64,000 nt of DNA from Octopus vulgaris (GCA_951406725.2 OX597814.1:46376001-46440000), one strand, 5' to 3'. Positions 1 through 64,000 are shown, numbered from the stretch's first letter. Numbers and translations are program-made. Notes: a model not told the origin generated them from the sequence alone.

Positions 1-720
1 ATGGCAACATTATTGGTGATATTCCAATGATGAAATAGGTTATGTGTCTCATCATTACCATGTTAGAATTATGTATTTATCATCTTACCTTTTCATTAAG
101 TCTGAAAGTTGGTTAGCAGTTAATGACACGTAGGTATGTAGATGAGATATTTTTACCTTGTTTAGTTTGTGGGTATATTGTATGGTTGATGTTTTCCCCC
201 AGTTTGTAATTTGTTAAAACACAGAGCCTTAGTTTCAAAGATTTTCTTGTTTTTAAAATTATAAATTTGGAATATTGTTCTATCATCTTATTTTTATATA
301 ATTGCATTTTGTTTAAAGAAGTGTATGCTTTGAACTTTGGCTCTGCCAATTTACATTATTATTACATTTGTAATTGTAATATGAGAATATAAATTACTTC
401 ATGTATTATACTTGTCATTTAAGTGGTTTATTGTGTTGTCAGCTGGTCTCTGGTGGTGACTAGTAGAGTTGATAAATGAAATTGTGTTTCTTGGGTTGTG
501 TGGAGAAGTATAGCCTGCAAACATCTAATAGATTTTATTATTGCACAAGTCAAACTGCACCAATCTTTTATGGATGACATCAGTAAGAATTACATACTGG
601 GAGACATATATTGTTTACAACAAGCTACTGATATGGCAACATGTGGCTGGCCCAACGTAACTGGAAACAACTGTGCTATTTTTGTGACAATAGAGATTCT
701 GATCATCTATCTGCCATCTA

Positions 721-1960
721 CAGGGCTTGGACAAAATAATGGAAACACCTTAAAATTTCAAACAAATTTATTTTAATATGGGGTAGGACTGCCTTTGGCA
801 GTAATTACAGCTTGAATTTTATGAGATATGGACTTATACAAAATTTGAATTGTTTCCAAAGGAATTTTTATCCGTTCTTTAGCTAAAACAGTTTCCAGTT
901 CTTGTAGTGATGATGGTGGGGGATATCAACTCCTTACTTGTTTTTCAAAAATGCACCATAAATATTCAATAATATTGAGATCTGGGAATTGTGGTGGCCA
1001 GAAAAGATGTTCAACTTCACCAAAATGTTCCTTGTGCCATTCAGTAACAACTTTAGCTGTGTGAATTGGTGCATTAACATCCTGAAAGATTGCGTTTTCC
1101 TCCGGAAGCAGTTCCGCAACCATAAGATGAATTTGATCAGATAAAATGCTTAAATAGTCTTGACTATTAATTCTGCCATGAAGGGAAACCATTGGGCCAG
1201 TGGATTTCCAAGATATAGACCCCACCCCAGATCATCACAGATCCTCCTCCATGTTTAACAGTTGGAAGAAGGCAGTCTGGGTCAAATGCTTCTTTTAGCT
1301 GTCTCCACATGTATACTCGGCCAGTGGTCGGAAATAAGGTAAAGAATGACTTTTTCGAGAAAATAACATTCTTCCATTGCTCTAGGGACAAATTCTGTAG
1401 GTTTTAACTCCACTCTAAATGCTCTGCAACGTTTGATTTTGAAAGTAGTGGTTTTCTGCTTGCAGCCATACCATGAAATCCAGCTTTGTGAATCTCTCGA
1501 TGAGCAGTTTTTGTGGAAACTGGGTTCTCAAGGTGGTCATGTATTTTTGTGATCCTTTCTAACAATTTGCGCAAGAGTCCAATGGTCTCTATCTGAAAGT
1601 TTTGGTTTTCTTCCAGAGTTTTGTTTGGATGAGGAGGTTTTTCCTTCTTTCTCAAAGGCTGTCATTACTTTTGAGACAGTACTTCTTGATACACCAAACA
1701 TTTTGGCTGTTTTTTTACACTAGTGCCTGCCATACGAGCACCAACAATTTGACCTCTTTGAAAGTCTGATAGATCTGAATTTTAATTACCTTTTCCTGAT
1801 GATATCTGAAAAGTAACAGCAATTTTAGCAAAACATATTAAGCAACACTAATAATAAATCAAAAAAATATAAAAATATACAAGCTTTTGATGGTTTTATA
1901 GATATTTCAAAATTATGATGCTATGATGCTAGATGTTTCTATTATTTTGCCCAACCCTTG
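721..1960 (-). mobile_element. Tc1-family DNA transposon remnant with frameshifted transposase
   Basis: 30-bp TIRs (721 CAGGGCTTGGACAAAATAATGGAAACACCT vs reverse complement of 1931-1960 CAAGGGTTGGGCAAAATAATAGAAACATCT), TA on the left flank. Minus-strand ORF pieces 926-1655 carry Tc1 motifs: WKNVIFS, TVKHGGGSVMIWG, FQDVNAPIH, WPPQFPDLNIIEYLW. Confidence 0.93.
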
Positions 1961-2479
1961 CATCTTAACTATTTTCCTGGGTCATCTGTCTGTGGCAAGA
2001 ATAGAGACACATCATGCGACTGTAAAGAGTATAGGCACCAAAAGCAGCTTTTTATAGGGCACAGGAAGAAGATTCCGAAAGATTGAATCATGCGACTGTG
2101 GTTCAATCATGATGTATAAACCAGTTACCTGGCAGTTTGGTTTCAAATCACTACTACAAACTATTTGAGCTTTACTGCTATTTTAAAGCTATACTGTTCT
2201 TTTATGTTTGCTTTCATAGGTCTAGTCAATTCTGACTTGTTACTGAGATTCATGCATATAAATCTTTGTGTGGAACCATTTTAAGGATGGTTTTAATTAT
2301 GACCTGTTATGTATGAAATAGAGTTTTGTAGAAAAATATCTCTGTCTCTTTATGTCATAAAGTATTTGGTTAGAAATGCTTAAAACAGCTTTTTTGGTTA
2401 TGCTGTGCTCCTAATAAAGTATGTTTATAGTCATTCAACTATTGGTACCTATTCAGAGAGAATTAACAATAGGATAGTT

Positions 2480-2560
2480 ATAGCTATAGCACAGCTGTAG
2501 CAATAGCACAGCCATAGCAATAGCACTTCTATAACAATAACACAGCTATTGCAATAGCTA
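2480..2560. repeat. degenerate ~17-bp tandem repeat (ATAGCACAGCTATAGCA-like)
   Basis: About 4-5 imperfect units read directly. Confidence 0.6.
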
Positions 2561-4175
2561 AAGATTAATAATGAGGAATTCTAAGTCCAAGCCTCTAACC
2601 GATCTATTCTGTTATGGTATTTTGTGGAGAGTCTCTTGTAGAAGTCTCACCATGCAGCTTAACAATACTGCCCAGTCCTTGTTCTTTATCTGAGTATATT
2701 CAGATCAGGTCACTGGTCTCACAATAAACCATGAGTCATGGTTTCTTTCTCCCTCTCCCCTTGGGAATTTTGCAAAAACAGTCATGAGAACTGCCCCTTC
2801 TCCCATGACTAATTCACAGCAAAACAAAAAAATAATATCAGTGGTGCAAGATGTAAAAAGGTTGTTTAGAGGGGGAGGGGCAAGATGTGTAAAAAGTGGA
2901 ATGGGAGTATTCAGTAGATGAACGCATGACTGATTAGTATGTCTTTCAGCTGTTAATGATTATATTAGTGAACATATCTTTGTAACTTTAAATTAATGAA
3001 ATATCATTTCTATGAGTTATTGTTGAGACTTGATCATATATTCATTAAGAGTATATTTTTATACTTCTCTGTTGTGGGCATTTTGCTACATTTTCTTGTT
3101 TAGCCCCTCCAAGTCAGCTCTGATCAATTCCTTGGCAAAGGTATTGCAGCCAAGACTGTTCCCATCCCTTTCATAGCCATAATGTAGTGCACTATTCACA
3201 CAATATACCACATATCCAATACATCCTTCTTTTCAAATGTGATAGATGCAATTTGAGAGGAATTTGGCTGCTATTTTCAGCAAGATAATCAACTATATTG
3301 AATCCTCCCTCCACCTTATTGATTATATTGTATACAGAGATATTTACTTATGGAGATGGCAGGTCTAAAGTAGAGCTATCTTTTGCTGGTATTTGTAATA
3401 TTTTTGTTGTCTACCATGTGTTGACCCCAAAACCGATATGGAGTGCCTGTCTGTTCCTTTATATATGTTATGGTTTGATTCAGTTTGCAATATGTTGTTT
3501 AAAAAAGGCTTTGGGTACAATCTTATGTTAACTGTATGGCTTTTGTCTGCTCTCCTTAAAGTAAAACTTTGGATTATTACTTTTTCTTTTATGACAATGT
3601 TTACCTCAACTTATATGCAAACGTACAGCATACAATAGAAATAATTCAAAGCAAATTAGGTAGCCTATATAAGAATGGTTGCTTAAGAGAGACTGGCTGC
3701 TTGAAAAACATGTTTATGTTGTTGACCAAAGTTCCTAAAGTTCTATTTATTTTGTGAAATTTGTATAACAGAATGTCTGTTACAAATAAAATCAGAAATT
3801 CTCATGCAGGTAGTGACTGATATTTGAAATACAACACGTCTTTCTTAACTCCTTACATACATTCTATTTTACAAACACTAATCATGAAAGATTTTCTTCT
3901 GTCTTCCTCACATACATCTCTTCTGTCTTCATTCACTATGTTTCATTTTCCTATTCTATAGAACTATTGACATATCCTTTAGCTTCCTTTATTGTTTTTG
4001 AGTAGATCCCGGTACCCTTTTTCAATCAGATCTATAATAATAAGGTGTGGTTGTAACTCACATTCTAATACAAGGGTATGCCAAATGTTATGTATAGACT
4101 GAACCAGACATTTTATTTGTGGCTACACTAGAAACAGTGAATATAAATACTGGTTGAGTAAAAATTTAGGCTTCA

Positions 4176-4383
4176 CTCTTTAGCATTCAGATTATTCTGT
4201 CAAATGTAATGCTTATTCATATTGTTTTGTATTAATCACAAAATTATCTTTTAGCTTTGAAATTTTCATGATGTGATGGTTTATTTTGAGAACAATATTG
4301 TAGAGTAGGTGTGAGAGGCCATACCTGGCCTAGGTTGAACATGAAACAGATGGAATATTTGAGCTGGTTTAAATGCTAAAGGT
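4176..4383. mobile_element. MITE, piggyBac-like (TTAA-type)
   Basis: Ends ttca|CTCTTTAGCATT...AATGCTAAAGGT|ttaa form an imperfect short TIR with TTAA-like flanks. Confidence 0.5.
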
Positions 4384-4434
4384 TTAAACAATTTGTGTGG
4401 AATCTATTTTAGTGTACATATATATATATATATA

Positions 4435-4657
4435 TATACAATATGTTACATTACTCGGTAGTCAAGATAAAACTCTGAGTTTCAGATGCCGAAGTGGAAA
4501 TCCACAACACCATCTGAAATCCATAACACCACTTCGGCATCTGAAACTCAGAGTTTAATCTTGACTACCGAGTAATGTAACATATTGTATAGATAAATTT
4601 CCTCTATTTACATAATATTGAGGTCTCTTTCTTTCTTTTGTTATCTTACCGTTTTAT

Positions 4658-4660
<3 letters not shown>
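4435..4660. repeat. (TA)n-flanked short element with a 63-bp inverted repeat
   Basis: Arms 4435-4497 and 4529-4591 differ by one mismatch. The distal end (4630-4660) recurs inverted at ~51278-51305. Confidence 0.8.
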
Positions 4661-4712
<52 letters not shown>

Positions 4713-4866
4713 GTTTGTTGGATAAGTTGACATATTTTAGTTTGGGATTATACAAGTTGTATAAAGAAAGTTTTTGCTTAAATCAAGAATATAGTTGTAG
4801 GGGATATAGAATAAATTAGATTGTGGACATCTCAAATAATCACTATTTTTTTTATTTCATAAAATG

Positions 4867-5266
4867 TTACTCTTTTACTTGTTTCAGTCGTATGACTGCG
4901 ACCATGCTGGAGCACTGCCTTTAGTCAAGCAAATCGACCCCAGGACTTATTCTTTGTAAGCCTAGTACTTATTCTATCGGTCTCTTTTGCCAAACTGCTA
5001 GGTTACAGGGACGTAAACACACCAGCATCAGTTGTCAATGTTGGGGGAACAAACACAGACACACAAACACACACACACACACACATATATATACATATAC
5101 GTATATATGATGGGCTTCTTTCAGTTTCCGTCTACCAAATCCACTCACAAGGCTTTGGTTGGCCCGAGGCTATAGTAGAAGACACTTGCCCAAGGTGCCA
5201 TGCAGTGGGACTGAACCCAAAACCATGTGGTTGGTAAGCAAGCTACTTACCACACAGCCACTCCTG
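4867..5266 (-). mobile_element. tRNA-derived CORE-type SINE (octopus OR-like)
   Basis: Minus-strand head with A box TGGCTGTGTGG, B box GGTTCAGTCCC and CORE-like CCTTGGGCAAGTG, internal (CA/TA)n, tail GAAACAAGTAAAAGAGT. Homologous to copies at 22274, 38139 and 63635. Confidence 0.88.
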
Positions 5267-5364
5267 TTACCAATAAATTACTTTTAAACAGGTCCTTACT
5301 GCCTTAAAGATGAAGACACATTTAAAAAATCATAAATTTAAAGTCAGCATTTCCCTAATGAAAA

Positions 5365-5575
5365 CATCATCATCATCATCATCATTTAACACCTATACAC
5401 CAACCATACTGACATGGGTTGAATGGTTCAACAAGATGAAACAAGTTGGAGGGCTGCATTGTACTCTGATGTCTACCTTGGCATGGTGTCTGCACCTAGA
5501 TGCCCTTCTTAATCTTAACCATTTTACAAGTCATACTATGTGCTTTTGTTGACACCAGCATTAGTGAGGTTGCCA
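5365..5575 (-). mobile_element. degenerate RTE-LINE 3' end
   Basis: (CAT)n tail and similarity to the RTE 3' UTR at 17220-17394. Confidence 0.6.
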
Positions 5576-5580
5576 TGAAA

Positions 5581-5832
5581 AGCTTTATCTGCGACGATTT
5601 CATCTCAATTGAAGGAGAGGGGCTTTCTCCGTCCGGGTTGCGGATCCGTGGAATAAGCTTCCGGACGAGATAGTGAAGATGCCGACGACCGCTCAGTTCA
5701 AAGTCTCTCTTGACCAGAAATGGCCTGAACTCTTTGCATGAACACCCTCCCTGTACATAACTCCATGTCCCCCTACATGGCCTTGCTTTTTGTTTTTTGA
5801 GCCAAAAAATTAACTTAACTTAACTTAACTTA
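5581..5832 (+). mobile_element. 5'-truncated CR1 LINE 3' end
   Basis: Translates as RRGAFSVRVADPWNKLPDEIVKMPTTAQFKVSLDQKW (CR1 ORF2 C-terminus), followed by a 3' UTR and a (TAACT)n tail. Confidence 0.8.
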
Positions 5833-6349
5833 AGACTAAGGATACCCCACAGCTCAGTAGAAGTATTGTAGAGAGGGACATAGCTTTATGCTAAGTGTTG
5901 AAATTTATACCCCTACTGTCCCTCCAACTCATATTTATCATCAGTCACCCCTCTACCTTTGTTTACCATTAATCACACTGACCATCCTACCCCAGCCTCA
6001 TTTCTGACCCCAACTTATTCTCATACATTCTTGCAATCTCTACTCACACACTCTTCCTGTTCCTCTGTCCTCACTCTCTCTTCATTTCACCTCTTGTACT
6101 TTAACGCTCACCTTGACACCTCACCACTTTATCTCTCTTTCCAGCTCTCCACCAATTACTCTCACCCATTCTTATTTAATACAAGATAACCATGTATTTT
6201 CTCTACAGCAACAAACCTGTTACTACTCTTCTTTCGTATTTTAACCTCCCAACACCTAGCATAAAACCATTTCCCTCTTTGAGAAATGCATATTGAATAT
6301 AACAACATGAACAACTTTTGTATCAGAGATTGGCTGTACCACATGATGC

Positions 6350-6500
6350 AAGCATAGCTGTGTGGTTAAGTTCACTTTGCAACTATGTCATTTCAGGTTT
6401 GATTCTACTGTACAACATTATGAGTAACAGCCTTACCCTTGGATCGACTCAAGCCTTATGAGTGAAATCTGGAAGATGGCAACTGTGTGGAAGGCCTATT
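6350..6500 (+). mobile_element. degenerate tRNA-CORE SINE 5' part
   Basis: TAGCTGTGTGGTTAAG head and AAGCCTTATGAGTGAAATCTGGAAGATGGCAACTG resemble the SINE at 38139. Confidence 0.5.
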
Positions 6501-6699
6501 CCCATTTTAGGGTGGTAGACTTAACGTGTCACCTGGTTTAGTGTCACTACCTGTGCCCTTGAATACCTTTATCAGAAGACACTCATTTGTAAGAATTTGG
6601 GTCATAAACCTGCCTCCCCCCCCCCCTCTCTCTCTCTCACTCACTTACTCACGCTTCTGATAAATATTTAAAAAAACAGCAATAATAGAATTTAAGAAA

Positions 6700-6840
6700 A
6701 AACACTGTAAAGTAGTTGGCATTAGGAAAGGCACTCAGTTGTAGAAATCATGCTGAGGCTGACATTGGGACTTGTCACAGCCCTTCAAACCACTCAATCC
6801 ATGCAAACGTGGAAAGCAAACACTAAATTTCATGATGGTA
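6700..6840 (+). mobile_element. degenerate RTE 3' end
   Basis: GTTGGCATTAGGAAAGGCA...CCATGCAAACGTGGAAAGC match the RTE 3' UTR. Confidence 0.55.
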
Positions 6841-7445
6841 ATGCTTCTACTGCTGCTACTGCTGCTGCTGCTGGTGGTGGTGGTGGTGGTGTCAAAAGTT
6901 TGAGGAAAACATTTGCTCTTTGGTGTCTTTTAAAAATATTCTTGTTTTTTTTTTCTATTATATTCTTTCTTTTTGTTCTTTGCATACGGATGTTGACACC
7001 CAGGGGTACTTAGATAAATAAGGTTATACTTTAAATAGTTATCATAACTCTAACTGTTTTAGTTTCAACACACAATCTCAGACTTGCTAAACAAGTATGA
7101 CTACTTTTGTTAAACATTTTTGATGGTTTTTTTATTTTTACACTGAATTTATTCTTGTGAACTATATTTGTAGGATGAGATTTTTCAGAACTTTAGTGAT
7201 GTATTCAAGAAGAAATGCTGTTGACCATAAATATGTAAAAGAAATAGTCATAAGATACATAGAGTAATTTCTATACAGATTGTAATTTGTAAAGTCTGCT
7301 TGAATGGAATGATTGGGTGACAAAGAAATTGGTTTCATTGCTGGACTGCTTTTTTGAAAAAACATAAAAGAAATTTGTACAGGAATATTCAGAAATTTTT
7401 TTATATATGAATAGATGAATGGAGACACATGCACACATGCATGCA

Positions 7446-7499
<54 letters not shown>

Positions 7500-8139
7500 C
7501 CTCCTAATGCCCAATTGGTTGCCCAGCTAATTGATAATGACTCACCAATTCTCTACAATCATTGGCCAACAAGTTTTGCCTCTATAACTACTTTCCTTAT
7601 TGTGTCTCACTATACCAATTCTTCATTAAACTTTTTGATATCAACCTGCCTGTGGCTGATCTGGTTCTACAATACATCTTTTTTCTTTTAAACTGATTTA
7701 AATAAAAATTTTGTTCAAAATTTCATGATAATTTATGTTCCAAACACTAGGTTAATGACAATTATTTTATTAAATCATTCCTTATTTTCAAAAGTATTTG
7801 AAACAAAGCAGAGTATTTCAATAGAAATGTAGTTACAAAAACAGTTTAAACATTTTGCTCAGTTCCCTTAGAATTCCTTCTGCAGAACTGTATCGTGTGG
7901 GAACTCCATGGAATACTTATAGAAAGTCTAATTGAACACTATCAGCATTCATCCAGGTTAGTCTGGAACAGCCTGCACAATTCATGGGAAGTCATGGAAC
8001 TAAGTGTTGAAGGTCAATCTCAAAACACTGAACCTTATGAAGGAGATGACAGAGGATCAAGATATGTGTTGCATTACTGACTTTAGAAGACCTGCCCACC
8101 ACAACAGAATTAAGATCCAAAAACCAAAGTGTCATTGAT

Positions 8140-8336
8140 GTGAATGCTGGTACCACAAAAAAAGCACCTAGTACACTCTGTGGAGTGGTTGGCATTAGGA
8201 AGGGTATCCAGCCATAGAAATTAAGCCAAAACAGACTATGTAATCTGGTGCAGCCCCTGACCTTGCCAGTTCCTGTCAGGCCATCCAATCCATGCCAGCA
8301 TGGAAAACGGATGAATGATAATGGTGATGATGATAA
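8140..8336 (+). mobile_element. RTE-LINE 3' end
   Basis: GAGTGGTTGGCATTAGGAAGGGTATCCAGCC...CCATGCCAGCATGGAAAACGG followed by a (GAT)n tail. Confidence 0.75.
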
Positions 8337-9542
8337 TACCATAGGCACAAGGCCATGAATTATAAGGGAGTGGAATAAGTCAATTATATTAACACTAATG
8401 GATGATTAGTAATTAATTTCTAGAAGAATAAAAATAAAGTTCATCTTGGTGAGTTCTGAACTCAGAATGTAAAAAACTTCACTGAATACAAGTCATTTTG
8501 TCTGATGCTTTACTGATTCTTCTAATCCACCACTTTCAGTACAAATCATTATAATTATAAATCCTGCTACAATATAATAAGGAAATTTTCTGAACAATCT
8601 TATTATTGTCTTTAAAAGAAAGCAAGTGGTGACCCACATGTTTAAAAAATGAAAATTAGTTGTCCATGTTTATGTATAATGAAGGTTCTGAGTTCCTTTA
8701 CAATATACACTATCACCACCATTACAACCATCAGCAAATGACATCTTATGTACAGTAATATATTCAAACTTTTAGGACAGTGTATTCTTTTAATGGGAGA
8801 TGTATGTTTATTGACAAAGATTCTCATAACTTTTATTGGATATTCTATTCTTTTCTTGTGTGTCTGTACTTTTTTATATTCTTTTTTTATAGTGCTATCT
8901 ACTCCTTCCACCAAGCACACCTTACTCTTCTGAACCATATCCCCATCCCATTTCATTCAAGTTCTCTACTCAGACACTGTGTTGGTACTTTGATGGTACA
9001 CCATTTTTTTTTTATTGACGGAAATATAATAAGCTTAATGTGTTACCTAGTTTAACACCATCAACTAATTCTTGTATACTAGTCATAGATATAATTATGG
9101 CCCATGGGATTTTCTGAATAGCTCACTTAACAGAGAATTACCTTCAAGGTTTTTAGTAGTATCACTCATCTAATGCTGAACCATGTTTCATGCAAGCTGC
9201 TTCTCGAAAAAGTTTGCCCATGCCTGATGTATATCTTTGAAAGAATTCATTCTGTTGTAAGCATTCTGATTAAATTTCCATTTCCCTCCTCACTCACATT
9301 TTTACTGCTGACATTGATCTGCGGATGTCCTGCTTGGACATCAATTACATAAATTTCATAAATCTGGGAAGACCTGCAAAGGTTATGACCACTCCTACTC
9401 TGACTAACAGGGTATACACTATGTCAGACCATGAATGGTTTGAAGTGATAAAAAAAATCATCTGTCTATAGAAAGGCTAGTGTAGGGAGATGAAACCAAA
9501 TACTTGGATAGACTGAAGTTGATATTATGTAGATTGATGTGT

Positions 9543-9576
<34 letters not shown>

Positions 9577-12520
9577 AGAGAGAGAGGGAGAGCTATGTCA
9601 TCACATGTTGTAATGAAGCTATTTGGCAAGAGATATCTAGAAAGGAGAATTGAGTAGAGTCCATAAATGGACAACTTTATCAGAAATGTCTCTTGTCAGG
9701 TTGAGTTGAAGATTTTGCTGACGTCATGTACAATAACACTGCTGTCATCAAAGTTCTCAAGAATAACATACCACTGGTGAGGGATTTACAAAAGCAAGTC
9801 TCTAGAAGCTACACTTGCACTCTAGACCTAAGTGAGCAGTATTAAAAAGTCTTACAACTGATGATGATGGCAACAAGTGTTGCTACAAGTAAGTCATTGA
9901 AGAACTTTTGTCAATGTCATTTGACCAAGCACACACACACAAAACAATGGGCCTCTATTTCATGACTAGAGCAGCAAATCAGTTTAGCAAAATTTTTCAC
10001 AGCAATACTTCATGTGTCAGTGTACTGCTGAATAGAGAGGAAGAACAAAGGCAAAAAATTGCAAAGTTCAGGAAAAAAAATGAAAACAATTTTTCAGAAG
10101 GTATACTAACTCTCTACAAGCTATATCAATAAGCACTGCAAAGAATACATCTTACCTGTGCAATGTTTAAAATTGTATTTGTTTGAGATGTTTATTGATT
10201 GTTGAAATCATCTTTTGTCACATGGTTTTTGAATAATAAGTATAATAGTAGACTTGTCAGTCCTTGTACTTGAACACAGCTGTTATTTAACTGTGGGAAG
10301 ATGAGATTATGATGTTATCAATATAGGCTACATTGTACAATAGAGTTGATAAATGATATATTGAACTCTGTATGCAAAACAATTTTCAATAATTAAATTT
10401 TTTCTTTAGTTGCAGAAGGGAAACTAAAACTAGCAATAGTTGTTGGTGACTCTCAAAGAAAAGGATAGGTAATCTCAAGAAATTAATAATGAATATCTTA
10501 AAGTTTATATACTTAGCATGAAGTCTGACATTTGCTGTGAAAGGACAACTATAAACATACTTCAGTTTAACAGACCTCATCACCGTAGCATATAATCTAT
10601 TCAAACCTCCTTTTTGTTTTTATTTTAGTCAGAAAGAGGACACTGCCCAGGGCTTCCTAGACTAGTAGGAAGGAGGTAGGAAGGTATCCCCAAACTGGAC
10701 ACCTAACCTGAATACTACAACAGACTGGACTCTGCTAAAAGGACCTAAAAAAGTTTTGATTGTGGTTGGTTAAACTGGAGAGGAAATTGAGTTGACATTT
10801 AATTGACAAAGATTTTTCAAATCGAATTACAAATGTTTGCTTCATATAATTTGAATAATCAAAAAAGTAAAACAAAATGAACTAAGGGAAATAACTCAAG
10901 TGAACCAATGCATGAATTTGGATTAGTAATTTAAGAAGTAATGTACTGAATGTACAATTTGAATTATTTCGAGTAGTTCAAGTTTGGTTTTTGAGATGTT
11001 ATCCATGTGTATTAGAAGAAAATTTAATATATCTAATAAGAGTTATTTTCAGAAAGTTAAATGGGTATCAATTCTGAAAATGTGTCTCAAAGATGTTCAG
11101 TTTGAGCATGAGTAGGAATTAGGGTGAGATCTTGGAGGGTCGAATAAGACACAATATGGAATGTTATTAAAAAAACCAACAACATTTTATATAATTCAAA
11201 ATTCTAATAGGAAGTGAAATACATTTATTTTTACTTAAATTAATATAATCTTTCAACTACTTTGATCTTAAAAGAAAAAAGAAGACATTTCACCATTTTA
11301 AGTTTTACATGAGTACAGTTTACTATGATCTGAAAAAAAAACACATTGGGTTATGTAATTACAAGAATTAAAATGTTAAATATTTTTAGAACTTGTTTGA
11401 TATCCATTTATAACGTCATTTACTGTTAATTTTTACATATAGAAACCCTCCAGACAAAGTACAAGAATACTGTCCTCTCTAGATTTCATTTTCTCATAAT
11501 TCATCATAAAATGAAATAACTTCAGCTTCAACATATCTATATATTAAAAGAAAGTGAATTAATGCTTTTCATTCATGAAAAATAGTTTCAGTAAAATTCC
11601 AAGTACTGAAAAATAAATGCACTTAATTATATGTTATTAATCAACTGAATAAAAACATTAGAAAATGAGTTTATAAAAGAATGGTGATTCCTTTCCTTTT
11701 CAGTAAAAAGAAGATAATACAAAGGGAAAAGAAAATGCTATCTATTACTGTTCATAACAAAGTAGGAAAATATGTGATGAAGGAAAGGAAAAAAAGGAGA
11801 CTACAAAGAATAATTCCCAGTATTTTTCAGTTATGGCCAAATAGAAGAATGGAAATTAATATTAATGTTTCCTGGGATACCCTTTCTGTTATTGATTTCT
11901 TACATAGCATAAGGCCAATGTATATGAATTGATTCCAACATATTACTGGTTAACTGAAAAGAGATGAGTTCCTCCAAAGTGATTTGCTCTCAATACACTG
12001 CATGGAAATGAACTCTTTACTTCTGACTTACTGACCCATTTAAGTTGCCAGAGACATTTTCATAACTGATAATTCTTTTATCAACACTACAAAGATAATA
12101 AATAAATAAATTCCAACCACACTTCGGCTGAAACCAAAAGGGATAAATCTAATCATAATCTCTAGTATCTATATTGGTGAAGGGCCATAGTCCAGTAGAT
12201 ATGGTATCAGACTTATGATTGTTAGGTTGAGAGTTCAATTCTCAGACCAGTTAGCATGTTTCATTCTTGATTAAAGTACTTCCTTCAATGTAGCTTCAGT
12301 AAACTCTGATAAAAATGACAACCTGTGGCCTCAGGGAAACTGACCATGGGAGAGACTGCTCACCCATAGAAGTAGGGACTGTTCTACTCTAAGCATGAAT
12401 GTCTTGAAAATCTGGATAAGTTTTCACCTTGTGTGTACATAGGCTTGAGGCAGACTCTTTGTTGTTTCGGTCATCTCCATTAGCATCTACCCTTGATATA
12501 TTTTAATGATTTCTACAAAC

Positions 12521-12968
12521 CACGAAGCTCATTTTTATAAAAGATAAGTGAGGTCAGATGTATGAAGCCTAGACTATTATTGGTAATTAGCTTTTAACTC
12601 TTAGTTGGTTGAAAGGCAAAGGTGCCAGTTGCTGAATTAAAATTCAGAACACAGAAGGATAAAAAAAAATTTTGCAAGCCTGTTTTTACTATTGCCGTCA
12701 GTTCAATACAGCCATGCATTGTGAATAATAATGATTTCTAATAGTGTCACAAGGCTTAGAGGAAAGAAGAATAATCAAATAATTGAATTGATTCTAGTAT
12801 ATGCCCAGTATTGAACTGACTCGTGAGAGATGAGAAGCAAATCAACTACAGCTGGACTTCAACTCAAAACACAAGGGAATAAATACAATACTCAAAGGAA
12901 TTTATCTAGTCTAGAATTCAACCATCTCTCCCATTCCACTGACTTCCATTCTCGATATTAATATTTCT
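12521..12968 (+). repeat. ~445-bp direct repeat, copy 1 (left of Gypsy element)
   Basis: Colinear with 17787-18231 (GAAGCTCATTTTTA...GATATTAAYATTTCT). Confidence 0.9.
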
Positions 12969-15685
12969 GTGGTGTTATGAGCCAGGCCGTGTCAGAGGGA
13001 AGGACTGGAAGTGAGGGAGTACACAGGTTCCATTGGAAGTGGGGCCTGCAGGTCCCACTGGAAGGGCTGCAGTGGGCATGTGGGCTCAGCGTGGCACAAG
13101 CAGACAGTTTGCAGTTGACAGCATACAAGAATAGACCTATTGGATGATACAGTGGCAGACAGACCATGTGGACATTGTAAGTGACCCCTGACAGGCAAGA
13201 CCTCTGTAATTCTCCTTCTGCTTCTGTCTTTTCCTTCTTCACATTACAAGCTATTTCAGCTCATAAAAAAGAAAAAGATGGGTATAGTCCATATTTTGAA
13301 CAAGATGGTTAGGCCATTTTGTGGCAAGGGAGACACTGCTTGCTTGATAAAAATTAAGTTGGTGGCAAAACTCCAAGGTATAGATGAACTAGTGAGTTTT
13401 ATACCATTGTACCTTGATGGTTCAGCATTGGCGCTATACCTGGAAATGGGGGAGAAGGACCAGTTAAGCAAAGAAAAAATAGAAGTCCGGCTGATAGAGG
13501 CTTTTACAGAAGGGCCATTTATGGCATGTGGTCGACTGGGGAAAGCAAAGTGAACAGGTAAAGAGATTGATGTGTTTGCCAACAAAATCAGGAGATTAGC
13601 TAAACTTGCAGGATATGCAGACAAGGCACTGGAGCAAGCAGTCAGATTAGCATTTGTGACTGGATTCCCTGACCACATGTCTGTTGAACTGCAAAAGCAG
13701 CCAAATATTATTCACTCTATGGTGATGGGAGAAGTAATATCTTGGGCCAGAGTCTTCACTTCATGTTGCAGGATAACACCATTAGCAGCAACTGCAACAA
13801 CAAGAAGGCATTAAATAAAGAGTGGCAGAGAGGGATTGAACAAGGAACATGTGCGACCCTTCAAAGGACAGTGTTTTCAGTGTCAGGGTTCACACATGGT
13901 GAGAGATTGCAAGGAACCGAAGCCTGAAGTTATTTGCTATCGATGCAGACAAACAGGCAACATCACTAGTGAGGTTTAAGGGAGACTACTGTGCTGGCAG
14001 TCACCCTGTCAGATGAAGAGAGGTGCGTATACTGTTGTTACCAGTAGTGGACATCGTGGTGGAGGGAAAGGTATCACAAGCAGTGTAAGGGCTGTTGACA
14101 GCACGGATGTTGAATGTAGAGGACGTAGTGATATGGAGATTATGGTATGGGGAACGAAATTGAGGCTGCGTACGATAGTGATTGACCACATGGTGGACGA
14201 AATTGATGTGGTGATGGGGATAGATGCAATTGTCTGTTTGGGAAGTGTCACGGTCAATGAAGCCGGTGTGTAACATTCGGTGATGCAGGAGCGCTATGCA
14301 CTGTGAATCTGCAACAGGAGAGCTGCGACAGGTGAGCTGCAACAGGTGCCAGTTAATTGACATGCGCTCCGGGTGTGCATGAATCTGGAAGCATTCCAGT
14401 GGAACAAACTGGAGATGACTGGCAGTGGATGTGATGCGCTGCCAGCAGGAGACATATCTCTCGATGGTTGACTGCAGACCAAGGTGGTTGGCAATATGGA
14501 GGGAGATGAAGATGGGAACCATGGAGGAAATCACAAAAATACTAAATGAGATATTCCTAGAATGAGGCCCTGTGGATAAGCTGCTTGTGGACAATGGCAC
14601 TGCATTTCACTCAGAGGTGCTGAGGGAAATGCTCAACAAGTGGCATGTTAGCCACTTCTTCAGGGCAGCATACCGGCCAAGTGGCAACGGGGTTGTGGAG
14701 ATGCATCATCGCACCATAAGACCATGGCAGAGAGGGGCCACATCCCACCGATCAAGGCCATTTTTTGGTATAATCTGTCACCCAGGTCAGGAAAGACTGA
14801 GGAGTCAGTGCCATGCAGGGCAATATTCAAGTATGAGTGGAAAGATCCATGTACTGCATCGCTTCAACCTGCAGAAGAGAAAGTGCATGCCTTTATGCAG
14901 GCTGGGAAGGAGTTTGGGTTAAACCTCCAAATGCACAGTGCACATCACAATGGGGAAAGAGGACAATAACCTCTGTAAATTCGAGGAATAATGTGTCCAT
15001 AGATGGAATGCCCTATCATGTTTTGGATGTGCACAGGGTCATCAATGCATTGGAGGATGGAGCCAGCAGTAATGGACAAGAGGATGAAGCTGGCAGCCAC
15101 ATGCCAGGGACTGAGACTAGTCTTGAAGTCCCACAGTGATTGCAGAGGGAGCGGTGCCCTCCTCGCTGGTTGGCTGATTATGAGACAAGTTAAGGTGTGT
15201 GGTCAGGGTTGAGGAGTGGGAGTGGGCAGGTTGGTTGAATTGATCTTCAGATTAATGGGGGGGGGCATGTGGCATTATGAGCTAGGTTGTGTTGGAGGGA
15301 AGGACCGGAAGTGAAGGAGTATGCAGGTCCTGTCAGAAGTGGGGCCTATGCAGGTCCTGTCGGAAGCAGGTCCACTGGAAGGGCTGCGGTGGGCATGCAG
15401 GCTTAGTGAGGTATGAGCAAGCAGTTTGCAGTTGATAGCTTATGAGAGCAGACCTGTTGGACAGTACGGCAGCAGACAGACCACATGGACATTGTGAGTG
15501 ACCCCTTCCAGATAGACAGGTAAAACAGTTCTATATTTGAGAAATGAGGAATTATGTACATTATTTACATTTGACAGATATTTGTCTTCATCTTGTTTGT
15601 TCTTAACAAAACTCTCCAGCCTTCATCAGGTGTCTTGGGGAAATTTCAAACCTGGGTTCTCATTCCTAAGGTATTTTTCGATGTT

Positions 15686-15780
15686 ACCGGTTCTCGTCTG
15701 ATCACTGAAGTTAAGCAACATCGAGCCTAGTCAGTACTTAGATGGGTGACCACTTGGTAAATCTAGGTGCAGTAAGCATT
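15686..15780 (+). pseudogene. 5'-truncated 5S rRNA pseudogene fused to RTE
   Basis: ACCGGTTCTCGTCTGATCACTGAAGTTAAGCAACATCGAGCC...AGTACTTAGATGGGTGACC matches invertebrate 5S rRNA (internal A and C boxes) with CpG decay. Confidence 0.88.
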
Positions 15781-15789
15781 GCACATTGT

Positions 15790-17363
15790 TAGTCCTCCAG
15801 GCAATAACGGAGGAATTCAAGACAGGGTGCCCCTGGGAGCTCCTGTATGCTGATGACCTTGCTCTAATTGCTGAGTCACTATCATAACTGGAGAAGTTTC
15901 AGGTGTGGAAGCAAGGATTAGAATCGAAGGGCCTTAAAGTCAACCTAGCTAAAACCAAAGTCCTAATAAGTAGGAAGGTAGACAAGTCACAAACGCCTTC
16001 AGGTAGATGGCCTTGCTCGATCTGTAGGAAAGGCGTAGGTAGAAACTCTATAAGATGCACCAAGTGTAAGCTATGGACATATAAGAGGTGCAGCAACGTC
16101 AAGGGAAGGCTAACTAGGAAGATAGTTTTTGTATGTGGCAGATGCTCAGGAGCAATAAACACTGAAAATGCACAGAGAGCAACTTCCGCCACATTCCAGG
16201 GAGAAAAGCTTCCGTTACCTAGGTGACCAAGTCAGTAGTGGGGGCTGATGTGTTGAAAGTGTAACTGCTAGAGTAAGAATAGCTTGGGCAAAGTTCAGAG
16301 AGCTCTTACCTCTGCTAGGGACAAAAGGCCTCTCGCTCAGAGTAAAAGGCAGACTGTATGATGCATGTGTACGAACAGCCATGCTACATGGCAGTGAAAC
16401 ATGGGCCGTGACTGCTGAGGATATGCGTAAGCTCGCAAGAAATAAAGCCAGTATGCTCCGATGGATGTGTAATGTCAGTGTTCATACTCGACATAGTGTA
16501 AGTACCTTGAGAGAGATGTTGGACCTAAGAAGCATCAGTTGCGGTGTGCAAGAGAGATGTTTGCGCTGGTATGGCTATGTGGCGAGAATGGATGAAGATA
16601 GTTGTGTGCAAAAGTGCCACACCCTAGCTGTTGAGGGAACCTATGGAAGAGGCAGACACAGGAAAACCTGGGATGAGGTGTTGAAGCACGACCTTTGAAC
16701 TTTAGGTCTCACAGCGGAAATGACTAGAGACCGAGACCTTTGGAAGTATGCTGTGCGTGAGAAGACCTGGCAGGACAAGTGAGACCATGCCTCAGTCCAC
16801 TTATGCATACCTTTCCTTCTTGGGACACAAAACTGTACTTGTGAAGACCTGTTGAGGCAAGTGAAAATCAAAATCAAAATCAAAATCAAAAATCAAAATT
16901 GATCAACATGAATGGAAATTGTAGCTGTAATACCAGTGCCGGTGGCACATAAGAGAACCATCCGAACGTGGCTGTTGCCAGCGCCGCCCCGACTGGCTTC
17001 CATGCTGGTGGCACGCAAAAAGCACCATCCGATCATGGCTGTTGCCAGCCTCGCCTGGCCTCCGTGCAAGTGGTACGTAAAAAGCACCATCCGATCGTGG
17101 CCATTTTGCCAGCCTCGCCTGGCCTCGGTGCCAGTGGCACGTAAAAAGCACCATCCGATCGTGGCCGTTTGCCAGCCTCGTCTGGCACCTGTGCCAGTGG
17201 CACATAAAAAGCACCCACTACACTCATGGAGTGGTTGGCATTAGGAAGGGCATCCAGCCATAGAAACATTGCCAGATCAGACTGGGCCTGGTGCAGCCTT
17301 CTGGCTTCCCAGACCCCAGTTGCACCGTCCAACCCATGCCAGCATGGAAAGCGGACGCTAAAC

Positions 17364-17394
<31 letters not shown>
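15790..17394 (+). mobile_element. 5'-truncated RTE (BovB-like) LINE
   Basis: CPWELLYADD, GLKVNLAKTK, Cys-rich WPCSICRKGVGRNSIRCTKC, MLHGSETW, LRWYGYVARM, RGRHRKTW. 3' UTR with ~50-bp tandem units (GTGGCACGTAAAAAGCACCATCCGATCGTGGCC) and a (GAT)n tail. Confidence 0.93.
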
Positions 17395-17397
<3 letters not shown>

Positions 17398-17624
17398 ATT
17401 ATTATTCAAGTCACTGCCTGGAACTGAACTCAGAACCTTGGGGTTTGTAGCCCGTGCTTTTAACCACTATGCCATAAGACCATGGGTATATGGCATAGTG
17501 ATTAAGCGCACAGGCCACTAACCCCAAGATTCCGAGTTCGGTTCCAGGCAATGACCTGAATAATAATAATAATAACATCGTAAAATACCTTAGGAATGAG
17601 AACCCAGGTTTGAAATTTCCCCAA

Positions 17625-17670
17625 GACACCTGATGAAGGCTGGGGAGTATATCAGCCAAAACGTTTTGTT
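17625..17670 (+). ncRNA. degenerate type I hammerhead ribozyme in SINE tail
   Basis: GACAC-CTGATGA-a-GGCTG(10 nt)CAGCC-aAAAC-GTT-tTGTT: exact CUGAUGA, 5-bp stem II, GAAAC mutated to AAAAC at a CpG. Confidence 0.65.
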
Positions 17671-17786
17671 AACAACAAACAAGATCAGGACAAATATCCA
17701 TCAAGTATAAATAATGTAAATAATGTAGACAGGTAAGACCTCTGTAATTCTCCCTCTGCTTAAGTCTTTTCCTCCTTCACACAAAA

Positions 17787-18231
17787 CGTGAAGCTCATTT
17801 TTACAAAAGATAAGTGAGGTGAGATGTATGAAGCCTAGACTATTATTGGTAATTAGCTTATAACTCTTAGTTGGTTGAAAGGCAAAGTTGTCCATTGCTG
17901 AATTAAAATTCAGAACACAGAAGGATAAAATTAAATTTTGCAAGCCTGTTTTTACTATTACTGTCAGTTCAATACAGCCATGCATTGTGAATAATAATTG
18001 ATTTCTAATAGTGTCATAAGGCTTAGAAGAGAGAAGTATAATCAATTGAACTGATTCTAGTATATGCCTGGTATTTAACTGATTCATGAAAGATAAGAAG
18101 CAAATCAACTACAGCTGGGCTTCAACTCAAAACACAAGGGAATAAATACAATACTGTAAGGAATTTATCTAGTCTAGAATTCAACCATCTCTCCCGTTCA
18201 ACTGACTTAGATCTTTGATATTAACATTTCT
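17787..18231 (+). repeat. ~445-bp direct repeat, copy 2 (right of Gypsy element)
   Basis: Colinear with 12521-12968. Confidence 0.9.
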
Positions 18232-19499
18232 TTATCAATTTTGGTTCTAAATAGATTGCTTTTTGGCATTGTGTTGTTTACTTATGCAAGGCACATTATT
18301 CTATTTATCTCAGTCAATCTAACAGAACGAAAAGAAAGAAAAGAAAAATAACTGGGAACACTACAATTTCCTGGCTCACTTGCAGCAATTCATTCTTGAA
18401 ATTATATTCAGCTTTATAAAAAATATATCTGCTCCAACAATTCCTGTAACATCCAAATTTCAAGAGCCATACTATGAAAAAACAGATTTAGAAATGTCAA
18501 ACATGAATAAATAATAACTAAAAAAAAAGGATGATAAACAAGGAAAGAAAGTAAAACTGACCATCTTAGAATCAATACTGATGTTTGTAAAGTGCTTTTA
18601 CATTTCCTGAAATATGAAACAGATTGTGAGGAACATTGTTTGAAGAACTAGGTTTTGAATATAGGTATCTTAAAGAACTGATACAATAGTTGTATATGAA
18701 ACCAGAATGTTTAAAAAAATAATAGGGAATATGTGTGTGATAATAATAAACCAAAAAAAATCTAAATTTTACACTTATTGATATTACCCTTTACAATATA
18801 ATGAAATAATTCCTTCCATTAAAAAAGTAAATTCTTTTACCATCTGTTGATAAACACTAGTAGTTCAGTATTCCAGTAAGCAACACTTATTCGGTTGTGT
18901 TTATTCAGTTCTAATAAGCAGCTAAAATAAGTTGACAAAGAAAAGCATTGTAAGCTAGGTTTTCCTAAATTATATAAGTTGCTGCTTGATAAAAACAGTG
19001 AGATAAAAAAGAAACAGATCATTTTGAAATTATTTATAGAAACTGTAACAAAGCGCCAATGTAATATATTTTAATTTGGTTTATTTCATTAAATGTTTTC
19101 TATCTTGGTGTTGAAGGAATTTATCCAAGAAAGAACAAGGAGGGAAGTGACTAATGTCTATGTTGCAAATTTTAGGGAGAGTTTCCACATGTCCTCAAAG
19201 AAGGAGTTGGCAAGAAATATGACTAATGTGTGGCAGGAGGTTTGTGCCATTTCAACCACAGCAGGGCACATGGAAGCCTAGGGGTTTAAGATTGATAATG
19301 AGGTGAGAAATCAAGCAGAGCCACTACATCACCTACCTGTCCATATACTGGTGTCATAATACATAGGAAAAAAGACCACAGCTGGAGATATTATATTGGT
19401 GTTAACTCAGGGCTTGTCTTATTTTTGCATTTCATTTTTACTTGTAGTATCTGGACGAAGGAGTAGTGCCCATAGTTATCACAGACCCTCCAAGAATTA

Positions 19500-20530
19500 A
19501 TACCATTAATGTTCCTCTTAAACATTTACAAGTTAGTACCCAGAGGAAAAATATGAGAAGAGAGGGAATAACAGAGGGTTGAGGTTATGGGAAGAAAAGA
19601 CTAGGCATAAGGATTAGTGCAGGGCTTGAATGTGTTAGACATTACAAGAGTGATGAGAGGAGGTGGAACAAGTGGGACAGGAATGTCTGAGTGGAAGTTG
19701 TATGAACCTAGCTAGGTCCGAGGAACATAAGCCATTGTAGTAGCCTTAGAAAAAGCTACAGCAATGCTGAAAAGGCAGAGAAGAGAAGAGATAATGTGCT
19801 TGTAGACCAGAAACTAAAGTGTATTTCTGAGAGATGATGACAATTAATTAAGTGACTGTTTTCTGGATGCAGTCTTAGATGCTTGTGTATTTAGTTGTAG
19901 TACCATTCCAGATGTGAGAATAGCTACTCTATTGTGGACCTCAGCTTTAAAGAAAATAAAACTAACCATTTCGATAATTGTTGGGGAGTTGAAGTATTTT
20001 CTGTCTCTGAAGTGATGGGCAAATTGTTGGGATCCAGTCATAGTTACATTAAGGATGTGCTTTTACCAGGTGGGATCCTAGGCAATAGTGAGGCAGTTCA
20101 ACATTTGAAGCAATTGCAAGGGCTTTGGCTGCATACTGCTCAAGATTAAGATGGGTACAATGTAATATTTTTTATATATCTGAACAGTGCTTGTGTTTTC
20201 TTACTGTTGACAGAAAAAGATCAGTATATTGCAAATGGAGGATGCTTTTGAAGTTTCTATTCTTGGAGTTTATGTGCATTTGGTATGTGGCGTCTAGGTT
20301 GTGTGTGGGTGATGCATGGTTTGGAAGATTAGTAGTTTCATCTGCATAGGAATACATAGGTATTGTGGGACATAACATCAAATAAGTCAATGATGCATAG
20401 AAGAAAGAAACTTAGGGACAAAAACTAAACCCTTGAACACATTGGATATAATGTGGGATAGAAAGAGCTCCATCAACATGTACTGTGATACTGCAATCTG
20501 ATAAGATGTTATAAATGCAACAGATGACAT
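19500..20530 (-). mobile_element. highly degraded LINE ORF2 (Jockey/CR1 group)
   Basis: Minus-strand remnants ITVHVDGALS, MYSYADET (YADD-like) and GYYNGLCSS. Confidence 0.55.
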
Positions 20531-20625
20531 GGCTTAATTTGATTCAACATGGAAAAACTCACCTGGTCTGGACATCGTACACACACACACTTTTATATTT
20601 ATACATATATATAAATACAAATATA

Positions 20626-20663
<38 letters not shown>

Positions 20664-20936
20664 TATTAGGAAAGTTATTTCCGAATCCACAGGGAAGAGA
20701 AGTTCAATTTAATGGTACTAAAATGAATTACTCACTGTATTATATACATATAAATAGGTTTAAGAGACAGAATCACCCTCAAGCAACTCAATCATCATTG
20801 AATGACATTATCCACAATATGTACATATAGGACTAAATATTAAAAAATTATCAAAATTAATACCTACAATTCTTATTCTAAATTATCAAAATTAATACCT
20901 TCAATTCTTATTACAAATCATATACTTTACATTATC

Positions 20937-21041
20937 TAGACTACATGCATTTCATGACAACATTTTCCTCGATATTGCTGAAATAGAATGTCTCTATACA
21001 ATACTATATTAAAACGATTATATTGCCAATCTTCAGGTCTA
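20937..21041 (-). ncRNA. hammerhead ribozyme-like motif with long stem II
   Basis: Reverse complement reads TAGAC-CTGAAGA-tTGGCAATAT...ATGTTGTCAt-GAAAT-GCAT-GTA-GTCTA: 5-bp stem I, ~9-bp stem II, GUA cleavage triplet. Confidence 0.65.
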
Positions 21042-21394
21042 TCTAATATGAACTTATTTTGCTATTTACATCATATATTAATACATGACAAACTAAAATT
21101 ATATAACTAGAAGTTGTTGGAATAATTTTACTTTAGTAAATATGTATGCATAATATATAATATATATATATCATAAAAATATGTTAGTGTTATTTAATTT
21201 CTGAACAGTTTTGCTGCCATTTGCTAATGTAGTTTGATTTTTTTATCCATCAGTTTCTACTAAGACAGAGACACAAGTAAAATTAATTATAGAGAAATGA
21301 AAATAAAACTTTGGAAGCACCTTAAAGGGAGATAATTGAGAAAGACTTGAAAGTCAACTTAAGATTGTAATAATGCAAAGTAAATATAACAAAT

Positions 21395-21590
21395 AATCCA
21401 GAATCCTTTTCCGGTACCAGATTAATCCCAAAATCTAATCAGTTCATGCCAGTCACAAGGCCAAACATCCCTGAATGTTTCATCCAAATATATCAAGCGG
21501 TTCCTGAGATATCTTGTCCATGGACAAACAAACAAATAAACAAGCACAACTGAAAACAATACCTCTATCTTCGTTAAGGCAGAGGTAATC
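21395..21590 (+). mobile_element. Helentron-associated (HINE/DINE-1-like) non-autonomous element 3' part
   Basis: TTTCATCCAAA...AAGCGGTTCCTGAGATATC, (CAAA)n microsatellite and terminal hairpin ACCTCTATCTT-CGTT-AAGGCAGAGGT. Confidence 0.55.
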
Positions 21591-21712
21591 ATAAGAAAAC
21601 CATGGACAGTATCTCCCAAGACTAAACAGAAAGGAAGTAAGCTGAAATGAAAGCCAACACTGGCTCAAAATCTCTGGACTAAAAGCAGAGACAGATAAGG
21701 GCCTGATTTTAC
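21591..21712 (+). mobile_element. Dong/R4 LINE fragment
   Basis: HGQY...HWLKISGLKAET. An inverted homologous piece lies at ~24560-24660. Confidence 0.6.
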
Positions 21713-22273
21713 ATACATACATGAATATACATATGTATGCATGTTTGTATGTATGTGGGGCTCTGGTATGGGAGTTTGGGTGTTTTGAGGAGTGTAAAAT
21801 CACCTTTTATCCACTATTTTCCCTAGGTCTACTCTGATGCAAACTAGTAGCACCTGTTAGGGTCACAGCAATAGGTTAACTAGCATGTGGACCACTGGAA
21901 GTGAAGAACCCATAGTTCTCACTTAAACTTTCTTCTAGGATAAGGGAAACTTGTTTTAAAAAACCTGAAGTGCAGTCAGTTTCTGGTTGTCTCAAGCTCT
22001 GTTGTGCTACTGGTGTTATGGCTGATTGTACTGAAAAGTGGGTTCAGTACTGTACAACACTTTATCTACTCAAAACCAATTCCTGCACAGGAACTTCTTG
22101 GACACTCAAATCATTTGCAAGGGCTTACTGAGTTTAGGAAGTGGTTTTTACCAGGTCACAAGTTGGCTTCCACCTTGTATATATATATATTGAGTCTGTA
22201 GTGATGTACAGATTTTATTTAAAAAAAAAGAAAAAAATAGTCTGAAGCTGGAAATATATATTTTTATTACTCG

Positions 22274-22680
22274 GGTGCAGGAATGACTGTGGTATGAAGC
22301 TTGCTTCCCAACCACATGGTTCTGGGTCCAGTCTCACAGCATGGCATCTTGGGCAAGTGTCTTCTACTATAGCTTTGGGCCGACCAAAACCTTGTGAGTG
22401 GATTTGGTAGACTGAAACTGAAAGACACCCATTATATATATATATGTGTGTGTGTGTATATATATGTATGTGTCTGTATTTGTCCCTCCCACCATCACTT
22501 GACAACCAATGTTGATGTGCTTACATCCCCATCATTTAGTGGCTTGGCAAAAGAGACTGATAGAATAAGTACTAGGCTTACAAAGAATAAGTCCTGAGGT
22601 CGATTTGTTTGACTAAAGGTGGTGCTCCAGCATGGAGGTAGTTAAATGACTGAAACAAGTAAAAGAATAAAAAAAGAATA
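22274..22680 (+). mobile_element. tRNA-CORE SINE (CpG-decayed copy)
   Basis: Colinear with the SINE at 38139-38470. Confidence 0.85.
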
Positions 22681-22810
22681 ATTTTTATCTGGGATTCTTG
22701 CAGCATTCTTTGTTGGTATGAGTATGCTCTAAATTCTCCATTTGTAGCAAGTCCTGTGAAATATCTTTCTCTTTCCCAGCCTTTTATATTCATGTTAGTT
22801 CATGCGAGAT

Positions 22811-23825
22811 CATCATCATCATCATTGTCGTTTAATGTCCACTTTCCATCCTGGCATAAGTTTGATAGTTTGACTGAGAACTGGTAAGCCAGGAGGCTGC
22901 ACCAGGCCCCAATCTGCTTTGGCAAGGTTTCTACAGCTGGATGCCTTTCCTAACACCAACCACTCCAAGTGTGTGGTGGGTGCTTTTTATGTGCCACTGG
23001 TACAGGTGCCAGTCAGGCAGCACTGACATCAACCACACTTGGATGTTGATTTTTATGTGCCACCAGCACAGGTGCCAGTCAGATGGCACTAGCATCATCC
23101 ACACTTGAATGGTACTTTTTATGAATGGTACTTTTTATGACATTGGCCACATTCGAATGGTACTTTTTACATGACACCGGCACTGGCATTGGCAATGACA
23201 TTGATTTTACTTGGTTCAACAGGTCTTCACAAGCACAGCCTATCACCCAATGATTGGAGGGTACTTTTAAATGGGCCAGTTATGCAACACTGGCATCAGC
23301 CACGACTATGACCTCACTTGGCTTGCCAGGTTTTCTCAAGCACAGCATATCTCCAAAGGTTACGCTCACTAGTCATTCCCTCTGTGAGGCCCAATGTTTG
23401 AAGGTCATGCTTCACCACCTCATCCCATGTCTTTCTGGGTCTACCTCTTTGACAGGTTCCCTCTACCATTAGGGTGTGACACTTCTTCACACAGCTGTCT
23501 TCATCCATAAAGATCATATGGCCATACCAGTGCAGTCGTCTCTCTTGCACACCACATCTGATGCTTCTTATGTCCAACTTTTCTCTCAGGATGCTTACAC
23601 TCTGTTATGCATGTGGACTGACATTACACATCCAACAGAGTATACTAGCTTAATTTCTTTCAAGCCTACACATGTCCTCAACAGTCACAGACCATGTTTC
23701 ACTGCTGTGTAGCATTGCTGTTCACACACAGGCATCATACAGTCTGCCATTCACTCTGAGTGAGAGGCCCTTCGGTAGGAGCTCTCTGAACTTTACCCAG
23801 CCTATTCTTATTCTAGCAGCTATGC
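22811..23825 (-). mobile_element. 5'-truncated RTE LINE
   Basis: ORF 23314-23577 (RLHWYGHM...RGRPRKTWDEVV), tandem 3' UTR units and (CAT)n tail. Confidence 0.88.
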
Positions 23826-25461
23826 TCCCAGAGCATCCACGAATTTGTTATATCTTGTATGGTTGTTTGTGGGAGTGTTACATTTTGGAATTGTAGTGTA
23901 TGTTTGTGTTTGAAGTATTCTTGAGGTCATTTCTGCATATATTTTTGGATGTTTGGAAGACTGATATCTTTATCTAATTCTTGTGATCTACTATCATGCT
24001 TTTCTTTGATTTATCTGTATTTTCTTAATGTGGTTTTGTTTCTATTATGGATTTTTCTCAGTGGTGTTTTACTCATAATCATTAAACCAGTTGTTGTTTT
24101 TCCCATATTCTTATAGATTTTCTCCTCTTCTTGTTTGGTGTCTTCTTTCCATAATTGCTGCAGTTTTTCTGGGTTACATTTTAACAAGAAGAGACAGAGA
24201 TGTTTATCAGAGTGCAGACATTTTTGTTTGAGTCCTTGATATATGCATCTGGAAGGTTTACCTCATAAATCACCTTATAGGTCAACATGACATGTTCTAG
24301 ATATTTGTGCTCAGGTTGTTTGGTACATGTTTTTACCACTTCTTATCTGTTTTCATATCAACACGTGGGTATATGCCCTACTGGACTACCTGCCAACATG
24401 CTTGAGTCTGTGAATATAATTGTACTTACTAAGAAATTATGTTTCTAGAAATTATGTGATCAAGCATCTCAATGCATTAATCACACAATCTCCCATTGTT
24501 ATTAGCATAATTTTTCATTCTTTTATTTTGTAATCATATGTAACCAGGTCACTGGTGCAGTGCAGCTAAAATCAGGTCCTTCTGTCTCTGCTTTTAGTCC
24601 AGAGCTTTTGAGCCATTGATGGCTTTCATTTCAGTTTACTTCCTTTCTGTTTAGTCTTGGGAGATATTGTTCTTGTTTTTCTTCTTATTTTACTTTGGCA
24701 TATTTTGAAATCCTGTTTCGATTTTCTTGTGTCTTTGTAACTTTTCTATTGTTTCTTCTTTAACTGTAGTTAGTTTCTTGTTTGTACTTTAGTGTTTCCT
24801 TATATATAGAGAGAAACATTTTTTGTTGTCTTCATCTTTCCTTATTACACTGATGTTATTTTGTCATATTTTTTATATTCACGTCAAACCATATTCTCCC
24901 TGTGTCTGTGATAGGCATATTCTATATCAGTTGTGGGATGGTGGCTTTAGAATGCTGTTAGTGAGTTTTTGCTTTTTTTTTGTCTCTAATCTTTTCAATT
25001 CACTTAGCTTCCAGTTATGTTAAGCTGTAGTTTAAAACTAGAATGTATTGAATATTTATAACTACTATCTTATTTCTAACACTGAATTTAGCTTTTGTAA
25101 TTAGTCTGACTCTTCTGAAGTACTCTTTCCTAACTTTATTCATTTCTCTGGATTATTTATTAATTTTTTTTTTAGTTTCATCTACTGCTAAGTACTTGCA
25201 TGAATAGTTCTGGTTTAATTCTCTGATTTTGCTCTGTGTGTGTGTGTACATATAGAACTAGTTTTAATTAAGGCTGCAATGCTTTGTTAGTATTTAGGCT
25301 GCTTTACTTAAGTGGTGTATTTCATATTCATGAAAGGTAACCACTTCAAGTTATAGTAAGGGTTTATTTTTCTCTTTTTGCTGACTTCTATAATAGTTCA
25401 AGTCACTAGAAGCCCTTCTTTACATTACTATTATTCTTACATCCTTTGTCATCTGAAAGAA

Positions 25462-26205
25462 ATTATTATTATTTTGCTAGTGCATGCTAATTTAGTTAGC
25501 AGGTATTTTATTTTGAGGCTTGGTGACAAGTCTCCTCTTATCTCATGAATCTTTCTTAGGATCCTTGCAGAGTACAGGATGGTACTTTTCTGCAGATGGA
25601 CAATGTGAGTTTCAATTCCAATTTCTTTCAGTCTTTTAGGTAGTATTTTGGGTGCTGTGCCAAGCATACCAAATGCTACATGAATAATTGCTGTCTTAGT
25701 CTTCCATAGCCTTCTCAGCATTCTGGCAAGATCCTAAAATTTCTTGATTTTTTCCTATTTCTTTGTATCAACTCTATTATCATAGGAAATTGCAAAATCT
25801 ATAATCTTGCATTTTGTTTACTTTGTCTTCTATAATCATGTCTGGTCTTCTTGCTTCAATAGTCTTTATGGTGTAGTCCTACAAAATCTTGTAATTCTAA
25901 TTTCTTTATGACAGCCTCTGGTTTGTGTTCACATCACTTTACTGTTGTTTTGAAGCCATACACTCAGCCAACATTCTAAAGCACTCTTTTGCTTACACAG
26001 TCATGACTATGCTTATACTCCTTTTGTGCTAGTATACTGCACCCACTCAAAATGTGATGGATACTTTTGTCTCCTTTTCTGAAAATTCTATATTTGCCAT
26101 CTGACTAAGTTTTGTCAATCTTTGCCTTTATCAGATTTGTTCTAAGGGCTTGTTCTTGAGTGGCTATAATTAGCATTTCTGTTTCTTGTTTCAAATTCCT
26201 GTCCA
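25462..26205 (-). mobile_element. Dong/R4 (RLE) LINE 3' part
   Basis: ETEMLIIATQEQALRTN, HILSGCSILAQKEYKH, LQKSTILYSARILRK; ends in (TAA)n. Confidence 0.8.
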
Positions 26206-26760
26206 TCAACCAAAACCAGTAATCTTCACTTTCAACATTCTTTGTCTAGTGGCTGTAGCGAAAGAGGTGGTATGGTGAACCCATTTGAAAGGGCTAAAGT
26301 CAGACACTTTCCTCTTTGGCCAAGGCCTCATCAACTTTTTCAAGTTCCACTTGGAAAGGAAGATAGAGTAGAGAGGGAAGTACTGTCTCGTGGCAAATTT
26401 ATTGAAAGGTGGGTGAATGTCGGAAGAATGGCCAGTATGAACGGACCAATTCTGAGGATACACCTGTAAAAAAAAGTAATATAAAAGGAGAAAGGGGTTC
26501 TCTACCCCCTTTTTGACCAAGCTCCTGTGGCTTTTATGGGTTTTTCCACATGTAACCTTTTGAAGCGCCTCCCCCTATTGGGAGTTTTTACTTGTTATAT
26601 TTTCGTTGTTATCTTGCATTTTTACACGGACTTTACAAACATACAAAACCCTTTTTGTAACTTTCATCCTGTATTTTGTCCTTACATGTTTTATTTGATT
26701 TTTGTTAGCCCTTGTGAGCCCTTGTGGCCAATAAACGAATTAATTATTATTATTATTATT
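26206..26760 (+). mobile_element. L1/Tx1-clade LINE 3' end
   Basis: AVAKEVVW...LINFFKFHL...REVLSRGKFIERWVNV, then a T-rich 3' UTR, AATAAA and an (ATT)n tail. Confidence 0.6.
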
Positions 26761-26761
26761 A

Positions 26762-26975
26762 AGGTAGCAAACTGGCAAAATTATTATCACGCTAGATGAA
26801 ATGCTTTTTGGCATGTCGTCCATTTTTACATTCTGAGTTCATATTCTACCAAAGATGACTTTGCCTTTCATCCTTTTGGTGTTGATGAAATAAGTATCAG
26901 TTGAGCACTGGAGTTGATGTAATTGATAAACTCCCTCCCCACAAAATTTCAAGCCTTCCTATAGAAGAAAGAGTT
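26762..26975 (+). mobile_element. tRNA-derived SINE with Meta/Nin-type central domain
   Basis: B-box-like GAGTTCATATTC and GCCTTTCATCCTTTTGGTGTTGATGAAATAAGTATCAG. Related copies at 29390-29575, 30140-30320 and 37540-37710. Confidence 0.65.
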
Positions 26976-26989
26976 ATTATTATTATTCA

Positions 26990-27270
26990 GTAGTCTTATT
27001 TTTATCACATGCTTTCACTGTTCTACCAAGCACAGCTCTGGGTGTTTTGGGTACATGCTGTGGTGTGTTGTAATGCTCTCATTTTTACTGTATAGAAAGT
27101 GTTTTACATAGGATGTGTGCAGTGCCTAGTAGTGCTATTTTTTGTATGCTATATATACTTGTAAATCCTGGTGTTTTTGTTATGTGTCTGAATATTTTTT
27201 TATCATACCTAATGCATCTACTATGATAGGAATTGCTTCTATTTTTAAACTCCTCATTCAAGTTACCTCT
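26990..27270 (-). mobile_element. Dong/R4 extreme 3' end
   Basis: IQKIALLGTAHILCKTLSIQ* followed by 3' UTR and (TAA)n. Near-duplicate at 29105-29340. Confidence 0.75.
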
Positions 27271-27284
27271 ATTTCTAGGTCTTT

Positions 27285-29097
27285 TATTGTTGTTGTTGTT
27301 CATTGAAGATATTGTGTCTAACCGAGAGTTTGTATAGTCTGTCAAATCACAACAAGGACCTTAGATTTACGTAATATATGTGCAATACCAAGTAATGCCG
27401 ATATTTGTAATACACCTAGATTGTAGGTTATTTCTAAAGTTTCCAGATATTTCTTCAGCTTGGTTAGTATTAAAGCCAATGCTCTGATGACAACAGGGAC
27501 AACCTTTATGTTTGACTTTTGTAGCTACCACACCTTGGCAATTTCAATTCTCAGGTCACTGTATTTATCAATCTTTTCTCTCTCTTTCATGATAATATGT
27601 TGATCTCCGGGCACTGCTCCGTCGATTATTAGGCACTCTTGTTTGTCCATCCTAAAGGTTACTATATCTGGCCTTCGGTGCTCTAACATCTTGTCTGTCT
27701 GGAAGTCAAAGTCCCAGAGCATTTTTGCCTTCCCTATTTCCTCCATTACTTTTCCAGTGTATGTTGGTACCAAGCACCTGTTACCTCATATCCATATTAC
27801 CAGCATAGCAGCCTGTGAAGGTTTTGGGTCACCTTGTCATGTCTGTGCTTGTACTTTTTTTGCATAAGACTTTCACAAGCATTAAAAATGTGATTCATGC
27901 TTTTGACCCTTTTCCCACACATTCTCCAGAGCTCCGTTGCACTTGTGTGGTATATATCCCTTTTCAATGAGTTGGTATTCAATGCCTGACCCTGGGCAGC
28001 AATGATTTGGCTTTCAGTATTCTTTTTTTAGGTCGCCCTTGCAGAGCCATCTCCATGATGCTTCTTTTAAGTTGTTAGTTTCATGGTGGAACATGTAATT
28101 CCATATGGAGTAGAATTTCTTCTCACTCGTTGGTGATCCGTGATCAGAATTCATTAGCACTCTCAAGTCCATTTTTGGTAAATCCTTCTGCATTGGCAGC
28201 ATACTGTAGCAGGTCTTGTTTGCTGTTTACCAAATATTCTGCACTCCCATATGCTAATCAGCTCATGTCCACCTTTACACCTCTTCATGTAGAATCTGTG
28301 TATGTTCATCTTAGAGTGGAAGATATCATGGATTGTCATTGTCTTTCAGGTAATGCGATCGATATTGGTTAATCTCCTCTTGTGTCCATTTCAGGATGGG
28401 TGCTCTATAGTGGACTACAGCAACAGCCCATATGCTGATGGCAGTCACAAGGTTCCTTGAGTTGAGCTTTGATTTCAAGAGAAGTTTGAGATGCTTCAAG
28501 TATACTGTGATGACCTTGACCTTCATTTCTCTGTGCAAGATATTGTCCAACTCCAGGATCCCAAGGCCTTGTACCGATTATCATCCAGATCTTCCATTCT
28601 CCCTCCATTTGGCAATTTTATGTCCCTATAATCTGCTCATTTCCTCTGTTTCAAAGTGAGCACTGCACACTTCAAAATACTGAATTCCATTGCTATATCC
28701 TTGCTGCACATCTGCACAATCTCAGTAAGCCTCTCCATTTTAGGATCTGTTTTTGCAAACAGTTTTCAATCATCCATGAAGAGAAGGTGGTTGAGACATA
28801 GCCCCATTCTTTCTCAGCCCATAGTGCATGTTGACTTTGCATAGCACTACAGAAAGTAGGATCAAGATTATAACAAATAACAAAGATGAACAAGAGTCTC
28901 CCTGGAAGATACCAGTTTTGATTGTTGCCTTGGCTAAGCGCTGGTTGTTACAGAAAAGACATGTTTTTCAACTAAGCATGCTGTTCTTAATCAGTGCACT
29001 CAAGTGTTTCCAAAATCCACAAATGCAGCAATGTTGTAAGCCTTTTCAAAGTGTATCCATGAATGTGGCAACATGTCGTAAGCCTTTTTAAAGTCTA
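27285..29097 (-). mobile_element. Dong/R4 LINE: RT, CCHC and restriction-like endonuclease, degenerate
   Basis: GIFQGDSCSS, HLLFMDD, KLLLKSKLNSRNLVTAI, WRMCGKRVKSMNHIFNAC...YKHRHDKV, HRRPDIV...IIDGAVPGD...EREKIDKYSDL. Confidence 0.9.
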
Positions 29098-29104
29098 TAT
29101 TATT

Positions 29105-29339
29105 ATTATTATTCAGTAGTTTTATTTTTATAGCATGCTTTCACTTCACAACCGAGCTCAGCTCTGTGTGCCTTTGGTATGTGCTGTGATTTGTTGTGAT
29201 GCACTGATGGTTACTGTATTGAAAGTGTTTTGCGTAGGATGTGTGCAGTGCCCAGTAGTGCAATTTTCTGTATGTTATATGTGTTTGTAAGTCCTGGTGT
29301 TTTTGTTATGTATTTGTCTGAATATTTTTTTATCATACC

Positions 29340-29340
<1 letters not shown>
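29105..29340 (-). mobile_element. Dong/R4 extreme 3' end between (TAA)n tracts
   Basis: IQKIALLGTAHILRKTL; (ATT)n on both sides. Confidence 0.75.
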
Positions 29341-29389
<49 letters not shown>

Positions 29390-29391
<2 letters not shown>

Positions 29392-29575
29392 GAACCATTA
29401 GCACACTTGGCAAAATGCTTAGTGGCATTTCATCCGTCTTTATGTTCAGAGTTCAAATTCTGTTACAGCCAACTTTACCTTTCATCCTTTTAGGGTCAAT
29501 AAAATAAGTAACAGTTGAGCACTGGGGCTGATGTCCTTCCCTTGAAATTGCTGGCCTTGCACCAAAATTTGAAAT
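29390..29575 (+). mobile_element. Meta/Nin-type SINE copy
   Basis: GAGTTCAAATTC B box and CCTTTCATCCTTTTAGGGTCAATAAAATAAGTA. Confidence 0.65.
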
Positions 29576-30786
29576 CATTATTGTTGGTGTTGTTATTTAT
29601 GGTGTATAAAACTAATTTAATAAGTATGACAAAATAGTTTTGCTGCTTTCTTTGTAATTTATAAAATTCAAATTATCTTTTCAGTTGACATCATTATAAA
29701 AAAGGTACTTTCTACAGAATGGAATCAGATGCCAAATGTCTGTTGTTTCCTAATTATGGCTTATTGCTAGGCTTCAAAAGCATTACAGAACGGTAGTAGA
29801 GTAATTATTATAAAAAGTGTCATGTCACTAAACACTAGTTCTTTGGTTTGATTGATGCCACATTCCCAGCAGAAAAACTTAATTCCCTCCGGGCATTCTT
29901 TTAACTGTATTTAGAACTTCTAGAATTAAACAAAAATTTTTTCCTAGCAGAATATGAAGAAGACATTGTAAGGGAGAGGTGTCAGAATTTTTCAACTAGC
30001 CAATTAGAAGAGGAAGAGAGCTGCTGTTAATAGCAGAACAGAAAGAGAAAAAAAAAAAAAGACATAAAGAGTCAAACATCCTGTGTAAATATAGTACTCA
30101 AACTGAAGTTTTACTTTTTCATTTATTATTAGTTTCTATGAGAGCGGTGAGTTGGCAGTATCATTAGAGCACTGGCCAATATGCCTTACAGTTTTTGTTC
30201 AGGTTCTCTATGTTATGAGTTCAAATCCTCTTGAGGTCAACTTTTATCTTTCATCCCTCTAGAGTCAATAAAATAAAATACAAGCAGATTGACTTAACTG
30301 ACTAATTCTCTCCACCTATTGACAGCTAAATTAGTGATTATTAGTTCTTATGTAATTAACCTTGTAAACAATAATTTGCTGAAAGTATCTCACTATAAAA
30401 AATAAATTTGTTATTCCACATACATAAACGTAATGTGACCTTAATCCATAAAGTTGTTAATTTATTTCACATCACAAATGAAGAAACAAATAGTCCATGC
30501 CTTTACTTCATAAGATTCAGCTTACCAAATTTCTCTTCTTTTTCATCAGTCTGTAGGATTAGTAAATATAGAATTGTCCTTTTCTTTGTAATATTCAAAC
30601 GTGTAAGCATTTTGATAATTTTAGATATATTATAATATTATTTATTTGATTGCCAATTCATAATTGAAAGTATGTTCTTATTGCATATTTCTATAGTCAT
30701 CAAACTGATTTAATATATCACACCAAAAATAAATTTTGGATTGCTAACACTACAGCATCCAATGAAAGTATACATTAGTTACTGTA

Positions 30787-31652
30787 TGAGGTCTGATCAA
30801 TAAATATCCGGACTGTTGCCATAGTAATGAAGCTAAAGCACACAGAGTGAAGTGGCTTGGCAAAGATTGACCGTGAACTCTGCTGTGCATGCACACTAAG
30901 TTTTAAAGCTCTAGCTCACTTTTGCTGTTTACAGCAGTGCTTGGTGACCATCGCATTGACCATGACAGTGAAAGTTGTCATGGCAATACCTGCTCAGAGG
31001 CCTATACAAAATTGCAGAAAGTGTACAGAGAGGAGTGTATGAGCTGCACACAAGTGTATGGGTGTTTCAGACATTTCCAAAATGGCCAAAAAAATGTCGA
31101 TATTGATGAATGTTCTGGGAGACTCGCAACCAGTAGAACTGAGAAAAAGATGTGTGTGCGGCTCTGAGAGGGAATCATTGAATGACCATCCATGATTCAT
31201 TAGAGGATGTACAGATTATTTACAGTTCAGTTCAGTCCATTATCACTGAGGATTTGGGTATGAGTTGTGTGTTTGCCAAGTTCATGCCAAAACTGCTTTC
31301 AGCTAACCAAAAAGACACTTGGGTTCAGCTGTACAAGATCGCCTTGATTGTGTTGAGAATGATAAAAACTTTTTCAAAACTTTGCATAGGACTCTGAGCA
31401 GGTATCACCAAGCTTTTAGTAAAATTTGATGCAGATTCTCTGCTCAACTTTCTCTGCCATGGTCAATGCGATGATCACATGCTACACACCTCCCTTCTAA
31501 GCATTGCTCTAAACAGCAGAAGTAAGCTAGACTGTTAAAACTTAGTGTGCATGCACAACAGAGTTCAAGGTCAATCTATGCCAAACAGCTTCACACTCTG
31601 TGCTTGCTTCTTTACTATGGCAATAGTGCGGATACTTATTGATCAGACTATG
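30787..31652 (+). mobile_element. internally deleted mariner transposon
   Basis: TA flanks and ~120-bp imperfect TIRs (GAGGTCTGATCAATAAATATCCG... / ...GCGGATACTTATTGATCAGAC). Transposase HTH remnants KLQKVYREECMSCTQVY, DECSGR and AKFMPKLLS (WVP-motif region); no DDD domain. Confidence 0.88.
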
Positions 31653-32599
31653 TAGAAGCAGAAATAAAGTTAACAAGAAACAAACATAAAACTTTGTGTT
31701 TTGAAATAAATAAACTATGTGATAAATGCAGACACACTAGGACAGGTCTATTCCATGGTTAAAGATACATAGTGCACTTTTATGAGATGCAATGGGTGGG
31801 AAGTAGTGTACTAGATCAGCCATAAGCAAACTTTAATCTACACAGGATTTCCAAAATGGCACACCTTTTGAAAAATGACCTTGAATTTTTTTAATAGTGT
31901 GGCTTGCCTGATGATGAGCCATGTCTCATGTGGCTAGCTTCTTGAAAAAGGCTGCCCATAACTGTACTAGATATTAGACCACAAGATTATGAATTCACAT
32001 TTTGCTTCAAATATTGTTTTAGAATGACAAAGCATATTATTCTATTAGATTCTGACTGTCTTCCTTCATGGTTAAATAATTGCATTTAGGAAGGATGTCA
32101 GGTTATATAAACAATCATTTCACAGTTGTTTTCAATAATCTTTAAACCAAAAATGTTCTTGATTTATCTTTAATGTTTTTATGTAGTTACTTCCTTAATG
32201 GTTAATCTGATACTGCCCTATTGACATATTTATGTGCATAAAACAAGTGCATGCAGTGATACAAATGGGACAAGAAAAAAGCATACAGGCATAAAAATAT
32301 ATTTCTTGCTCCAGTTTATAGCCTTTCAATATTTAATGATGAGTTTTAACAAACAGATTTTTACACTTATATTTTTAAGGTTAGAATTAATAACTTTCTC
32401 TAACAAGCCATTTCTCTAACAAGTCTTGGATAACCTTCAAAATGTAATTAAACTTACAAATGGAAGTAGAACGTTTTGATAACTTTAGCAAGTTCATCTA
32501 AGGTGTAGAGACATCTTGGAGAGATGTCAACATTTAGAGCAGCACGAAGATAGTCAAAGTTGCAGCTGGAACTCACAGTAGGCTTGACACAGTAATTAT

Positions 32600-32940
32600 T
32601 ATCATTGCCATCGTCATCGTTGTTGTTGTCGTCATCGTCATCATCATCATCGTCGTCATCATCGTCGTCATCGTCATCATCATCATCATCATCATCGTTT
32701 AACGTCCGTTTTCCATGCTGGCACGGATTGGACGGTTTGGCAGGAGTTGGCAAGGCCAGGGGTCGCACCAAGCTACATTGTCTGTTCTGACATAGTTTCT
32801 TCGACTGGCTGCCCTTCCTAATGCCAACCACTTCACAGAGAGTACTGGATGCTTTTTTTTTTGTGTGTGACACCATCATCAGCGCTTTTTTTACGTGACA
32901 TCACTATCAATGCTTTTTACGTGGAACCATCACTAGCGTT
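32600..32940 (-). mobile_element. RTE 3' end with expanded (CAT/CGT)n tail
   Basis: GTTTAACGTCCGTTTTCCATGCTGGCA...CCCTTCCTAATGCCAACCAC. Confidence 0.8.
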
Positions 32941-35900
32941 TGTTTTGTTTTTTTAAATAATTTATAAACAAACTTCTGCAAGGTAATTTATCTGTACACA
33001 ATTCAATACATACATAAACATATGTAGTCCTACTATGAAAAATTGTTTTGGGCTGAAACCCAAGTTAACGAAAATACATGAATAAGGATTTGACTGTCAT
33101 AATATTGAAGTCTTATTAAATTCTCGTCCGATTCAGTATATTTGTCATGTGCTTTCTGAAGTAGGCAATAAAAACCTTATAAACAAACTGTTATCTACAT
33201 AATACTGTGGTAATTAGACAAACATTAACAGAAATTAATTATGCCTTTCCTAACAGAAAATGACATAATATGTATTTATTATGTGAACATGTAAAGGAAA
33301 CTGAAAATTGTGATAATGTTCCCCTCATTACTGGCACTTATTAACTTGAGAAAAATAAAAAGGCCACATATAGAATGAGATATTCGAAAATAAAAAAAAA
33401 TGTTAAAAGATACTCTTCGGAATTAAAATCATGACAAAGATTTTCAAAATCCCCTTTTTGCGATAGATGGAGATTGCCTGAAGTAAATAAGGGAGAAGGA
33501 GAGAGAAGACAGCAGAAGGAACAGCATAAAAAAAAAAACATGAAATGGGAGAGAGAGAAAGAGAACGAAGCAGAAAAGAGCAAGAGAGAGGAGGAGAAAG
33601 AGAGAGAGAGCGAGCGAGCGAGAGGAAGAGTGAGAGAAAGCGGAAGGGACAGAGAGAGAGCGAGAGAGAAAGAAGAATATGTATAGAGACAACAAATATG
33701 GAAAGCTAGAGAACTGGAGGCTAAGGGAGAAAGAGAGAGGGAGTGAGAACAGAGACAGAAAGAAAGAGAAAGGGAAGAAAATATAGTGTGAAAATGTCTA
33801 TATTTCAGTGGAGGTTAAACTCGAAAAATTAGAGAGAACAGATGAATGCTGGAAATAGCATAAAGAATGTTACAAAATAAACATCGTAATATAAACGTTT
33901 AAATACAATTTTTATCTGAAATAATGTATAAAAAACTAAAGATGCATTTAAGACTGCATCTCTGAGGGCAGGTTTATTAAAATTAGATTTTAGAAAAAAT
34001 TATGCCATTTAATTTCTGTGACCCAGGTCATGTTTTCATACATGGTTTAACGAGCAGTGCGAGACTGTCACCATCACCCACCCTCCTGCTTATCACCATC
34101 ATTACCCCAATCGTCATCATCATCATCACCACAATATTCGTTAAACCATTATTATCACCACTAGCTCCACTACCACCATCACCACCACAATCATCATAAT
34201 AATCATCAACATCATCATCATTATAATTGTCGTCATCGACCATCTCATCATCATTTTTTCGTTATTCTGCTTCATTTATGTTCTAGATTTTTATAAAAAA
34301 TTTTCTTTTTGTATATATTCGGATTTTTTTTTTTCATGCTAAATTTTTAAGGGTACCAATGTCTCAGACGTAACTGTGTGGTGAAAATTATGATTGAATA
34401 AAAAAAGAGATGCTGGCGATGATGCTGATGATAATGACGAAGACGACGACGACGACGATGACGAGGTGGATGAGGAGGAGACTGATGATTAAGAGTAAAG
34501 CAAATATGGTAGCTGCTGCTTCTGTTCGGCACTGCTGCTGCTAGAATCTCAATTATCTCAGCTAAAAGCTCGTTTCTCCTCTGTATTATGGCGACAAGTA
34601 GCAGCAGTCGATGACAGTAGAGCACTACCAGTAGTCAACATTGTTCTCACAGGGCCCCATGATCAGTTTAATGCTTTCTAAATCAACTTACATGACATAT
34701 GCTACCTGCTTCACTATCTCGGATTAGTCGTATTACTTTGACACTTCAGCAAAACCGGGAATTTGTAGAGACACATCCAGTGTTCACTGGTGTGTTATTT
34801 CCCTGACCTTTTATTTCACGATGTCTATTGTTCAGCCGCCAAGTTCATTTCACAAAGTTATGTAAACAACAGTATTATTTCTGTATGAATCTGTGACCAA
34901 GCCGATCTGTTGTATTATTTAATTTTTCCGTGCAGAATACAACAGCTGGCCAAACGTCTCCACTGTACATAGTTACTCTTGCTCCATCAACATCATGATG
35001 GAAACATAACACTATGATGATTAAAGGTAAGTGTTATTCTGGCTTTTCTATTGCATCTCGTTATTTTTATTCGTATAATGGCATCACTCAGCAGTAATAT
35101 TTAGGTGGAGTATTTTTTAGAAATTCATTACATTTAATTGTCTGTCTAGCAACATATAATTCTGTATGCATAAATTCTTACATATAAATAGCTAATATAC
35201 ATAATCTGCCTAAGGGTAAATAACGCAATTGATGTAAAGTGTCCATAAAGTGAGGGTCAATTCTACAATTATACATTTAAGTGAAAAGATCCCCCATTTT
35301 TTCAAAGAGTTTCTAGCTTCCATTGCACATCTCTTCATCTTTTACCATGGTACCTAAATTTTGCTTAAATATACTGTCAGCTAAATATTTCCTCAGGGTT
35401 TGCCTGTGCAGATGACGTTACTTACTTATCATCGAAGGTGATAGTGCAATAATAATGTCTTTATTGAAAAACAAAATCACTAAAATCTTTACAGTACGTA
35501 TATATATATATATTTTTCTTTTCTAAGTGATTTGCATGTTGGCTATTGCATGATGATGCCACCATGCCTTTGTGTGAGTGTGTCTTTGGTTCTCTGTCTC
35601 TGAGTACCTGAATCTTGGTGTATGTGTGTGTGTGAATCTCTGAGTGATATCATATCAGTTCGATAGCTACAGCACGTTGGTTTATTTAATTTTTTAACAC
35701 ATACACACACACACACACATACATGTATATATTATCCGAAGACGACTCTCGGATTTATGTTTTCTAAAAACGATTATATATATATATATATAATACATGG
35801 TCTCTTATATATATATATATATATATAGTAAATAAGAGATATGAGAAAGTGTTATGGACCCACCTACACATATACATAGAAAGTGACAGTGCAAACAAAT

Positions 35901-37116
35901 TCTCATATTTTCAAAATGAACGGACTTAATTTGTCAATCGATTAACTAATTAATCAATTGTTAATTGCTTGAATGAAAGACATGCTAAAATGTCTAATAG
36001 ACGAAGGAATAGCTGCTAGACATTTCTGAGACAGTTATATGTAATTCTGGCGCCTAGATTCGATGAAGGTGTCGAACGAGATATTAAATATCTTTAATCG
36101 CATGGATGTTTGAAGGTAAGTTATCGTTATATCCCTGCCCACCCCGAACAAAGACAAACAAATGTATGTCTTATATTCATCTACATTGACTCCATTTGAT
36201 GTATAATTTTAAAGAATCTATTGTCGAAAAGGAATTTAGTCGTACCTTATTTTGTTTGGAGACGGTGCCAGCTTACCAAGTGAGTTTTGTTTTCTGGTGC
36301 ATATTTCCTTTTAACCATTTTTTGAAATAGATTTCTTTTTTTTTTTTCATTGTGATTCGCACGATCTTTTAATCTTGTTAATATTTAATGATACTTAAAC
36401 ACAGGCACAAGGCAATATATTTAGTAGGATGAAATAGTTGATTAAATCGAAGTCTGTACTTGACGGATATTATTTTATTGAAGTTTCCATTTAAAACCAT
36501 TACGATTATATTAAACATTTATAGATGTAACGTCAATGAATGTTTTTTCTCTTTTTTTCTTTTGTCGGTGACAAACCAAATTCTCTGGCTCCAATCAGTT
36601 TCATTGAGAATTAACGTAGATGAGTATTTTTATTTAATGACCATAACAAAGCAACTGTTTTGGTGATCACTTCCTCAATATAATACATACATATGGGTTT
36701 CTCTTGCGGAAATTATTTTATTTCGATATATTTTGGTACGACTTTTTTTTTTTTTTTAATTAAGGTATGATCGCAAATCTTATAGGTTCATCTATATTGT
36801 CTAAGCATAATATTTATTTAATAATTCATTAAAGAGGAAAATATAATGAGGCTTTAATTCTGGTATTATTCGGCTTAGATAGGACTTTAACATCTTTCAC
36901 TTGCCACAACATCCCATTCTTCTTCGAAATTCCTAAGTTCTTTAGATCAGTTTCTTCTAATGTTTCATATATATATATATACACGTAAATATATATACAA
37001 TATATATATATACACGTAAATATATATACAATATATATATATATACACGTAAATATATATACAATATATATACACATTAATATATATCATACATATATAT
37101 ATACATAATATACAAA

Positions 37117-37255
37117 GAGGAATTATGTATATTTACAATTAACGGGCATATGGAGTATTGGTATTGGTTAAGAGCGCGGGATACTAACCCCACGATTACG
37201 AGTTCGATTCCAGGCAGTGACCTTAATAACGATGATGATGATGATAATAATAATA
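37117..37255 (+). mobile_element. second locus of the tRNA-headed SINE (head plus inverted 3'-end fragment)
   Basis: GGTTAAGAGCGCGGGATACTAACCCCACGATTACGAGTTCGATTCCAGGCAGTGACC matches 17490-17560. It is preceded by GAGGAATTATGTATATTTACA, which matches 15546-15570. Confidence 0.75.
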
Positions 37256-37280
37256 TATGTGTATATATATATATAGTTTA

Positions 37281-37311
<31 letters not shown>

Positions 37312-37334
37312 TGTGTTTTCATGTTTGGATTAAC

Positions 37335-37415
<81 letters not shown>

Positions 37416-37999
37416 CACACACATACTTGACTGATTTTCTGTAGAATGGTTTTATACCATTCCTTTGTCTTTTTGTTTTCTAATCTGGCATCCTTTAAAA
37501 GTACTTTATACTTTCAGTTTAGTACTTTGGTTACACAATTCATGCACTTTTCAAATAGATGATCAAATTCTCTCGGGATCGACTTTCGTCTTTCTTTCTC
37601 TCTTTTTTTTTTTTTAACAATTTCATAAAAATAAAATAACAGTCAAGTACTAGTTAATTATAATCAACTGTCTCCTCGTCTTCAAAATTTGTGGCCTTGT
37701 GCCTGTGTCAGCAGAGATCCTTAATAAAAAAAACGATATTTTACTTATATTAACAGTTACAAATTGTGAGGGTATCTCGTATAGTTTACTCGATTGCCAT
37801 AGAAGGCCACCTTAATACTCACTGATGTGACATGTCGGTTTACAGTATTGTAGTAAGAGTTAGATAAGCTGATAAATACTTTTTTATGAGTATGTGCCGG
37901 AGAAACTTGCGTTTAATCTCTGTTCCCATTATTCTCTAAGGATAATTTTTGTATGTGCATTGATAATTAATTGCTAACTTAGAAAACGATGTGTCATTG

Positions 38000-38065
<66 letters not shown>

Positions 38066-38104
38066 ACACACATTCTCTCTCTCTAGACGTTTGATATTAA
38101 TGTA

Positions 38105-38135
<31 letters not shown>

Positions 38136-38138
38136 TAT

Positions 38139-38470
38139 GCGCAGGAGTAGTTTAGCTTGCTAACCAACCACATGGTTCCGGGTTCAGTCCTACAGCGTTC
38201 CGCTTTGGGCGAGTGTCTTCTGTTATAGCCCCGGGCCGACCAAAGCATTGTAAGTGGATTTGATAGATGGAAACTGAAAGAAGCCCGTCATACATATATA
38301 TATGTTTGTGTGTGTCTGTGTTAATGTCCCCGTAACTTAGCGGTTCAGCAAAAGAGACCGATCGAATAAGTACTAGGCTTCCAAAGAATAAGTCTTGAGG
38401 TCGATTTGCTCGACTAAAGGCGGTGCTCCAGCATGGCCACAGTCAAATGACTGAAACAAGTAAAAGAGTA
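38139..38470 (+). mobile_element. tRNA-CORE SINE
   Basis: Head preceded by (TA)n, B box GGTTCAGTCC, tail GGCGGTGCTCCAGCATGGCCACAGTCAAATGACTGAAACAAGTAAAAGAGT. Confidence 0.88.
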
Positions 38471-38777
38471 AAAAAAAAAAGAATATAAAACATTTATTTA
38501 TATTCATATATTTATTCATATGAATATAAACACACACACATACATAATAGCTGTCCAATAAATTTTCATGAGTCGAAGCTTCAGTCTTGTCCAATGATAC
38601 AATGATTGTTGATTTACCTCTCTGCAGTTGGATTATTTTTTCTAAACATGAAATCATTCGGTAACATGAATTGGCTGTATTTAGACAAAGTTTATATTGC
38701 ATAAATAATAATCCATAATGTGTGTGTGTGGTATTTATATATACACATATGATAAATCTCTCTCTCTCTCTCTCTCT

Positions 38778-38922
38778 GGCTTCCGTGCCGGTGGCACGTA
38801 AAATGCACCAATCCGACCGTGGCCGTTGCCAGCCTCGCCTGGCACCTGTGCAGGTGGCATGTAAAAAGCACCCACTACACTCACGGAGTGGTTGGCATTA
38901 GGAAGGGCATCCAGCTGTAGAA
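38778..38922 (+). mobile_element. RTE 3' UTR fragment
   Basis: GTGGCACGTAAAATGCACC unit and GAGTGGTTGGCATTAGGAAGGGCATCC. Confidence 0.75.
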
Positions 38923-38984
38923 TTTATGGGAAATTTATGTAAAAATTTATGAACTACTCATATATAGAATATATATATATGATT

Positions 38985-39165
38985 CAAATTTACAGAAAAG
39001 CAAAAGATGAAAACATGGGTATAAACAACAGACAGGGGTAGTAGTTTGATGCTTTGAGAGGTGAAAAAGTCTTTTACATTTTGAGCCTATGCTCTTCAAC
39101 AGAAAGGAACACAATGAGATAAGCAGAGAGAGAATAAAAAATACTTTTGGAGTTAGTGGTCAATT
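38985..39165 (-). mobile_element. short (TA)n-flanked element with variant hammerhead motif
   Basis: Inverted homolog of 61360-61540. Reverse complement of 39071-39106 reads CTTT-CTGTTGA-a-GAGC ATAG GCTC-AAAAT-GTA-AAAG. Partial copy at 42875-42970. Confidence 0.6.
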
Positions 39166-39203
39166 GTATATGTATACATATATATACATACATCATCATC
39201 ATC

Positions 39204-39255
<52 letters not shown>

Positions 39256-39314
39256 GTATATATATATATGTATATATATATATGTATATATATATATATG
39301 TATATATATATATG

Positions 39315-39375
<61 letters not shown>

Positions 39376-39424
39376 GTATATATATATATGTATATATATA
39401 TATGTATATATATATATATGTATA

Positions 39425-39491
<67 letters not shown>

Positions 39492-39561
39492 GTATATATA
39501 TGTATATATATATATGTATATATATATATGTATATATATATATGTATATATATATATATGT

Positions 39562-39855
<294 letters not shown>

Positions 39856-39875
39856 GTATATATATATTGTATATA

Positions 39876-40210
<335 letters not shown>

Positions 40211-40211
40211 G

Positions 40212-40260
<49 letters not shown>

Positions 40261-40271
40261 GTATATATATG

Positions 40272-40425
<154 letters not shown>

Positions 40426-40454
40426 GTTATATGTGTATATATGTATATATGTGT

Positions 40455-40489
<35 letters not shown>

Positions 40490-40556
40490 ATATATATATA
40501 TATGTATATATGTATATGTATATATGTATATATATGTATATATATATGTATATATG

Positions 40557-40625
<69 letters not shown>

Positions 40626-40667
40626 GTGTATATATATATGTATATGTATATATATATATATGTATAT

Positions 40668-40715
<48 letters not shown>

Positions 40716-40730
40716 GTATATGTATATATG

Positions 40731-40912
<182 letters not shown>

Positions 40913-40915
40913 GTA

Positions 40916-41126
<211 letters not shown>

Positions 41127-41127
41127 G

Positions 41128-41324
<197 letters not shown>

Positions 41325-41333
41325 GTATATATG

Positions 41334-41382
<49 letters not shown>

Positions 41383-41387
41383 GTGTA

Positions 41388-41494
<107 letters not shown>

Positions 41495-41519
41495 GTATAT
41501 GTATATATATATATATGTG

Positions 41520-41574
<55 letters not shown>

Positions 41575-41600
41575 GTATATATATATGTATATATATATAT

Positions 41601-41796
<196 letters not shown>

Positions 41797-41797
41797 G

Positions 41798-41830
<33 letters not shown>

Positions 41831-41841
41831 GTATATATATG

Positions 41842-41906
<65 letters not shown>

Positions 41907-41935
41907 GTATATATATATATATATGTATATATATG

Positions 41936-41995
<60 letters not shown>

Positions 41996-42004
41996 ATATA
42001 TATG

Positions 42005-42036
<32 letters not shown>

Positions 42037-42060
42037 TGTATATATAATATATATGTATAT

Positions 42061-42092
<32 letters not shown>

Positions 42093-42104
42093 GTATATGT
42101 ATAT

Positions 42105-42138
<34 letters not shown>

Positions 42139-42226
42139 GTGTGTATATATATATGTATATGTATATATGTATATATATATATATATATGTGTATATATAT
42201 ATATGTATATGTATATATATATATAT

Positions 42227-42283
42227 GATTGATTGATTCCAGTTCCAGCCTATGAGCTGTGGCCATGCTGGGGCACCGCCATC
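42227..42283 (-). mobile_element. 57-bp extreme 3' end of the (TA)n-associated LINE/SINE family
   Basis: Reverse complement GGCGGTGCCCCAGCATGGCCACAGCTCATAGGCTGGAAC plus (AATC)n, with (TA)n on both sides. Confidence 0.75.
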
Positions 42284-42426
42284 TATGTATATATATATAT
42301 ATGTGTATATATATGTGTATATGTATATGTATATATATATATATGTATATATATGTGTATATGTATATGTATATATATATGTATATATATATATATATGT
42401 ATATGTATATATATATATGTATATAT

Positions 42427-42458
<32 letters not shown>

Positions 42459-42477
42459 GTATATGTATATAGATATA

Positions 42478-42570
<93 letters not shown>

Positions 42571-42578
42571 GTATATAT

Positions 42579-42612
<34 letters not shown>

Positions 42613-43071
42613 ATGTATATGTATATATATGTGTATATATATATATGTATATGTATATATGTATATGTATATATATATGTATATATATATGTATATGTAT
42701 ATGTATATATATATGTATATATATATGTATATGTATATGTATATATATATATATGTATATGTATATATATATGTATATATATATATGTATATGTATATAT
42801 ATATATATGTATATGTATATATATATGTATATGTATATATATATGTATATATATATATGTATATGTATATATAAGGAAAACTTTATGAAAATAAACAAAA
42901 GACGAAGGCAGGTGGAAAACAAACGAACAATTGTATTAGTATGGCGCTCAGGAAATATAAATAAAACAAATGTATATATATATATATGTATATGTATATA
43001 TATATATATGTATATATATATGTATATGTGTATATATATATGTATATATATATATATGTATATGTGTATAT

Positions 43072-43149
<78 letters not shown>

Positions 43150-43150
43150 G

Positions 43151-43266
<116 letters not shown>

Positions 43267-43551
43267 ATGAAATCTCTGAACGAGATATAAACAGTAACCG
43301 CTCGACAACGTAAAAGTATACTAGCCATCTCAATATGGCTAACCACTAAGGGTGGGTGTTACTGTAGCTTTTAGCCCCAGGAGATCATTGTCTCCAGCTG
43401 GCTTTAGGCACAATTTCTGTGCCCTTATGGTATTTGCAAAGGGAGGTTTACAAGAGAGGGATGTATATATATATATATATATATCCATATATATATAGTA
43501 GTTCATATATATATATATATATGTATATATATATGTGTATATATATATGTA

Positions 43552-43804
43552 TCGTGCCAGTGGCACGTAAATTGCACACAATCCGACCGTGGCCATTGCC
43601 AGCCTTGCCTGGCACCTGTGCGGGTGGGACATAAAAAGCACCCACTACACTCAAGGAGTGGTTGGCGTTAGGAAGAGCATCCAGCTGTAGAAGCATTGCC
43701 AGATAAGACTGGAGCCTGGTGCAGCCTTCTGGCTTCCCAGATCCCCGGTCGAGCCGTTCAACCCATGCTAGCATGGAGAACGGACGTTAAACGATGATGA
43801 TGAT

Positions 43805-43805
<1 letters not shown>
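43552..43805 (+). mobile_element. RTE 3' end within (TA)n
   Basis: Tandem unit, GAGTGGTTGGCGTTAGGAAG and (GAT)n tail. Confidence 0.85.
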
Positions 43806-43902
<97 letters not shown>

Positions 43903-43917
43903 GTATATATATATATG

Positions 43918-44020
<103 letters not shown>

Positions 44021-44033
44021 GTATATATATATG

Positions 44034-44308
<275 letters not shown>

Positions 44309-44347
44309 GTATATATATGTATATATATATGTATATATATGTATATA

Positions 44348-44402
<55 letters not shown>

Positions 44403-44535
44403 GTATATATGTATATATATGTATATATATATGTATATATATGTATATATATGTATATATATGTATATATATATATATATGTATATATATATGTATATAT
44501 ATATGTATATATATATGTATATATATGTATATATG

Positions 44536-44578
<43 letters not shown>

Positions 44579-44669
44579 GTATATATATATATATGTATAT
44601 ATATGTATATATATATGTATATATATATATGTATATATATATGTATATATATATATGTATATATATATG

Positions 44670-44750
<81 letters not shown>

Positions 44751-44763
44751 GTATATATATATG

Positions 44764-44794
<31 letters not shown>

Positions 44795-44799
44795 GTATA

Positions 44800-44872
<73 letters not shown>

Positions 44873-44893
44873 GTGTATATATATAGGTATATA

Positions 44894-45076
<183 letters not shown>

Positions 45077-45089
45077 GTATATATATATG

Positions 45090-45358
<269 letters not shown>

Positions 45359-45403
45359 GTATATATATGTATATATATATATATATATATGTATATGTAT
45401 ATA

Positions 45404-45446
<43 letters not shown>

Positions 45447-45557
45447 GTATATGTATATATATATATATGTATATATATATGTATATATATATATATGTAT
45501 ATATATATGTATATATATATATATGTATATATATATGTATATATATATATATGTATA

Positions 45558-45652
<95 letters not shown>

Positions 45653-45759
45653 GTATATATATATATATGTATATATATGTATATATATATATATATATGT
45701 ATATATATGTATATATATGTATATATATGTATATATATATGTATATATATATGTATATA

Positions 45760-45844
<85 letters not shown>

Positions 45845-45911
45845 GTATATGTATATATATATGTATATATATATGTATATATATATGTATATGTATATAT
45901 GTATATATATG

Positions 45912-45946
<35 letters not shown>

Positions 45947-45957
45947 GTATATATATG

Positions 45958-46016
<59 letters not shown>

Positions 46017-46029
46017 ATGTATATATATG

Positions 46030-46078
<49 letters not shown>

Positions 46079-46146
46079 GTATATATATGTATATATATAT
46101 ATATGTATATATATATGTATATATGTATATGTATATATATATGTAT

Positions 46147-46192
<46 letters not shown>

Positions 46193-46241
46193 GTATATGT
46201 ATATATATATGTATATGTATATATATATGTATATGTATATA

Positions 46242-46374
<133 letters not shown>

Positions 46375-46403
46375 GTATATATATATATGTGTATATATAT
46401 ATG

Positions 46404-46476
<73 letters not shown>

Positions 46477-46505
46477 GTATATATATATATGTATATATAT
46501 ATATG

Positions 46506-46728
<223 letters not shown>

Positions 46729-46731
46729 GTG

Positions 46732-46882
<151 letters not shown>

Positions 46883-46947
46883 GTATATATATATATATAT
46901 ATACATATATATATACATATATACATATATGTATGTACATATATATG

Positions 46948-47004
<57 letters not shown>

Positions 47005-47009
47005 GTATG

Positions 47010-47078
<69 letters not shown>

Positions 47079-47080
47079 AC

Positions 47081-47130
<50 letters not shown>

Positions 47131-47177
47131 GTATGTATATATGTATACATATATACATATATACATATATATATATG

Positions 47178-47224
<47 letters not shown>

Positions 47225-47292
47225 GTATATATGTATATATATATGTATATATGTATATATATATGTATATGTATACATATATACATATATAT

Positions 47293-47816
<524 letters not shown>

Positions 47817-47867
47817 TCTATATATATATGTATATATATATTATATATATATATATATATGTATACT

Positions 47868-51239
<3,372 letters not shown>

Positions 51240-51247
51240 TATATATG

Positions 51248-51278
<31 letters not shown>

Positions 51279-51385
51279 TGATATAACGGTAAGATAACAA
51301 AAGATATATATATACCTATATATATATATATAAATATATATATATATAATACATATATATATATAATATATATATATATATATAC

Positions 51386-51552
<167 letters not shown>

Positions 51553-51564
51553 TATATATGGACG

Positions 51565-51622
<58 letters not shown>

Positions 51623-51661
51623 CAAACCCGTATATATATGTATATATATATAAATATATAT

Positions 51662-54600
51662 ATGGTTTTTCTTTTAATATCCTCAAACAACCAAATAATC
51701 AAAAACTCACACCCTTAAGAGAGAACATTTATATATATATACACTTCTTTAACTCCCAAGAAAGAATATATATATTTTCAAAAATCAAAAGGAAAACAAA
51801 CAAAAGAAAAACAAACATGACTAACTTGCAGGCCTGCAACAGACGAAATTGGTCTGATAACGAAATTGATGTTTTAATAAACACATGGCTCTCTCTTTCC
51901 CAAACAGAAAATCTAAATGTCTTGTGTTTGAATGAGATTGCCGAAAAAACATCACAAGTGGTCAACACACGATCCGTCAAACAGATTCGTAGCAAGTTGA
52001 AACATATCAAGTATCTTTCAAACTGATAAGAGGCCATTATGAAAAGCTTCTACATATTTTCACAGTTCAAGAACAACAACAGCTAGAAAAATCAGCAGCC
52101 ACAACAACAACAACAACAGAATGAGCCACTCCTGGTTCCCAACACAATGGCTGACCCTGACATCGGTCAGTCACAACAACAACAACAACAACAGCCACAG
52201 CAACAAGAACAACAACAGCCACTCCTCAACTCTAGCTTACTAGACGATTCACTAAATGCCAGTATCTTTTCACCGCTCTCACAGCAACCACCACAATTAT
52301 CATCATCATCATCACCACCGCTGCCACCATCGTCTTATATCACCAAAAATACCAACAGAAAACCAAATAAGAAACCACTGCCCCTTCCCCCACATCACCC
52401 CCTCAATACTACTGCAGTAACAAAAACTTAAAGAAACATAGGAAGCAGAATGCGCCCCACGGCACAAACAAGAAATCCCCAAATATGCCGCTATTCACTG
52501 CGCCAGAGACTCTGCACAAATAGTGACTGCATCTTCACGCATCTGGCCCGGCACTAGACGCACTACTGGCCAAGGCCAAAGCACGCATCCCACAATAACA
52601 TCAACACCACCAAATAGTAAATCGAAATTCAAAACACACACAACTCGGAGTCCCAAAATCTGCCGGTATTCCCAACGTGAGAGAACATGTCTACTGAGTG
52701 ACTGTCCCTTCACTCATCTTCCAGGGACCCGACGCACAAACAGAAACGGGGCCTCAAGCCAACACACAAACCTGAATAACAATAAAAATAGAAACACACC
52801 ATGCTGCAGTAATGCTGGTCCAGTCTTTTCAGGAAGACACAAAACAACAACAACAAAAGTGGAAACTACAACCCTATCCAACAGTGCAACCACACCTCCA
52901 GCCAAAAACTGCTCCCTAAGCAGGAAAATTCTTTTTTTTTAGCCATGTTGAACATGGCAAAAGAGATACACAAAAACATTCTAGCCATCACTCAACACCA
53001 TCCTATGCTATTACCCCAGTGCACCAATTCCCCACATTGCTGCCACTAACACACACAAAAAAATCCAAGCCCCCTGCAACAGTCAAAACCAGCCACTACA
53101 CTAACCTCCACATTCCTACTCAATGCACAAGGTGTCAGCCCCCTTCCATCAATGCACAAAAATGGAAGGTCCAATTCATTGAAGACTGGGTTGGTAACCA
53201 TTCACACCACATCCCTTTCTTCATTCTCACTGAGACCCACCTTGACAACTCCCACTTGGAAGCCGAAGTGAGAGTGAAGAATTTCACAACCATCCGCGCG
53301 GATCGTATCGGCAGGAGGAAGGGTGGAACTGCCATTTTCCTGCATGATTCATTTACGGCAGATGGAAATAGTATATTCTCCAACGGCTACTGTGAATCAG
53401 TCACCGTGCACAACAAAGCCAATGATCTGACAGTAATTGGGCTCTATAGGCCGCCCCAAACACCCATACTGTGCTTTAAAGAATGCCTCAACAGCATTAA
53501 GTGCTTTATTCAACAGTGCCATTCTAGCAACATACTCATGATGGGAGACTTCAATCTACCCTGTGTTGACTGGACTACAAACTGTTTGAAACCAAGCACT
53601 CCCCGCCTCAACCGCTGACAAAGAAGCAGCAGAGTCACTTTTCGACTTTACGAATGAGTTTTTCTTGTCCCAACTTGTCCTTGCACCAACAAGACATCAG
53701 AACATTTTGGACCTAGTGTTTAGTAACCACACTAACACTATACATAACGTTACAGTGGAAAAAACCCTTCTTTCAGACCATGACATGGTTCTCTGTAACA
53801 TGAAATTCCACCAGCCGAAAGCTAATCCTAGTGACCTTCCTCCAGCCCACCCATTTGACAACATGGATCTCCATAAAGCCAACTGGGATGCAATCAGGAA
53901 CGAGCTATCAAATGTTGACTGGTCCTTTACATACACACATCTCCACCAACCATAAAACATCTTGGCAGATCTTTGTAGACACCGTCACAGACATATGTGC
54001 AAAACACTCCCCACCAAGACCTGTGAACAAAAAGTGCAGAATCCCCCAAAACAGAAAAACCATTATCAGAAAAATAAAAAGAACAAACAAAAAAATTAAC
54101 AAACTAAAGTACTGCCAACAGCAACACACACATTCGACGGCTATCGCACTGCTTGAATCCAAAAATATAACCTCCAACAATGCATGAAGTCCCTCATCAA
54201 TAACCAAAGATCAGCTGAGGAGAAGTGGGCCATTGAAAAAATCAAACTCAACCCCAAAGTGTTCTTTTCATTTGCGAGGAAACGCAGGGTCACTGTCTCC
54301 ACTGTAGGCCCTCTAATTGACGAAACTGGCACTCTCCAAGATAATGCCAAATCCATGGCCGAGATACTGCAGAAACAATACTGCAGCAATCTGATATGGC
54401 CGATCTGGGCTTATCAGCTATATCTGTTTAGTGCCCCTGAGTCTTAGCGGCGAAAAACGAAATAAAACTCACTGGCCCCGATAGGTTCCCTGGCTGATAT
54501 TGCCTCCCCTTGCTAATCTGTGGAGAAACTCACTGGATGCTGGCTATATTCCCAGTCTGTTGTCCCAGTTTTCAAAAAGGGAAACAAGTCCCTTGCAGTG

Positions 54601-56064
54601 AATTACCGTCCGATCTCACTTACCTCTCATATCATCAAGGTATTTGAGAGGGTGGTGAGATCTCGAATAACCCAATTCCTGGAAAGCAACAGACGGCTGA
54701 TCTCCAACCAACATGGGTTCCGTAATGGAAGGGACTGCCTAACGCAGCTCCTGCATCACTTTGAGGACATTTTGAGAGCTTTGGGAGAGGGCTCCATCAC
54801 CGATGTCATCTACCTTGATTTCAGTAAGGCCTTCGACAGGGTCGATCACAAGATCCTATTGAAAAAACTATCCAACATTGGTGTCTCTGGAAAGTTACTG
54901 AAATGGATTAAGTGTTTCCTGACAGACAGATCTCAACATGTTGTAGTTGAAGGGGTAAAATCAAGCCCAGCCAAAGTCAGTAGTGGCGTTCCGCAAGGCA
55001 CTGTGCTGGGCACACTTCTTTTCCTCATTTACATTAATGACATTAATGACATCATCAAGCACAGCAACATAAAAATCTTTGCAGATGACTCCAAGCTACA
55101 GAAGGTCATAAATGAGGCGAGTGACCGGACATGCCTTCAGTAAGATCTACTGGCTGTTATCCAATGGGCAGAAAAAAACAATATGCTGCTGAACGAGGAT
55201 AAATTTGAGCTAATCCACTTTGGAAAAGAGGATGCCCTGAAACTCCCATACTCCCTTCCTTCAGGTGAAACTCTCGCGGCGTCCAACAACATCAGAGACT
55301 TGGGAGTAATTGTGGACAACAACGTAAGCTGGGCCACTCATATAAACACCAAAGTTGACATGGCCCGCAGAATGTGTTCCTGGATTCTCAGAACTTTCCA
55401 GTCGAGAGATATCCACACCATTATCCTTCTCTTCTCCACTTTTGCCCGACCCCACCTTGAATACTGTTGTCCACTGTGGTCTCCCCACACAATACAAGGT
55501 ATCATAAAAGTTGAAGCACCTCAAAGGGCAATCACAAAAAAGATAGATGGCATGACAGGCCTCGACTATTGGGGTCGGCTAGAAAAGCTAAAACTCTATT
55601 CTCTCCAACGTCGTCGTGAGCGCTACACCATCTGCATGATGTGGAAAATATTCCATCAGCATTGCCCAAATGATGTTGGCATCACCTTTAAGGTACATCC
55701 AAGGCTTGGGCCCCGAGCCATCCGCCCAAAACAAAAATCGCACTCTCATCTCATAACAACAATACGGCACAATTATTTCACCTCAATTGGCCCCGCTCTC
55801 TTTAACATTACACCAAAACACATTAAAACAGAAACTGACCCTATAGGGTTCAAGAAGTCTTTGGACAGATTCCTTCAAGATTTCCCGGATAAACCCCCTA
55901 CACCCGGATATGTCTCTGTAAACAATAACTCTCTACTTGAGTGGGCCATAGTGCCCAAATTCTGACTTGAAAGACTTCACCAGGTGGTGCTATTAAGTTA
56001 GACATGGCCTGGGCCAATAATGGCCGAAACCTATCAAAGTATCAAAGTATCAAAGTATCAAAGT
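51662..56064 (+). mobile_element. near full-length CR1/L2-group LINE (copy C): ORF1 with Myb/SANT-like domain and 2 CCCH fingers; ORF2 APE-RT; frameshifted
   Basis: ORF1 from ATG 51817. APE motifs LTETHL, GLYRPP, MGDFNLP, NILDLVFSN, LSDH (53130-53800). RT NYRPISLTSH, QHGFR, LDFSKAFD, GVPQG, FADD (54550-55140). C-terminus YSLQRRRERY to 55965. (TATCAAAG)4 tail; (TA)n on both sides. Confidence 0.92.
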
Positions 56065-56276
56065 ATACATATACATATATATATACATATATATACACAT
56101 ACATATATATACATATACATATATATACATACATATATATATACATACATATATATATACATACATATATATATACATACATATATATATATATACATAT
56201 ATATATACATACATATATATATATACATACATATATATATACATACATATATATATATATACATATATATATATAC

Positions 56277-56310
<34 letters not shown>

Positions 56311-56410
56311 NNNNNNNNNNNNNNNNNNNNNNNNNNNNNNNNNNNNNNNNNNNNNNNNNNNNNNNNNNNNNNNNNNNNNNNNNNNNNNNNNNNNNNNNNN
56401 NNNNNNNNNN
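56311..56410. other. assembly gap (100 N)
   Basis: Run of N. Confidence 1.
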
Positions 56411-56459
56411 TATATGTATATGTATATGTATATATATATGTATATGTATATATATACGT

Positions 56460-56935
56460 AGATATCAGAAAGCAGAACCAAAATCGAAGCCGATCAACAT
56501 CAATGGAAATTGCAGCTGTGATACCTGTGCCGGTGACAAGTAAGCGAACCATCCGATCGTGGCCTTTGCCAGCGCTGCCCCGACTGGCCTCTGTGCTGGT
56601 GGCACGTAAAAAGCACCATCCGTTCATGGCCGTTGCCAGCTTCGCCTGGCCTCCGTGCCGGTGGCACATAAAAAGCACCATCCGTTCGTGGTCGTTGGCA
56701 GCCTCGCCTGGCCCCTGTGCCGGTGGCACGTAAAAAGCACCATCCGTCCCTGGCCGTCTGGCACCTAAAAAGCACCCACTACAGTTTCGGAGTGGTTGGC
56801 ATTAGGAAGGGCATCCAGCCGTAGAAACACTGCCAGATCAGACTGGGCCTGAAGCAGCCTTCTGGCTTCACAGACCCCAGTTGAACTGTCCAACCAATGC
56901 TAGCATGGAAAGCGGACGTTAAATGATGATGATGA
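56460..56935 (+). mobile_element. RTE 3' UTR with tandem units, CpG-intact
   Basis: Colinear with 16895-17394; (GAT)n tail. Confidence 0.88.
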
Positions 56936-57254
56936 TATATATACATGTATATATATATATATATATACATGTAGACCTACCATAAAGGGCTAATATTGGT
57001 AAAATGAGACATATCTACATGGCCGAAACAGCTGTAAGATGTAATCTATACTTATATTTATATTCTCTTTTATATATATTCTACTTATTATACAACATTA
57101 CTTTTTATGTACATTCCTTGATGTACACTGATTTGTTTTGCTTTTTATATGTAACCCTACAGTCTCTATGTGGTGGTTTAATAAAGTATGTGATTGAGTA
57201 TTATCTGGTAATTGATATTTAATTTAGATGTATTTCTCCATTTTCTTATCTTGT

Positions 57255-57258
57255 ATAC

Positions 57259-57324
<66 letters not shown>

Positions 57325-57633
57325 ATATACATGTATATATATATACATGTATATATATATTAATATATATATATATATGTATATATACATGTATATATAT
57401 ATATACATGTATATATATATACATGTATATATATATACATGTATATATATATACATGTATATATACATGTATATATATATATGTATATATACATGTATGT
57501 ATATATACATGTATATATACATGTATGTATATATTATATACATGTATATATATATATATATATACATGTATGTATATATATATATATATATATACATGTA
57601 TATATACATATATACACACACACACATGTATGT

Positions 57634-57665
<32 letters not shown>

Positions 57666-57790
57666 ATATATATATACATGTATATATATATATACATGTA
57701 TATATATATACATACATATATATATATATACATGTATATATATATATATACATGTATATATATATACACACATATATATATATATACATG

Positions 57791-57824
<34 letters not shown>

Positions 57825-57839
57825 CATGTATATATATAT

Positions 57840-57877
<38 letters not shown>

Positions 57878-58154
57878 ATATATATACATGTATATATACA
57901 TGTATATATATATATACATGTATATATATACATGTATATATACATGTATATATATATACATGTATATATATATATATGTATATATACATGTATGTATATA
58001 TATATATATGTATATATATATATGTATGTATATATACATGTATATACATGTATATATATATATATACATGTATATATATATATATACATGTATATATATA
58101 TATATATACATGTATATATATATATATACATGTATATATATATATATATACATG

Positions 58155-58192
<38 letters not shown>

Positions 58193-58268
58193 CATGTATA
58201 TATATATATATACATGTATATATATATATATATACATGTATATATATATATATACATGTATATATATA
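57255..58268. repeat. (TA)n array with recurrent palindromic TACATGTA units
   Basis: Direct reading. Confidence 0.9.
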
Positions 58269-58534
58269 TTTATATATAAAAAAGGAAATGAAGAAAATGC
58301 TGACAAATAATTGAAGTAATTTAAGTAATTTAATTAGGTGAAAGTTCTTTTTACCGGTTGCGCATTTGTTATGCTTATCAAAATATATATGTATATATAT
58401 ACATATATATAATACCTGTACATCATCTCCAAACCCAATCTATCTATCTATCCATCTATCTATATTTATATATGTACGAATATATTATGTGCCGGTGGCA
58501 CGTAAAAAGTCCAGTGTAATCCAATTTTACCCTG

Positions 58535-59400
58535 GTGTTTGAGTGCCCGAAATTCTTGTAGCATTGAACTACATGTTATTTTTGTTAGCCCAATTGTAGA
58601 TGTCGTTCAGGTCTTTCTACAGTTATATGATGTTCTTTGGGTCCCTAACTGCCTTCGATACTTTTGTGTCATCAGCATAACAGTTTAGATTGGCTGACTG
58701 TACTGTGGAGGGCATGTCTGAGAGGGCCACCACAAATAGTAGTGGCCCCAAGTACAGTTCATTGTGGGACTCCGCTGAGAATTTGTGTCTCTACAACAGT
58801 CTGACTCCTGCCCTTCAGAAAATCATGCAGCCACTCCAAGTTCCCAGTAATACCAAGGTTTCGTAGCTTGTGATATATTATGCCATGATCAACCTTGTTG
58901 AATGCCTTGGCAAAATCAAGGGATATCATGTCTACAGCTGACTGGTTTAGCTGTTGCTTCAGAACCCAGTCAAAGTGTTGCAGCAACTATGTAAGGCAGC
59001 TCCCCCCTGGGCGGAAGCCATGTTGCATGTTTGTGAGAAAGTTGTTTTCTTCTAGAAACGTGATCAGCCTTTTTCTGACAGTGTGTTCCATCATCTTGCT
59101 AAATGTGAGGTCAGAGAGACGGGCCTGTAGTTTTTAGCATCTGCTCTGCTCCCTCCTTTATGGACAGGGCATATTATACCCTGTTGTAGCATGTTGGGAA
59201 GTTTATCACATGTAAGGAAACTCTGAAAGAGTATCTGCAGTGGCTTTGCAAGAGCCTTTTTCCATGTCTTTAAGAGAGCAGCTGGGACATCTGCATCTGC
59301 CCCATGCAGGTCTCTCAGGTCCTTCGGGAGGATATTGAAGAGCTGTGGACCTCTGAAGCCTAGGCTATCACAGTATCTTGTCCTACATCTTGATGGCAGA
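58535..59400 (-). mobile_element. rearranged CR1/L2-group LINE fragments (copies D/E)
   Basis: KALAKPLQILF...[22 protein letters not shown] and YADD (58535-59283), joined to a C-terminal piece [19 protein letters not shown] (59284-59400). Confidence 0.85.
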
Positions 59401-59519
59401 AGAAAACTAATATATATATATGTATATATATATATATGTGTATATATATATGTGTGTGTGTGTGTATATATATTTATGTATATATATGAATATATATATA
59501 TGTGTGTGTGTGTGTATGT

Positions 59520-60993
59520 ATAATATGCCCTATCCATACGGGAGGAAAAAGGGCAGAGGCTAGGCATTATAGACCTGTCTCCCTGACCTCCCACATCAGT
59601 AAAGTCATGGAGCACATTATCAGGAAAAGACTCATTGAATTCCATGAGGACAATGACCTGCTCTCTTACACCCAACATGGCTTCGCCTGGGAAGGAGCTG
59701 TCTTACACAGCTTCTGCAACACTATGACTGGGTACTGAGGCAATTAATAAACTGCTCAAAGGTGGATGTGGTATACCTCGACTTTGCGAATGCATTTGAC
59801 AAAGTCGACCATGGAATGATATGCCACAAAATACGGGAACTCGGCATCACTGGTAAAATCAGTGAGTGGCTGCATGATTTGCTAAAGGACAGGAGCCAAA
59901 CTGTAGCAGCCAACGGAGCTCTCTCCACAGAGACACCAATAGTGAGTGGAGTGCCCCAGGGCACTGTGCTGGGGCCACTGCTTTTCATGGTAGCCCTATT
60001 GGATATGCCATCAGTGACAGAGGCAGCTATGCCGACGACACAAAAGTTGCACAGTCAGTCAAAGAAGCCTCTGATGCTACGCTCTTACAAAAAGATGTAG
60101 ATGCCATCTATACATGGGCTGAGGATAACAACATGCAATTTAATGCAAGTAAATTCTAAGCCCTCTGCTACCAGTTAAACACTGCTCAGGAATCATGACA
60201 TCAGTACGTTGGACGAAGTGGAGCAACGATCCCAGAATCAAATACAGTGCATGATCTTGTAATAGAAATGAGCAACAATGCCTCATTTCACACGCGTATC
60301 AACAAAATGGTAGCAGTATCCAGAAGACAGGCTGGTTGGATTCTGAGAACCTTCTGGACAAGGGACCAAGAAACTATGATAACACTATGGAAGTCATTTA
60401 TCCTCAGCCGACTGGACTACTGCTCTCAGCTATGGTCACCTTATACTACAAGGACGATAGCTGAGCTTGAAGCAGTCCAACGACATTACGCAAAGAAAAT
60501 TGCATCACTGGAATGATTGAGCTACGGGACAGGTTGAAAGAGCTGCGACCCTATTCCCTGGAACGAAGGTGGGAGAGGTATGCAGTGATATATATATATG
60601 GAAGATACTGGAAGGACTGGTACCAAACTTTGGAATAAAGAGCTATACTAGACCACTGTGCTGTCCCCCTTGTGCCGACTGCTTCATCTCGGGCAAGGAC
60701 AATGTAGGGCAGTAACTTGGGTTTCAAGGGCCCACAGCTATTTGACTGTCTGCCGAAGCATCTGAGGAGCCTACATGGAGTGGATTTAGATGTTTTCAAA
60801 CGTGAACTTGACCTCTGGCTCTCCGAGATGTCTGATAACCCAATATCTAGGCGAGAAACTCAAAAGAGGGCAGTAACATCAAACTCCATCCTTCACCAAA
60901 AGCCGCTCCGACAAAGGTAGAAAGCGGAAAGATGATCACAACAGCGGTGCTTGAGCATGGCCACTGTCATAGGACTAAAACATATAAAAGAAT
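59520..60993 (+). mobile_element. CR1/L2-group LINE, 5'-truncated, with 3' end (copy F)
   Basis: [41 protein letters not shown]; stop 60920; 3' UTR GCGGTGCTTGAGCATGGCCACTGTCATAGGACTAAAAC. Confidence 0.9.
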
Positions 60994-61011
60994 ACATACA
61001 TATGTAACTCT

Positions 61012-61121
<110 letters not shown>

Positions 61122-61164
61122 GTGTGTGTGTGTATATAAGCATATATATGTATATATATGCATA

Positions 61165-61197
<33 letters not shown>

Positions 61198-61274
61198 TGA
61201 AATAAAACTTACTTGGAAGAGGACGCGTGGCATTCAATCATATAATAACAATTTAATAAATAAAGCATATGCAT

Positions 61275-61309
<35 letters not shown>

Positions 61310-61319
61310 CATATGTATG

Positions 61320-61358
<39 letters not shown>

Positions 61359-61359
61359 T

Positions 61360-61540
61360 TCATTGCTAAATCCACAATTTTTTATTATTCTGTTTTTTTT
61401 TCCTTTTATTCCTTTCTGTCAAAGAGCGTAGGTTCAAAGCATAAAAGACTTTCTCACTTTCCCGCATGTGAAACTAATACTCCTGCATGTTGTTCATACA
61501 GCTGTCTTCATCTTTTCTTTTTCTGTAAATTGCGACTACA
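61360..61540 (+). mobile_element. short (TA)n-flanked element, homolog of 38985-39165
   Basis: CCTTTCTGTCAAAGAGCGTAGGTTCAAAGCATAAAAGACT and downstream colinearity. Confidence 0.6.
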
Positions 61541-61640
61541 TGTGTATGTATATATATATTTGTTAAACAGGACGCCAAATATTAAGGCAAGACAAACATC
61601 TAAAGTCACATATAATATTATTACAGGAAGAAATTCAAAA

Positions 61641-61677
61641 TCTGACAGCTGTTTCTGGGATATTCCGTCATCAGAGA
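61641..61677 (-). ncRNA. type I hammerhead ribozyme (minimal, Penelope-type)
   Basis: Reverse complement TCT-CTGATGA-cGGAATATCCca-GAAAC-AGCT-GTC-AGA: intact catalytic core, GUC triplet, palindromic stem III, imperfect base of stem II. Confidence 0.75.
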
Positions 61678-61916
61678 CAAATAGGGGAAGAAATGTATAG
61701 AAAATTAGAACAGTATATATTAATAATATGACAACTTAGATGAAGGGAGTAAAAGAACAAGGAGATGGAAAAAAAAAAAAGAAGCATAAAAGTTATATAT
61801 ATATATATATATTCTATATTTATATATATATATAAATATATATGTATATATATATATATATAAATATATATGTATATATATGTATGTATATATTTATATA
61901 TATGTATGTATATATT

Positions 61917-61972
<56 letters not shown>

Positions 61973-62118
61973 TATATGTATGTATATATTTATATATATA
62001 TATATGTATATATTTATATGTATATATTTATATGTATATATTTATATATATATATATGTATATATTTATATGTATATATTTATATATATATATATGTATA
62101 TATTTATATGTATATATT

Positions 62119-62149
<31 letters not shown>

Positions 62150-62296
62150 GCATATATTTATATATATATATATATATATATATAATAAATATATATGTAT
62201 ATATATATATTCTATATTTATATATATATAAATATATATGTATATATATAAATATATATATAAATATATATAGTTACATATATATATTATTCTTTT

Positions 62297-62845
62297 AGAT
62301 CAGTATTTCTCAACGGGGATTTCAGGGGAGAGTTTCAGGGAGTCGCTGGCGATGTATCGTGATGATCAAAAATCTGGCCTGCTAAAATTTGGTTAAAGTG
62401 ATTCAAACTGCAGACTCAACACAAAATGGTCACATTTAATTCAAAGCGTTAAAAATGTTATGAAAACAATTGGTATGTGTTCACAAAGTCCAAACGATTA
62501 ATACGAAAAACCCTCCAGGCTACATCCCGAAAATTCATTTCTTTGCCGAATTTCTACAATGTTTACGGCGATTCGTTTTTATATCTTGATTTTTTATTTT
62601 TCATGCAATTTACGCATGCTTGCACCGTGGTGAACACGGTTCACGTCAAACAGCTGACTGAGTAAAGTTCACTATTCAATGCATGGGATAAGGCCTAAAC
62701 AAACACATTATCGATTTTTGCACTTGCGAGATGAATTTCGGAACAGAAATAGCGCAGTTCAATTTTCATTCGCCTAAACTTTAAGTGACCCATTTTTGGT
62801 GGTTCTACGATTTGTTGGCTAGGAGGAGATGTGCCGGGAAGTTAA
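62297..62845 (+). mobile_element. possible hAT-type DNA transposon left end
   Basis: Begins CAGTATTTCTCAAC (hAT-like TIR) and is CpG-rich; no partner TIR found. Confidence 0.3.
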
Positions 62846-62892
62846 ACACACATACACACACACAGATACACACACAGACACAAGTTGAGTTT

Positions 62893-62935
<43 letters not shown>

Positions 62936-63598
62936 GTATATATATGTATATAGCTATATATATGTATATATGTATATATATGTATATATGTATATATATG
63001 TATATATATATATATAGAAATTCGGGGTGAGTACTTGATAATTATAAGCACCTGTGTATATATATATATATGTATATATATGTATATAGGTATATATATG
63101 TATATAGGTATATATATGTATATATGTATATATATGTATATATATATATATATGTGTATATATGTATATATATGTATATATGTATATATATGTATATATG
63201 TATATATGTATATATATGTATATATGTATATATATGTATATATGTATATATATGTATATATGTATATATATGTATATATATGTATATATGTATATATATG
63301 TATATATGTATATATATGTGTATATATGTATATATATGTATATATATGTATATATGTGTATATATATGTATATATGTGTATATATGTGTATATATGTATA
63401 TATATGTATATATGTGTATATATGTGTATATATGTGTATATATGTATATATATGTATATATATGTATATATATGTGTATATATGTATATATGTGTATATA
63501 TGTATATATGTGTATATATGTGTATATATGTATATATATGTATATATGTATATATATGTATATATATATATATGTATATGTATATATATATGTATATA

Positions 63599-63634
<36 letters not shown>

Positions 63635-63637
<3 letters not shown>

Positions 63638-64000
63638 TCTTTTTACTCTTTACTCTTTTACTTGTTTCAGTAATTTGACTGCGGCCATGCTGGAGCACCG
63701 CCTTTAGTCGACCAATTCGACCCCAGGACTTATTCTATCGGTCTCTTTTGCCGAACCGCTAAGTGACGGGGACGTAAACACACCAGCATCGGTTGTCAAG
63801 CGATGTTGGGGGGACAAACACAGACACACACACATATATATATATATATACATATATACGACAGGCTTCTTTCAGTTTCCGTCTACCAAATCCACTCACA
63901 AGGCATTGGTCGGCCCGGGGCTATAGTAGAAGACACTTGCCCAAGATGCCACGCAATGGGACTGAACCCGGAACCATGTGGTTGGTTAGCAAGCTACTTA
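63635..64000 (-). mobile_element. tRNA-CORE SINE, young CpG-intact copy, tail joined to (TA)n
   Basis: Colinear with 4867-5266; (TACTCTTT)n tail directly abuts (TA)n; runs off the window end. Confidence 0.9.

What the first reader, a model, noticed from the sequence alone, without database searches (positions are those of the whole stretch)
51662..56064. (TA)n-embedded LINE whose ORF1 carries a Myb/SANT-like domain and tandem CCCH zinc fingers
Seen: ATG 51817 starts RRNWSDNEIDVLINTW...EIAEKTSQVVNTRSVKQIRSKLKHIK, which fits the W-x3-E-x2-L-x3-W...IA...RS-x2-Q-x3-K pattern. A Q/P/S-rich linker follows, then two repeats, ICRYSLRQRLCTNSDCIFTH (52483-52542, not in the ORF track) and ICRYSQRERTCLLSDCPFTH (52658-52717), both C-x8-C-x4-C-x3-H, then APE and RT. 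Known: this pattern is typical of Myb/SANT-like (trihelix) DNA-binding domains. Myb domains occur in sequence-specific R2 and TRAS elements, whereas CR1/L2 ORF1s usually carry PHD, esterase or RRM domains. Inference: this may be a poorly described ORF1 architecture in which the CCCH fingers bind element RNA and the Myb domain helps direct insertion to (TA)n.
Basis: partly seen in the sequence, partly recalled or inferred. Interest (0 to 1): 0.85.

Follow-up and report, generated by a model that had tools for sequence, protein, structure and literature searches.

The report
Jumping gene with swapped Myb domain
This animal jumping gene (a LINE) carries a Myb-like, likely DNA-binding domain and two zinc-finger motifs in its first gene, where relatives carry a PHD-like motif and three fingers, and a shared slippery site suggests ribosomes slip one base to fuse that protein to the copying enzyme; whether the Myb domain aims insertion at TA repeats is untested.

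Summary
In the window they lie in different frames. Contigs from three studies share the same small indels, which link them into one ORF1 of about 409 codons by arithmetic, and one contig bridges Myb and finger 1. The CCCH fingers are a family trait: 4 of 6 related loci show three fingers, and three have a PHD-like motif where this element has Myb. The Myb swap was seen only here. An in-frame slippery heptamer sits at the start of that overlap here and in 5 of 5 relatives that hold the junction. ORF2 is therefore likely made by -1 frameshifting as a Myb-CCCH-APE-RT fusion. Myb-guided (TA)n targeting is unsupported, because a distant LINE subfamily in the window abuts (TA)n just as tightly. Ten paper searches found none of these features described; Repbase and Dfam could not be checked. 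Verdict: new variant of a known kind.

The parts
51025..51663 (.). (TA)n array at the 5' flank, shared head-to-head with LINE copy B
   Evidence: TRF period 2, 322 copies
51664..51816 (+). likely 5' UTR (5' boundary set by eye; the element may begin further upstream)
   Evidence: covered from 51665 by contigs in X1 and X18 with 0 other letters; summed depth 31,350 in X16
51817..52008 (+). ORF1 start: Myb/SANT-like (Myb_DNA-bind_4 type) domain; frame break just after 52008
   Evidence: Pfam E 9.8e-6; 21.5-25 bits against a profile of the P0020 repeats, best shuffle 10.4; +1 indel in three runs
52087..52383 (+). Q/P/S-rich low-complexity linker
   Evidence: translation; a run contig has 136 nt where the window has 140 over 52087-52226 (record 9)
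52483..52542 (+). CCCH finger 1 (C-x8-C-x4-C-x3-H)
   Evidence: Pfam zf-CCCH_2 E 0.0028, below cut-off; aligns with the relatives' last finger
52658..52717 (+). CCCH finger 2, an internal duplicate of finger 1
   Evidence: 61 of 88 nt identical to finger 1 region
52935..52941 (+). in-frame slippery heptamer U_UUU_UUA, predicted -1 frameshift site
   Evidence: the -1 frame opens at 52920
52942..52958 (+). 7-bp hairpin directly behind the heptamer
   Evidence: centroid -9.8 kcal/mol; z -4.16 on 46 nt, but z -1.18 on 106 nt
52936..53049 (+). ORF1 C-terminal part and stop (TAA 53047-53049), overlapping ORF2 in the -1 frame
52920..55965 (+). ORF2: AUG-less leader, APE endonuclease (about 53110-53800), RT (Pfam core about 54580-55089), C-terminal region; broken in the window by small indels, a 91-nt shortfall and a stop at 55141-55143
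55985..56031 (+). 3' UTR motif shared with other LINE ends and a SINE-like element in the window
   Evidence: alignment A5
56032..56066 (+). tail (TATCAAAG)4.4, no poly-A
56064..56460 (.). imperfect TA/TACA array at the 3' flank, with a 100-N gap (56311-56410)

Best explanation
This is a near-full-length, likely young CR1-group LINE whose ORF1 likely encodes one protein (Myb/SANT-like domain, Q/P/S linker, two CCCH fingers, C-terminal helix), and whose AUG-less ORF2 is likely made by -1 ribosomal frameshifting as an ORF1-APE-RT fusion. Shown: the motifs, APE and RT, the -1 overlap with a slippery heptamer here and in 5 relatives, and contigs that link the parts. Inferred: (1) the window's frame breaks are mostly assembly errors; (2) the lineage swapped the relatives' PHD-like motif for a Myb-like domain and replaced three fingers by a duplicated last finger; (3) the fingers bind the element's RNA; (4) most ribosomes stop at 53047 and a minority slip at 52935-52941; (5) the Myb-like domain tethers the particle to DNA or chromatin, as the PHD would in relatives, while the leaning to (TA)n comes mostly from ORF2 machinery shared with other LINEs of this genome.
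For: Pfam Myb E 9.8e-6. The only non-artefact hit among 3 in 1.84 billion proteins is a six-repeat Myb_DNA-bind_4 protein, P0020. Eleven listed indels recur in runs X1, X15 and X18 of three studies; X15 record 10 has 0 substitutions and 10 gap letters over 52619-53988; record 9 bridges Myb and finger 1. With these indels the ORF1 segments outside the skipped Q-rich repeat are stop-free up to 53047, 409 codons by arithmetic. Summed DNA depth in X16 is 2-7e4 over Myb and rises to 7-8e5 at the 3' end, as for a 5'-truncated family. Relatives L002, L003 and L005 show C4HC3 spacing plus three CCCH; 0 of 4 relatives' ORF1s hit Myb. Slippery heptamers lie 0-48 nt into the -1 overlap in L001-L005 and the window. 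A stop-free -1 frame has chance 0.04-0.19 (L001-3), 0.05 (L004), 0.008 (L005) and 0.30 (window) under synonymous recoding. The first ATG in the ORF2 path is at 53538, deep in APE. G_GAU_UUU is a known shift site (PMC5009743 passage).
Against: The Myb score is below Pfam's cut-off; the single-sequence model (pLDDT 61) found no Myb fold. A Myb profile does not tell the continuation frames apart (24.0, 25.0 and 23.2 bits). The Q-rich stretch was skipped by the read tool, so continuity there is by length from one contig only. No listed contig spans the whole element, and Myb depth is lower than mid-element depth. Per locus a slippery heptamer arises by chance with P 0.13-0.37, and L001-L003 are one lineage. 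Downstream structures are not conserved (z -0.1, -0.8, +1.1), and the window's hairpin has no spacer. L004 and L005 have in-frame Met before APE, so AUG starts are possible there. The PHD call rests on Cys/His spacing (Pfam E 0.69 at best). The CR1 label rests on recalled motifs; no named reference was in the trees.
Confidence: 0.6

Rival explanations
1. One reading: the Myb domain binds (TA)n sequence-specifically and guides insertion there. A -1 frameshift would put it on the same chain as the endonuclease, as in R2 and TRAS.
For: Both flanks are TA arrays. Myb in TRAS Pol is suggested to aid telomere targeting (PMC5537684 passage). TRE5-A ORF1p may select targets via TFIIIB.
Against: Copies B and C (37% ORF2 identity to this element) abut (TA)n within 1-4 nt at all 4 ends. 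Perfect TA runs make up 13.7% of the window. Only one copy of this family has flanks on view, and no binding data exist.
Confidence: 0.17
2. ORF1 is as described, but ORF2 is made by re-initiation or a non-AUG start (GTG 53019, TTG 53037, CTG 53040 or 53074); the slippery-like DFL/SFL/PFL motif is kept for its amino acids.
For: Near-cognate codons exist before APE. L004 and L005 have Met before APE. No conserved stimulator structure. Mammalian LINE ORF2 uses an unusual initiation (PMC5009743 passage).
Against: The -1 frame stays open from the heptamer through 35-81 ORF1 codons in six loci, which a start near the ORF1 stop would not need. The codons under the motif form heptamers in all six.
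Confidence: 0.25
3. The Myb-like segment is a captured, decaying fragment or short upstream ORF at the element's 5' end, not part of the finger-bearing protein.
For: In the window it ends at a stop. Its score is sub-threshold, no close homologue was found, and its depth is lower than that of the body.
Against: It begins at the element's first long ATG frame. The same +1 indel in three studies opens the frame, and net length across the linker restores the finger frame. It sits where relatives have the PHD-like motif.
Confidence: 0.13

Closest known systems
CR1-group LINE ORF1 types I-V (Metcalfe and Casane 2014, PMC4120745)
   Same: APE-RT ORF2; modular ORF1; PHD often N-terminal; domains exchanged between lineages
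   Different: Table 1 lists RRM, CCHC, PHD, Tnp22, esterase, CC and zf/lz only; CCCH, Myb and SANT occur 0 times in the main text
Unnamed PHD-like + 3xCCCH LINEs in metagenome contigs (L001-L005; ORF2 proteins P0001-P0015)
   Same: APE 34-44% and RT-C-terminal 44-59% identical; last finger has the same spacing; -1 overlap with a slippery heptamer
   Different: PHD-like motif instead of Myb; three different fingers instead of one duplicated finger
CR1-Zenon (PMC13343379)
   Same: invertebrate CR1-group elements, reported from molluscs, crustaceans and hydra
   Different: defined there as lacking ORF1 and ending in poly-A; this element has ORF1 and a (TATCAAAG)n tail
R2 and TRAS (Myb-bearing, site-specific non-LTR elements)
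   Same: Myb-type domain in a non-LTR element next to repeated targets
   Different: their Myb lies in the RT-bearing protein (TRAS Pol; R2: recalled); here it lies in ORF1 and would reach RT only by frameshift; site specificity is not shown
Dictyostelium TRE5-A
   Same: APE-type LINE with overlapping ORFs; ORF1p implicated in target choice
   Different: targets tRNA genes through TFIIIB; the passages read give no Myb or CCCH and no frameshift statement for TRE5-A
Myb_DNA-bind_4 (PF13837) Myb/SANT-like domains of animal trihelix-type and Harbinger-derived proteins (the latter association recalled)
   Same: W-S-x2-E-x2-L-x3-W, EIA and RS-x2-Q pattern; 33% identity to a P0020 repeat
   Different: single, shortened copy with a sub-threshold score, inside a LINE ORF1

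Membership tests
APE-type non-LTR retrotransposon (LINE) | APE endonuclease upstream of RT in ORF2 | tested here: met
   Exo_endo_phos E 1.3e-5, RVT_1 E 2e-25
APE-type non-LTR retrotransposon (LINE) | 3' simple-repeat tail and 5'-truncated copy family | tested here: met
   (TATCAAAG)4.4; summed depth rises about tenfold toward the 3' end
APE-type non-LTR retrotransposon (LINE) | target-site duplication | tested here: inconclusive
   both flanks are TA arrays, so no duplication can be read
CR1 clade | RT phylogeny with named CR1 references | not testable with these tools
   no Repbase or Dfam; the trees hold unnamed rows only; the CR1 label is from recalled C-terminal motifs
CR1-Zenon | no ORF1 | tested here: not met
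   ORF1 present; definition from PMC13343379
CR1-Zenon | poly-A tail | tested here: not met
   tail is (TATCAAAG)n
Myb/SANT-like domain PF13837 | profile score at or above the gathering cut-off | tested here: not met
   26.3 against 27 bits, E 9.8e-6, on a piece cut by a frame break
Myb/SANT-like domain PF13837 | three-helix helix-turn-helix fold | tested here: inconclusive
   helices 14-30, 35-46, 52-62 at pLDDT 61; no Myb among fold hits, best Z 6.5
Myb/SANT-like domain PF13837 | sequence-specific DNA binding | not testable with these tools
   needs EMSA or SELEX
CCCH zinc finger | C-x(6-10)-C-x(4-5)-C-x3-H spacing | tested here: met
   two copies; Pfam zf-CCCH_2 E 0.0028, below cut-off; relative L004 passes three CCCH cut-offs
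Programmed -1 frameshift site | in-frame slippery heptamer at the start of an open -1 overlap | tested here: met
   window and 5 of 5 relatives holding the junction
Programmed -1 frameshift site | stimulatory structure 5-9 nt downstream (recalled rule) | tested here: inconclusive
   hairpin with no spacer in the window; none significant in three relatives
Microsatellite-specific LINEs | fixed insertion position in the repeat across many copies | not testable with these tools
   no genome held; one copy only

The most novel reading that the evidence does not exclude
An undescribed group of animal LINEs has CCCH-finger ORF1s and makes ORF2 like a retroviral Gag-Pol, by -1 frameshifting. This lineage swapped its PHD for a Myb/SANT domain, which the frameshift fuses to the endonuclease, giving a Myb-guided, (TA)n-seeking integration enzyme built by recoding rather than by gene fusion.
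Probability: 0.15. Interest if true: 0.85.

Novelty: new variant of a known kind. Interest (0 to 1): 0.58.

Why it matters
How bicistronic LINEs make ORF2 is largely open, and the review passages I read give no -1 frameshift for an animal LINE ORF2. A junction kept across distant lineages can be tested directly with a reporter. CCCH-type ORF1s are missing from the ORF1 surveys I read, and a PHD-to-Myb swap is a natural experiment on what the N-terminal ORF1 module does. If the fusion carries Myb to the endonuclease, it would be a modular route to targeted insertion, of interest for retrotransposon-based gene insertion.

Tried and rejected
No own genome is held, so copies and flanks could not be counted. 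Word searches with the Myb piece (13 candidates) and the finger-2 piece (210 candidates) found nothing; both covered longer proteins only and are weak evidence. Of 3 phmmer hits, P0018 and P0019 are repeat artefacts and were dropped. Atlas searches gave leads only: best 0.85, unnamed, for Myb and 0.79 for the L002 ORF1. The PDB sequence search gave one hit at E 4.3. Fold searches on a low-confidence model found no Myb fold; no alignment-based model was obtained, so the fold stays open. Viral contigs: 0 of 490 stretches confirmed. Prokaryote genomes: 1 of 61, a short weak match (L007), not used. L006 (31%, no upstream DNA) was left out of the ORF1 counts. Rfam found nothing in 47900-61100. No RNA holder is listed and the 'RNA?' labels are guesses, so transcription is not claimed. 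The profile test did not choose a continuation frame. The label Zenon was considered and rejected. SINE distances to TA runs were too confounded to use. Four look-ups in earlier findings gave nothing.

Full report
Observation. ATG 51817 opens a segment that matches Pfam Myb_DNA-bind_4 (E 9.8e-6, 26.3 bits, cut-off 27, profile 1-63 of 89). Of 12 pieces scanned, only the two holding this segment hit a Myb family. Two C-x8-C-x4-C-x3-H motifs lie at 52483-52542 and 52658-52717; they are an internal duplication (61 of 88 nt identical), and 1 in 1,000 shuffles gives even one. APE (E 1.3e-5) and RT (E 2e-25) follow, then a (TATCAAAG)4.4 tail; both flanks are TA arrays. In the window itself the Myb frame stops at 52024, and linker, finger 1 and finger 2 are separated by stops and frame changes.

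Is it one ORF1? No genome is held. Twenty of 24 listed public runs, from 8 studies, hold 70-74% of the element's words. Four were laid on it. The table shows 12 of 39 indel rows, for 11 events: 52008 (+1), 52383 (+1), 52454 (+2), 52545/6 (-1), 52840 (+1), 52932 (-3), 53057 (-1), 53139 (-2), 53601 (-1), 53928 (+2) and 54440 (+1). All recur in X1, X15 and X18, which come from three studies. X15 record 10 matches 52619-53988 with 0 substitutions and 10 gap letters, all among those listed. X15 record 9 bridges 51706-52086 and 52227-52566, with 136 letters where the window has 140. Translating window segments in the implied frames gives stop-free pieces from Myb through both fingers to TAA 53047, apart from the Q-rich repeat that the tool skipped; arithmetic gives 409 codons. 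Contigs are also 91 letters longer in 53989-54642, which fits the ORF2 frame, and all four runs read another letter at the stop at 55142. By eye 8 of the 11 indels sit in homopolymer or dinucleotide runs. Many indels with few substitutions suggest assembly error (inference), though real slippage is possible. Summed depth in the DNA run is 31,350, 69,623 and 22,458 over the three 5' bins, 1-3.5e5 mid-element and 7-8e5 at the 3' end, against 27-75 for single long contigs. The tool warns that this is no copy number, but the Myb part is clearly repeated. Against: no listed contig spans the element, and a profile of Myb repeats does not favour the restored frame.

The Myb domain. Among 1.84 billion proteins there were 3 hits at E up to 0.001; two are repeat artefacts and one, P0020, has six Myb_DNA-bind_4 repeats, 33% identical over 70 columns. 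A profile of those repeats scores the segment 21.5-25 bits; the best of 2,000 shuffles scored 10.4. Because P0020 was found with this query, that test is partly circular. A single-sequence model has helices at 14-30, 35-46 and 52-62 but pLDDT 61, and fold searches were uninformative. No other Myb-plus-CCCH protein was found.

Relatives. An APE search gave 17 proteins and 6 metagenome loci. L002, L003 and L005 have an ORF1 with C4HC3 (PHD-like) spacing and three CCCH fingers. L004 shows three fingers with its start cut off, L001 only the ORF1 end, and L006 is distant. None of the 4 ORF1s scanned hits Myb; PHD reaches only E 0.69. The window's fingers align with the relatives' last finger. Trees do not resolve the element's sister group and hold no named references; 'CR1-group' is from recalled motifs. 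It fails the Zenon definition (no ORF1, poly-A) of PMC13343379. So CCCH is ancestral to this group, and Myb likely replaced the PHD-like motif in this lineage.

ORF2 expression. The -1 frame opens at 52920 and is open to 53618 even in the window as it stands. Its first ATG is at 53538, inside APE. An in-frame U_UUU_UUA lies at 52935. All 5 relatives holding the junction show the same geometry: a -1 overlap of 148-298 nt with G_GAU_UUU (L001-3, L005) or U_UUU_UUA (L004, L005) 0-48 nt into it. Chance per locus is 0.13-0.37 for a heptamer anywhere in the overlap and 0.008-0.30 for a stop-free -1 frame. L001-3 count as one lineage and L004/L005 are sisters, so there are three or four independent cases. 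G_GAU_UUU is a known viral shift site (PMC5009743); U_UUU_UUA as the HIV-1 site is recalled. Against: no conserved stimulator; the window's 7-bp hairpin has no spacer; L004 and L005 have Met before APE. In L001-3 the first Met falls after the first APE strand. I put -1 frameshifting at about 0.65.

(TA)n. Of 10 LINE ends set by eye, 6 lie within 12 nt of a perfect (TA)6 run; for random positions the shares are 5.7% within 10 nt and 9.8% within 30 nt. The ends share arrays and are not independent. Copies B and C, 37% identical to this element in ORF2, abut TA at all four ends, including 5'-truncation points. A TA leaning thus looks real but is not confined to this family. Whether B and C had Myb is unknown, so Myb targeting is neither shown nor excluded.

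Literature. Ten searches were run. zf-CCCH+LINE+ORF1+retrotransposon and Myb SANT+non-LTR+ORF1 gave 0 papers; the CCCH+CR1 search gave 2 listings, not read; the two frameshift searches gave one listing each. Seen: PMC4120745 (passages, section 6 with Table 1, supplement 1 part 1 of 2; supplement 2 unreadable, 3 not opened). Passages only: PMC11203168, PMC10294476, PMC9115989, PMC5009743 (first 300,000 characters held), PMC13343379, PMC5786205, PMC13282606 (supplement not read), PMC4758252, PMC5203782, PMC5537684, PMC5633606 and PMC5006619. None of these passages describes a CCCH or Myb ORF1, or a -1 shift into an animal LINE ORF2. Repbase, Dfam and most subscription journals were not searchable, and unread supplements may hold such annotation. 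The window's SINEs look octopus-like (recalled, untested); if so, PMC13282606 counts 13 recently active CR1 families with 787 near-full-length copies, without ORF description.

Verdict. Observation confirmed, interpretation partly supported, new variant of a known kind, interest 0.58.

Noticed in passing
window 49674-51024 (-) and 47976-48842 (-): Two 5'-truncated LINE copies (B, C; 68% identical to each other, 37% to the main element) whose ends sit within 1-4 nt of (TA)n; B has an open RT-to-end frame of over 400 codons.
   Followed up: partly
window 58530-59409 (-) and 59529-60993 (+): Two older, broken LINE fragments back to back around a small TA/TG array.
   Followed up: partly
window 38139-38470, 4868-5245, 22298-22669, 63651-63996: A SINE-like family whose 3' end shares the GGTGC..CATGGCC..GAAAC motif with the LINE ends, closest to copy B; likely mobilised by these LINEs.
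   Followed up: partly
window 39167-47937: An 8.8-kb degenerate (TA)n array with strand-biased G substitutions and short embedded inserts, including a SINE at about 43553-43803.
   Followed up: no
window 16911-17374, 56500-56935, 38776-38922 and others: A second SINE-like family with 62-64-bp internal repeats and (GAT)n tails, often far from TA runs.
   Followed up: partly
L001-L005 ORF1/ORF2 junctions: Unnamed LINEs with PHD-like + 3xCCCH ORF1 and a conserved -1 slippery junction; this ORF1 type is absent from the surveys read.
   Followed up: yes
P0016 residues about 105-170: Single-chain PHD-APE-RT element with a DLHPNPGP motif that resembles a 2A-like peptide (recalled).
   Followed up: no
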